Below are positions 1 through 64,000 of a stretch of DNA of 64,000 nucleotides, piece by piece. Both the position numbers and the translations under genes were made by a program. The notes below the pieces were generated by a model. That model made no database searches, was not told the origin of the DNA, and saw only the letters and a list, made by a program, of their open reading frames with translations. The stretch lies in the NCBI GenBank assembly GCA_964188305.1, contig OZ076888.1, one strand, 5' to 3'. Positions within the stretch are counted from its first letter, which is position 1. Each line of letters starts with the position of its first letter. Source of the stretch: Podarcis bocagei (taxonomy: Eukaryota).

Positions 1-1
1 C

Positions 2-1183
2 CATAAAGATGAGGAAGCAAAGAAGACTGAGAAGACAATTGAAAATTCAAGATTAAGTGAAAACACAGAGTCACAGAAAGAGGAAAAGGAGATTGGCACA
101 GTAGCATCTGAAACTAACGTTGAGCCCAGTCTAAAAACAGAGGAAGGAAAGGACTTCACAAATGAATCAACGGTTGAAAACAAACAAGAAACAATTCCTG
201 ATGATGGAGGCAGCAGTGCAGAAATTACAGATGCAGTCTCTAAAGCAGCTGGTGTGAAAGAAGAAAGTACCACAAACCTCCAAGAAAATGAAATGGAAGA
301 GGCAAAGCCTACCGAAGGAATTAAAGAGGTTGAGGAATTGCAAGGGGATGACAAATGTAAAGAGGGTAATCTGAAAGAGGCCGAAAGTCAGAAAAATGAA
401 GTTACTGCAGGTACTGAGGAATCACAGGTGAAGGTCATAGCTGAGACAGCTGATGAACCACAGAAGCAAAAAAAAGAAGGTACCAGTAGTCCACAAGAGA
501 TTGACAGTACTGGCAACAATCTGGTCACTGATGTAGATAAAGTGCTTGAAAATGCTCAGGAGCCAGCAGAGTGCCTGGCTGAGGATGCTTCTGAGAAAGT
601 CTCAGAAATGAGGAAAATGGTAGATTCTGATCAGCAGTTAGTTGAGGGATACAATGACGATTCAAAGAAGACAAGCAGCACAAAGGAAACAGAGGTCAGT
701 GTTTCAGAAAGAGCAGACAACATTGAGCATAAGCCAGCAGACAAAAAACTTACTGAAGAGGCAAGCACTGAGGAAAGGAACATTGCACCAGGGGATAAAA
801 TTGCAGAACCTGAACATAAAGTAGAAAACAGAGCTGAGGATAAGCATGAGAATAATATACAAATGGACACAGACCAATCAGCAGTTTCCAGTGGTTTGCC
901 AGTTGAAAATAAGCTTGAAGATTCTGCAGCCAAGCAGATGCATGAACATGAGGTGTCTCCGGTACCCAATATTAGCATTAGCTCTGCAGAAAATGAGGCA
1001 GAAGATAAATCTGGCAATCAGGATAGTGTTGAAAACTCGCATCATGTTGATTCTGAAAGCACTAAAGAAAATGATACAGATTCAGGCAGAGGTTCCACTG
1101 CTGACAACAGCAGCATTGATTTGAACTTGTCCATTTCCAGTTTCCTCACTAAAAACAAGGAGAGTGGATCAATATCTTTACAA
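2..1183 (+). CDS. SLK: SLK large acidic exon (human exon 9 equivalent), 5'-truncated by the window
   Basis: Frame open from position 2; E/K-rich; ends DSGRGSTADNSSIDLNLSISSFLTKNKESGSISLQ; donor CAA|gtaaga at 1184. Confidence 0.93.
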
Positions 1184-1792
1184 GTAAGAGTCAGCAATTC
1201 TATTAGTAACATAGAGATACAGATCAAGGTAGCTAGCTTGCAGCCCATGCACTGGATTTGCCCCACCAATCCATAGGAAGTGGCTCACTAGCTTCCACAG
1301 CTTGTCTCTGAATCTGATCAGGAGATAAAATTTCTCTACCTGTTCTTTAGATAGGATCTTAAAGGTATGAGATAAAATCAGAAAATCTGGGATTCTGTCT
1401 CCATTCTAAGCCCAAGACTAAGATCAGAGATGAAGCTCTCTGCCTGCTTTTTAAGAACAAAAGGCAGCATATTCCTCCACTCCAGCACAGGGGTAGGTGC
1501 AAAATAAAAGGCTGTGTTTCCAGCCTTTACTACACCAATGCTGGAATAAGAAAGGCTGGAAATACTGAGTCTTTATGTGTGTGTAAGAGAACGAGAGAGT
1601 TGTGTATAGAACTGGTGAGCATGGTATGTATACATATGTGGTGATGCATGTATGTTTGGTCCATATGTGAGCTGTATGGAAGTGCATGTGTATACCATGG
1701 TCCTCAGAGGGGTAGTTAAATATCAATGTGGCCCTTGAGCAAAAAAATGTTAGCTAGCCTTAATATAGGCAATGTGTAACATACACACTAGA

Positions 1793-2153
1793 GGGACGCG
1801 GGTGGTGCTGTTGTCTAAACCACAGAGCCTAGGGCTTGCCGATCGGAAGGTCGCCGGTTCAAATCCCCACGACGGGGTGAGCTCCCATTGTTCAGTCCCA
1901 GCTCCTGCCCACCTAGCAGTTCGAAAAGACGTCAAAGTGCAAGTAGATCAATAGGTACCGCTCCGGCGGGAAGGTAAACGGCGTTTCCATGTGCTGTTCT
2001 GGTTTGCTAGAAGCAGCTTAGTCATGTTGGCCACATGACCCGGAAACTGTCTGCAGACAAACGCCAGCTCCCTCGGCCTATAGAGCGAGATGAGTGCACA
2101 ACCCCAGAGTCGTCCACAACTGGACCTAACAGTCAGGGGTACCTCTAAATTTT
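1793..2153 (+). mobile_element. Sauria SINE (tRNA-derived head, BovB-type tail), full length
   Basis: Starts GGGACGCGGGTGG, B-box-like GGTTCAAATCC, ends GGGGTACCTCTAAATTTT; flanked by TSD TAACATACACACTA (1777-1790 and 2154-2167). Confidence 0.88.
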
Positions 2154-2699
2154 TAACATACACACTATATAATATATTTTATGTTTATAACTAGATATCT
2201 GTCTACAAATTTAAGTGAAGTTTCCTGAATTCATGCAGAATAAGAATGTTAAGGCTGTTACCCTAGATGTCCATAGTAGAGAGTAAATTACGTTTAAATT
2301 ATAAGTATATACTTCTGAATTAACAGCTTGAAAATAGGTTTGAATTATCTTTCTGTTCTTGGTTACTTTTGTAAAAGTGAAGGTGGATTGCATATTTAGC
2401 AGTTATTCAGATGATTACTTTAGTTCAGCCTTGTCTGTATATTCAGTAGTATACTGGTCCAAAATGGCCAGTTGAAGAAATGAATTCTTCTTTAAGAACA
2501 TACCTCATAGCAAACTTGAGTCCACCTTTGCCCATCTTGTGAAAAGAAACAGAATTAAATAAAGAAATTTAGTATCTAATTCTGTTGGTTGGAAACTGAA
2601 ATCTTTGAACTTGCAGGCTTTGGGTTCTTTCAAAAATAAGTAAAGGTTGGACTAGTATGCTTTATGCAGCACAGAAATAATGCATGATCTTTTATTCAG

Positions 2700-2830
2700 G
2701 AAACTAAAAGACACAAGAAAACATTAAAGAAAACTCGCAAATTTGTTGTTGATGGTGTGGAAGTAAGTGTGACTACCTCTAAAATTGTAACAGAAAGTGA
2801 TTCTAAAAGTGAAGAATTACGATATCTTCG
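2700..2830 (+). CDS. SLK: SLK exon (131 nt)
   Basis: ttcag|GAAACT...CTTCG|gtgag; [43 protein letters not shown]. Confidence 0.95.
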
Positions 2831-2979
2831 GTGAGTTTGAAAATACCCATTCTTAATGACAGAGGATTTCTTCTCTGAATTAAAACAACTTTTCTCATGC
2901 TTGTTTTTAATAACTTACTGTGGTTTGATTATATTTAACAAAATTCATGTTGTCCCTTTAAATAACGTATGAATCAATC

Positions 2980-3329
2980 CAGAGGTCCTCATCATCTGAG
3001 GCCCTTCTTTGTGTGCCTTCTCCATGAGAGGTCTGGCGGGTAACAGCACGAGAATGGGCCTTTTCTGTGTTGGCTCCGTGGTTGTTGAATTCTCTCCCCA
3101 TCTCTTACATGGCACCTTCATTACATATTTTTAGATGCCAGCCAAAAACATTCCTCTTCTCCCCGACCCTTGTCTAATTAAACAATCTATGGCCCAGTAG
3201 GAGAGTATTGTTTTCGTTTGTTACTATGTTGTGCATTTTTGTGTTTTTCTACTGTAAACTGCCCTGTAATCCTCGGATGAAGGACAGTATCGAAATTTAA
3301 TAAATAATAATAATAAATAAATAAATAAT
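2980..3329 (+). mobile_element. L2-type LINE 3' end fragment
   Basis: GGCCTTTTCTGTGTTGGCTCC...TGAATTCTCTCCC motif; ends GTAAACTGCCCTG...GAAGGACAGTAT plus (AAT/AAAT)n tail. Confidence 0.6.
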
Positions 3330-3438
3330 ATTTCTGCACAGCCCCCCAATGCATCTACACTGTACACTGATGCAGAATTCTGAACTCGGTCTGTTTCTTT
3401 CTCCCCTGCGATACTGCTTCCATTCTCCTTCCTACCAG

Positions 3439-3562
3439 GCGTCAAGAATTAAGAGAGTTACGACTTCTACAAAAAGAAGAGCAGCGAGCTCAACAGCAGC
3501 TTAGTAATAAACTTTTACAACAAAGAGAACAGATGTTCAGGCGCTTTGAACAAGAAATGACG
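3439..3562 (+). CDS. SLK: SLK exon (124 nt)
   Basis: accag|GCGT...ATGACG|gtaag; [41 protein letters not shown]. Confidence 0.95.
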
Positions 3563-4599
3563 GTAAGGTTTGATTCCCTTGCACCCACATTTTGCAGGCC
3601 CCTTATTTTGAGTTAATTTACTTAATGTAAGCAGCCTAGAAGTCATTCTAGGTATAGCCTTGCCCTTGTTGCCACATTTCATCTTACGTATTATAAATGA
3701 AACTTGCATACCAAAAGCCTTAACTGAACTGCAAACTACTGCAATGGTAGCCCTGCATGTAGTCACTGTCTGCCAACAGTGGAAAAGGCAGTGAAGCGCT
3801 GCAATGTTTAGCTTGAGAGTGTCTTGTTAAGGCATGGTCGGTACTAGAATTGGCAGAATGTGGCCACTTCTTACCCTTGAAGGTTAGAAACGTTTATTTT
3901 CTACTTGTAGGTAGTGAATGCAGCTTTACAGGATTGCTATACTGAAGAGGAAGCTGTTGCATACTTTGACAACTGTAGAAAATATCTCAAAATAATTTCA
4001 GAGGCCCAGTTCATGATTTTTGCCTTTCTGTAGTAGACTGTGGTACCCAAAACACTGTGATCTTCTAGCCCATGTGCAATTATTTTTTCCTTGCAGTGGA
4101 TAATAAAAAAACTTATTTGAAAAAGTGTTCTATGTATTGGGGGGGGTCTGCTTATTCATTGGGCAGAGAAAAATACTCCCTATTATATCTGAAACAGGCT
4201 CCTGTATTAAAGATTGCATACAAAACAAAACTTAGCCACTATACGCTTAACAAAATAGTTTATGTATGTTGAGTTCCAAATATTAGATTCTCAAGAGCTG
4301 AATTTGTGTGTGTTTGTGTTCAAGAAGGAAATAAACTTTATAGTATCAGTCCCAGTTCTGCCAATATTTTTAAACTCTGTGCAATAACAATTAGTTCCAC
4401 TTCTGATTCTGAGTTTTGAAGACTTTCTATGGGGTTTTTAAAGTATTTTTTGTGCTTCATAACGGCAGAAATCTAGTTAGAAAATCTAGGAACTGAAAAG
4501 CATAGGCAATTGTTACTTGTGCAGACTTCCTCTGCCCTGCCTCAAACCCATCAAGTTCAACAATAGGTAAATATAAAATTTAATGGAATTATTTTTCAG

Positions 4600-4779
4600 A
4601 GCAAGAAGCGGCAGTATGACCAGGAGATTGAAAACCTGGAAAAACAGCAGAAACAGACAATAGAGCGCTTGGAACAGGAACATACAAATCGCTTACGTGA
4701 TGAAGCAAAACGCATCAAAGCAGAACAGGAGAAAGAATTGTCCAAATTTCAGAACATGCTGAAAAACAGGAAAAAAGAG
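4600..4779 (+). CDS. SLK: SLK exon (180 nt)
   Basis: ttcag|AGCAAG...AAAGAG|gtaaa; SKKRQYDQEIENLEKQQKQTIERLEQEHTNRLRDEAKRIK... Confidence 0.95.
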
Positions 4780-5829
4780 GTAAATACTATTTATTTAGTT
4801 GGAAAAAATAAGGTTGGTATTTCTTGGTCTCCAGTGATGTCTGCAGTCTTACTTTGAAAAAAAGATGTATCACCATAAGATGCCTCAACAGTAGATGTAT
4901 TTTTATAATAATATTTAGCACTGAAAAGTTTTTTAAAATAAAAAACAGCCATGTGCAATGAAAATAGTAACCTTATATAGCAGCAAAGAAAATATAATGA
5001 AAAAACAATTATATGGTGTAGATGTCTCCACCCTTATGATTTAAACATCATCGTTAGCATAGAAGTTTCGCCATTTATTTGGAACAGTATCAAATGTTAT
5101 ATGTAGTCAATACCTGTATGTTACAGACAATGTAAAATTGATCTAGGAGTTCAATAGGGAGAACTGCTAGAATCCATTGCACACATATCTGTCACATGTG
5201 CCTCTTTGGATATGTGTGACAAATAAAGATTTTCCTTACTATATTCAGTACATATAAAAGCAGCACAAAGGTGGAGGGATGAGGATATTTGTGCATTGGT
5301 TCATGAAACATTCATAACAAAATGCAATGGTTTTTTGTTTTTCTTTTTACTTGTAGTTGAATTTGTTAAAAAGGTGATTTAATTAACTTTGTGTGGAAGA
5401 GTCTAGAACTCTGTGCTGTGGAAGACTACTCTGTGCCTCCAGAAAATCTTAAAACTGCAATCTTAAGCAACTTTGTTTGCATTCATAATTCTGATAGCAA
5501 GATTTATTGTTGCCAACTTGGTTCTACACATTATAAAGCCATTTAAACTAATAATCTAGATTCAGCTGTTGAGCCCCGCTAGCAGAAGCCTGCACGTGGA
5601 CATTGGATAATGCAACAGGGCTTTCTTCCTCCCTCCGCACAGCATTATAGTGGCTCGGATGGAGAAGGATAACCTCCAGAACAGCACACTGGAATAGGAG
5701 AGCAAGCTCTTTCCATTTGGCAAGATGAAACACTTGTGCTGGAAGAACAATTACCATCGCACTACTTTGAATTAGTCCCAGTGAACCTAACTTAAGTGAA
5801 TCTACCCTGAGTAGGACTAGCATTGGATA

Positions 5830-6070
5830 CAGTGGTACCTTGGTTTGCATACGTCTTGGTTTGCATATATTTTGGATTACAAACACATCAAACCCAGAAG
5901 TGCATGTTCTGATTTGCAACCCTTTTTTGGATTGCAACCGATTTTTTTTGGATTACGAACAAATTTTGGGGGGAGGCCCCATTGGCGAAAGCGCGCCTTG
6001 GGTTACAACCTGTTTTGGTTTACAAATGGACCTCCGGAACGGATTATGGTTGTAAACCAAGGTACCACTG
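5830..6070. mobile_element. Tc1/mariner-pogo (Tigger-like) MITE
   Basis: TIR CAGTGGTACCTTGGTTT / AAACCAAGGTACCACTG; TA TSD on both sides. Confidence 0.85.
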
Positions 6071-7261
6071 TATAACCCTTGATCTTTCAGAATGACTCAC
6101 ATGGGGGATTGATTGTAATATATGTTAAGGACTAGAAATGATAAAGGGATAAAGGGATTTTTTAAATTTAATTTGAGTTTAGTTTGAGTTCAGCAGAGAG
6201 CATAGTTATGTATCAAGTTCAATTGATTTAAAATCAAACTAAATTGAAATTTGTATTCTTTCATTACACTGGATGGGAGAAATACAGCTGTGCAAAATGC
6301 AGAAATTCTACCTATGATCTCATTGTTCTGCAGAAAGTGCCTGTAATCTTTTACTTCTCATCTTAACTTTTAAAAAAGCAGTTCAACAATTTCTAGATAA
6401 TATACCAATTTTGAGGCATATAATATGAACAGATTGCACAGATTTCTAGGTGCTTTCATTTGGTTTTTAAACAACTTTTCATGATTTTTATACTAAGTAA
6501 TATATGTCATTTAATCTCCAAGATACCATCACTTGTGTTTAATTTGCACAATATTGACTATTACTTCTTCTTTTTGCTGAATTTCTTGCACTCTGAGTCT
6601 CTATTGGTAATTGGGTCTCAAAAGGAAATCTGGTGAAGAGGTTTAATGCACTCAGGACCAATCTTTTTCATTGAACAGTAGCATGTGGTGATTTGGGCTT
6701 TGTTTTCTTTGGTTTCTTTGACTTTTAAACAGCCATTTGTTCTTGGATAGTTGTGACCTCCTAGTTCTTTTGTAGGAAATAACATCTAGAGTACTGAATC
6801 TCTTCATGAGAGTATGAAAAATACACAATCATACTTTTGATTATCTATATAACATGCATTATTATTTCCTGACAAAATTATCCTTTAGATCCTTTGACAT
6901 ACATTGCTGAAAAATATTTGTAAGTGGTTGCCTTCTTTGAATGTCACTAGCTAGATAAGCTATATGAAACTAGACACTTGATTTACACTTTCCTATGCTC
7001 TGCAAATGCCCCTTTTGAGGTGGCTTACTTTTATGAAAGTTGTTCTTTAGACAATTGTGTCTCAAATGAGACATAATGTCAACAGTAGCTGTTATTTTTT
7101 GAGAAATCTAAACATCCTGCTATTTTGGAGCTTTTCCATGACGGTAAAATCATTTGTTGTCCCTCCCAATATCATTCTTCCTTTGACAACGGTCTTAAAT
7201 TCCTTTGTGTTATACTGAATGATTGCATAAAAAGTAAATGTAAAAGCATCTAATTAGTAGT

Positions 7262-7499
7262 TGCATGCAAAATGAAACTAGTTTCTAGAATACGATTAGC
7301 TCGTGCACTTCTTTGTAGAATGCAGTCCGCAAATGCTTTGTGCATGTCTGCTTCTTCCATCCATCTTCTGCCAAGCTAACTCTTCTGGCTTCAATGCATG
7401 CTCTCTGATAACCTTTATAATGCCTGACCTGCTCCTCTCGTATTCACCATAAAATGCTTGCTGTGGAGAAAAAGGGTTATCTTCCCCACCTTCTGCATG
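7262..7499 (+). promoter_or_regulatory. Cluster of four RBFOX motifs (TGCATG) upstream of the SLK 93-nt exon
   Basis: TGCATG at 7262, 7341, 7395 and 7494, all within ~250 nt of the acceptor. Confidence 0.7.
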
Positions 7500-7513
7500 C
7501 TTGTGCACTATAG

Positions 7514-7606
7514 GTTTTTAATGAAGTGGAGAAAGCACCAAAAGAGCTGAGAAAAGAGCTCATGAAACGCAAGAAAGAGGAACTTTCTCAATCCCAGCAT
7601 GCTCAG
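7514..7606 (+). CDS. SLK: SLK alternative cassette exon (93 nt, human exon 13 equivalent)
   Basis: tatag|GTTTTT...GCTCAG|gtaac; VFNEVEKAPKELRKELMKRKKEELSQSQHAQ; phase 0-0. Confidence 0.93.
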
Positions 7607-9109
7607 GTAACCGCAGCAGCTTCATGCTTCTAAAAACAACCAAGCAGCTTTGTTCACAATAGCTTTAACCATTCCATAGTGGTTGCTTTTTGTTTTCCCT
7701 CTGAGTAAATATGATATTGATTTGTAATGACTGACCATTCTTAAAACCGTAGCTCAAACGTGTCATATAAACAGAAGTGCAATCTATTCAGTATTCATTT
7801 ACTTAGATGTGATTAGTTAGAACAACAGCCAAAGTTATAAAAATGCAATTTATGTAGTTAGTGTGTATTCAGGTGTGGATATGAATTTCAGGCTGTAATG
7901 TCTACTTTATTCAGGGCATTTACCATAAAGAATAACGTTATCAAAGTGTAAAAGTAGTAAATAATATTTTTATAAGCAATTTTTCATTATATCTTACCTT
8001 TGAATCTTTTAATCCCAGGCAATGCAGTTGACATGATGGTGTCCATGTTTATTATTTAATGGCTTGCCTGTACTTTCTGTGTTCCAAGCATGCTATTGCA
8101 GCAGACATACTATTGATTACATTTCCTGTCTGAAACGAAGCGCATCTGAAATATATAAGGATCTGGGTGTGTGGCAGTGTATATAGTGATTAAGGCTATG
8201 AAGAACTCTTCACTTGTTGTTGACATTCCTTGTCTTGGTATTAAATCCCAGACTAAGTACAGATAACTTCTGATATCCATGAATACTTCCTATGTATTCA
8301 TGTACAATGAGACTGAAGTACTTCTGAAGTAATGCTTCAGGTATACATTTTTTAAGTGAGCTGTATCACAGTTTCTGTACAAGGATGTGAGGGGGTCAGG
8401 AGACTGCTGCTGAACTCCCTGAATGACAGAGAAATCTCAGGAGTCAGTGCACTAAAGAAATGCAGGTGGAATGTTAGGGGAGTGAAAGAGAGGAAAGAGA
8501 GTTAAAATGGAGGCATTGCCAGACTGTCCAAAGCCAGTTTATCTCATGTATGGAGCAGAATCCAGCTTTTGCAGATATTCACAGTAGTGTATGCTACTGC
8601 CTTCTAAAGACAACTGTGTATATTTGAATGTGCACATCTCTTGGAACTGGATATTTGAGAAGGTGTACGTCCAGCCAATATTGTACTACATGAAGGCTTA
8701 TTGAGTAACTACAGTCTTAACTATATTGGAGAAAATTCATTAATATCTTTTGGGCACAGAGAGTTAACAATATAGGTTAAATAGAACTAGGTTGTAGGGC
8801 ATTATCTAGCAAAATAAAATAAATACTGAAGACATGACATAAAGGTTTTTACGTTGTTTTGCAATTGGTGTCTTTATGAATACAGTGTAATTTTTGTTCT
8901 CATAGCTCCACCCACATCACTGTAGGTATAAACTATAGCTTCAGAAATTTTACATCTTTTAACAGAAGTAATTCAGTGCAACTTCTACTTTTAGGGAGGG
9001 AGGTGCTCCACTAATGAGTCATACAGTCTTATTGCTTATGTTCGGTGTTTGAATGCATGGTTTGTGCTTGCATTCTGACCTCGGAAGTACATTGTATTCT
9101 GCTCTGCAG

Positions 9110-9181
9110 GGCGTTGCTCAGGTTATGATTCAGTCTTTTCAGTTGTCCTCATGTACCCTCTTCAATGCAATAATGCAGGAT
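9110..9181 (+). CDS. SLK: Candidate second alternative SLK exon (72 nt, 24 aa)
   Basis: ctctgcag|GGCGTT...CAGGAT|gtaagt; phase 0-0, no stops; GVAQVMIQSFQLSSCTLFNAIMQD. Confidence 0.7.
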
Positions 9182-10494
9182 GTAAGTCCAACATGCCAAA
9201 AATTGGATGTTTCCTCTGTAGTTCTAGCTTATTGTTCTGCTTTTTCTCTGACACGCATGTGCTGATGAATTTTTTAAAAAAATCTAAAAATGTGTTCATC
9301 TGCACAAAGATTGTGATGGACAAACTGGGCAAATGAGACTTGTTGATTTTCAGCACATGTGTGAAACCAGTGCTATGTTTTGCTTTTCTGTGTGCAGTGA
9401 AACAGGCATTTTCCAGAATGCTTCCTGATACCACCTGACAATGGGTGTTCCCTGCTGTACCCTTATAGAGTCAGCCATCCTAAGTTTTGACTCATGGGGC
9501 AAGGAACACCCTTGTGACATTTTTTTCTTCTCTGCCTTGTGCAGTAGTGGTAATTTATTTTTTAAACAAACCCGCTTCTACCTTTGTGTTCTCTCTTCTG
9601 TTCCACCAGATGGTAGTTGAGATTTTAGTAGGAAGGTGGAAAGTTTGCTTTGCAAGCTTTATTGAAATGGCCTTTTGTTACATGGCTCTGGGAACAGGAA
9701 TCTGTAGAACATCCAGGCTCCCCATCAGCACTGTATACCAAATCTCTCTGCCTCTTTTAATTGCGTAACAATGTTAGTGATCACAAGCCTGGCATGGAAG
9801 TCTATGTCAACTGACCTTCCATTCACAAAACTACAGAATAGGCTGTGGTGATATATTTTATCTAATCTAGGTTATTCTCATGTTTTGTGTTCTAAAACAT
9901 ACTCATCTAAACTGAGGAAACCTCAGGACTAAAACACTACTTGCTTTCATTTCAGTTTAATAATCCAGCTCCTGCAATTTGACAGAATTGCTGCTTGAGA
10001 AGGGCAGGTACATTTGCCATTTGTCTCACTTCATCAAAGCCATCAAGTAGACAGTGGACCTATACCTTTCTTGTTGTTGACATCTGTTGTTCTTGTTGTT
10101 AACATCTGTCTCTACAGATCTGGGTTTTTGGATTTGTCTCTACACATTTTTTCCTGCTTTTCATTAGAATTTTGATAGTGGTAGACTACAAACTTTTCCT
10201 CCCTCTCTTCCTCTCACATGCTCCCCCCCCCCCCGCATCTTCTGAAATTTGCTTTGGGGGTTTCCTTCAACTCTCCAGGGAGTTGAGACAGTTCAGTCCC
10301 TAATATTGATGTGAAGACGGTAGCATTTGTAAAAAAAAATGATTCTGAAGGTAAAGCTTTCAGTTTTGGGGGGATGTTTAAAATAATGCATATTTTCTAT
10401 AGTTTTCAGGAAACACAAGTTAACCAAAGTTGAATATATTTCAGTCTCACTGACTTTCGTTAGGAGAGAATTAAAAAAAGAAACTATACTTTAA

Positions 10495-10530
<36 letters not shown>
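10495..10530. repeat. (CTAT)n microsatellite
   Basis: About 9 perfect tetranucleotide units. Confidence 0.9.
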
Positions 10531-13512
10531 GTATGTATTGTACAGATATTCCACACTTACATAATTTATAATTTCCAGAAAATGTCTTTGTCATTGATCT
10601 AATACATATATAATAAGAGTGATATCTAAACTGTGGAATTGTGCAGTAGAGGCTTCCAGGTCCTCCCTTCTGGTTAGTGTTAACTCTAGTTTGGTGTTAT
10701 GTTTACCTCACCACTAAATATGCTTAGTTTTTAAACTAAGATTTGAAAATTGCAGTGAAAATCTACTTTTCAAGTTTTGATTAAAACTAACCATGCTTAG
10801 CACTGGTGCAAACTTAATGTTGCATTGTAGTTAATGCTAACCAGGGGTTATTTGCATGCAAAAAGGGGAAAGGGACCTTAAGAACCTAATGTCCCCACAG
10901 AGGATCACTATCATTACTGCTGCACTGTTCCATTGTCCATCTAATTTCTTTGCTACATTGTGCTTTTCCTGAAGAGGATGAATAAATAGAATCACATAAG
11001 TTCATTTTGGGGGGTTTTGGCAAATGGATTCCTCATTTTCCTCCTCCCCCACCCACTTAATAGAACCTTCTGTTTAATCCCTTGTAGCTTTTAAAAGTGA
11101 GTTAGCATGTGGCATAAAGAAGCTGCTGTTAGGAAAAGAAGTTACAAATTCTGATGGATGTACAAATCTTCCTATATGGTGCTTTCTGTTGGTTCTTGTG
11201 AGATGAGTAGGAACATCAGACATCGGATAACATCTTCATCAAATTGGTCAGATGCAATTTGTCTGAAGATTACTAGCAAGTAAAAAACTGTGATCAGGGC
11301 GGATGATTTCTGTGCAACCTGGCCTGGAGGTGAACTTTGCAGATTTGTTATTTATTTTCTCATTTGTGTCCATAAATCACACGTCTTCCTTTTATATGAA
11401 CCTTTTGAACTACAAGGACATCAGATGTGACTTACCCAATGCATAAAACATGGACCTGTCTCAACATGACGTGTCCCTGTTGCATAAATTTTATTATATA
11501 ATAGAGAGAGATACCATGTGCCCACCCCACACCTAGAAATAATGTGTAAGTGCTCAGACATTGTTAGATTTCCACACAGCCTTCTTTCCGTTCGTGGAAT
11601 GATCTGTATAGGATTGGATCAACTTCTAATGTAGGGCCAATATTTCTAGTTATTTTCTGAGCTTGTGACATCTGTTTTCATAAAGCTCCTTTCCACAAAA
11701 TAGGTGATAAATACTTCACATGTAACCACTTCCATTAAAATAGCTACACGTGACTTGTTATGTTACTCTTTGGAAGCCTTTTTCTTGTGTATGTGCACTG
11801 TTCAAAATGTGCATCTGGAAGCCATTGGCCTCATTTCCCCAGCACTTGCTTATCTACCAGCCTCACATTACACGCTATAGGTGCTGCAGCTTAATAAGTA
11901 CGTCAGTTGCCTAATGTGAAACTGTTTACAGTGCCATTGAGGAGCCAATCTTGTAAATTCTGCATTTTGAATTTTGGAAGTGTTTGGTCTTTTAAGCTAT
12001 CACGTGTCCTCTACCTGGTCTGGGTATCTTGCTCTGAAACATGAAAATACAATGTTGAAAATATAATAGGCATCCTTATCTTGGAGAGGATTCATGTGGG
12101 CCAGAGGTTTCCCCAGACTTTGCACATGTTGTTTAAAAGACAGATGTACACATTCTAACCTAAAGCTTTTCAGTATCCTTCGCACATAGAGTGAATCGAG
12201 ACAGTTCAATTGATTCTCAAGAGTAATTTGCCATCCATTGTTAACAGATAGCAAGAGAGAGCTGGTTCTGTGCAGCAAATATTCTTGTTTATATGAAGGC
12301 TTTTTTTTTTTACACGGGTTAAATCCCCTCCCCAGTTTCCATTTCTGCTTGAAAGTAATGATTGAGACAGAAAATAGACATTTTCTTCCCACAAAATACA
12401 TTAAACCTATCTCAGTTGCAGTAATTTTCAGCCATTTATTTATATTTGCTGTTCCTTGGACTATTCTGACCTTCATCCCACCCTGCTTTCTTCCTCCTTA
12501 AGTGATCCCAGCCATTTATGGATCATATAATGGACATGTCACAATAGCACTATGTACTGAATCTGATATGGCTATTTGTCAACATCAAGAAGTCTTTTAG
12601 AGTAAAGGCAGTGTTTCCTAAACTGGACAGTGATCAATCCTAGCCCCCAAGGGATTATGAAATGGACACTTTTCCCAGCTATTTCTGTAACAATCTACCA
12701 AAAAGAAAGAAACCAGAAAATTTTGGGGGTGGGGTGGCTTTCTTTTAATTTTGAACAAGTTTTTTCTGAAGCAGCTCAGCCCTAGTCTTGTCATTTGTTG
12801 CTTTCCTAAACAGAATTTTGTTTACTTGGTAATTTAATATAAATGCATTAATAATAATTTGCAAGCAAATTTGTATAAGATTTGAACTTAATGTTCTTAA
12901 ATTAAAGATTCTCTAAGTTGTGTGTGTTTTTTCCATATTTGCTGATTAGCATAAAGGCTGTAATGGCCCGGCATACAAAGACATAGCAGGGTACAGCAAC
13001 TGATCTGACAAGCTACTTGCCCACGAAGAATTAACTTGGGCTGGCAAGTGGCTGCCCGCAAGGCTGTCTCATATATAATTGACCAAATTATATGTTTGCT
13101 GAAAAAGCAGTAATTGGTGGAGGGAAAAGAAAGAGAGAGAACTCATAGGGCCCATTAGTTTCCCAGTATAGGTTTGCTACTGTTGAGAAATGCATGTTTC
13201 CCCTCACACTTTATAGTGCTGAGCACTTCAAATGCTGTGGTAAGTACAGCAAGCTCACTTGCTGTGTAAATGTTTTAATTGACCCTTAGAAAATAATGTT
13301 GTGATTTGAATATGGGTTACCCAGGTTCAGATCCCTGTTTGAAGTTTGGCTTGTGGCAAAGTGTGTGCATCTTTCGCTCTCCGCATATTGCGCCTTACCT
13401 GCTAGTTGTGAGCTAAAAGGCTGCTCCGAGATCCTTTAGAAGAAGGCTGTATACAAATTAAGACATCTGAGACTTGTGCATAATGTACTCAATTTGGCTT
13501 AATTTCCGATAG

Positions 13513-13642
13513 GAACAAGAGTTTGTACAGAAGCAGCAGCAAGAACTGGATGCATCGCTAAAGAAAATCATTCAGCAGCAAAAAACTGAGCTAGCTACCA
13601 TTGAGCGGGACTGTCTGAACAATAAGCAACAACTCATGAGAG
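13513..13642 (+). CDS. SLK: SLK exon (130 nt)
   Basis: gatag|GAACAA...AGAG|gtatt; EQEFVQKQQQELDASLKKIIQQQKTELATIERDCLNNKQQLMR. Confidence 0.95.
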
Positions 13643-14091
13643 GTATTTCTCCCTTTCCCCCTAGTGTTGGATTACTGTTCATCAACTTAAAGAAGCATTA
13701 AGGGCTCTGGGCGCCTAGTACAGCTCACATGCAAGCCCCATGAAACTTGTGGAATGAGTCATGTCCTAAATTTATGTCCTTCTAGTGAAGGCATGAAAAT
13801 GCACTGAAGACGTTAGCTGTACATAAGAGTTTTTATTAGGCAAGCAGAAAATGGTGTACAGAATCCATTTTAAAATGGCTTGTCTGTTTCTGAAACAAGC
13901 CTACTTGTGTCTACAATTTTGGTGAATTGTTCTTGGATAACTGGGTGGGGAATAATTTCTTCAATGCATTTCTCCATTAAATATTTCATTGGGGTTATTC
14001 TGTTATTGATTGCTTCGTGAAATACATTGTATAAGGAATGTTTTGGGGGTGACTCCTCTGTAATTTTGACAGAATTTTTATTCCCTTCTAG

Positions 14092-14216
14092 CCCGTGAAG
14101 CTGCAATATGGGAACTAGAAGAACGACACTTGCAGGAAAAACACCAACTGCTAAAACAGCAACTGAAAGATCAGTACTTCATGCAAAGACATCAGCTGCT
14201 TAAACGGCATGAAAAA
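14092..14216 (+). CDS. SLK: SLK exon (125 nt)
   Basis: tctag|CCCGT...GAAAAA|gttag; [41 protein letters not shown]. Confidence 0.95.
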
Positions 14217-15696
14217 GTTAGTGCGATCCTAGTTCGTCCTCTTTGCTGGCTCCAAATCCTGGTTCAAATACATCCCTTCCCACTACCTATATTTATTTAT
14301 TTCTTGCCTTTTTTCTTTAGTATTTAATACTTTTATATTTTGTGTAAGTTATTTGATGCACTGATATTTAGTCCCAATGTTCATAAGGTCAAAACAGCGC
14401 CTTAAATTCAGGGAGGGAGGGAGGGAGGGAGGGAGGGACACACAAACACTTTAGACCACCAATTCCCAACCTGTTGGTCACGACTCACAAGTGGGTCCCA
14501 GTACCTGAGCAGGTGAGGTGTGGCCCATATAAATAAAACCAAAATAAGTATTGCTTTTGCTCTGAACTGGTATGATGAATACCTCTTGCAGGTTTTTGTT
14601 TGCATATTATAATGCTGTGTTGGCACTTGTAACCAAATGTCAGAATGCTGCCCCCACCCTAGCATGGAGGCAGGTTTGCCCCCTGCATTTCCTGAGAAGG
14701 CATGGGTGGTTTCTTCTGTGGAGGGGGTTAGGAAAGGGACATGTGCCTTTCTACCCCTGTAGTGCAAGGGCAGGTGTCAAGCTTTATAGGCTTGGCACCA
14801 CCCTCAGTCCATCCTTCCTTGCTTAGTCAAGCTAATAAATAATATCATTATCTTATTTATCAATAATGATCTGAGACCATGTCTAACAACCATCAAAACC
14901 TGCATCAACCTACTTGTTGACAAAATACAAGCTCAGCTACCCCATTGATACTCGCCAAAATGGACTTTTTCATGAATAAAACTATTTAAAATATCCATAA
15001 TTTGTTATATTAACACAGCGGTTTTTGAATAAAAGTTACAGCTTTTGAAGCAATATATTGCAGTCAGATAGCTGGTCTTACATTCCTATAAATAAAATAA
15101 TGAATAGCATTATATTTCTTTAAATATTTACACAAATTTCATATCAATAGGGGTGTTAAGGAACGTTTTCCTTGGATGCCTCAAGTAATGGTTATAAAAT
15201 AGACAAAATTGCAATTAAACAGATGGATGTTGAAGGCCTAAGTTGCGAAATCCATGTGACAATAAAAAGATGGGTTACTATACCAAGCAAATTTGGACTT
15301 GTGGGTCATTATACCCAAAGGGTAGAGAATCACTGGTTTAGACAATAAATAAATGAAAACTATGAGTGATGGTAGTAGGTAAAAGGAGAGCTGCAAATTT
15401 TGAAATAATATGATTTAATGATCTTTTCAGTTGGCTGAAATTTGTATGTTGTTATTACTGCTGGCTGACTAACCAGTTAATTTTTTTAAAAAAAGATTTA
15501 TCTTCAGTTTTTCTGATACAGAAAATTTAATTATGATGTGTTTTATTTGCACAGGGTAAAATGTGTATTAAATACTTTAAATGTACTGTTGAAATGGCGA
15601 CGAGACCGCATTGGCCTATTTATTCTGAACGTTTGTAAGTGATGCCAATAAAGGTTTGATGATATATAAAATGTATTTCCCCTCATTTTTTTAAAG

Positions 15697-15885
15697 GAAA
15701 CAGAACAGATGCAAAGATATAACCAGCGGCTTATTGAGGAATTAAAAAACAAGCATACCCAGGAAAGAGCTCGGTTGCCCAAAATCCAGCGTAGTGAAGC
15801 AAAAACTAGGATGGCAATGTTTAAAAAGAGCCTAAGAATAAACTCCTCAAGCACTCCGGAACAGGATCGTGAAAAGATTAAGCAG
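15697..15885 (+). CDS. SLK: SLK exon (189 nt)
   Basis: taaag|GAAACA...AAGCAG|gtaaa; [48 protein letters not shown]... Confidence 0.95.
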
Positions 15886-16315
15886 GTAAAGCAGTGATTT
15901 TAGACAAAGGGGGAAATCTGCATGCACACATTATGCAGTTCTATGAAACTCTCAAGTCAAAAATCTGATGAGTCCAAGTCTCTGGAAGTGATGTCTTCAG
16001 CTATGTGTGTGTGCTTGAAGCTGATTTACTATTAGCCTATTGAATCTAGTGGGCCAGTTAGAATTGGTTTAAGAACCAAGTCATATTGTTGCTCATGTGT
16101 TTTGTGGATCAGCTCCTTCAGGTAAGATCCACATTTATCCAGTATGTACTAAGAATGAACCAAGAAGGTTTTTGCAAGCCCATGTTTTTTCAAATCTGTC
16201 TAATATTAGTTATTTCAATATACTGTTTTTGAATGTTACACTGTCATTTAATTATATGCTCGAGTCTATAAACATTTCAAAAATTCTAATTTAAGTCCTC
16301 CTGTTTCTCTGAAAG

Positions 16316-16441
16316 TTTGCTATTCAGGAAGAAAAAAGGCAAAAAAATGAGAGACTGGCTCAACATCAGAAACATGAAAATCAAATGCGAGACCTCCAGC
16401 TGCAGTGCGAAGCCAACATTAGAGAATTACATCAGCTGCAG
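16316..16441 (+). CDS. SLK: SLK exon (126 nt)
   Basis: gaaag|TTTGCT...CTGCAG|gttaa; [42 protein letters not shown]. Confidence 0.94.
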
Positions 16442-17023
16442 GTTAAACAATGTTAATCCCAAATGTGCCCCTTTATGTAATTTATACATGGGATAGGTCT
16501 GTTTTGAGTGTGATGGCACTTCATGTGCTGCAGTTACATGTGACACTTTGTAGTTGTGGTACCACACACAGTATTTCTGTTCTTTGTTTTTTTTACAAAT
16601 GAATCTGCACCAGTTTTTCTTTCCAAGGCCCTCCTCTAAGTCTCCACACCTTCTGAAGTCAGGTGGGTGATATCCAGAAAGAGGGCCCTTCTCTGTGGTA
16701 GTGACCTGCATGTGGAATGCCCTTCTCTGTGAGATTTATGTGCCAATGAGTTTGGTATCTTTTTGGTGTTTAGGTGAAAACATCTCTTATTAATCCAGAT
16801 CTTCCAGCATGTCTCTTAGCTGGGTTTAGCTGCGGATTTGTAGCAGCGTTACAGTTTTGTTACTGCTATGATCTCTTCCAACTTTTTCAACTGCATGAAG
16901 TATATTTGTGTATTAACATTTCCCTGTGCTACAAGTAGCTGTGGAAATTTTGGCAAACGGAAGACCGGGGAATATTTATACACAAAATGGACTGTGTATA
17001 GGGATCTTGTGTGTAGAGAGAAG

Positions 17024-17171
17024 CAGTGCTTTTTTCTGGGGGGATGCAGGGGTATACATACCCCTAAACATTTTGTGAATCTATGTTTGGCCTCATTGAG
17101 GGGCAGTATTTCAACATGAGTAGGAAAATGAGAGTACCCCTAAATATATATTTTTAGGGAAAAAAGCACTG
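17024..17171. mobile_element. hAT-type MITE (148 bp)
   Basis: TIR CAGTGCTTTTTT / AAAAAAGCACTG; 8-bp TSD GAGAGAAG / GGGAGAAG (7 of 8 match). Confidence 0.75.
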
Positions 17172-17631
17172 GGGAGAAGACAACATGAGGTTTCTGGATG
17201 GGCTGATCTCATAAAAGCTGTTACCTCTTTATTGAAATAGAATAATTTCTGTGTGTGAGAACCAAAAAAAAGTAGATTCTGATAGATTGCATAACTTTTT
17301 GCAACTTAAAAAAAATAATCGTGGGAAAACCCGTCAGTCTGCACTATAAATCTTGTGATTCTAGCTCTGAGATATGTTCATAGTTTTAGCTTCAGATAAA
17401 GTTTTAAAAAACCATAATACATATTCTTCATGCCCTATTTGAGGAATTCAAGTAACAGTTTCTGTTGAAAAGCTAAAATCTTGATAGAGAACATTGCTAT
17501 GTAGGAATTATCTTGGCTACTGTACAGATTAAGCTAATTAAAGAATTAGGTCAGCATATGCTTCTATACAAGTAGCCAAATGTCTAATCTGATTTAGTTT
17601 TACTAAAGGATTATCTGTATCCCATTTTCAG

Positions 17632-17745
17632 AATGAGAAATGCCACCTGCTGGTTGAACACGAGACTCAGAAATTAAAAGAGCTGGATGAGGAACATAGC
17701 CAAGAACTTAAAGAATGGCGAGAGAAACTGAGACCAAGGAAAAAG
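17632..17745 (+). CDS. SLK: SLK exon (114 nt)
   Basis: ttcag|AATGAG...AAAAAG|gtaat; [38 protein letters not shown]. Confidence 0.95.
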
Positions 17746-17907
17746 GTAATGCAGATTGACTTTGAATCTCCAATAGAATATTATATTCTATATTAATACT
17801 ATATGGGGCAGCTGGTTTTGTAGCTTGTCTCTGATAAATCAGATCAAAAACTAACACCAAGCTCATCATGTTTATTTTGTTTAAATGTTGTTGTTGTTTG
17901 TCATTAG

Positions 17908-18054
17908 ACATTAGAAGAGGAATTTGCTCGTAAGCTTCAAGAACAGGAGATTTTCTTTAAAATGTCTGGAGAATCTGAATGCCTTAATCCATCAACGCAA
18001 AGCCGGATTTCTAAATTCTACGCAGTCCCTAGCCTGCACTCCACTGGATCATAA
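17908..18054 (+). CDS. SLK: SLK terminal coding exon
   Basis: attag|ACATTA...; TLEEEFARKLQEQEIFFKMSGESECLNPSTQSRISKFYAVPSLHSTGS* with TAA at 18052-18054. Confidence 0.95.
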   Translation, partial: TLEEEFARKLQEQEIFFKMSGESECLNPSTQSRISKFYAVPSLHSTGS

Positions 18055-18668
18055 ATTTGGAGCCTCTGTGAGGTGGCTTTGGGTGCGTCTTTCAGCTTCT
18101 CCTCTTCAGCTTCTGTCACAATGAAATCTACACTCTGCATCCAAGAACCTCAGTGGAACTCCATCCACCTTCAGTGGAGACAATCAGTGATATCAGATAT
18201 AGAAGCACAAATGTTGGTCTTGAAATCCAATATGATATATTTCATGTATTTCAAGGATAGCCATTTGAAAACTGGACTGAAAAAAATGTATCCAACTGTG
18301 TTGGCACTGGAAAGCAAGCCTAAACTATTAAAGATAATCTGCAATGCCCCAGGAATAATTGGAGAGGATTCTTAGGCAGATATACTACTACTCATTTAAC
18401 CAAATATTTGTTGTGTTATGCCCATTACCTCGTGAGGAAATGGGTCACTAGCCTCATTCAGTGCCTGAAACCTGTAAACATGCTAGGGTTGTTTTTTTTT
18501 TTTGTAAGAGGATCATGTTTCTTTATCACTAAAGAAGCCCTCGTTACTGATATTACTGTAACAGAAATGCTTGCCGCTGCCACAATTTTTGTCAAATCCT
18601 TGCACTAAAATATGTAAAAGTTTAAAAAAGAGTACTTTAAAATATACACCTTATTCCTCTACAGACTG

Positions 18669-18674
18669 AAATAA
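18669..18674 (+). terminator. Candidate proximal poly(A) signal of SLK
   Basis: AATAAA ~615 nt after the stop codon; the real UTR end cannot be determined from sequence alone. Confidence 0.35.
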
Positions 18675-20880
18675 AACAATATCATTTATTTCTCAAGAAA
18701 AAGTGTGCAAAAATTGCACCCCCATTCTCACCCCCACAACTAGGGAAATGTGAACTGAATGGATTCTCTCCTTGCTCAAAGTAGCAGTTTTGAAACTCCA
18801 GAGCAGAAAATGGCTGTGACTGTCCCCGTTCGTACAAATCAATGCTGATGTCTGGATTGCAAGGCATGTTTTCTTTCAAAATGTATGTTGATCTATAGAA
18901 GGATTGAAGTTACATGTATAGACAAACGTTTAATCTGCTTCATTGTTTTACCATGAAGTAACTAAAGTTAAATGGTTTTATTTCTAAAATTCATAGTTGT
19001 ATTATAACTTATTTGCTGTGGGGGTGGGATAGAAATATTTATCATGTTGTTGGCAGGAGATGTGCCTGCATTAAACAGCAGCTGCTGTCTTTTCAGGCTT
19101 CAGATCTGAGTCATATCAAAAACAGTATTGTAGACTGTCCTTTTGATATGCCAAAGTTAGATTTGTAATATAAATGTTGGTTGCTTCCTGTTTTTTCGCA
19201 GCCTAATCTTTTAGTAGGTAGCTTTGAATAATCAATTGTAAGTTTTCGCATTTGCAGTCTTTTCATTAAATGTGAATACTGTCCAATTTCTTACAAATTT
19301 TATATTATGTCAGCAGCATTCCTGCATGTGAAGGAAGCAGATTATAAAAATATATAGTACTCTAATCAAGTGTGCTCAATACTTTGGCTACTGAATCCGG
19401 ATACTGAGGTTGATCTTATCAGATCAGATTGTTTAATTGTGACAGTATAGTAAACATACTTTGAAGATGCATGTTTCAGTTAAATTTTGTTTTCCTTTAA
19501 TCATAATCTACCTAACAAATATTTCATAGCTAGCCTTAATACTTCACATTTTATTTTATAAATATGTATTGTGTACCAGGTTGTACATTCGCATATACAT
19601 CAACTAGAATGTGGCATTTTGCTCTTTGCAAAGTTCTGAAATCGGTTTATTCTGAATTGTTTTGGTGGGAAAGTTTTCAAAAGCCTTTACTTTTTTTAAA
19701 AGTCACCTTTACGAAATAACTAGTATTGATTATAACATTAAATACTGTTTCTATCTGTTTAAAAAACTCTTTAAAAATCTCAAGTTTGTGGATTCCTTTG
19801 GGGAGTTGTGTGTGTTGTGTGCTAGTCTGAAAGGATTCTGTGGTGTTGCTGTTTCTTGGTGCACCAGAACCAAAATGAGCACCAGAACTTAGCCCTACTC
19901 GGTTTCTTCCTATATTGATGATTGCCTGGTGGCGTTCTTCCATCATTATTGCCCTGTGTTGCATATAAAGTGTTCATTTCTTTGCATGTTTCACATGCTA
20001 CAAAATCAGACCTTTATTATCCCAACATGGTTCCCGCTGTCATGACACAGGATGTTAGGGTCAGGTGCCAAACCATGTGCATGTGTTTTTCCTCTTGTAC
20101 TTGCATACTCTGATTCTCTTTTTATTTTCCAATTCATGGTAACCCTAGGTTTCCATGACATCAAAATCAGTGGTGCTATGGTTACTATATACCGGAAATT
20201 GATCTAGAAGCAACTTGATTTGTATATACAGTACATTTGTTGCATTTTATCTAATTTGGTTATCCCTGGAAACCAGGGATAACCAGGTCCTGCAGGAGGA
20301 AATTAGAACATAAAAGGGACCCTACAAACAAAGGGCACGTTCTTGAGAGTCAAACCATGCTGTGTGTATGTGATGTCTGAACCTAGCCACAAATAAACAG
20401 GGTAAAGGCTGGCAGTCAGATAATGCATTAATTAGAGGGGCCCCATGAGAGGGGTCTGCCCTTTGTGCCACCAAGTTCCCCACCATTATAAATGCAGGTT
20501 TAATTGTACAAAAATGTTGCATTTTTGTTTTGTGTTTGGCTCCTCCTCCTGGCTGAAACTTTGAGCACCTGCACCTGATTGGTTTCCCTATAGAGGTACA
20601 CAGTGGAGTTTATTGAAAATGATATCAATATATGGCTTTGATTTGATGGCGTGAGAAATGGTTTCCTTCACAGATAATGTGATGAAGGAAAATACACTGC
20701 CATTAATATTGAAGCTCAGTTTTGTTGCTCTACTACAAGGGCACCAAAAAGCCCTCATAATTCTGAGCTAAGCTGATTATGTCAAAGAAGAAAACTTTTT
20801 ACTGAATCACTGTCTTTATTTTAGCTTGTCAGTTGCTAGAATCATACCACCTAAGGTCAGTTTGCAATTCCTGTCACCTA

Positions 20881-22033
20881 TGGATGGAAGAGGTCTCCAA
20901 GCAGATTATGTTGCTGCAACTTGAAGACAGGAAATGCCCAAAACTTCTACAGAAGATTTTTCAGCTCTCTTTCTGTTGAGGCTCAGTCCATTTCCTGTCT
21001 CAACTCGGAGAAACATTCTGTTTGGAATCTTTAAGGCTTTTCCCTTATAGCCAGCCTGTTGTTTTTTCTCCTTCTTATATTGAGTCTTTTGTTCTTATTT
21101 GTTTTCTACAGCTGCTCTTCCTCTCTTTTTCTCTTACTGTGTAAAAAAGGAAAAAAAATTCCTTCACCTTTCCTCACTTGTTTCCTGCCTTTTTTTTCTT
21201 TCTCTCCCTTTCTAAACTCCATCCTGAGCTGTGAGGCTAGGATTTTCCACTTTCTCATTATGGGGAAGACAGACAAATCCCTACAGTTCAGGGCTACTTC
21301 TTTGAAGGGGGGGGGGAGCCAAGTTTTGGGGTTGGGGCCACACTCAGCAGTAGCTGCAGCAAGCATCCAGGGGGCCGCTCTTTCTGAAGATCCCAGGGAG
21401 GGCCCTTGCAAGTGCAGCCTCTTCCTTTGAGTCCTGTGCAAGGGACACCCAGTGTTAATTTTCTAGAAAAAGAGGTGCTGGACTCACCATGAACACCTCC
21501 CCTTGTTCTCTTATAATGGCAATGGTGCCCACCTGAGAGGGGCGGAAACTGAGTTCTGGCAAGTTGCTGCTGGAGGAAAAACGGGGGGGGGGGTATCATC
21601 CTCTGCTGCTTCATTGAGTCCTAAACCAACCAGCTCTGAGACTACAACGCTTGGAGGCAGCAAGGAACGAAGCAACAGGCAAGCATAATGGCAGCCGTTC
21701 CTGAGGAGATACAATCCATACCTGGTGAACGACAGGCACTTGCCTCACTGAGCCTTCAGGCTCAGCATGGGAAAGTAATACATACTCAGTTGTGTTAGTC
21801 CTTGTGGATTTTGTTGGTTTCCAGAATGGTTTTTCTCCCACTTTTTCTGGTTGTTTCCTATTTTGTACACATTTTATCACATTTTGTGCTGTTGAGTTTT
21901 GTTTTCGCCTAAGCTGTTCCAAGAAATAGGACTGAGCCTCAACAGGAAGAGAGCAGAAAACTTATATAGGCATTTTCTGCCTCCAAGCTGCAGGGCAGGC
22001 AACGCAATCCGCTTGGAGCTCTCTTTACATCCT
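20881..22033. mobile_element. Decayed element bounded by ~135-bp inverted repeats (possibly DIRS-like)
   Basis: 20881-21014 aligns to the reverse complement of 21900-22033 (e.g. CTCTCTTTCTGTTGAGGCTCAGTCC vs GGACTGAGCCTCAACAGGAAGAGAG). Confidence 0.55.
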
Positions 22034-22895
22034 CAGTGAAATACCATTTATGGTAAGAACAACTTTTCCTTTATCCTACTTTCATTTAAATCAGTGGAAC
22101 ATAGGAATACTGTTAGATCTTAAGATTCTAAATAATCTCTTTGGAAGTTGATGCTACTGATTTCTTCTGGAGCACAAATTTTTTATTCTTGCTAAGGTGT
22201 TACTATTTGTTTTCTTTAGAAAAGCTTCTTACCAAAGCACAAGTTCTGGCCCCTTGAAAGTGCTATTTTAAGTGTTGGGAAGTGGTTTCTTTTATCTCTA
22301 GGCAGAGATACAATAAAATTTCAGAAGGAAGAATTTAAATTCAGTTAGTCCTGAACTTGAAGTATTTGCCTGTGAGCCGCCTACTCTTGGTAGCAAACTT
22401 TTTTTTTAATTGGTGAATTAGAATTATATCTGCCCCTGCCCCCACAAGCTTTGAAAGTTCATTTTCATTTGAAAGCATAGGAAGTGAAGCCCATATATTT
22501 CAAACAAAATAAACTGCAAGGAAGATATGTAGAATAAGTACTGTGGTCCATTACCCATTTTGTAGGAATCTATACTTTTCTTCCACTAGCCCTGTTCATT
22601 CTGTGTCTTGAAAGAAAAGGGCTGTTAATGCCAAAAACCACACTGGCCACTGTATTTTGTACCAGCTGCAGCAAGGGTGTAGGTAGGACACAAGCACAGG
22701 CAATTCTGACCACAGCTGCCACCACTTGGATGGCAGCTGAAGGACTAAGGTATGTTTTGCCTGATAATGAGAATGAGAGGAGAGATATTAGCCATCTTCA
22801 AATACTTAAACGCTTTTTTGCCACAGAAAACCAAAATTCAGATAAATGACTGAAATTATTTTGATGCTCTTAAGGATGCAATCCTGTGCATGTTT

Positions 22896-22994
22896 AAAGG
22901 TAAAGGGACCACTGACAATTAAGTCCAGTCGCGAACGACTCTGGGGTTGCGGCGCCCATCTTGCTTTACAGGCTGAGGGAGCCGGCATTTGTCC
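22896..22994 (-). mobile_element. Sauria SINE 3' fragment
   Basis: AAAGGTAAAGGGACC...AGTCCAGTCGCGAACGACTCTGGGGTTGCGGCGC, the reverse complement of the 3' part of the 1793-2153 copy. Confidence 0.75.
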
Positions 22995-23228
22995 AAGTCC
23001 AAGCAGCACAGTGGTTTAAACTGCAGCACTACCCATGTCCCTTAGCTGGAGTTCTCAGCAGATATGTATAGGATTGCACTTGAAAGATAATGTTAAGAAG
23101 AAACATGGGCACCTTGTGTCAAAACAAAATGGGGGTTTGAAAGAGGGAAACACATTGTTTCCATTCATCTACCAAATGACTCACCCTTGCCTACCTGTAT
23201 AATATGCAAGCGTATCAGGAAACATAGC

Positions 23229-23981
23229 TGTCAGAGCTGCTCGAAGATCCTAGCTCACAGAGGATCACGCTAGCCAGCGATCATTAAGTAAAAGTCTTTA
23301 TTGAGTTACAGTTTCCATTTTCAAGCTGCTGCGTGCAACTCTACGTCTAGTAGCTAGATCGGCGAAGCTCCGTCTGATTCTCCGCCCCTTGTGCACCAAC
23401 TTAATATCCTAGCCCTGCTCCACCTTTTCCGCCTGACTGTTCTCCTCTGGGTCCCTCTGCCCCCCGGGGTTTCTTCCTTCCGGGATTCTTCTGACGCTGA
23501 CCCGGACCCTCCTGCCTCCTTGCGCCGGGCTTTAGGACCTGGCTCCCTTTCCGGGCTGCTTACTGCGCCGCCTTCCTCTGCATTTGAACTTGGCGCGCGC
23601 GCCCAACCTTCCACTTTCCGCTTAACCGTTTCTTCGCTCCCCGATGGAGGTGTGGCCACTCCTGACTCATGCCCTCCCTCCTGTGGTGAGCTGCCAGCGC
23701 TTGCCCCCTGGCTCCCTTCCTCCTCCCTGCTCCCTAGCGGTGACGCTGGTCCCGATTTCCAACTGCTCTCCTCTGAGTCCCCTCTGGCTCTATCTCCCTG
23801 GGGTGCCCCCCTAAACTCCCCCCTTGCCCTGGCCACTGGTGCTCCTTTCTGTGAATCCTCTGATTCACTGGAAAGACTCGGAGATCTCGGGTCGTCGTCA
23901 TCACTCATCTTTTCTTCTGCCTCCTCCCCTTCGCTCTCTGTTTCCTCCCTTGCCCTTGCCTCTGCTCCTAAACCCCTGACA
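23229..23981 (-). mobile_element. Solo LTR (753 bp), probably Ty3/gypsy type
   Basis: Termini TGTCAG...CTGACA; perfect 5-bp TSD ATAGC (23224-23228 and 23982-23986); minus-strand AATAAA at 23297-23302. Confidence 0.82.
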
Positions 23982-24939
23982 ATAGCGTAATCCACACAGC
24001 TCATGGGACAGGGGAAGAAAGAAACTTAACACATTGTAAGTAACTTTATTTTTAAAAAAGTAAATGTCTCAGTAACAGATACAGCTGGTTTAAATGCACA
24101 ACCAATTGCTTGATATGTTGAAAATACTATTTAATAGGATGTTTACTCCAAAGTTGCAAAACCAGACAAACAGTATGCCAGTTACAGGAGATTCATCTTA
24201 CCCTGTTTGGAATCCCTTGAGCACAAGTCATCATGTCAAGGGTCACAGATCCAGACATAATTTGTGCACTTAAGGGCTTGTATGCAATTCTGAGTCCCTT
24301 AGCAAACAGCTCCCAAGCTCAGTACCATGTCACAAACTAATTTTGATTAGCTACCTAGGTATGTTGGAATTGAGGGAGAAAAAAGTTCAAAGCCCCACTG
24401 GACACATTTAGTGCCAGTCTTAGGTCACACCAGAAAGCCATGCAACTATCTACCTCTTTGTATTGTAGAAAACTGGTTTTTATTTCACAAGATGGCGAAC
24501 TGCAGCTATCAATTTCTATTTATATGTTTGATAAGGTTGGAGGCAATAGGTAACCTGTCCAGGAAATGTGTATTTCCAACACTGGTGTTAATTTTTCTAA
24601 TTTGATCTTCCTTGATCTCTTTGCTAAATTCTGAATCTTTTGCTATCAGTTATGGAACACTAAATTTGTATCTTGAAGCAAATGGAGGAGTTAAGCAAAT
24701 GGAGGACCTATACCCAGCAATGTTTTTAACAAATTACAATTCCGTAACATCTTGAGATGTGTCGCAACATCAGGATTTACATTGATAAATTTCCTGTGGC
24801 CCAAAAACATGTCCTTCCAGACTTAGCTATCACTTTATTGCTGCCATGGTTGCATGTATAATAACAGGATAGAGGATTCACACTGTACAACATTAGTTTC
24901 TTGATATGTTGATATGATTTAGGACACATGAAAATAAAC

Positions 24940-24945
24940 TTTATT
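24940..24945 (-). terminator. Candidate COL17A1 poly(A) signal
   Basis: TTTATT (AATAAA on -) ~975 nt downstream of the COL17A1 stop. Confidence 0.5.
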
Positions 24946-25919
24946 GACTTTGCACAGACTCAGGCATGTTGCCTAAATTCCCCTTGCTGCACATCATTCT
25001 ATGCTAATGGGGATTGCCGCACCTTAAAAACAACAGATGGCTTAGGAGATGCTCACTGCAAGCAGGCAGTAGAGGAAGAAATGGTCATAGATAAAACTGC
25101 TCACTTTTGAAGGTGGGCAGGCTGCTGTACTTGTATGCATAAGCTTCCCTGACTTTGTCTGTCATAATACTTCAGTGTCTGGTTTCTGCTAAAGTGAGGC
25201 TAGAGTGTAAACAAGCTCTAATCGGGAAGCTTTATATTAAAAAGGCACTTTTATAGTAATTAAAACCACAGCAGACATTTTAAAAATTGTTTCCAACAAA
25301 GTGCTTATATACTAACAGCCCCAAGGTCCTTCACATTTTTGCAATGCATTTTATAACAGATTAAGTGGATTTAACAATAATAAAATGTAGCCTATGGTTA
25401 TGCATCCTGCTAGCATATAGTTGAGTATTATCGCAACTGGCATAGCCTTTACTCTTAAATCCATATTCTTGATAATTTTGGATATGCTTTCTCCTACTTC
25501 AAAGAAAGATACATAACCTCTGACTCCAATCCTTTCAACTTTGGTTGAGTTTCTGTTGAAGATTTCTCATGCTAATCTTCATCCAGAGAAACTGAAGTGT
25601 GAGTTTCCTGGGGAGTAAGTTACAACTTTTGAGGCTATGCTGTTATAAAATCCTTGGGTTTAGATGAGGGCTATACAGTACTCTGTTCCAGCCAATTCAT
25701 ATGGGACAACAAGCAAATGAGCCGTTAGTTCAATATGTACTACTGGAAGCCACCCATATCTTAGAAATAAGATAAAATGTTATGAAAGCCATTCCCAAAG
25801 TACCAAGTGTTAGTCGTCACTTGCTGGAAGTCACTGGAAACGGGGTTTTTGTCTCCACTGAGATAAAAAAGCAACCATAAGCAGTTGAGAAATCTTCTGC
25901 TCAAATTTGTGTTCTTAGA

Positions 25920-25969
25920 TTAGACCCCAATGCTTCTCCTTTTCCTTCGGCCAACATACACTGCTTCAC
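25920..25969 (-). CDS. COL17A1: COL17A1 terminal coding exon
   Basis: cttag|GT GAA GCA...; (G)EAVYVGRRKRRSIGV*. Confidence 0.93.
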
Positions 25970-26597
25970 CTAAGAGAGATGGAATAAGATGAAGAAAGTG
26001 TTACTTTACAGGTACAAGTACACATTTTCCCAACTTTCATGCTACTGTTAGGAACTAAGGAGCAGCGCACTTAGGCCTCTGCCATTTGCCAGGGAACAAG
26101 AACCACTGCACTTCCAACTGTCCCTCAGGATGGGGAGGCCAAGGAAGGAGCTGCCTGAAAGACCATTTGGCTCCAACTGCCCTGGGACTGCAGAAGCAAG
26201 CAAGGATACTCTGACTGCAGCCACAGGAACAGAAGCTATCAGCTGCTATTCAAGCAAAGGAAGTTCAATCTGGCCACATCCTCAGCCTCTTCCCTCCAGT
26301 CCCCTTCCATTGTGTGTTGTGTATTTTTCATTTGTAAACTTAATTGCAGGTTCTTCTTTTCATTTACATAATCCACTTTGGGAGACACCAGTTGTCTGAG
26401 AAGCAGGATAAAATAAATAAAGTTTGCTTGAGTCATTGCCTATGTATGGGTCTCTGAAAAAAGTGGGGGAAGGTTGACTCTCACAATACAGGTGGCTACA
26501 AATGCTAAGTCTTCATGCTTGGACCCGCGCTATGCTTCCCCATCATGGTACTGGTCAAAGCCAAAATACACTCCTTTCTAATTTGAAAAACAAATAC

Positions 26598-26669
26598 CTT
26601 TCTCGCCCTTTTCACCCCTTGGTCCTCTTGGGCCTTGGCGGCCAGGGGGGCCCATTGGTCCTATGTCAC
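26598..26669 (-). CDS. COL17A1: COL17A1 exon (72 nt)
   Basis: GDIGPMGPPGRQGPRGPRGEKGEK; AG/GT sites. Confidence 0.93.
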
Positions 26670-27340
26670 CTAGCAGAGGGAAGAGAAATGATATTTTACT
26701 CGATTGAGATTGCTACTCATTTAAAATAATTCAGCTACAACACAGGCCCACTTCTTGAAGAGTGCATCTTCCAAAGCTGACCCCATGCGTTATCCCATCA
26801 TGCTGCAATCTGATAAGTATGCCATAGAGAACGATGAAGCATATTTCTCAGATCAAACACAACATGGCCAGATAATGCAAGTCTCTTGTTTGTGCAGTTG
26901 GGCTAGTCCATGAGGATAATTTATCTACAGAACATGTGCTCATTCACTCAGGGGTGCTGAACATCTATGGCACATGCTACTACTCAGAAATTAAGGTGAA
27001 ATGCACACATTTTCAAATAGCATTTTACAGAGAGAATCTAACTATCCAGATACAGAAAACAATATGGTTACAGCCAGATAATCATCCATTGTGGCAACAG
27101 TTGGGCTTTGTCTGAATACTCGGTAGACCAAGCCCATAATATCCATCTTATAATGAAATGGAAGAAGTGAAACAAAGTGTTTTTTAAAAAAAGAATTCCT
27201 GTATATGTAAACTGAATCAGAAAAATGTGTGTGGTTTAAAATGGTGTTCCTCCCACATTTTCTTTCTTCAGCAAACAACCTTTATAAGTGACACATTAGT
27301 GACCATGTTGTGGAAGTGTTCAGAAAACAGCAATCTAGAT

Positions 27341-27948
27341 CAGTGTTTTTCAACCACTAGTGTGCCGCGAGATGTTGCCTGGTGTGCCGTGGGAAAAATT
27401 GAAAAATTCGAAAGATTTTTTTAAAAAATAATGTCACATTTTCGCCCACTAGGCGGGCGCCGGACTGTGTCCACCCTATTTTCCATCCGTCCTGGGTGGG
27501 GATCAGATTGGATGGGATCGGATGAGAGCAGACAGGCGGTCCGCTCTCATCTGATTCCCCATAGAGAGCAGCGGGGCTCTGACATCTCCCTCTCCGCACA
27601 CAGTGCGGAGAAGGAGCTGTCATCCGCCGGCTCAGTGGGGATCAGCGGATCGATCCCCGCTGAGCAGAGAACAGTCCGCAACGTTTTTGTTTGCCATTAA
27701 AGAAAAAAATATTAAACCATGCTTGAATGTCGGAACTGGTTACTAAAATTTTTGAATCCCACCACTGATGTTAAGTGTTTGTGTTTATTTGATTTGTGTT
27801 TATTTGATTCCTATTCAAGAGAATTACTTTATATATAGTCAATATAGGCACAGAGTTAAATTTTTTAACATTTTCTAATGGTGGTGTGCCTCGTGATTTT
27901 TTTCATGAAACAAGTGTGCCTTTGCCCAAAAAAGGTTGAAAAACACTG
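27341..27948. mobile_element. Non-autonomous hAT (Charlie-group) transposon, 608 bp
   Basis: 15-bp TIR CAGTGTTTTTCAACC / GGTTGAAAAACACTG; perfect 8-bp TSD ATCTAGAT; subterminal GTGTGCC repeats. Confidence 0.9.
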
Positions 27949-28871
27949 ATCTAGATACATTAATGGGAACCTTAGTGATGTCAGCTGAATTCAATTATGT
28001 ATTCAGTTTTCTATCAAAGAATTATTTGTTTTCTGCAAGTTCGGATTAAAAATTTGTGTTTGTGAGAGAGATATTTTCTATTTCATACAAATGATAAGGT
28101 AAACTCTTGTTTACAAATGCTAGTTCTGAGATAAATTCATATCTAAGGTGTCACAGGACTTTGCCTTCTTTGTAGGAAAAGGGTTAAGTTTAATTCATAC
28201 AGCAATTAAAGGGTTAAAAACACCCTGTACTATTTTTACTTTGGGGACTTCCAAACGTGGGCTTAACATTGCAAATGGACAGCTGGAAACAATTTTTTTA
28301 AAAAAAAATCTTACCAGATTTTCCATGGAAAGGCTAAACCCAGATTAAGATATGGGGAAGGATAGATTCATATTTTTATGCCAACACAGTTGGTGCAAGG
28401 GGCAGACATACACTTAAAGCACATTCAATGCACATTTAAAGCACATGATTCCCAAAGAATCCTGGAAGCCGCAGTTTGCCAGACATCTTGAAATCATAGC
28501 TTTCTGGGGGCAAATTATAGTTCCCAGAATTCTTTGGTGTAAGCCTTGCAATTTAAATCTGCTTTAAATGTATGGTATGTATGCAGCCTGTGTCTTTAAC
28601 ATATCACAAGACTCTAAGCTGTTTCTGCAGCAACTTATTAACAATGCTACCACTTTGGAAAAAAATACTTAAGAGCTGAGCAGGCACACCTCTGTTAGGT
28701 AACAAGCATATCAGCATTTAAAAGTAGGAACTCCTGCCTGGGAACAGGCAGGTAGCCAGAATATGCAAACTTGTTCACAGGCAGGATTAAACAAAGGAAA
28801 TTCAGCATTCGCCCACACCAGCAGGACAGGGCTGCTTTGCAAGCTCCCAAAAAGGATTTTTGCTCTTAAGA

Positions 28872-29155
28872 TAGCCAGCTTCAAATATCTCAAGGGCTGC
28901 CACATAGAGGATGGTGCAAGCTTGTTTTCTCCTGTTCCAGAGGCCAGGACCCGAACCTTCAAGTTACAAGAAAGGAGATTCCGACTAAACATTAGGAAGA
29001 ACTTTCTGACAGTAAGAGCTGTTTGACAGTGGGACAGGTCTCCACAAGAGGTGGTGGACTCACCCTCTGAGACTTTTAAGCAGCTGTATGATCTAGCTGA
29101 GATTCCTGCTTTGCAGGGGGTTAACCTTTCCTAATTACAATTCTATGATTCTATG
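28872..29155 (+). mobile_element. CR1 LINE 3' fragment
   Basis: Encodes FKYLKGCH..GASLFS..KLQERRFRLNIRKNFLTVRAV; ends (ATTCTATG)2. Confidence 0.88.
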
Positions 29156-30098
29156 CCACCAGTGTCAGACTGGCCAAACTTTAACAGGCGTGAACAATAT
29201 ATGCCATGATCGTCACAACACTTGACTCAAGAATACACCTGGAACAAGTATCTTAAAGAAATTATGAAAGCAAAGAGGGTGGACAGAAATGATTAGACAA
29301 ACATAGTTGGGATGGTTTAATCAGCCAGAGCACAGCCTGCCTTAATGCAAATGTTTAGACCAGGTGACTGCTAAGACCCCATGCTGTCTAGGACCAAGAA
29401 ACAAACCTTGATCTTTCAGTTTCATGGGCAACTAAAGGTCACATTTTCCCCTTTATATTCAGGTGTATATGATATGATAACAGGGGGGAATAATAGAGTA
29501 CAGCCCATCACTATTTTATATACCTGGTTGTAGCACCAATGTGAAACAGACTTGATCCAAAAATAAACACTGTTTATAGTCACTGCAAGGCCCTAATACC
29601 ATTGGAGAAATGTGAGTTTCAAAGGATGGCTGTGTATTGTTTGGAAAAGTGTGAATTTAGTAGATTCGCTAGGCTGGAGCCCAAGTGAAGCCACTGAGAA
29701 GCAAAAGGGAGCTATTAGCCTGCTCAGGGGAACCCAAAGGCTTCTGGTAGTATGTACACACACACACACACACACACACCCCTCTCTCTAAGGATGCTCA
29801 GTAACTACAGAACACTGTGTGTCAGGAAAGAAAAACCGAAAATGGCAGACGGTGGTGGGATGGAGGATCTAGCTGGCTGGCTAGAACCTTGCACAGGAGC
29901 ACTGCTACTTGGGGGTGAGGATGCATGGCAACATTTGCGGCAGGCCCCACTTGCATCCTCTGAAACAGAAGTGCTCTATTGGGTTTCCTTTCAGTGTCTT
30001 CAAGAGGAGGAGACTACTTGTACAGGGGGAGGAGCCATCCGTCTCCCTGCCTCCCTCCTGGATTCTCAAGTTGGCAAGTGTGGCATCCAACTTCTTAC

Positions 30099-30161
30099 CT
30101 TTGGGTCCTGGGAATCCTATCTCTCCTTTCTGTCCAGGTGCACCTGGGATAGTTCCATAAG
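30099..30161 (-). CDS. COL17A1: COL17A1 exon (63 nt)
   Basis: YGTIPGAPGQKGEIGFPGPK; AG/GT sites. Confidence 0.93.
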
Positions 30162-30905
30162 CTGTAGAAAACAAACAACATCATGTTTGTGGATATCTGC
30201 TCTTAATTGTAAATATAAGAATGTCCATAATGAAAAGCTCTGTGCTTTTGGCCCATTTAACAAAGTAATTCAATACCACAAAGCCTGAAGGGTCCAGGTT
30301 ACAAAATCAAGGTAAGCCATATCTGAGAGACTGCCTCCTCTTCTAATGGGGCAGAAATGCAGGTTGTCACAAGGCTATATTCTACTACACACGTCTAGGG
30401 CCTCTTTATTGAGCATTCATCATGATTTGTACTCATCAAGTTGTTGCAGCAGTTACACACAATCACACTTTCAATACCATTTGTGCCTGCAAAAGTTTTG
30501 GCATGTCATACTGCTTCGTTTCCATGCAGTGCATGTCCCATAGCTTCCTGCTGAAACCCTGTAACTTTCTGTACCACAAACATTTCAAGAATATTATTAT
30601 TTTGTGGTTGCACTATATACGGCAAGAGTGCCCCTTGAAAAGGCACTAATGTATAACATTGAGGGATTATTGCAAAACAACCAGTATAGGGGAATGATGT
30701 GTAGACCGTCCAGTATGCATCCACCATTAACACGCTACTATTGCATCAATGACATGTTGCAGAATGCACCTGCTAAAAAAAAATCCACTAATCTGGAGTG
30801 GTCCCTAAACTACTCCCTACCCAGTAAAGCAGCAGCTGCAGTATTTCATTTCATTTAAAATCTCTGTATATCCTAAATTAAAATGACAACAGGGATGTGA
30901 CTTAC

Positions 30906-31046
30906 TTCTGAAGAATTCCATGAGGTCCGCAGTGATATTGCCATAGGATGCAAACACTTTGCTGATGCCTGGAATGCCAGGAGGCCCCGGAGGCCCAGGT
31001 GGTCCTTGCACAGCATAAGTCATCATGTCCTGCAGAAGCCCTCGGC
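30906..31046 (-). CDS. COL17A1: COL17A1 exon (141 nt)
   Basis: [46 protein letters not shown]. Confidence 0.94.
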
Positions 31047-31802
31047 CTGGGAAATTAGAACATAAATTTGAAATAGAGTATACGAAGGTTGACATGACCA
31101 ATTTCACCCCCTGGCTCTTCAAAATGCTTTGTGTCCAGCAGTGAAAATTCCATTCGATAAAGCAGGGGTAGGCAACCCCTAATTCTGATCAGTCCCAGTT
31201 AGCGTAGTCAATGAACAAAGATGATAGGAGTTGCAGTTCAGAACATCAGGAGGGCCACCGGTTCTATATCCTTGCTATGAAGTCAGAACTCAAGGAAGCA
31301 TCTCTTCCCACCCCCCACCCCCCGCCCTTTGAAGCCGTGGCATTTTTCTGTACTACTTTTAAAGCATCCTTAACACTCCAGAAAAAGACTCAGCCCATAG
31401 TTGAAGCATTGTACTTCAGCCTTCACCAACCTAGTACCCTCCAGATGTTTTGGCCTACAACTCACATCAGCCCTAGTGCTGGTGAAGGATTCTAATATGA
31501 GTTAGGAAACTGATTTAATGTTTTGATCCTCTGGGGAAACTTTTTGCACCAATTCTGCTGAGCACATATATGAAACTGTTTTGCTGTGATAATCCAAGAT
31601 CAAGCAGTCAAGGAAGGAACCTGCTCCTGGGATTTCCCTCAGAGGTACATACAGCACGTTTCAATTTAACATTTCTCATGTGTGCACTTTTAGGGTCATT
31701 TCAAAAAATAATGCCAAGTTTTTCCTTAGAATAGCTCATGGAATCTACACTACATATATTCAAAGGAGTGGAACACAACTTAATGGTCTAAGAATCACAT
31801 GT

Positions 31803-31805
<3 letters not shown>

Positions 31806-31847
<42 letters not shown>
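31806..31847. repeat. (CA)n microsatellite
   Basis: About 21 units; further (CA)n runs at ~29755-29779 and ~34195-34235. Confidence 0.9.
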
Positions 31848-31850
<3 letters not shown>

Positions 31851-31902
31851 AAACAGTCCACAGCACTTTAGATAGCATGGGGTAAAATATGGATATACTT
31901 AC

Positions 31903-32439
31903 TTTGTATGTTTTCTGACACTCTGGCTGCCAACTCATTGTAATCCAGTGCCCCAGCAAATGATCCACTATAGGATCCTCCTGCACCTGTAGACCTCATC
32001 TGTGATCCGCCTGCTCCAGTTGAACTACCGTAAGATCCACCCGCTGCAGCACCGTAAGATCCACCTGCTCCAATCGCTCCGCCATAAGAACCATCAGCTC
32101 CAAGAGATCCACCATAAGAGCCATCAGCTCCAAGAGATCCACCGTATGATCCACCAGCTCCAAGTGATCCACCAGCTCCAAGAGATCCATCAGCTCCAAG
32201 AGATCCACCAGCTCCAAGAGATCCACCATATGCTCCATTGCTTCCCAATGAGCTGCTGTATGATCCCCCTGTGGCAAGTGATGCATCATAGGATGTGGCA
32301 GAACTTACGGACCTACCATACGACCCATCTGAATTTAGAGACCTTCTGTAAGATTCAGCCATCAAGCTGCCATCTCCTCCTATACCAGGTGGTCCTGGAG
32401 GCCCGGGGGGGCCTCTGATGATGCCACGAATATCGTCAC
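31903..32439 (-). CDS. COL17A1: COL17A1 large Gly/Ser-rich exon (537 nt, NC4 region)
   Basis: [18 protein letters not shown]...(GGSLGA/GGSYG)n...LDYNELAARVSENIQ; AG/GT sites. Confidence 0.93.
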
Positions 32440-33322
32440 CTACAAAACACAGCAATGGGTATTAATGGAGCTGCACCAGTTATAATGGAATGTTCTACAG
32501 GGGTGCTGAAGCCAGCAAAGAGTGCTCAGGGACGGCATCCCAGAAGGTCACACAATACATCAGATCTTCTTCAAGGGAGCTCTGATGCTGAATCCTCCTC
32601 CCATCCCCACAACTTCCACAAACCCAGCCCTATCAGTTTTGGAACTCTTGACATCCCAAAACCAAAATGTGTTGGGACGGTTTGGGGGCATGCAGAGGGA
32701 GCAGTGGGATCTGAAGGATCTAGTGCCTTCCCAATTCCACCCATTATTCCTAACAGGAGTGGTTATCCACTGTCAGTTCCACCCACAGGCAAGAACCTGA
32801 TAGTATGTTGATGATATTGATGTAAGCCTCTTTAAGTTTACTGTAGCAGGATGCAATTTTAGTAATTTTAGTAAACTTGGCGCAGCATGGTGCCCCAAAG
32901 AGAACCTGTCTCTGGAAAGCTTTTCATTAAAGCGAGAGGATGCTACTTGAGACCGAGTTGATGGTTAGAGGTTATGCCCTACCAGCTAAGGTGCTATTTT
33001 TTAGACCTTCTGGTTACAGTAAAGGAAGCACAAATTAAAGAACAAGTCTCTTCCATAAATGATACATGTCAAAGATGACCAAACAGAAATAAATCTTAGG
33101 ATCCACCTTAAGACAAAACCATATTCAATACTTTTGATTTCTTGAGGGACTTTTCAGTCCAGGATAGCAGCTGTAGTAAGCATTTCTCAGCTGCTACAAA
33201 AGAGCTATGAGATCAGCCCTAGGCATAGTGCCAGGATGAGGCCCAGACTTGAAATTTCAAGAAGAGCAACAGCCGGTTATAGCAATCAAAATTGTGGAAG
33301 TGGTTTTGCGTGTGTGACTTAC

Positions 33323-33475
33323 TAGTAAGGTACTTAATCAAGTCACTTCTGAACTGGTCAGTCCAAAGATCATCACCATAGGAAACAAGGCCACTTCCTG
33401 ACAAGCCAGGTGGTCCTGGAGGGCCTGGTGGACCTGGTGGTCCGGGGGGTCCAGAGAGTGTGAAGTACCCCAAAC
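33323..33475 (-). CDS. COL17A1: COL17A1 exon (153 nt)
   Basis: [50 protein letters not shown]. Confidence 0.92.
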
Positions 33476-34048
33476 CTTGGAAGAAGAAGAAACTGGGTTA
33501 ATTATGTGCTTTTTAAGAAATTGCAAGCAGACCCTTTGCTTGAATTCTTTCTCCTATGTCATTCGCCGCCCCCCCCCCATTCTAACAGCACAATCATATG
33601 CACTTAGCCACCATTATGTTTAAAAACAACTTCATTGGCATGTCCAGATGGCATGCTATTTTATACCTTTGTAATTTTTGATTCAGTATCATTAATTTTT
33701 TGGCAGCAGGGTGGGGTGATGACACCCTTTTACCCTGTTAGCAAGGAAAGTCAAAGTATCACATAGCTTTCATTATAGGGAGCTACCAGCAGAATTTTAG
33801 ATCAGCTGATTGACCAATCATACTATTTTGTCACTAGCATCCTTTGCTAGTGATGACTAACACACCCAGATCTTAGAATATTAGGATTCACTGTATTGCT
33901 GCATATTGAACGTGGCTCAATTTTTCTCCCCCCCCCCCTTCTTTTTCCTTTACTCTGTCCTAGAAAGCCCAGCAACTCCCCACCCCCCACAAGAAATCCC
34001 AGACTCCTACATGGTACCCAAGCACAGAGTATGGCAAATCATATTTAC

Positions 34049-34150
34049 TTTGTAAGTAGGCGGAGATGTCCTCTGCAGTGATGGAGGAAAGTGCACTGCC
34101 TGGTGGGCCTGGTGGCCCAGGTGGCCCTACAAAGCGATCAAATTCTGAGT
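34049..34150 (-). CDS. COL17A1: COL17A1 exon (102 nt)
   Basis: [33 protein letters not shown]. Confidence 0.92.
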
Positions 34151-34192
34151 CTGAAAGAAGGAAGAATGTGAATAAGTATCTGAGGCATGATT

Positions 34193-34237
<45 letters not shown>

Positions 34238-34554
34238 TTCCCCCACTATGCAAGCAAATCCCCTCTGTCCCTACCCACATTGCCAGGACAGAATAGCTAA
34301 ACAAAAGGCAGAAGGACTTTTCTGTCCTACTCTGTTAGCTTGTATAACAAAGTGAGGATTAAGAGTGGCAGAATTAGCTATGTCTTGAGGAATAATTAGG
34401 ACTATGCACCTCACACTTGTAGTCTCTTTGCAAAAGAAATTATAAAGCACATACTACTTTTGGCAGTGATCTTACAGCTCATTTCTAGAATGTGTCCGTA
34501 GGAACATAAGAAGCTGCCTTATACAGAGTCAGACCATTGGTCCATATAGCTCAG

Positions 34555-34795
34555 TATTATTATTTATTAAATTTGTATACCACCCTTCATCAGAAGATCA
34601 CAGGACACTTCACAACATAAAAATACAAAATGAGAACACAAAACACATAATAAAACACACACACCTTTAACCCACAAATACCTTTTAAAGACAATAGAAT
34701 GTTCAATCAGCCAAAGGCCTGGTTATAGAGAAACATTTTTGCCTGATGCCTAAAGATACGTAATGAAGGCACCAGATGGGCCTCCTTGGGGAGAG
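34555..34795 (-). mobile_element. L2-type LINE 3' fragment
   Basis: Reverse-complement match to the tail of the 2980-3329 copy (TTATTAAATTTGTATACCACCCTTCATC...ACAAAATGAGAACAC). Confidence 0.55.
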
Positions 34796-35974
34796 TTTTC
34801 CGCAAGCGTATTATCTACAAAGATGGACAGCAGCTCTCCCGGGTTCCAGGCAAGGGATATTCCCAGATCTATCTGGAAATGCTGGGGATTGAACCTCAGA
34901 CCTTTGGCATGTATAGCATGTGCTCTGCTACTGAGCTACTTCCTCCATTACGCAATTTCAGCTGAAGTAGGAATACAACCACTCAATCTACCTCCTGGGT
35001 AGCAATCTACCTCCTGGGATTGAGGTGGAACCACACCTTTGCTTCACTGAACTAAATGGATACCTAGATGTCTCCACTGCATTTCAACTCTTTTTAAAAC
35101 CCAGAGATGAGCACAGAGGGGTAAATCCAAGTTGGGTGTCTATGAACCATTGGTCATTGTAGGGAAGCCTAAAATCCAATAGTTGTGAGTCCGTAAGATT
35201 TCCCAAGATGGCTTGATAGGATTGCAAGGCTTACTATAGTTCCAGTCACTACTGCAATTCATGATTGTGGTTCTGGCAAGATGCTCACATCCACACCGTG
35301 CATTTAAATCACATAACTTGCCTCAATGAATCCTGGGAACTGCAGTTTAACAACAACATAGTACCCTTAACCCACTATGGTGTGGCTCTTAGTGTGTTGA
35401 AGCAGTAAATGTGCTAAATACTGGATTATTGAAAGCATCTCTGTAAGATTTATTTTCAAAGCACTCCTATAGTATGTAGTGTTTTGTAGAGAAATGTTAG
35501 GGGGAAAATAATATTACAGTGCTTCACATCCTAAATTCCTGAAAATGTTCTCTGGGTCAACTCTTCAGTTTACTCTGAGAATTCTGTGAACTAACAGCCA
35601 CCAAAAAATGGATTATTCAGTGTAAATGGAAATCAGCAATAGTATATTCTTACTGACCACTACAGCATATCATCCAAACATAGTGGGACATGCCCTGATA
35701 GCCCTTGTAGCAAAAAGTGAGTACACATGAAGATATTGGGTGGTGGCAAATGGGTAAAGAATAAGCATCCTATAACTATAGGCCCCACCTGTGTGTGGCA
35801 TCCTAAGGGATTTCTATACCAAGGAGTGTGTAACCATACACACACAACATGTGGTTGCAAAATTTACGAAGGGGCCTGCAGCCAACAGGTAGTACCAAAA
35901 AGCCAATTTGCATCTCACAGTGCTGTTGGGGAAAATCACTTAGTGCAACATAATAGATATGCATATGACATTAC

Positions 35975-36112
35975 TTGTTATATAGCTGACAACCCGTCTT
36001 GTCAATTCATCATAGTCCAGGGACACAGATAAGCTGTCTCCTCCCAGTCCAGGGGGGCCAGGGGGTCCTGGGGGACCTTGGGGTCCAATGAAATACTGGC
36101 GAACATCCACTC
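35975..36112 (-). CDS. COL17A1: COL17A1 exon (138 nt)
   Basis: [45 protein letters not shown]. Confidence 0.92.
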
Positions 36113-36200
36113 CTATGAAAATAAAAGAAAATTAGTCCTGCTTTTCTGGTTTGTCCAGAGATGGAACAAAATTGACGAGCCATGAAAGCATGGTGCTTAC

Positions 36201-36326
36201 CAGACATGTAGCTCACGACACGGCGGGCCAGTTCAGTGTAGTCCAAGGATTCCTCACCAATGGCGGTAATCATTCCTGGTGGTCCTGGAGGACCAGGAGG
36301 TCCAACCAGATAGGATGCACTGTCAC
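36201..36326 (-). CDS. COL17A1: COL17A1 exon (126 nt)
   Basis: [41 protein letters not shown]. Confidence 0.92.
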
Positions 36327-36983
36327 CTAGTGAAGCAGAAGGGCAGAGTACAATCATTACTGGAGTGGATGGGTGTGGTGATTACATGGTTTTTGTGGTT
36401 CTCCTGCAGCTCCACCAGCATAACCCTACGAAATCATACACACTCTTGATTATTCTACATCACCCCTTGGCTGCTCCTACCATAGAATAATTTGTTATCT
36501 GCTCTCATACAAAGGTTTAAGTAGGGTACTTTGGGATCCAGAGTCCAAGCTTTTTAATATATTGGTCTGTATTATTTGTTTAGTGCTAAGGTTCTCTTAG
36601 TCCCTAGGGAGGAGCCATATACCTGGACCAGAGGTAGGAAACCCCTGCCTCTCCAGTTGTTGGACAACTTCCATGAACCCCTGCCTGTTAAGTACAATGG
36701 TTTAATTGACACTGAAATGAAAAGTACATATATGTATTCTGCTGAAGGTTTAACTGGAAAATTTCATTGGGGTATATTGAAACTTAAGTTTTGAATGGCA
36801 GGAGGCAGGAGGCATTCCAGCCCCTTTCTACCTGCAATCTGAAATGTCCACAATAAATCAGATATTAGATGATCAGAAGGCAAACAAGCTCCAGACTTTC
36901 CCCAAACCCCCAAAGGGGTCTGAACTGAGTGCTGTCAGATAGTGACATGATAGTATGACTCTAACAAAAGGTGTGTGACTTAC

Positions 36984-37106
36984 TTTGCAGGTACTCAGCG
37001 ATCATCAGCTGAATGTCTCGGGCCGAACTAATTCCACTGATTCCTAGGCCTGGAGGTCCAGGAGGACCTGGGGGACCTGGAAGACCCTGAGATGCTCTTG
37101 ATCCAG
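36984..37106 (-). CDS. COL17A1: COL17A1 exon (123 nt)
   Basis: [40 protein letters not shown]. Confidence 0.92.
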
Positions 37107-37504
37107 CTGCAGAAGTACAAAGGTTGATTTGTTTTTATTACTATGGAAGCAAGGCACAGCCTAAAAAGGCCATTGTACTTAAGTGCATTATACTGACACA
37201 TAGGATGAAACAGTACATTACAAAGCAACTGTGTGTGTTTCACAAGCCTGCATTTGCCACATGAGAGGAGAATGACAGGCCTCCTTAACCTGTCATGGCC
37301 CCAGACCAAGACTCCTCAGAGACCGAGTTCTTCAGCATCTCTGTGGCATGACTGGGATTTTCAGCCCTGCTCTGTGAGCTGAATTGCCTTATTTTATTTG
37401 CCCAGGAAGAAGACACAATACATTTCAGAAAGCTTTAACACTAGGGATGGCTATGATGGTTAAACTATATACAAAAGTGTACATTACTGATGCTGTCATC
37501 TTAC

Positions 37505-37546
37505 CTCCTCCAGGGATGCCTGGAGCTCCTGGTACACCTGCATCAC
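37505..37546 (-). CDS. COL17A1: COL17A1 exon (42 nt)
   Basis: GDAGVPGAPGIPGG; AG/GT sites. Confidence 0.9.
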
Positions 37547-38222
37547 CTAACAGGAAAACAAAGAAAAACATGTGTTCATTGACTCCATTCAGCAAGCCTG
37601 TGGACCTTTCTAATTGCACTCCTTCTAAGGATAAAAGTCCAAGTCACATTGGCGGGAAAGCTTTTTCAGAGCGAGGGCCACATTCCCATCAGGACAATTT
37701 TCTGGGGGCCACGTGCCAGTGGTGGGTAGGGTCAGAGGCAAAAGTGGGCAATCAGTGACTGCAAATGCTACCTTTGTACAGTAGGCTAGTTTTTACACCC
37801 TTCCACCCATCCATCTGTCCTCAATACAGGAAACCAAAAGGCATTGTCTGAGTTTAAGTATACATTCCAACCACTCAAGGGGATGAAGTAGGGCTGGTAA
37901 AGCATGGGGAGTGGAGGGTGGCCTGGAAAGAATCCTGGGGGCCACACAGAAAAGCCTACAGGGCCACACTTGGCCTCTAAGCCTGAGGTTCCCCACTCCT
38001 GGCTTAGGAGAACTGTAACAATTTATTTTGCCCTGTGGGAAGAGGTAAGAAAAGCAGCAAAAGAGCTTTCTCAAGAGGGTCACCCACAATGATTTACATT
38101 ACATCACAGCTGAGCACTTTTACAGCTAGGAGCAAGGCTCATCACAGCATGCCAGAAGCCACAGATTTTGCCTCTCACACAAAGTTCAAGATGCAAAAGG
38201 GTGCTCAGTGCTCTTCACAAAC

Positions 38223-38288
38223 CTTTCTCTCCTTTGGGCCCTGGTGGTCCTGGTAATCCAGGTGGTCCTTGGATGGCAACTCCAGCAC
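38223..38288 (-). CDS. COL17A1: COL17A1 exon (66 nt)
   Basis: GAGVAIQGPPGLPGPPGPKGEK. Confidence 0.9.
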
Positions 38289-38775
38289 CTGCAAACAGGA
38301 ATCAGGGAGATGGTGATGAGAAATCTGGAGAGGGGGTGGTGGAGAGAACAGGGGCTTCACATGTGACATTGTCCTGTTTAGAGCCTCCTTCATTACATGG
38401 TGCCCTCCAGATGTTCCGGCCTACCTACCATCCCTGATCATTGTGGCCCTGCTGGCTGGGGCTGACGGAATTGTAATCCAAAATGTATGGAGAGCACCAG
38501 GTTGGTGAAGGCTGATTGTCATGGACTGGCTGGATGCAGAGAAGTGGGGGGGGGGAGCAGCTGGGAAACCCCCAGGGAAGAAGGCTCAGAGCCAGGTGGT
38601 GGGATGACAATGAGTGGTCAGAGGGAGAAGAAGGAACAGACTAGGGGGAGGTGGTGTCAGAAGCTGAAGGGGAAACAGGGTTTAGTGATCAGGAAGAGGC
38701 TGTGGAAGAGGGCAGGTCAGACTCAGAGGCAGGAGAGGAAGGGGCTGATAAGAAAGAGAGTGCATTTAGACTCAC

Positions 38776-38817
38776 CTGACACAGAGGCTCCTGGTAGACC
38801 TGGCTGACCTGGTTCAC
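38776..38817 (-). CDS. COL17A1: COL17A1 exon (42 nt)
   Basis: GEPGQPGLPGASVS. Confidence 0.9.
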
Positions 38818-39735
38818 CTGTGAGAAAGATTGGAAACCGCACAACCAGGTTATTACAGTGCATCAATAGCTCCTGGTTCCCATAAGGAAAATTTTTAAGA
38901 GTTATTCAGTTATTGAGGGCTGAGTGAGCTGGCAATTAAGAAAGGCCCATTAGCTCTCTGGTGCTTAGTGATGGGGAACACTCAGGGTCTCCTGCCCTCT
39001 GACCAGCAGAATGGACCAAGACCAGCACCACTGCTGGTGGATCTGCCAGATCCTTTTTTTTTAATGTTCAGGTCTGCACCCACTTAGCTCCAGCAACTTT
39101 GCAGCATTAGCTGCTTCCGGACCATTCATTGGGTCAGGTTGCAGCAAAGGAAAAGTTGAGCCTTAGAGACCTGTTCTCTTCTGCTTTCCTGCTTTCATTC
39201 TACCTACATTCATAACCCTCTTAGCAAACTCAGGCTCCTATACAACTGCACCAGTCTGTAGAGTAAGGCTTCCACTCCCATCACCTCTAACCAGTGGCTA
39301 TGGTGATTAGGGCTGAGTTGGCGCTGGAGCTCAACATCATCTAGAGCAAGAGTAAGGAACTTTTGTTATCCCAAGGGCCAGATTCTTATCTTGCCAGCCC
39401 TCTGAGGGACAGGTGGGTGGGACCTAAAACCAACTGGGTGAGGCCAAAGGACAGTGCTTTATTCTGAAGTAGCATATACCAAGGCTATCACATACTGAAG
39501 TCACATTTTAGTTCCCAAGTCACAAGTACTCACACACATGGTCTGAGACTTGTCAATTATTACAGAAGGAAGAGAGGAGGAAGTCTGGAAATCACACAGG
39601 CAGATCAGCTTGTGCTTTCACTGAACAAATTCTTCAGAAATGCGTGCATTAAAACTGCGTTTCACCAAAACAATAGAGCAGCTTTTGAAAATCCCTCAAA
39701 GGGAAGTTCTTAAATCAAACAAAAGCCCTTTTTAC

Positions 39736-39777
39736 CTGGTATGCCACGAGGTCCTGGTGGGCCTTGAACAAAAGCGC
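39736..39777 (-). CDS. COL17A1: COL17A1 exon (42 nt)
   Basis: GAFVQGPPGPRGIP. Confidence 0.9.
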
Positions 39778-40709
39778 CTGGGGGAAAAAGAGAGGAAAGA
39801 ATAACACTGGACTCCCATTTCTTTTCATAATGCTTGGAGTTCTATCCTGCCTCTCTGTTCCCTCCATACCTACCGACTTCCAAAAATAGAGACAGCTTTA
39901 GGGCCTATTCACACAGTCACTGGACATGTGGCAGCCATGGATAGGGGACTCAAATAGAGTGTACCACCTACCAGCCCATGGCTGGCTAGGCATGTGCATG
40001 AAGCAATAGACTTTGACAGAGATATAAGGCTATCCACAGGCTAGGATGTAGCACATTGTGTAGGCATTTCCTGATGCTACCTCATAACAAAGATGTTGCC
40101 TGATGAGGTCAGTTTTTTTCCTGTCTGACCTAATATTAAAGGACTGTTTATCAAACTTTCCAGGTTTTTAAATCTTTATATTCATTAAGGCACACTTTTG
40201 TTCATAGTCAACTCAGAAGTTATATCTTGCAAAGTCCATCTTGTACAGCAGTTTAACTACACAAAACGTGACCTCTTTAAGTAGCTGCTAATTTCTTACA
40301 AAGGTTTTATTCTAACAGAATACGAGGTATTGCAATGGTGATTTTTTTTTTAACGGCAGCAGCTCAGTTCTTGTTTTTCTTGCCACCTGCTAAAATAAAC
40401 ATGATTTCAGGGCACTCTGTAGAGTGTGTATGTTGTCTTTCTCTCTTTGTGTCTATGAAATGCTTCAGTTCACTTTATATCACGCTGATCAGAAAACTGC
40501 TGGTTTTCTGCCAAGACTATCAAGGGGACAGATTAGAAGCCATCGGGAATATTTATATAAAAAGTACATATAAATATAAACTGCAAAGTGGTTTTGTGTG
40601 AAATTCCCTTTTTAGTATAGGAAGACTTACAGAATGCTTTTTTTTTCTACTTAGCTTCCTCACCACCATTTTTTCACTTATATGCTAGTACAGAATAGAG
40701 AGTCTATAC

Positions 40710-40763
40710 CTGGAGGTCCTGGCGGTCCAGGGGGTCCTGGCGGTCCTTGCATCTCTGGTACCA
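40710..40763 (-). CDS. COL17A1: COL17A1 exon (54 nt)
   Basis: [18 protein letters not shown]. Confidence 0.9.
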
Positions 40764-42209
40764 CTAGACGAAAAAGGGAAACAGAAGTATTACACAACTG
40801 CTGCTACCGCAGCATATTTTAGAAACAGAAAGAGGCTGCTTTTAATAATAATAATAAATGATCTCACGGGTTAAAATATTAAAGGAAACCAGACAGCAGT
40901 TGTATTTGAAAGGATGGCTAAATCATCTCATGTGTCTATAAATCAAAATGAAAGAGGCTCCATTGACAAGAACGTACACTTTGGGTTCTGTCTAACTAAG
41001 GTGCATTGAGAGTAGACCTGCTGAAATCAATAGACAACTTACCTTGAGCTCCATTGGTCTTTCTTCCCAAAATGAAAGGTGGTATATGGTATATACATTT
41101 AGAAGAAGAAGAAGAAGAAGAACTAGTAACCCAAGTCCCTTGATTTCAAAGTGTTTACTCTGAGCATGACTTAGATTCAACCAACTGTCTTGAAAGTTGT
41201 TCACTTCCATACTGAAATCCACACCAACATTCACAAGTGACACGACCAACACTAAAAAGTAATATCTTGTGACAATGCCCAAAGAAACATTCTATCCTGC
41301 TTGAAGTGTGAGGCATGGGGCAAAGATTAAACGTAAAATAACTGTGTCTTTTTTTCTTTTTCTTTTAAGGAAAAAAGTTGAGAATGAGGAAAGCTGAGAG
41401 AAAAGTGAAAATTTTGGCAGGGTAAATTGCAAGCAAAACAAAACAAAAAAACGCCCAATACAATAAACGAAAACTAGATGGGCTAAGTATCTGACTTGAT
41501 CTATATAGTAAAATGATATTTCAATTAACTCAGGATCCCCCTGTCTCTAAAACAAACCAGTGACTCTAAATGACCACTCACCCTCTTATTTTATAGCAAT
41601 AAGTAGGTTTGGGCTTAGTTTGACTTGGTTTTGAATAGGAGATAAAAGTGTATTGCTCCAAAGTAAAGATAATGGTCTGGTACATGTGTCACATTAAATT
41701 ACAGTTAAAATAAACTTGGGGCTCATCCAAATTTATCTCATCTAGGCTATGCCTAGAATGCACAAGTCTAAGGGGTTTTCTGCTTGAGTGGGTCATAGTG
41801 GTTTCCCCCTTGGCCTGCTTCTTTCCAAAAGAAAACCCACTCTTTGGCAACAGATAGGAACAAATGGCAATCCGAGGGAAACCTCAATTGCCATTTGCTC
41901 TGACTGGGTGCTAAAGAGCAGTTTTTCCCGGGAAAAAGCAGTAAGACAAGAGGATGTGTGGGTTAGCCCTTGGTTATACTGCTAAAATTGTGGGTACTTC
42001 ACTCCTCTCCATTCCTACTGCTGCCACCCTGCCAGAAAAGAAGCCATGGTCTGGCTTGTCATGTCATACAAACCTGGACTTATGGCTTGTTTGGGAGGGC
42101 AGACACAAACCACAAGAACATTTGAAGGCATAAACAGTCCCTTAGAAAGTGCCAGTATTTTAAGAGTTGACTTCACAAACAGAAGCGTAGAAGAGACAAT
42201 TTTCTCTAC

Positions 42210-42293
42210 CTTGAGCAGCTGAAGCACCAACTCCTGAACGGACGGTTTCCACAATGGTGGCTTCACCTGGGTCACCTTTCTCACCACGAGGAC
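42210..42293 (-). CDS. COL17A1: COL17A1 exon (84 nt)
   Basis: GPRGEKGDPGEATIVETVRSGVGASAAQ; tgcag acceptor, gtaga donor. Confidence 0.87.
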
Positions 42294-42736
42294 CTGCATC
42301 AGAACATAAGAAATGACAGACTATTTAATTCAGCACAAATAAGCACACTGGTTGAAACTCAAGTTGTCAGGTTCTGGTTTCCACCTAATATGCATGTAGG
42401 CATTATGTTTTTTAGCTTAAACCTAATCTAGATAGGACCTGAACTGGTCCTCAGTTTATGTGTCTTGCATGGCAATGATGATACTGCAGAGAGAGATAAG
42501 GCCAGAAAAACCTGGGGATTCCTTAATGTGGACAAATGTGGAAAGACTGGAATGAAGTTTCAATTGGTGAGGGAAACCCGTGGTCCTCCAGATGCGATTG
42601 GACTACAAATCCCATCCTCCCTGGTCATGCTTTTTGGGGCTGATGGAAGTTGGAGATCCAACAATGTCTGGAGGGCTGAAGGTTCCCCAACGCTTACTTA
42701 AATGAACAGGTCTGCCAAAAGCATTATGGCTGCTTG

Positions 42737-44475
42737 GACTTCCGGGTTGGCGCCATCGCCGAATGGCGGACTCCCTCCGAGCTCCGGAGGGAGTCTGCTC
42801 GGCAGGGGCTGGGTCCTACCGCGCCGGCGACGCGGGGACCCTTAAAAACCACGGGCACGGAGCCCGTGGACATGGTGACTCGGCTGGCACCGCTAGCGCC
42901 CTCCCGACTCGTGAAGGAGCCTTTTTAAAGGCTTCCGATCGGGTGCCGGGGAGCGGCGTGGTGCTGTGAGTCCTCCGCTTCCCCTGCCGAGCGCAGCCGC
43001 ATGCCATTCGACGGAGAGCGCTGGCTTCTTCCATTGGAAATTCGGACTTTTAACAACAACCCGTGAGTAATTGGGTAACCGGGTATAAAAGGAGAAAAAA
43101 AGAATTTTTTTTCGGATTCGGCACGAGCGGGGGCGATCTAAAAAGGAAGTCAGTCCCCCCGATTGTAAACATGCTAAAACAAGGACTGGGTAACCAAGAT
43201 CGATCCAGAAGTTTATTGCTGATAAAAATTATTAATTCCACGATGCGAAATTACAAGAATTGTGCTGGAGGAGAAAAGTGGAGGGTGAGAGGGAAAAGGC
43301 AACCCCCCCTGGGAACCGGGGCGATTCGTAGAACCTGGCGAAGAGAGACGGAGAATTTGACAGCTGTCAAAGTAGCTGTCAAATTTTGAGAATATAAAGA
43401 GGACTTTGTTACAAGTATTTTGCTGGTTAATTCTGTTATAATTTGATATAATATGGATACAAACTGTCGGGGGGGAAAAGAAACAACAATTTGACTTTTG
43501 GATTAGAGGATACAAAGTTACTGCAATCCCCCTAGAGGGGTTTCGGGACATGTGGAAAACTACTCTGGGATGTGCACAGGTCTTATCTTCTGGGAAAGCT
43601 GCAAAACTGAAATACTATTTTGTCTACAGAGGTGTTTATATTAAAAGGAGATAATAGAATTTTCTATTGAAGAAAGGAAGGGACTGGACGTAAGTTTTTG
43701 TTCCTGAATAACAAACCTCTGTAGAGATACTAGACTTCGGAATAAGAACGTTTTAGCAGCTGAACAAGACAAGAAACCTGAGAAAGTAAGGAATAAAAAG
43801 AACAAAGGACCAACTACGACACGGAAAGAACAATGGGAGGAGCAACAAAGACCAAGGAAACTAAAGGCCTCTATTAGACTGGATTTTTGAAGTTAAACAT
43901 CAATAAAACAAATAAATTTAAAGAAAACCGGCAAGGTGGAATGAGAAAAATTTGGCTGTGGACTTGAGATCTCCAGGCCGATAACATACAGACTGATGGA
44001 CATGGGGAATTCAAACCGGGGAAGGGAGGGGGAATCTTGGAATCCAAAGGCTATGTAACCAACTTTTTGAATCTTCTTATATCTTTTATTTTCTATTTCT
44101 TTATATAACTTTGGTATCTTGATCTATCATGTTTTTTTTAAAAAAGGGGGAATTCGTGGAAGGAAATTGGGGCAGATCTTGGGGGAAAAATCTTTTTTCT
44201 ATTTCTGTTAAAGATGAGGAGTGATGGTAAGATTGTATAAATTTAAATTGGCTAATGGGTTAAACATATTAGGTTTTAATTGGGAATGAGAGCTTGTGGA
44301 ACCAACTTAGGGAAAGGGGAATACAGTCGGGAGGGGAAGGAGGGAGTCCTAGAAAGAAGGTTATGAAAGTAAGAATTTAAATTTGTCTTTCTTTTTCTTT
44401 CTTTTCTTTATCTTCTCTATTTTTCTTATTCTGTTATTATTGGAAATTTTAATAAATATGATTAAAACAAACAAA
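42737..44475 (+). mobile_element. Non-coding L1-like retroposon (~1.74 kb)
   Basis: 21-bp TSD CAAAAGCATTATGGCTGCTTG (42716-42736 and 44476-44496); CpG-rich 5' end; AATAAA at 44451 followed by an (AAAC)n tail. Confidence 0.8.
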
Positions 44476-44656
44476 CAAAAGCATTATGGCTGCTTGATGT
44501 GCTATAGGACTCCTGCATGGAAAATGATTCCTTGTAGGAAACAGCATAACACCCACCCACATATATTGGTCATATATATGCACCAACATATACCCATAGT
44601 GTTATCATCACCTTGGCTTTAATGCCTTGCATGTAGGAGATCTGTAATTTGTATTA

Positions 44657-45997
44657 CCGTATTTTTCGCCCCATAAGACGCACTTTTTCCCCTCCAAAAA
44701 TGAAGGGAAAATCTGGGTGCGTCTTATGGGGCGAATGCAGGCTTTCGCTGAAGCTTGAAGAGCGAGAGGGGTCGGTGCGCACCGACCCCTCTCGCTCTCC
44801 AGGCTTCAGGAAGATATCCGCCGCCCAAGCAGCCCTGTGGGAGGTCCCGCAGGGTTGCCTAGGCTGCGGATAGCAGCCTGCTTCTCGGAGCGTCGGGCGC
44901 CCTGAAGGCAGAGCGCCCGACGCTTCGGGAACCATTCCGCAGCCCAGGCAGCCCTGTGGGAGGTCCCGCAGGGTTGCCTAGGCTGCGGATAGCAGCCTGC
45001 TTCTCGGAGCGTCGGGCGCCCTGAAGGCAGAGCGCCCGACGCTTCGGGAACAATTCCGCCGCCCAGGCAGCCCTGTGGGAGGTCCCACAGGGCTGCCTAG
45101 GCTGCGGATAGCAGCCTGCTTCTCGCAGCGTCGAGCGCCCTGAAGGCAGAGCGCCCGACGCTTCGGGAACCATTCCGCAGCCCAGGCAGCCCTGTGGGAG
45201 GTCCCACAGGGCTGCCTAGGCTGCGGATAGCAGCCTGCTTCTCGGAGCGTCGGGCGCCCTGAAGGCAGAGCGCCCGACGCTTCGGGAACAATTCCGCAGC
45301 CCAGGCAGCCCTGTGGGAGGTCCCACAGGGTTGCCTAGGCTGCGGATAGCAGCCTGCTTCTCGGAGCGTCGGGCGCCCTGAAGGCAGGGTGCGCAAGGCT
45401 TGGGGCGGCAGCGGACTGCTTGCGCGCACCTAGAAGCTTGGGGCGGGCTGAGGTCAGCGCGCCCCAAGCTTCCGCATGCCGGCAAGCAGTCCGCTGCTGC
45501 CCCAAGCCTCCCGCACCCGGCAGGAGGTCCCGCCGGGTGCGGGAGGCTTGGGGCGGCAGCGGACTGCTTGCGCGCACCTAGAAGCTTGGGGCGTGCTGAG
45601 GTCAGCGCGCCCCAAGCTTCTGCATGCCGGCAAGCAGTCCGCTGCCGCCCCAAGCCTCCCGCACCCGGCATTAGGTCCCGCCGGGTGCGCAAGGCTTGGG
45701 GCGGCAGCGGACTGCTTGCCGGCATGCAGAAGCTTGGGGCGCGCTGACCTCAGCACGCCCCAAGCTTCTGGATTAGCGCAGGGGTCCGCTAGCCCTGGGA
45801 GAGGCGCCGGCTCTCCCACGCTAGCGGAGACCTTGCCGGCACGCAGAAGCTTGGGGCGCGCTGAGCTCCGTACGCCCCAAGCTCCTGGTGTAGCGCAGCG
45901 CACCTGGGGGGGAAATAAAAATTTTTTCCTTCATTTCCCCCCCTAAAATCTAGGTGCGTCTTATGGGCCGGTGCGTCTTATGGGGCGAAAAATACGG
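44657..45997. mobile_element. Non-autonomous Tc1/mariner-superfamily (Tc2-like) element with internal tandem and palindromic repeats
   Basis: 27-bp TIR CCGTATTTTTCGCCCCATAAGACGCAC; TA TSD; subterminal GTGCGTCTTATGGG repeats. Confidence 0.88.
44818..45388. repeat. 119-bp GC-rich tandem repeat, ~4.8 copies
   Basis: CTTCTCG(G/C)AGCGTCG recurs at 44881, 45000, 45119, 45238 and 45357. Confidence 0.92.
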
Positions 45998-46189
45998 TAC
46001 ATAACAAAGTCCTTAGATAATCAATTTTCCTCACCACACAAATTAAACCAAAAATTTTGGAGGTAGTACCAAAAGAAAGAGGCAAAAAAAGAAAGCAAGA
46101 GATTGCACAAGACTTGTTTTTGGATTGTACTACTTGAGCTAATGTTGCTAATCTTCCAGTCTACTATACGCAGAGGAAAGGATCCTCTA

Positions 46190-46420
46190 CAGTGGTACCT
46201 CGGGTTAAGTACTTAATTCGTTCCGTAGGTCCATACTTAACCTGAAACTGTTCTTAACCTGAAGCACCACTTTAGCTAATGGGGCCTCCTGCTGCCAGAG
46301 CACGCTTTCTGTTCTCTTCCTGAAGCAAAGTTCTTAACCTGAGGTAATATTTCTGGGTTAGTGGGGTCTGTAACCTGAAGCGTATGTAACCTGAAGCATA
46401 TGTAACCTGAGGTACCACTG
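46190..46420. mobile_element. Tc1/mariner-pogo (Tigger-like) MITE
   Basis: TIR CAGTGGTACCTC / GAGGTACCACTG; TA TSD; internal TAACCTGA repeats. Confidence 0.85.
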
Positions 46421-47172
46421 TACATGGCTTGTAGGTCATTCATACGCTGTGTCTGGAAATGTATCATTTGCCATCTACACTGTATTTATTTTCATTCATC
46501 CACCCCTTTCTCTGAAACTTACAGCAAATATTAAAACAGTAAAGCCTAGCAAACAGAAAAGAATGGAGGGGCAAAAAATGGTAACAATAAAACCCAACCA
46601 TCTCTTTTTCCAGAGAGTCAATAAAACAATCATCAGCTCAGCAGGCCAAGCGCCTATCAGAAAATAAAGATCTTCACAAAATAGTGAAAAAACATCAGCA
46701 AGTGGGTGAAGCAGACCTCTCTGGGCCGGGTGTTTCAAAGCTCAGACCTGGCCCTGGAGAAGGCTCTCCCCCACATCTCCACCAAGCGCACCACAGATGT
46801 CAGGAAGACAGAAATTAGCAGGAAAGCTTATGGAAGCTGGTTGTCGAACAAAAACAATTACATCCCTGCCCAAAGGGTTTACAGTGTGAAAGAAGGAAAC
46901 ACAGCTTGATAGACAAGTAATAAGGATGGGAGGAAGTAGCAACGTGTGTAGCGGGGGGCGGGGGGGGGACAAGGCTAGGCTGGGGCAGAAAGACTATGGA
47001 GAAAAGCAGAGTTTCAGGGAGGAGGTGCTTTGCAGAGTTTCAGGGAGGTGACCTCCCTGAAACTTTCAGAAGAGGCTGAAAGAAGATGAGCTAAAGTGGA
47101 GCACAGGGAAAAACACAGGGACTGGAAAACAAAGGAAGGAATCCAAAGATGGAGTTGCACCGAATGTATTAC

Positions 47173-47208
47173 CTTGAGATCCAGGAAGTCCAGCTGGGCC
47201 AATAGGAC
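47173..47208 (-). CDS. COL17A1: COL17A1 exon (36 nt)
   Basis: GPIGPAGLPGSQ. Confidence 0.9.
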
Positions 47209-48433
47209 CTTAGGGGGAAAGAGGGGGGAAGTTAGATCACCTTAGTGGATAAAGCAACCTTAGTGGATGAAGCTCCTCTTGAGAAATGGAGCAGAAACTT
47301 ACAAATAATACAACTGCCTGAAAGGCTGAGTTAAAATTTAAACAGATTTTGATAGCCGTTGGCATGGTACACAACTGTCAAGTGGGTGATAGCTTTGAAA
47401 CAAATGATTTCTCCCATTGTCCTATTCTCTTTGTACTTCCCACCAAGACACCCTTTTGCACTCTGTGAGCATTCTCTGTTTCACTGAGTAGAGAAAACAG
47501 AAGGTACTTAAATGAAAAGGTCCTGGTAGGCAATTCCAGCTACAGCAGGTATGCTAGTTTGAGAAAGAAAGGAGTGTACTCTTCTCTAGAAAGGGATAGA
47601 TTCCAGTTGGTGGATAAGTTTGGGGATCACTTCACACAAATGTGGATGCTATCGGGTGAAAACTTGTATTCCAATTCCATGTGTTTTTTTAAGCTACAGC
47701 GCAAGAAATAGCACTAAGCAGTGGCAAAACCATACATCACCAAGGCAAAAGGAATGCTAATACATAATAGTATTTGTGTGTGTGTGTTTCCTCTACAAGA
47801 GGTTCTCAAGTTATAAGCATCAGCCAGAAATCCAGTCCCATCACCAGCTTTTCAACACAACATTGGCCAGATAATGAGAGACAAGTAGGGAGCAAGTCTT
47901 TGCAGACAGCTGTAAAGGTCCATATTGAGAGGAATTACTGCAATGAAAGCAGAAAGATCTGTAAATTTCAGTTCTTTCTGTTTTTCATTTATCTATTCAA
48001 AATTTGGTTCTCAATATTTCTGCAGCAGTTTGAGAATTTTTTTAAAAAAATTCTCATAATTCTTCAGCAGTTTAGTGCAGATTACTCCTAACAAACAAAT
48101 TTGCCGTTTTGACTAACATAAACATTTTTGCAAGCAATTTATCCTCATATAACATGTTTTATGTTAGGTATTTTCATGAATATATTGGTTGTTATGCAAA
48201 CCTTTTAAAAATATATGCATTTTGTGAACATTAGGTGGTTGAAGAACTGCATCACAAAATTGAAAATTTCAAAGGATGGCTATGTCTTGGTTCTCATATT
48301 GTTTGGGAAAGCGTGTATTTGAAAAATTCAGCTTTAAATGTGAACCGAACAGATTTCTCCCTCATCCCTACATATGGAGAAATATTAAGAATAAAGCAAA
48401 TGAAAAGGGCAAGGAATTAAAAAAGGTTCTCAC

Positions 48434-48514
48434 CTGGAACACCTGGTGGGCCTTGAGGACCAACAGCCCCTGGTGGACCTGGAGGTCCTGGGACAGAAAT
48501 AGTTGATGCACCAT
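48434..48514 (-). CDS. COL17A1: COL17A1 exon (81 nt)
   Basis: [27 protein letters not shown]. Confidence 0.92.
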
Positions 48515-48625
48515 CTGAAACAGCAAAAAGTTCCACAAATCACTTTGTGAGGAAAGATTATGGCACCATGGCAGTATGACAATTATCAGGCATGGGACTT
48601 TTCCTGCTACAGCAGTGATACATAC

Positions 48626-48661
48626 CTGAAGTAGTAACCCGGCCTGGTGCACCTGGTTCAC
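48626..48661 (-). CDS. COL17A1: COL17A1 exon (36 nt)
   Basis: GEPGAPGRVTTS (end of the long COL15 helix). Confidence 0.92.
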
Positions 48662-49570
48662 CTGAGGAAACAGGAAAGGAAAGGGAAAGATGTTACCAGG
48701 GCTTCAATGAAAACAAGTTTATGACCCATGATATATCTGTGTCATTAAATACTTTGCCAAAATGATAATTATTATAGTAAGATTGGGAATTGCTGGTATA
48801 AGGGCACAAAAGTGGCTCTAATGGCAATTGCCCCAAATGATTGTCAGAATTAAGTGTATGCATCTGTTATCAGAAAAGACAGAGCTGCCTTATGTCCAAA
48901 ATTTCCCAGACATAGTCAGGATTTGCCCTTCGGAAATAGCATCCTGGCGGAATTTCCAAAAATTGTTTAAAATGTCTGCGAAAACTTGGGTGCATTGTTG
49001 ATGTTTGGCTCAACAACTTTTGTGTTTTTGTATCCGGATTTTCACTTTTTGAAATATGCAACCCTAGAAAAGGCCCTATGAGCAATCAGTAGTACTCCAT
49101 ATTTCTCATCATCCCTATCCAAAGCCAGAGGTTGTGAGACTTTTGTAGCTGACAGCAGAGAGTAGGGGCAATTATTTGCTTCTACTCCTCACCTTTTCCT
49201 GGTTCATATATTCAAGATGCATAGACCTATAATAGTAGTATGATGAGAAAGGGCATGAGTCCCTCTGTTTGGGCAGGTAATAGAGGCCTCCATATTAATA
49301 CCATAACACCTAAGGTCCTGAACAGAATGATTTTCCACCTGTTTTTGTTTTGAGGAACAGGGAATCGCACAAACAGGAGCCTCTGTGTGATTAAGACAGG
49401 AAGTCACAGAGGGCAGAGTCCAGAGTGCAGGCTAACTGTGCAGCAGAGGGGTTCTTAGACAATCTGAGGGACTAAATAGCCTGGCTATTGCAGTGTTGCC
49501 CTGGTCTGAATGTATGAACAAGAGCATTTTCTATTGAAAACATGCACATCCAATATTCATCTCTACTCAC

Positions 49571-49606
49571 CTTTAGCTCCTGGTCGGCCTGGATTGCCTG
49601 TGAGTC
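49571..49606 (-). CDS. COL17A1: COL17A1 exon (36 nt)
   Basis: GLTGNPGRPGAK. Confidence 0.9.
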
Positions 49607-49945
49607 CTGCAGAGAGTTAAAAATGAAAATTCAGTATACAAAATACCATACATCACTGTGTGTGTGAGAATGCTATAATACTGGACCATAAAGAATTGTG
49701 TATTCAAAGTTCCTTCATTGCAAGGCATATCTCTCACACACATACCCTTCCCAGATATTGCAAAAGGCAGCCTGCTTTTGTTTCATTTTCATTTGTTTTC
49801 AAAGGACGCAGATTCTTTCATAAACATGCAAACACCTTTCTGTCCATCCATATCAGTCCCCCAATACTTGGAGTGCAATCTATACCCCCATTCTCAGATA
49901 TTTTGAATGGATCATTTGGAATGCACCACTTGGTAGATGTAACCA

Positions 49946-50004
49946 TTTGTTGTTGTTTAGTCGTGTCCGACTCTTCGTGACCCCATGGACCAGAGCACGC
50001 CAGG
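49946..50004 (-). mobile_element. RTE-BovB 3' tail fragment
   Basis: TTGTTGTTGTTTAGTCGTGTCCGACTCTTCGTGACCCCATGGAC, the BovB 3'-end signature. Confidence 0.75.
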
Positions 50005-50011
50005 TAACCAT

Positions 50012-50407
50012 AGGGCACCACAATTCAATAAGGATATTGACAAGCTGTAACGTGTGCAGAAAAGGGTGACCAAGATGATAAAGGGTCTGAAAACCAAGCC
50101 TTATGAGGAACGGCTGAGGGGATTGGGTATGTTTAGGAGAATGAGAGGAGATATGATAGCCATCTTCAAATATTGAAAGGCCTGTCATATGGAGGCTGGA
50201 GCAAGCTTGTTTCCTCCTGCTCCACAGGCTAGGACCCAAACCATTTGGATCAAGTTACAAGAAAGAAGATTCTGACTAAACATCAGGAAGAACTTTCTAA
50301 CAGGAAGAGCTGTTCCACAGTGGAACACAGTCCTACTATCTTCCCTTGGAGGTTTTTAAGCAGAGGTTGGATGGCTATCTGTCACGTATAAATCTAGTTG
50401 AGATTCC
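50012..50407 (+). mobile_element. CR1 LINE 3' fragment, left part (continues at 54425-54488 after the LTR element)
   Basis: Same family as 28872-29155; GAGATTCC|TGCATTGCAG...TTGGACTAGATGA...ATTCTATGA is rejoined when the LTR element is removed. Confidence 0.88.
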
Positions 50408-50877
50408 TGTTACCATAAAGCACCAATGCTGCAGCAAGCAAAGGCTCCAGCAGCTCAGTCAGCTGCTTGTGGCTGGAAAGCCAGACAGGATGTTTGTGAC
50501 TGTTGCCATGGGAACAAAGGGGCAGTCCAATCCGTACTGAGCACCGGATGTTAGCTCAGTGTGTGTGTCATATGACCCGTACTGGAAGTACATGGGTGGA
50601 GTTTCTTCTTGCTGTTGTCGAGTGCAGACGTGTTTCTCTGTACTGATATGAGAGACAGAAATAAAAGATGTAAATAGTTTTCTGTCTGCTTCTTTCCCCT
50701 CCTTGGGGGACACCAAAGGGGAGAGAGGGTGAACGGTGTGTTCCTCTCACACATCTGAGATGAATCGCCGGGACCTCGCCTGCTTATCAGCAGAGTGGAG
50801 ACGCGGGGAGGTCGACGGGAATATCTGCCGGTGCCTACGCTGTGGCACATTCCTCTGACCCAGGCAGAATTCCAATA
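50408..50877 (+). repeat. 5' LTR (470 bp)
   Basis: Direct repeat of 53950-54419; AATAAA at 50660; ends CCAATA. Confidence 0.95.
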
Positions 50878-51426
50878 GTGGCAGCCTTCGGATGGTTGCT
50901 GTTTTCTTCGATCCATCGGACATCTGCATGAGAGGCTGGTGAATTGTCCTCCTCTGCTCCATGGAAGCCTGATGGGAGAGGCTGATTCTCTGCAGCCAGA
51001 AGCTGACCAGAAGAAGCTGACAGCCAAGCCGATGCTCAAGGTATGAGACTTTTAAGGGCTTAAGAGTGTGAATGCAGAATGATTTATTCTCTGCTTCACG
51101 GAGAGCGAGTGTGGGAAAGCAGCTCCAACTTAGAAGAGGCCTGCATACCAGGCATTTTTGTGGTTTCCTGTCCGAGGAAAGGAATGCGCTGTTGCTAAGC
51201 AACGTCCTTCAGAAGGCTGTGCCTCAGAGAGGAGAAATGGAAAGCTACTCGAGAGGGCTGGACAGTCAGACTATGCCTCAGAGAGGCGTAAACAAAGTTT
51301 TGTTATGACTAGGTCCTCACGAACTGCTGGAAGGGACTTTCCAACGCAGCCAGTGTCAGAGTTGCCAGGTGTCCAGAGAGTAAACAAGCCAGCTATTGGA
51401 TTTTAGAGGCTTGTGTTTCAGAGTCA

Positions 51427-54096
51427 ATGCAAGGACTCAAAATGGATGCCAAGAAGGGGGGAGGCTTGCCTTCTCCACCCCTCCTGACCAACAACAATTA
51501 TTCATCTTGGTCTGTAAAGATGAAGGCCCTGCTGCAGAATCAGAGACTGTTTGGGGTGATTGAGAATCCCATCCCAGCAGCACCAACGCGTGCTTGGGAG
51601 TCACAGAATGTGAAGGCTAGGACTGCTATAATTCTGTGTGTCTCAGATGAGCAGCTTGTGCATATACAGCATTTGGAATTTGCGCAAGAGGTTTGGAACG
51701 CGCTGCGTACAACGCATCAGAGAGATGCTGGTTCTTCAGCGTTGCTGTATTTTGAGAAGTTGACCAATCTGAGATTAGCGCCTGATGGAAATGTTCAAGC
51801 GCACCTGACAGAAATGAAGTTCCTGCGTCAACAAATGGTGGAACGCAATTTCCGTCTACAGGAGGAAGTGTTTTGCTTCATGATGATAAACAGCCTGAAC
51901 CGGACCTACAAGGTTGTTGCCAGTCAGCTTGGTTCCCTACCGGCGGCTCAGCAGCTAACCGCGGAAAGGGTGTGTGCTGTGGTCCTGAACGAACACGACA
52001 GACTTGCTGCACTGGAAGTGAAAGACAGAGGGAGGCAAGAACAGAGTTCAAATCTTCCCACTGCTGAATCTACTGGAGAGCATGCCATAGCATTGAGTGC
52101 CGTCCGATGCCACAATTGTGGACAGACTGGGCATCTACAGCGAAATTGTAGGAAGCCGCGACAGTCAAAAGGAGCCAAGAATAGCTCTACGAAGCCTGAG
52201 GCGTCAAGCAAAAGCCGTACCAACTGCCAGGTGAAACCTGCAAAGGTGATGATGGCGAAAGGAACCACGCCAGATGTTGGGAACGCATTTATAATCGATA
52301 CCGGCACCACGAAGCATCTCTGCCCACACAGAGAACTGTTTTCGACGTTGAGGAAGCAAAGCTTCACTGTGAAACAAGCCAACGGTCAAGAACTGGAAGC
52401 GACCGGAATTGGAACTGTGTATCTTGAGAGTCTGAACTTGACTATAAGCGATGTTTACCTGGTTCCAGAACTGAAATTTAGTCTGCTGAGTGCTTCGCAG
52501 ATTGCAAAGAAGGGACTAAAATTGTACTATGATGCTAAAAGATGCAAGATCTACAAAGATGGAGAACTGTTTCTTACTGCCAAAGAGAAAGATGGACTGT
52601 ATTTGTTGACTTTTGATCAAAGTGATTACATGAAATGTAATACTTCTGATTCTAACGAAATTTCTCTTGCAGGTGTGACCAGTGTGAACACCAGGAAGGT
52701 GTCCAAGAAGGTCCACAGAGCTTTTCAGCGGGTGTATGCTGATGTGATTGGTCCTCTAGAACCATCTAGGGGCGGTGCAAAATATTACCTTGTGTGTGTT
52801 GATTGTTACACTAATTATTCTTGGGTTTATATGATGAAGAAACCGCAGGAAACTTTAGAAAAGTTTCAGGAGTTTTGTGACAAGGTTAAAAGTATGCATG
52901 ATGCTAACATTGATTGTCTTTTCACAGATGACAAGCCAGTTTTTCTTTTACAGGATTTCCAGAGGTTCCTGGATGGAAAAGGGATAAGACACAAACTTGC
53001 TAGTTCCGAAGAAGCATGGAAGAAATGTGTCTGTGTTAGGGTGAACAAAGAATTGCAAAAGGGGATGCATGCGCAATTGCTGAGTTCACATTTGCCACAT
53101 GAATATTGGGCCGAATCTCTAGCGTCCTATCTTCACGTGTGGTTGAGAAAAGTCTCAACAGAGTTGGGATGTTCTCCTTTTGAGAAGTTGTTTAATAGAA
53201 AACCTTCTGTTGCCTATTTTAAGGTTTTCGGGTCTCATGTGAGAACAGAAGCTCCAAGTGGGGTAAAGAATGCCAGAGGCATCTTTGTGGGTTATGAAAA
53301 AGGTCTCTATAGAGTAATTTTGTCTGAATCTGATCAGGTGATTCTCACAAAGTTTCTAGAGAGTGCTCCTGAACAGGAGAGAGTGATTGTTCACACTTTT
53401 TCCACAGATGATTCTGATGATGATGAGTTTGATCTTATGGAGTTCAGTGGTACTGATGATGATGACACTGATAGCTCAGACAGCTCAGTTGTCACAGTCA
53501 TTGAGAGGAAATCTCAAATAATGACTAAACCCTCAGAAAAGGAGGATAAACCACTGATAAAGCTTAGTACTGGTTCTCCAGAGAGTTCAGAGGCTGAACC
53601 AGAAAGCAGGGAAGAGCAGCAGCTCTTACGTAGGTCTGAGAGAGCAACAAAGGGTGTACCACCCAAGAGGTATTCAAAGGAGTTTGCTAACCTTGCATAT
53701 GTTGCTGTTGTAAACGATCAAGGACAGATTGAAGCTGTGTCTGAGTCAGAGACAAAGGCACAACAGAGAGTTGTTAACCAAGGAAATGCGAAGTCACACA
53801 ACCAGAGAGGTACATTGGTTAAACCAGTGGCGGGTAGTTCCAAGGGTGGAACTGAAACAACAGGGGAGTGTTATAAGTATAACAACTGTTTGTTTTCTTC
53901 TCTGGATGACGCTTTGCTCGCAGCACGCATTGATACTTTAGGGGGAGTATGTTACCATAAAGCACCAATGCTGCAGCAAGCAAAGGCTCCAGCAGCTCAG
54001 TCAGCTGCTTGTGGCTGGAAAGCCAGACAGGATGTTTGTGACTGTTGCCATGGGAACAAAGGGGCAGTCCAATCCGTACTGAGCACCGGATGTTAG
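51427..54096 (+). CDS. Copia-type Gag-protease-degenerate integrase polyprotein, 889 aa
   Basis: Copia Gag N-terminus (NYSSWSVKMKALL); CCHC knuckle CHNCGQTGHLQRNC (52108); aspartyl protease IIDTGTTKHLC (52297); integrase core VYADVIGP..YYLVCVDCYTNYSWVY; LRRSER..PPKRY motif; stop lies inside the 3' LTR. Confidence 0.9.
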   Translation: MQGLKMDAKKGGGLPSPPLLTNNNYSSWSVKMKALLQNQRLFGVIENPIPAAPTRAWESQNVKARTAIILCVSDEQLVHIQHLEFAQEVWNALRTTHQRDAGSSALLYFEKLTNLRLAPDGNVQAHLTEMKFLRQQMVERNFRLQEEVFCFMMINSLNRTYKVVASQLGSLPAAQQLTAERVCAVVLNEHDRLAALEVKDRGRQEQSSNLPTAESTGEHAIALSAVRCHNCGQTGHLQRNCRKPRQSKGAKNSSTKPEASSKSRTNCQVKPAKVMMAKGTTPDVGNAFIIDTGTTKHLCPHRELFSTLRKQSFTVKQANGQELEATGIGTVYLESLNLTISDVYLVPELKFSLLSASQIAKKGLKLYYDAKRCKIYKDGELFLTAKEKDGLYLLTFDQSDYMKCNTSDSNEISLAGVTSVNTRKVSKKVHRAFQRVYADVIGPLEPSRGGAKYYLVCVDCYTNYSWVYMMKKPQETLEKFQEFCDKVKSMHDANIDCLFTDDKPVFLLQDFQRFLDGKGIRHKLASSEEAWKKCVCVRVNKELQKGMHAQLLSSHLPHEYWAESLASYLHVWLRKVSTELGCSPFEKLFNRKPSVAYFKVFGSHVRTEAPSGVKNARGIFVGYEKGLYRVILSESDQVILTKFLESAPEQERVIVHTFSTDDSDDDEFDLMEFSGTDDDDTDSSDSSVVTVIERKSQIMTKPSEKEDKPLIKLSTGSPESSEAEPESREEQQLLRRSERATKGVPPKRYSKEFANLAYVAVVNDQGQIEAVSESETKAQQRVVNQGNAKSHNQRGTLVKPVAGSSKGGTETTGECYKYNNCLFSSLDDALLAARIDTLGGVCYHKAPMLQQAKAPAAQSAACGWKARQDVCDCCHGNKGAVQSVLSTGC

Positions 54097-54419
54097 CTCA
54101 GTGTGTGTGTCATATGACCCGTACTGGAAGTACATGGGTGGAGTTTCTTCTTGCTGTTGTCGAGTGCAGACGTGTTTCTCTGTACTGATATGAGAGACAG
54201 AAATAAAAGATGTAAATAGTTTTCTGTCTGCTTCTTTCCCCTCCTTGGGGGACACCAAAGGGGAGAGAGGGTGAACGGTGTGTTCCTCTCACACATCTGA
54301 GATGAATCGCCGGGACCTCGCCTGCTTATCAGCAGAGTGGAGACGCGGGGAGGTCGACGGGAATATCTGCCGGTGCCTACGCTGTGGCACATTCCTCTGA
54401 CCCAGGCAGAATTCCAACA
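53950..54419 (+). repeat. 3' LTR (470 bp)
   Basis: Identical by eye to the 5' LTR except the penultimate base (CCAACA); AATAAA at 54202. Confidence 0.95.
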
Positions 54420-54802
54420 ATTCCTGCATTGCAGTATGTTGGACTAGATGATCCTCAGGATCCCTCCCAACTCTACAATTCTATGAGATGCAGTTGCTTG
54501 CTTGCATATTAATGCCATTTATATTCTGCTTTTAGGGCATAGCCCTCACAAGGCAATGTACAACTAAAGAAGATCCAATTAAGATAACATGCAAAGGTAA
54601 CCTCTAATTATGTGGTAATCCCAGAATTACCAGGCTCACCACTTATCTAAATTTCCATAGCCAGGTATGACAGGAGACCAGTTCTCCATGTGGTTACATC
54701 TGCCACACTGTAAATGACAACTGTGCATTAAGTAGTTATTGTTTCCCACTAAAATGAACCTTCATTATCTGCTGCACCAAATTCAGCATTTTTCAGTGTT
54801 TA

Positions 54803-55093
54803 AAAGGGTAAAGGTACCCCTCACTTAAGAGGCCGGGGGCCAGCACTGTCCGCAGACACTTCCGGGTCACATGGCCAGCGTGACAAGCTGCATCTGGCGA
54901 GCCAGCGCAGCACACGGAAACGCCGTTTACCTTCCCGCTAGTAAGCGGTCCCTATTTATCGACTTGCACCCGGGGGTGCTTTCGAACTGCTAGGTTGGCA
55001 GGTGCTGGGACCGAACGACAGGAGCGCACCCCGCCGTGGGGATTCGAACCGCCGACCTGACGATCGGCAAGTCCTAGGCGCTACCCGCGTCCC
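54803..55093 (-). mobile_element. Sauria SINE with internal deletions
   Basis: AAAGGTACCCCT...GGGATTCGAACC...ACCCGCGTCCC; TSD TTTTCAGTGTTTA (54790-54802 and 55094-55106). Confidence 0.88.
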
Positions 55094-55150
55094 TTTTCAG
55101 TGTTTAGTAGGTACTTAATGCTGATCTCTTTCCATACACAGTGTATTTAC

Positions 55151-55177
55151 CTGGTGGTCCTTGAAGTCCTGTGAGAC
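55151..55177 (-). CDS. COL17A1: COL17A1 exon (27 nt)
   Basis: GLTGLQGPP. Confidence 0.9.
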
Positions 55178-55871
55178 CTAGGAAAACAATAGCAAACATT
55201 TGAAGAGGTTCAGAATTTACAACCATGGTCTTTAGTTTCAGCAAGTAAGAACCTGGCCTTTTCAGGTGATTCAACAGCATCCCAAATGGAAGCCACTGCT
55301 GCCTAGTCCTTTTCAGTACTTCTGTGATCAGCCCTTGCCTTTCTTGCACCTACTTGCTTAACTCTTCCTTCATGTGTTTGTCATGTTTAGCCTCGGTACC
55401 TGCAATGTCCTTCTTTTTCATTTTGCTGATATAGAAGTTCTTTACACATCCCCCCCTCTTTTCTGCCACCATAATGGTACAGTTCCCTTTCCTAAGTCTC
55501 TATGCTGAATATGAACCAGCTTGCAAACAGTCTCCTCAGTGAATGATGACTTTGGGCAAAATGAATATACGAATGAATTAAGATTATCCTCCTATCCCAA
55601 AACTACCTCCAGGATTTTCACTTTCCCTCATGGGAACCAAGCTACTTGCTTTCCCCTTCTCAATCTTTTTTGCCTCCCTGCTCCTCTTCCTATGGGGAAC
55701 CTGATGTTCCTTCAAGGCTAAGGCTAAGTCCTGGTGTTCCACCTCTGCTCCTCAATTTGAAGAGAACGTTTCAGTGGCAAAGGGCAGTCTCCACATGAAA
55801 ACAAGAACACCTGCCAGAGGCTGTTCATTTGCTTAACAACCAATAAATGTGTTTGGTTTCACTATTATTAC

Positions 55872-55943
55872 CTGGTTGCCCTGCATCTCCAGGAGGTCCT
55901 GGTGGGCCTCGTGGGCCTGGCAATCCCATAAGACCTTGCTCTC
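55872..55943 (-). CDS. COL17A1: COL17A1 exon (72 nt)
   Basis: GEQGLMGLPGPRGPPGPPGDAGQP. Confidence 0.92.
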
Positions 55944-56329
55944 CTAGGAAATAATGAAGATGTTTGGAGAATTAGTATTTTCATTTTATGCAACAGCAAT
56001 GTTCACTGAAATTCAGAGCTACTCAGACCAATGGAACTGTACTATTATTTCATTTGTTTACTCGTTTTATTTCTGAATTGCTTGCTATGAAACATTAAGG
56101 TGATACACTGATAAAAACAAAACTATAACCAACCAAGTGTGCAATGCTATATTCGAGATCTGCAAGCTAAGTGCCATGGGATTTGGTAGAAGCTCTTGCT
56201 ATGCAAGATATACTACCATCATAAAAAATTATGGTGGTAGAACATTGTAAATCTATGTCCAGACCCATTTGGTGTTTTTTTTTTCATGTTTTTCTCTATA
56301 ATTAAAATAAAAAGAAAGCAACCATCTAC

Positions 56330-56365
56330 CTCTGGAGCCTTGCCGTCCATCTGGTCCTGGTGGAC
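56330..56365 (-). CDS. COL17A1: COL17A1 exon (36 nt)
   Basis: GPPGPDGRQGSR. Confidence 0.9.
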
Positions 56366-57446
56366 CTATACAGACAAAAGAGTTAGTTAGTTATATCATA
56401 GAATCATATATATTTGTTACTTAACACAAAGCCATACAGAGGAAGATAGCTAATTGTTTAAAGTTCAAGTACATTTGGCTGAAGGTATATTTGTATAATG
56501 TACATCATATACTAGTAGCTGCATTCCTCGCAATGTTCAGGAATTGTATGAAATCTGAAAATCAGTGCCATTTTTAAAGTTTCAGCCTACCACCTTGATT
56601 CAAAATGGCATCCAATTATATCCAAACATAGAAGAAAACCTGCTCCTTGACCTCAGGAATGATCATGCAAAATTTTACTATAATATCTTAAGAAGTGTTC
56701 AACTGCATAATGAACAGATGCACAACTTTCAAAAATACATAGTACATAAGTGAACAGGTATTGTGCTGGTGCACAGTGCTTAAAAGTGCCCATGGCACTC
56801 ACCCCAAATTTCTACTGCCGCTTCACTGTGAATAAATCAAGCCAGAACCCCGCAAGTGGTAGCCACAGTTGGTTATTGAATTACTACTTAGGATTTGTTT
56901 GAGGAAAACAAACCACAAACCTGGATTCAGACTGCATGACAAACTAGACTCTGGCTTATTTCAATCCAATGCAGCAGCAGCAGCAGCAAGAGCAGGGGAG
57001 CAGCACCAAGATAACTTTTGAACAGCATACAACAGCACACTGCTCATTCAAATAAACCATGGTTTACTGTGGCATGGTGAACTGGGCCAATATAATCTTA
57101 TCAATGATCAAGTGTACAGAAGACCGGAATACATGTTCATATCCATACTAGCCTTCACTAAGTGGCACAAAGAGATCATTCACACATGACTTAAAACATG
57201 CACATATGCCAGTCACACCTCTTGCATCCCCCAACAGCGAGGAACATAGAATCACGGAATTGTAGAGTTGGAAGGGACCCTACACTGAACTGTGTTAAAA
57301 AAAATGCTTTCTGTCTTTTGAAGGCAGCTAAATTTCAGTCCCTCAGATTGACTTTTATTCTGAATCTTATGATCCAAGAGTCCTAGAGACAGTGGTTTGA
57401 AGTAGATTATCTTCCAGAAAGGTCAATATTAAATATTTTCACTCAC

Positions 57447-57508
57447 CTACTGATCCTTTAGCTCCTGCTTCACCTGGAGGTCCAGGTAGTCCCCGGAACC
57501 TGGTTCAC
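57447..57508 (-). CDS. COL17A1: COL17A1 exon, 62 nt as assembled (1-nt deletion; 63 expected)
   Basis: GEP-GG(missing base)-FRGLPGPPGEAGAKGSV; splice sites intact but frame broken at ~57498-57500. Confidence 0.85.
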
Positions 57509-57960
57509 CTGCAAATCAAACAGGAATGGCTTAGAATGATGTGCACAGTTCTGCTTTAATGGGTTGCTGCTGGTATAAGAACCAAAGAGGTGAACTATGT
57601 AACCGTCTTCAATATCAGATTAAAATACAACATGCAATTCTTGCAGGTGCTTCTCTTGAGATCACGTCAGAGCATCAAGACCTGGGTGAGAACCAGTGGC
57701 CAAGTCTTAGTGCCTGTCATAAGCTCCCAGTCTGAACTGCTTCATCGCTGATGCTCCCAGAAAAAACCTTCCTGATCTTTCAGGTTTTCTACCTTTTGAA
57801 TGGAGGGAGCCCATGGTTCTCCTTAGAACTAGGGGAAAGCCCTTCACTTCCTGCCTGTCCTCAAGGATGACAACCTTCCAGGCACACCTCTTAGTCATCA
57901 TGGGCAAGCATGGATGCTCATGTGATGTCCTTTCAAAATCCTTGATAATTTACTACATAC

Positions 57961-57996
57961 CTGTAAGACCACGGGGTCCTTTTTCCCCTTGATCTC
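57961..57996 (-). CDS. COL17A1: COL17A1 exon (36 nt)
   Basis: GDQGEKGPRGLT. Confidence 0.92.
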
Positions 57997-58167
57997 CTAA
58001 AAGGAAAACACAAAAAGAAAAGTTGATATTATGCAATTAATTCACACTGAAACTTCCCCATCAAAGCAAAAAACATATTAATGGCAAACATATAAGGAAC
58101 ACCCCAGTGACTGGGGAAATAGGAGTCTGATAGCTATTGAGGAATCACATATTATTATCCAACATAC

Positions 58168-58203
58168 CTTTGGTTCCAGGTGCTCCTGGGGTTCCTCTTT
58201 CAC
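58168..58203 (-). CDS. COL17A1: COL17A1 exon (36 nt)
   Basis: GERGTPGAPGTK. Confidence 0.92.
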
Positions 58204-58818
58204 CTAAAAACACACAGACACAATGGAATTGGGGCAAAAAGATTGGATAGTAAAATCATTCATCCATATTGGACTGAAAGGAACAGTTAAGGTAGGACAT
58301 CTGTCAAACTCCTAAGGGAAGATTCTACACACCCCAAATATCTTTAATGCTCAATGTAATCTGGATTAGACTGCCTTGTCTTTATTCATTTTATGAAATC
58401 CACTCTGGGAGCTTTTTTAGGTAAGGAGAGGGGTAAATAAATAAATGATATCCAAAGGCCTTTTCCCAATGATATCCAAATGATATCCAAAGGCCTTTTA
58501 CCAACACATGTCAATTCACTAGCAAATTAAAAAATACACACAGTTTTGAACATGGCACTCTCTCTTTCTCTTCTTTATTTTTCCATGAACACATGCATGC
58601 ACCCACTTTTTAAAACTGTTACCCTCACCATTTAAATTGCTTATATTCTTCATTTTATTATTTAATTTCAGTCAAGAGGTGCTCCCACGTCCTCCTTGGG
58701 ATAGGGATTCAACTATATGCTATAGGTACTTAATAGATAGTGGCAGAAAAGAACCATATATTATTTTCTCTCCTATAATTTGAAACAGATAAGTTGGGCT
58801 CTGGGCGCTGATTCATAC

Positions 58819-58872
58819 CTTTACCACCTGGGATACCAGCTTCACCTCTAAATCCTTGAAGCCCAGGAGGAC
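58819..58872 (-). CDS. COL17A1: COL17A1 exon (54 nt)
   Basis: GPPGLQGFRGEAGIPGGK. Confidence 0.92.
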
Positions 58873-59100
58873 CTAAAAAGAAAAGTAAAATCAGTAAGGG
58901 TCAAGCACATAATATATGAAGTTTCTGAAAAGCAGAAAATTGAGTGGATGACATATTTTATTTGTAGCTCTCTCTTTTCTTTTTTCTTTTGTATAGTTTT
59001 ACTACTTTTCAGCCAGGAGAAGCAATATACCAGATGCTGCCAGTTACAGTACCTGGGTTTACTATATTTTACAACTACATAATGAGAACATGATACTTAC

Positions 59101-59136
59101 CAGGAGGACCATGGGGACCTGGTGAACCCATCATAC
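59101..59136 (-). CDS. COL17A1: COL17A1 exon (36 nt)
   Basis: GMMGSPGPHGPP. Confidence 0.92.
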
Positions 59137-59709
59137 CTAGAAGAGGAAACATTGCAGCTGCTCAGGAATTATGTGATTTAAAGATGAACAAATAGTACAT
59201 TTGCAATCTCATGAACGCAACTTTTTGTAGCACCAAGACAACATGGTTGGCATGAAAAATGCCGGCCTGTATTTCCCCCCATTTAATCTGGATTTACCAT
59301 TTATAGGTAAAGAAACCAGTTGCCAACAGCATGTTTGCAACATCTGAACAACCTGTTTTCAATATTAGATGCATCTAGAAGTACCCTTAGCCTACACTAC
59401 GGTCTAGGATAAAAATAGATTTCTTTTAAAAACACATCAATGACCATACAGAGAATTTGTGTATGTAAATACAACAACAGAGGATAACTAAGAACTACTC
59501 CATTGTATTCTAAAATATACACCCAGTTTATTCTGAATAGCCTCAAATATTTCCTTCATCACAATAAAGCCAAGGGGTAAAAAAGCGAAGTACTATTAAT
59601 GCGTTCAGCCTCACTGTTGCAACTCATGTTTCCTTCATAGATAACTGTTGAGCTTTTTTATTTGTGTGTTTTTTATTTGTTGTTTTTCCTTGCTAGGGAC
59701 TAAATTTAC

Positions 59710-59772
59710 CTTTGAGACCAACAGAACCTGGGGCACCGGGGGGACCTTGAGGTCCTGGTTCGCCAGGAGTAC
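59710..59772 (-). CDS. COL17A1: COL17A1 exon (63 nt)
   Basis: GTPGEPGPQGPPGAPGSVGLK. Confidence 0.92.
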
Positions 59773-60903
59773 CTGCAGAGTAAAATGTGAGAGAAATCCA
59801 TTAAGTAACCTACTGAAGCCTAATTCTTTCTGTCATGTTTCTCCTTGGTTTCATGGCCCTGAACCAAGAAGACCAACTACACAGCACTGACGTTTGTTAT
59901 TATGTTCAGCCTTAGAAGGAAAATGCTTCTCTTCCTGACCCTGTTGATGCCGATGTGGTTGGTGGGGTTGGTTACATAGTCTATGAGGTAGTCAGGTGAC
60001 CCCATTCAGAATATAAGGTTACAGTTAGGTAGTGTTTGGGGGGCAGCAGCTGAGTAGTGTTTTCCAAGCCTCTCTTTCGTCACCTCACCCCTAAACACCA
60101 TGAGCAGAGAGACACATTCTGTAGGAACCAGAGTTCTATGGGCACAGATAAGGTATTGTTTTCCCTGCCACAAAACAAACTCCCATTGTAGTTTCATTGA
60201 ATCCCATTACTCATATGAATGACTAAGGGCTGGTAGCCCCATTTACTTGGCATCTGAGGGGCATGCAGTTATGGTCCCCAGCCCTGTTTGTATCGCTGAT
60301 TAATGAGTAATTAAAGTACAATAGACAGTACATTACTGGGAAACAAACTCATCTCTCAGCCCAACCTTTCTTACATTTATGTCATTCGGAAAAATACCAG
60401 ACTGTTACTGCCTTTTCCACAACAGTATTGCTGCCATTTTATGCAACTGTTGAAACTATCCAAGCATAGCTTATGACACAGTTATTGTCATACCCATGCA
60501 CAATATTAAGGCAGTGTTTTTCAAACTATGGGATTCCTAGGAATTTTATCTGGGTAAGTTCCCCTGAAAGGCAACTTGACCATTACTACAGAACTTCCCC
60601 AGCAATATATAGTAGACACAGGGGTGTCAAGTGTTTTTTGGGGTTGGTGTGGGGCAACAGAGCTCCAAAAGTCCTAGTCATTGCCAAGTATCACATCCTT
60701 TGCAATGCACAGGATTTCCTGTCAGACATTCTTTGGTAGACAAGCTGAAGTAGCAAGTGTAGCTTGAAAGCAGAAGTTTGAAAGCCACTGTCATAAGAAA
60801 AACATCTATTAAGAGGGCCTCCCTTCCCACAATAATTTTGTAATATTCACAGAAGTGATCAACAGTGTTAGGTGGGAAAGCAAGACACAAAAGTATTGTT
60901 TAC

Positions 60904-61008
60904 CTCTGTCACCTTTCTGTCCAAATCCAGGTGGACCAGGCTCTCCACGAGGTCCAGGAGGTCCCTCTCGCCCTCTTTGTCCCATGGGACCCTCCATGCC
61001 AGTTTCAC
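60904..61008 (-). CDS. COL17A1: COL17A1 exon (105 nt)
   Basis: [35 protein letters not shown]. Confidence 0.94.
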
Positions 61009-61386
61009 CTGAGGAGAACCAGTACCTTAGAATCCAGGTCCCAACATATGCCACATCCTACTCAGTTGAGCTAAAAAATTCCCCTGTGTCAGTAGCTGCT
61101 GCCCGCTGCCCCATGTGCTGAGCCATTTCTCTGCAGCTTCTCAGGAAAATATCAGGAACTGCTGGATGCTACCTAATAAGGCAAGCAGTGTCACTGACTT
61201 CTCGGGAAAGAACCTTCCAGACTGACTTGGCCATTGGCTCCTCCTGGGCTGGATGTATAAGAGGGCTTCCTGTCACAGTTGAAGCTTTGCTTGAGCAACA
61301 AGGTCTACCTGAGATCTAGTGTTTCTGGCCCTGCATTCTGGCTTGCACTCTGACTCAAATTGCTCATTATTCTTTGATCTGCTTAC

Positions 61387-61440
61387 CCATGCTGCCTTTC
61401 TGTCCTTTTGGCCCCTCACGCCCAGGGATGCCAGGAATAC
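61387..61440 (-). CDS. COL17A1: COL17A1 exon (54 nt)
   Basis: GIPGIPGREGPKGQKGSM. Confidence 0.92.
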
Positions 61441-62468
61441 CTGTTAAAACGACATTATTTTTCTTTTTATAAAATGAAACAAATGATATTAAAAAGAGCT
61501 ATGCCCTGCTACTTTGTGACATGCAGGGAAATGTAGAGAAGCTGAAATGAAATCAGCATTAATATCTGAATTCAAGTTTTGATTGTTGCTTCAAATTTAA
61601 CATTTTCAATGAACTGTGGCAATAACCAGATGAGTTGGTCTGAAACAGCATCAGTTTAAGGGCAAGTTTAAAAAAATAAGAATGTGGGGATCAAACACTG
61701 AGTTCTACTATGGCAAACCACTCCCAGATTTGATTTAAAATGAAGTCTAGTATCATATATTAAATTTTCAGTATTTGAGTTCTACAGTTCTGCCTACTCC
61801 CCTGCAGAGACCAATCTGTCCTTAGTGAAGGAATCTGTCAGTAATCGCTCTTTTTCCCCATCTCGTCTTCCAATGAGTATCATCTAATACAAAGGCAATC
61901 TAAGTGCCTTACTGCAAATTGCTGCAAGTCAACTTGAAGGTACCTCTCATTGTGCTTCTGATGTTCAGACTTGACAAAACAGATCAAGTTGCATAATACG
62001 GGTGCAGCAACTGATCACAGTGGGAAGCAGAGAAAATGAACAAGGTGTTCTGTGGTAACAGCTGATATTCTCCTCCCCACTAATTTTAAGCACCCTACCT
62101 GCAAAATCCAAATTTCTCTTCTCTTTTTCAGTGCACTTATATATAACTAGCACTCCAATAATATAAGAATTTCTGAACTCTTTACATCTCAGATAGTACC
62201 ACAATTGTTAGGCAGGTGTGCCCAATGCTAATCTCTTCCTTAACAACAATTGTTGCTTGATATCAGACGCTAAACAATTCAGCATTTAGACTATTGATTC
62301 CCGCCCCCATTTCACATAATGATGGCATAATTAGAGCACCTGTACAGGTTTATTGTCCTGATTCCTAGTGGCCATGGAAGCTCCATTGCACACACATGCT
62401 CACACACAAAGAAAAGTTACTCCAAATAAGTTGTCATAGCACACAGGAACTGAGAATCGTAAACTCAC

Positions 62469-62486
62469 CTGGGGTGCCCATATCGC
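62469..62486 (-). CDS. COL17A1: COL17A1 microexon (18 nt)
   Basis: cttag|GC GAT ATG GGC ACC CCA G|gtgagt; GDMGTP. Confidence 0.8.
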
Positions 62487-63205
62487 CTAAGACAGAACAA
62501 AAGGGACAGAAATGCATTAGTTGTGGGATCAAAACAAGGCTTTGCTCATTTTATCAACCTCTCTCTAATTACTGTCACACATGGGGGTAGTTCTGGGAGA
62601 TCATAAAAGACAGTGTCAAGGCCATCTCTAGGTCAATCAGCTCTTCAGCTCAGCTGAACCAATTTACCCCTTACACCTTTCTCTGTATTTCTTTGGAATA
62701 ATTTTTTCCTGTGAATTCTATAAATTTTAAACAAATTGGCTTGTGTCTAATGCTGCCATTCATCTCATGCAGCAGACTTCCCCTAGCACAACAAAACTTT
62801 CCCATTCTCCCCTCTCCCCTGCAGCCCCTTAAAAATGAGCACCCTCAAAATCTGCTCGAGGTCGGGGGATTCTCTGGAACAGATTTTGTGCGGAGCACAG
62901 GGAGAGGAAGGGAAGGGGATGTCCCACTGCACTAGTAGAACATTGCTTACGTAGTGTTGTATGTAATCCATTTAAACCAGTTTGAAACTGGTTTGAAAGT
63001 GGTTTATCTATCATGGCTTCCCATGGAGAATCACAAGAAAGGTAGTACTTTAACTTTCTCATAGAACCCCATTCTGGGTTGAGAATCATAATTATCGGGG
63101 CAGACAAAACCCATCCTAAACACTTGTTCATTTCTATGACATGCATTGCTGAAAGTAAGAGAGATCCCTAATACATATCAAAACAGAGATGCAGCACACA
63201 GGTAC

Positions 63206-63235
63206 CTTTTTGTCCTGGTTCTCCTTGGAAATAAC
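63206..63235 (-). CDS. COL17A1: COL17A1 exon (30 nt), start of COL15
   Basis: GYFQGEPGQK. Confidence 0.88.
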
Positions 63236-63951
63236 CTGCAAAGGAAACAAAATGCTAGTCATATTTCTGTTGTGCAAATGACCCAAAACTACTTCTGGCT
63301 TAATATAACAACAGAAAGGCAGTGCAATTAAGTGGAATGTATGTGCAGTTTGGAAACCAGATGCATTTTGTCCTGGAACCCTTTCAGTTGGCTATGGATC
63401 TTCTTTAGACTACTTGCCCATTATCACAAAATTAGGCTGCATAGTGTCATCCAGTTTGAAATCTCTTAGAATTTTTAAAGCCAGGGAGTAAACATGGCAT
63501 CCTGGAGGTGTGCCAATGGCAGACTAATTTGCTCCTAATTTTCCCAGCATCATGTCGCTTGATACAGCAGCTTTCTCAAATATAAGGATCCTCAGTACTG
63601 GAGGAAAGGAATGAATGCTCCACCCTCTAGACATCTGGGTATGGCATTATTCCAGATAACCTCCAGAATTACACTTCATTCATGGATGAAGTGTATTCTA
63701 ATCCATTAAAACTTACACCAGAAAAAGTGTTAGTCTTTAATTTTAGTTTAGTTTAGTCTTTTGCTTTATACAAATATACAGATTGGTTTGGACTGACCTC
63801 AAGGTCCACATAATTCAATTATGCTCCATTCCCTCCCTCCAGTTTAATTGTGTTATAGGAAATTTAGGAGGGTAGCTAAAGAACACTACACATTTTCTGG
63901 CAAATACATTGCTTCATTTCCTGTCCTTGTGGAATTTTGTGGCCTCCTCAC

Positions 63952-64000
63952 CTTTGCTTCGTTCCACATCCAGCCTCTTCTTCATTAAAAACCACAATTG
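63952..64000 (-). CDS. COL17A1: COL17A1 NC16A exon, 3' part (runs off the window)
   Basis: QLWFLMKKRLDVERSK|gtgag, similar to the end of NC16A (LWMFVRKKL-like). Confidence 0.85.

Follow-up and report, generated by a model that had tools for sequence, protein, structure and literature searches.

The window that we analyzed is a stretch of 64,000 nt of DNA from Podarcis bocagei (GCA_964188305.1, contig OZ076888.1). It contains, at positions 50408–54419, a 4012 bp element flanked by two LTRs of 470 nt each, which are identical at 469 of 470 positions, the sole mismatch being the penultimate base (T vs. C). The LTRs start with TGTTACC and end with CCAACA, and both the TG…CA type of terminus and the 5 bp target-site duplication (TSD) are as in Ty1/copia. 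No further copy of the 5′ LTR start was found within the window. Given the near-identical LTRs and the perfect ATTCC duplication, this copy of a lizard copia family inserted recently; a preliminary description made from the sequence had claimed such a recent insertion of a copia derivative. The element is organized as follows:

50403–50407, + strand: 5′ TSD, ATTCC, identical to 54420–54424 and directly adjoining the LTR end
50408–50877, + strand: 5′ LTR, 470 nt, from TGTTACC to TTCCAATA, 469/470 identical to the 3′ LTR
50878–51426, + strand: untranslated leader, 549 nt, separating the 5′ LTR from the initial ATG of the long ORF
50879–50921, + strand: damaged primer-binding region, putatively of the initiator tRNA-Met 3′-end type, as seen when aligned to the Zootoca copy and to the sister copy in P. 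lilfordi
51427–54096, + strand: single 889-aa ORF (Gag, CCHC, protease, pseudo-integrase, linker, RNase H relic), collinear with the 869-aa ORF of Zootoca
51484–52005, + strand: Gag, DUF4219 + Retrotran_gag_2, aa 20–193 (Pfam E = 4.5e-22; Retrotran_gag_2 78.7 bits)
52105–52155, + strand: CCHC zinc knuckle, aa 227–243 (Pfam zf-CCHC 24.8 bits, over threshold)
52288–52515, + strand: aspartic protease (PR), Pol_BBD, aa 288–363, with D291-T-G (IIDTGT) (Pfam E = 1.8e-18, 67 bits)
52705–53349, + strand: pseudo-integrase with a catalytic-core fold and an SH3-like C-terminal domain, aa 427–641 (rve, AlphaFold2/Foldseek)
53377–53616, + strand: acidic Ser-rich linker, aa 651–730 (pN/pS 0.86, not significant; nearly neutral)
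53623–53691, + strand: IN/RT junction motif LLRRSER..GVPPKRYSKEFAN, aa 733–755, from alignments; kept in all three RT-less lineages
53755–53931, + strand: tether and RNase H N-terminal relic lacking catalytic residues, aa 777–835 (shuffle-controlled local alignments)
53940–53947, + strand: polypurine tract (PPT), AGGGGGAG; the 3′ LTR begins 2 nt downstream
53950–54419, + strand: 3′ LTR, 470 nt, ending TTCCAACA, 469/470 identical to the 5′ LTR
54420–54424, + strand: 3′ TSD, ATTCC, identical to the 5′ copy

The 889-aa ORF runs without an earlier stop to a stop codon 147 nt inside the 3′ LTR. Gag, the CCHC knuckle and the DTG protease that had been claimed for it were all found with Pfam, and the motifs that had been quoted from it (LRRSER..PPKRY, IEAV, TLVKPVAG, and YKY) are each present. 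The RT core and RNase H were said to be absent; indeed, RVT_2 gave no Pfam match at E up to 1, and there is no working RNase H, only a relic of ~50 aa. A Pfam match to gag_pre-integrs was likewise not found in the ORF. The profile check that had been proposed came out as expected for Retrotran_gag_2, zf-CCHC and RVT_2, but the rve profile, predicted to be present, matched aa 430–525 only below threshold (25.6 bits vs. the Pfam threshold of 32.6). The order of domains, from PR through the integrase-like domain and the IN/RT junction to the RNase H relic, is collinear with full-length relatives and fits the copia order PR-IN-RT-RH. An exact-protein look-up of the ORF returned no match, and Pfam found no domain in three other long ORFs of the window.

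Compared with its sister copy in P. lilfordi, the primer-binding site (PBS) of the window copy carries substitutions at 50882 and 50886–50889 and a 10-nt insertion at 50898–50907. The sister copy has an uninterrupted match of 23 nt, and the Zootoca copy one of 18 nt, to what we take to be the initiator tRNA-Met (tRNA-iMet) sequence; ARAGORN, run on the window and the retrieved loci, found no tRNA gene for primer comparison. Because its PBS is damaged, the window copy itself may be a dead end.

The integrase-like domain and the C-terminal tail

An AlphaFold2 model of the pseudo-integrase (pLDDT 87.7) was matched by Foldseek to the integrases of PFV and RSV with E about 1e-13, and Pfam gave a weak SH3_retrovirus match at aa 589–641. 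The HHCC N-terminal domain is deleted, and V stands at the third position of the catalytic triad (D, D, V). The domain of ~230 aa is thus predicted to retain the integrase fold, though it is catalytically inactive. Its role would probably be structural; for example, it may help the precursor to fold, take part in assembling particles, or dock the helper Pol.

The tail of the ORF, after PPKRY, had been described as a relic of the RT N-terminus. It corresponds instead to the tether and the N-terminus of RNase H. An initial MAFFT alignment had placed it on RT motifs (D.CLY / YVDD), an assignment overturned by profile and shuffle-controlled local alignments. Residues 777–826 are collinear with the tether and first RNase H strands of autonomous relatives. 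Local alignments of the relic to two of these, P0163 and P. muralis element A, exceed all 200 shuffles, and in the best segment 13 of 19 residues match element A, with a score of 70 where none of the 200 shuffles scored above 45. The identical tail segment was selected by hhalign, at low probability. Synonymous differences within the relic point to conservation at the protein level.

Other copies, selection and related lineages

The collinear RT-less architecture is found in four copies, at 39–90% identity. Besides the window element, these comprise a P. lilfordi copy on another chromosome (L010; 90% nucleotide identity to the window element, no large gaps, two mismatches in 458 between its LTRs), a decayed P. 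muralis copy (L009, 5431–6927; 58% amino acid identity, same pseudo-integrase), and a young Zootoca vivipara copy located in an intron of FAM168A (L001; LTRs identical at 289/290, with an 869-aa ORF that is 39% identical in amino acids and collinear, tail included). All four are without the zinc-finger part of the integrase, and Val replaces the catalytic Glu in each of them. Further protein fragments lie on at least three P. lilfordi chromosomes; P0001 is the closest P. lilfordi protein to the window ORF. A second word-based protein search with residues 420–846 yielded no additional species. The survey of copies and helpers covered ~100 kb of lizard DNA beyond the window. Multiple copies sharing one deletion, for which a search had been proposed, were found (L010, L009, L001). 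A unique copy together with near-identical full-length relatives had been named as grounds for giving up the satellite interpretation; the window copy has counterparts elsewhere, and the protein searches turned up no full-length element nearly identical to it. What we have here is an old multi-copy non-autonomous lineage, not a one-off deletion.

Between the window and Zootoca ORFs pN is 0.38 and pS 0.72. Because synonymous sites are saturated, dN/dS from this pair is unreliable, and we therefore used the 90%-identical P. lilfordi copy L010. In this comparison pN/pS is 0.33 overall (p = 4e-18), with values of 0.22 for gag, 0.24 for PR, 0.35 for the pseudo-integrase (p = 1.5e-5) and 0.86 for the linker; the p values for gag, PR and pseudo-integrase range from 8e-12 to 1.5e-5. 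The linker is also the segment least conserved against Zootoca (32%). Gag, protease and pseudo-integrase are thus under purifying selection, the constraint on the first two having been anticipated in the preliminary description. That description had also suggested a long-lived lineage whose frame was kept open, and the shared architecture at 39–90% identity, together with the purifying selection, agrees with it. It is strongly supported that the window element belongs to a long-lived RT-less lineage, with its frame held open through selection.

Loss of RT with Gag-PR-IN kept has at least three origins in this copia group. The other two RT-less lineages (845 aa; 926 and 945 aa) have an intact integrase, with HHCC and DDE triad intact in P0008 and in P. 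muralis C and D. In an IQ-TREE phylogeny, a "quick" run with SH-aLRT support only and composition warnings for several rows, the window clade is nested with autonomous elements in a 100%-supported clade. Differing breakpoints also support independent origins, as does the finding that P0008 and a full-length element are 67% identical. The other RT-less lineages occur in GCA_964188315.1 and in short-read unitigs of five runs.

Gag-PR-IN without RT is not peculiar to the window element.

Probable mobilization in trans and its alternatives

Since it has no RT of its own, the window lineage would have to be copied via borrowed enzymes, and we necessarily infer that both RT and integrase are borrowed from a helper. 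Young RT-bearing members of the clade, present in P. muralis and P. lilfordi, are candidates for this role. One of them, P. muralis element A, encodes Gag-PR-IN-RT in an intact ORF of 1366 aa, and its two LTRs are 100% identical in the 300 nt reported; the RT-bearing P. lilfordi element L011 has 376-nt LTRs that are 100% identical and a TSD of AAGTG, with two frame breaks in its integrase region. P0163 is autonomous and has a PBS of the tRNA-iMet 3′-end type. The window lineage and its RT-bearing relatives have in common the LTR termini TGTTA…CCAACA, a GGGGGAG polypurine tract and, probably, tRNA-iMet priming. The LTR ends of the window element resemble those of P. muralis A and B, and a GGGGGAG or GGGGAG tract also precedes the 3′ LTR in the Zootoca, P. 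muralis A, P. muralis B and P0163 elements.

A search for an autonomous copia with matching LTR ends, PBS and PPT had been proposed as a further check. LTR ends and PPT are similar, but the autonomous elements seen in Podarcis have an anticodon-stem ("half-tRNA") iMet primer site, whereas that of the window family is of the 3′-end type. Among the ~100 kb of lizard DNA beyond the window we found no close autonomous relative of the window clade, the best RT-bearing relatives having only about 27–33% protein identity to the clade. At that distance, co-assembly of Gag with that of a helper is uncertain.

We consider it likely that the window element inserted recently and belongs to an old, multi-copy, non-autonomous Ty1/copia lineage of lacertids that is mobilized in trans by copia of the same clade. 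The lineage would have lost RT and most of RNase H first, and then the zinc-finger part and catalytic Glu of the integrase. Element RNA would be packaged by its own Gag or in mixed particles, reverse transcribed from an initiator-tRNA-Met primer by RT/RNase H supplied in trans, and integrated by an integrase likewise supplied from an autonomous copia of the same lizard clade. Selection on the ORF would act because copies making working Gag, PR and a folded integrase-like module get copied. Each young copy has near-identical LTRs, a signature of reverse transcription.

A more ambitious version, which we regard as possible but rather unlikely, is that RT loss with Gag-PR-IN kept is a recurrent, favored route in lizard copia (three origins), and that in the oldest lineage the dead integrase and the conserved RNase H peptide form an adaptor. 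The adaptor would either dock the helper Pol, through IN-IN or IN-RT contacts, into particles made by the parasite, or titrate that Pol and thereby hold the helper back. If this is true, a vertebrate genome would harbor a satellite and a helper that interact at the level of their proteins. Interference with the helper, also raised in the preliminary description, is pure speculation.

The RT might come from a different source: a LINE, an LTR element of another superfamily, or a copia that is only distantly related. The nearest RT-bearing elements, at ~30% protein identity, are no close autonomous partner, and many non-autonomous families of plants have no recognizable partner either (PMC13570524). 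However, the probable tRNA-iMet priming, PPT and LTR termini are of the lizard copia clade type and must be recognized by RT/RNase H and integrase, and young RT-bearing members of that clade are present in the same genomes. We therefore judge another source to be improbable.

Two further explanations do without mobilization by a helper, and to both we give very little credence. One is that the ORF is a host gene domesticated from a copia gag-pro-int. Transposon genes that have been domesticated typically have a long selected frame in which an enzyme domain is inactivated, and gene models have been called on several copies. Against this, near-identical LTRs, a 5 bp TSD, a putative PBS and a PPT are present, and each genome has several non-orthologous copies, each with its own young LTR pair. 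The Zootoca copy is intronic in FAM168A, and the names of the gene models stem from chimeric annotation; RT-less ORFs are in fact being annotated as host genes (a FAM168A isoform, a vomeronasal receptor). The other explanation is that RT-less elements move as DNA, their integrase serving as a transposase, with no RT needed. Integrase-derived DNA transposons (Ginger) exist (PMC2836005), and HHCC and the DDE triad are kept in P0008 and in P. muralis C and D, which make up two of the three RT-less lineages. The window clade, in contrast, lacks the catalytic Glu and the zinc-finger part, and the putative PBS and the PPT are conserved. Moreover, LTR pairs are 99–100% identical within each young copy, whereas LTRs differ by 6–20% between copies, which argues for reverse transcription and not cut-and-paste.

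The window element as a unique, dead copy, formed by a simple internal deletion of one full-length copia after insertion, is extremely improbable. Internal deletions are common in LTR elements and the tail does retain short relics of the deleted region, but the same junctions and pseudo-integrase recur in copies that are 90%, 58% and 39% identical to it and lie at separate loci and in different species, purifying selection acts on the open ORF, and a near-identical full-length relative is lacking among the matches. Finally, that an assembly collapse or chimera removed the RT region, LTR elements being prone to mis-assembly, is scarcely credible, as the same architecture is seen in three independent chromosome-level assemblies (that of the window, GCA_963506605.1, and GCA_947686815.1), the other RT-less lineages are found in both an assembly and short-read unitigs, and the reading frame is continuous over the junctions.

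Comparison with known systems

Non-autonomous LTR elements are usually seen as decaying shells, and coding-capable ones are known mainly from plants. The vertebrate family described here is the opposite of a decaying shell: the polymerase is gone, whilst capsid, protease and an inactivated integrase have been selected down to 39% protein identity. It would thereby indicate which proteins a retroelement needs to supply in cis and which ones it can borrow, and its members are natural "separation-of-function" variants of the copia polyprotein. Among vertebrates, IAP I-delta-1 and ETn/MusD of the mouse are internally deleted LTR elements that owe their high activity to full-length relatives complementing them in trans; they are class II ERVs, evolutionarily young and near their helpers in sequence. 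The window lineage, in contrast, is Ty1/copia and old (39% amino acid identity between members), and a close helper was not found in our survey. The p22 protein of Ty1, which controls copy number in yeast, is a fragment of the Gag that an autonomous element encodes. It is similar in that a truncated, element-encoded protein could act on related particles, and it offers a model for the idea of interference; unlike the window element, it does not come from a separate non-autonomous lineage.

In squamates, the amel allele of OCA2 in the corn snake carries a 5.8-kb insertion of an autonomous copia (PMC4657000). The window element is like this copia in its superfamily, its Gag and PR families, its 5 bp TSD and its recent activity (PMC4657000). 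The autonomous squamate elements carry RT and RNase H, whereas the window element has neither. With copia still active in squamate genomes, the lineage offers a tractable case in which to study how one genomic parasite may exploit another. We found no description of RT-less copia in lizards or squamates in the openly accessible literature, which is weak evidence of absence.

BARE-2 of barley is a non-autonomous element of copia type that parasitizes the related autonomous BARE-1 and shares its cis signals (cited in PMC13570524). BARE-2 has no working Gag, borrows its capsid and keeps pol; the window element is the reverse, with capsid and protease kept and the polymerase lost. Also comparable are the TR-GAG elements of plants, which are non-autonomous, have an open capsid gene, are thought to be trans-mobilized and have been termed "semi-autonomous" (PMC13570524). 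The window element is likewise a non-autonomous LTR element that keeps an open capsid gene. TR-GAG elements, however, are defined by GAG as the only coding domain (or GAG/PROT) and are known from plants, whereas the window element adds a protease, a selected integrase-shaped domain and an RNase H relic, in a vertebrate host; here GAG is not the only coding domain, the protease and a 230-aa integrase-fold domain also being kept under selection.

The window element and its relatives

The preliminary description of the copia element in the window, with its LTR pair, target-site duplication, single ORF, Gag, CCHC knuckle, and DTG protease, proved accurate.

Parts of the copia element
50408-54419: whole element, 4012 bp
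50408-50877 and 53950-54419: 5′ and 3′ LTRs, 470 nt each, with the penultimate base as sole mismatch
Abutting both element ends: target-site duplication, the pentanucleotide ATTCC
51427-54096: single ORF of 889 aa, filling the interior and ending 147 nt into the 3′ LTR
2 nt upstream of the 3′ LTR: polypurine tract, AGGGGGAG

The LTR start does not occur a second time elsewhere in the window. In the ORF, Pfam recognized copia Gag (DUF4219, Retrotran_gag_2), the CCHC knuckle, and a Pol_BBD protease (PR) with DTG, and gave no match to gag_pre-integrs or RVT_2. Of the domain content foreseen earlier (Retrotran_gag_2, zf-CCHC, and rve, with no RVT_2), the integrase core reached a sub-threshold 25.6 bits (threshold 32.6); the match to an SH3-like domain was weak.

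Named matches in protein searches came from lacertid lizards only. An 869-aa Zootoca vivipara protein (39% identity) is collinear with the full window ORF, tail included, and the Zootoca locus L001 holds a 3.5-kb element inside a FAM168A intron, with 290-nt LTRs (one mismatch) and an ORF that likewise reads into the 3′ LTR. A second copy, on a different chromosome of P. lilfordi (L010 4140-8179), aligns with the window element at 90% nucleotide identity and without large gaps; its two LTRs differ at 2 of 458 positions, and it carries four 1-nt deletions. P. muralis has a decayed copy (L009 5431-6927, minus strand; 58% identity), and at least three P. lilfordi chromosomes carry additional fragments. 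Judged by these alignments, the window element is a member of a family, not a one-off accident: it is not unique, and we found no near-identical full-length relative, whereas a unique copy or such a relative had been proposed as pointing to a simple deletion.

Several features of these loci were noted in passing. After the Zootoca 3′ LTR, the target duplication is replaced by a slightly different second PBS/leader fragment of ~45 nt (L001 12855-12899), which suggests recombination with, or insertion beside, an older truncated copy. The 42-kb P. muralis locus L009 (OZ076972.1) is a copia "nest" to which four sublineages contribute at least seven copia-derived units; the intact autonomous element A lies within the leader of element B, and B adjoins the decayed window-family copy; gene model LOC144324910 is assembled from pieces of this nest. 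The retrotransposon ORFs P0001, P0002, P0003, and P0164 are publicly annotated as host genes ("vomeronasal type-2 receptor 26-like", "FAM168A isoform X1", uncharacterised LOC). Two of them are chimeric, as they also include real V2R exons, which places copies in or near V2R gene clusters.

Elsewhere in the window, two adjoining GC-rich tandem arrays (44803-45770; 92-95% matches; periods of 119 nt with 4.9 copies and 148 nt with 2.6 copies) contain long spurious ORFs on both strands. A repetitive 195-aa ORF (31868-32455, minus strand), Gly/Ser/Tyr-rich with GGSYGGSLGA repeats, starts with a short 10-residue stretch and is built of 18-nt and 30-nt tandem units; it has no Pfam match and may belong, as an exon, to a structural, keratin-associated, or collagen-like gene. 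The highly acidic, Glu/Lys/Ser/Asp-rich 340-aa open frame at 254-1276, at the window start, also without a Pfam match, is probably a large host-gene exon.

Selection and the pseudo-integrase

Measured against the 90%-identical sister copy (L010), pN/pS is 0.33 for the whole ORF (p 4e-18), 0.22 for gag (p 8e-12), 0.24 for PR (p 2e-6), and 0.35 for the pseudo-integrase (p 1.5e-5); the values for the acidic linker (0.86) and the tail (0.49, with few changes) are not significant. These ratios show purifying selection on Gag, PR, and the pseudo-integrase, with gag and PR constrained as had been anticipated. Since the LTRs of the sister copy have diverged by just 0.4%, the two lineages accumulated most of their difference (dS 0.21) while they were replicating.

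The HHCC part of the integrase (~70 aa) is absent from alignments of the window copy, the P. lilfordi protein P0001, and the Zootoca element, and BLAST found only a CxxC remnant of it in the decayed P. muralis copy. Throughout the window clade the D(R/K)GGEF motif is gone and Val replaces the catalytic Glu; Zootoca has additionally lost the first Asp. Between the window and Zootoca, the pseudo-integrase is 44% identical (pN 0.37 versus pS 0.70), a level of conservation on a par with gag and PR. AlphaFold2 gave a high-confidence model of residues 427-655 (mean pLDDT 87.7) from an input alignment made up mostly of intact integrases, and Foldseek likened the model to the two-domain retroviral integrases of PFV and RSV (E ~1e-13). 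By its residues, the integrase-like domain is catalytically dead, yet it is retained.

Recurrent loss of reverse transcriptase

The tail had been mis-assigned as an N-terminal RT relic. MAFFT placed it on RT motifs; this was overturned by hhalign and shuffle-controlled local alignments, in which residues 777-826 fall on the tether and first RNase H strands of autonomous relatives. Against P. muralis element A (residues 1215-1233), the segment GTETTGECYKYNNCLFSSL has 13 of 19 positions in common and scores 70; the best of 200 shuffles scored 45. Because codon third positions differ, this conservation is at the protein level; the relic lacks the RNase H catalytic Asp. The deletion thus took RT proper and most of RNase H.

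RT is also absent from two other copia lineages. P0008, an 845-aa Gag-PR-IN protein with intact HHCC and DDE, occurs in five short-read assemblies, and one of its unitigs is self-closing (period 3736 nt). The full-length 1338-aa element P0163 is 67% identical to P0008 and has ~1.46 kb of RT-RH that P0008 lacks. P. muralis elements C (3581 bp, LTRs identical at 404/408, TSD TGCTT, 926-aa ORF) and D (945-aa ORF), in neither of which RVT_2 was found, have diverged with dN/dS 0.30 at dS 0.72; RT is present in P0014 and P0013, the elements most closely related to them. In a quick maximum-likelihood tree the RT-less elements fall into three separate groups, each joined to RT-bearing sisters at 100% support. 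Their deletion breakpoints differ; the integrase region (without HHCC in the window clade) and the junction RRS.R..PP.R(Y/F) are common to all three.

Priming, candidate helpers, and mobility

Two RT-bearing elements are candidate helpers: P. muralis A, nested within B, has an intact 1366-aa Gag-PR-IN-RT ORF and LTRs that are 100% identical across the 300 nt reported, and P. lilfordi L011 (4948 bp; 376-nt LTRs, 100% identical; TSD AAGTG) has two frame breaks in its integrase region. The window element, its Zootoca counterpart, A, and B all have LTRs that begin with TGTTA(C/G)(C/G)ATA and finish with T(T/C)CCAACA; over ~19 nt, the U5 end of the window element resembles those of A and B, and all compared elements have a GGGGGAG-type polypurine tract.

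The primer throughout is presumably initiator tRNA-Met. Primer sites match its 3′ end over 18-23 nt in the window family and P0163, versus 13-14 nt of the anticodon stem-loop (GGTTATGGGCCCAG) in A, B, L011, P0008, C, and D. Drosophila copia is likewise primed from the anticodon stem of tRNA-iMet, unlike the window family. Leaders at L002, L008, L009, and L011 place both modes within one well-supported copia clade. The difference in primer site, together with a low protein identity (~27-33%), makes A and L011 no more than candidate helpers for the window family.

Compared with L010 4608-4650, the window PBS (50879-50921) is damaged: a T is replaced by C, AGA by CTTC, and 10 nt are inserted. This copy may no longer be able to prime another round. 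The insertion lies directly behind nt 18 of the match to tRNA-iMet; a different 10-nt insertion occupies the same spot in the Zootoca element. Plus-strand strong-stop synthesis on the tRNA ends there, so strand-transfer errors may be especially frequent at this position. In element B, U5 (L009 7241-7264) contains ~15 nt sense-identical to the tRNA-iMet T-arm (GAGGTCGATGGATCG), and the window LTR has a diverged version at ~50815-50835; this stretch could pair with a tRNA-complementary box downstream of the PBS, giving a U5-leader stem.

In every young copy the two LTRs are 99-100% identical, against a divergence of 6-20% when LTRs are compared between copies, a pattern that shows retrotransposition by reverse transcription. 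The window element itself, on the evidence of its coding sequence, lacks RT, RNase H, and the integrase catalytic residues. An autonomous copia of the same clade would supply RT/RNase H and integrase in trans; the element's own Gag and PR would give its RNA an advantage in packaging and maturation, and the pseudo-integrase and RNase H peptide might have a structural or docking role.

In the part of the literature that we searched, which did not extend to Repbase, we found no account of a vertebrate copia that lacks RT but has a conserved Gag-PR-(pseudo)IN ORF. Mouse IAP I-delta-1 and ETn/MusD are non-autonomous LTR elements with partial coding capacity. Others are the TR-GAG and GAG/PROT families of plants and BARE-2 (PMC13570524).
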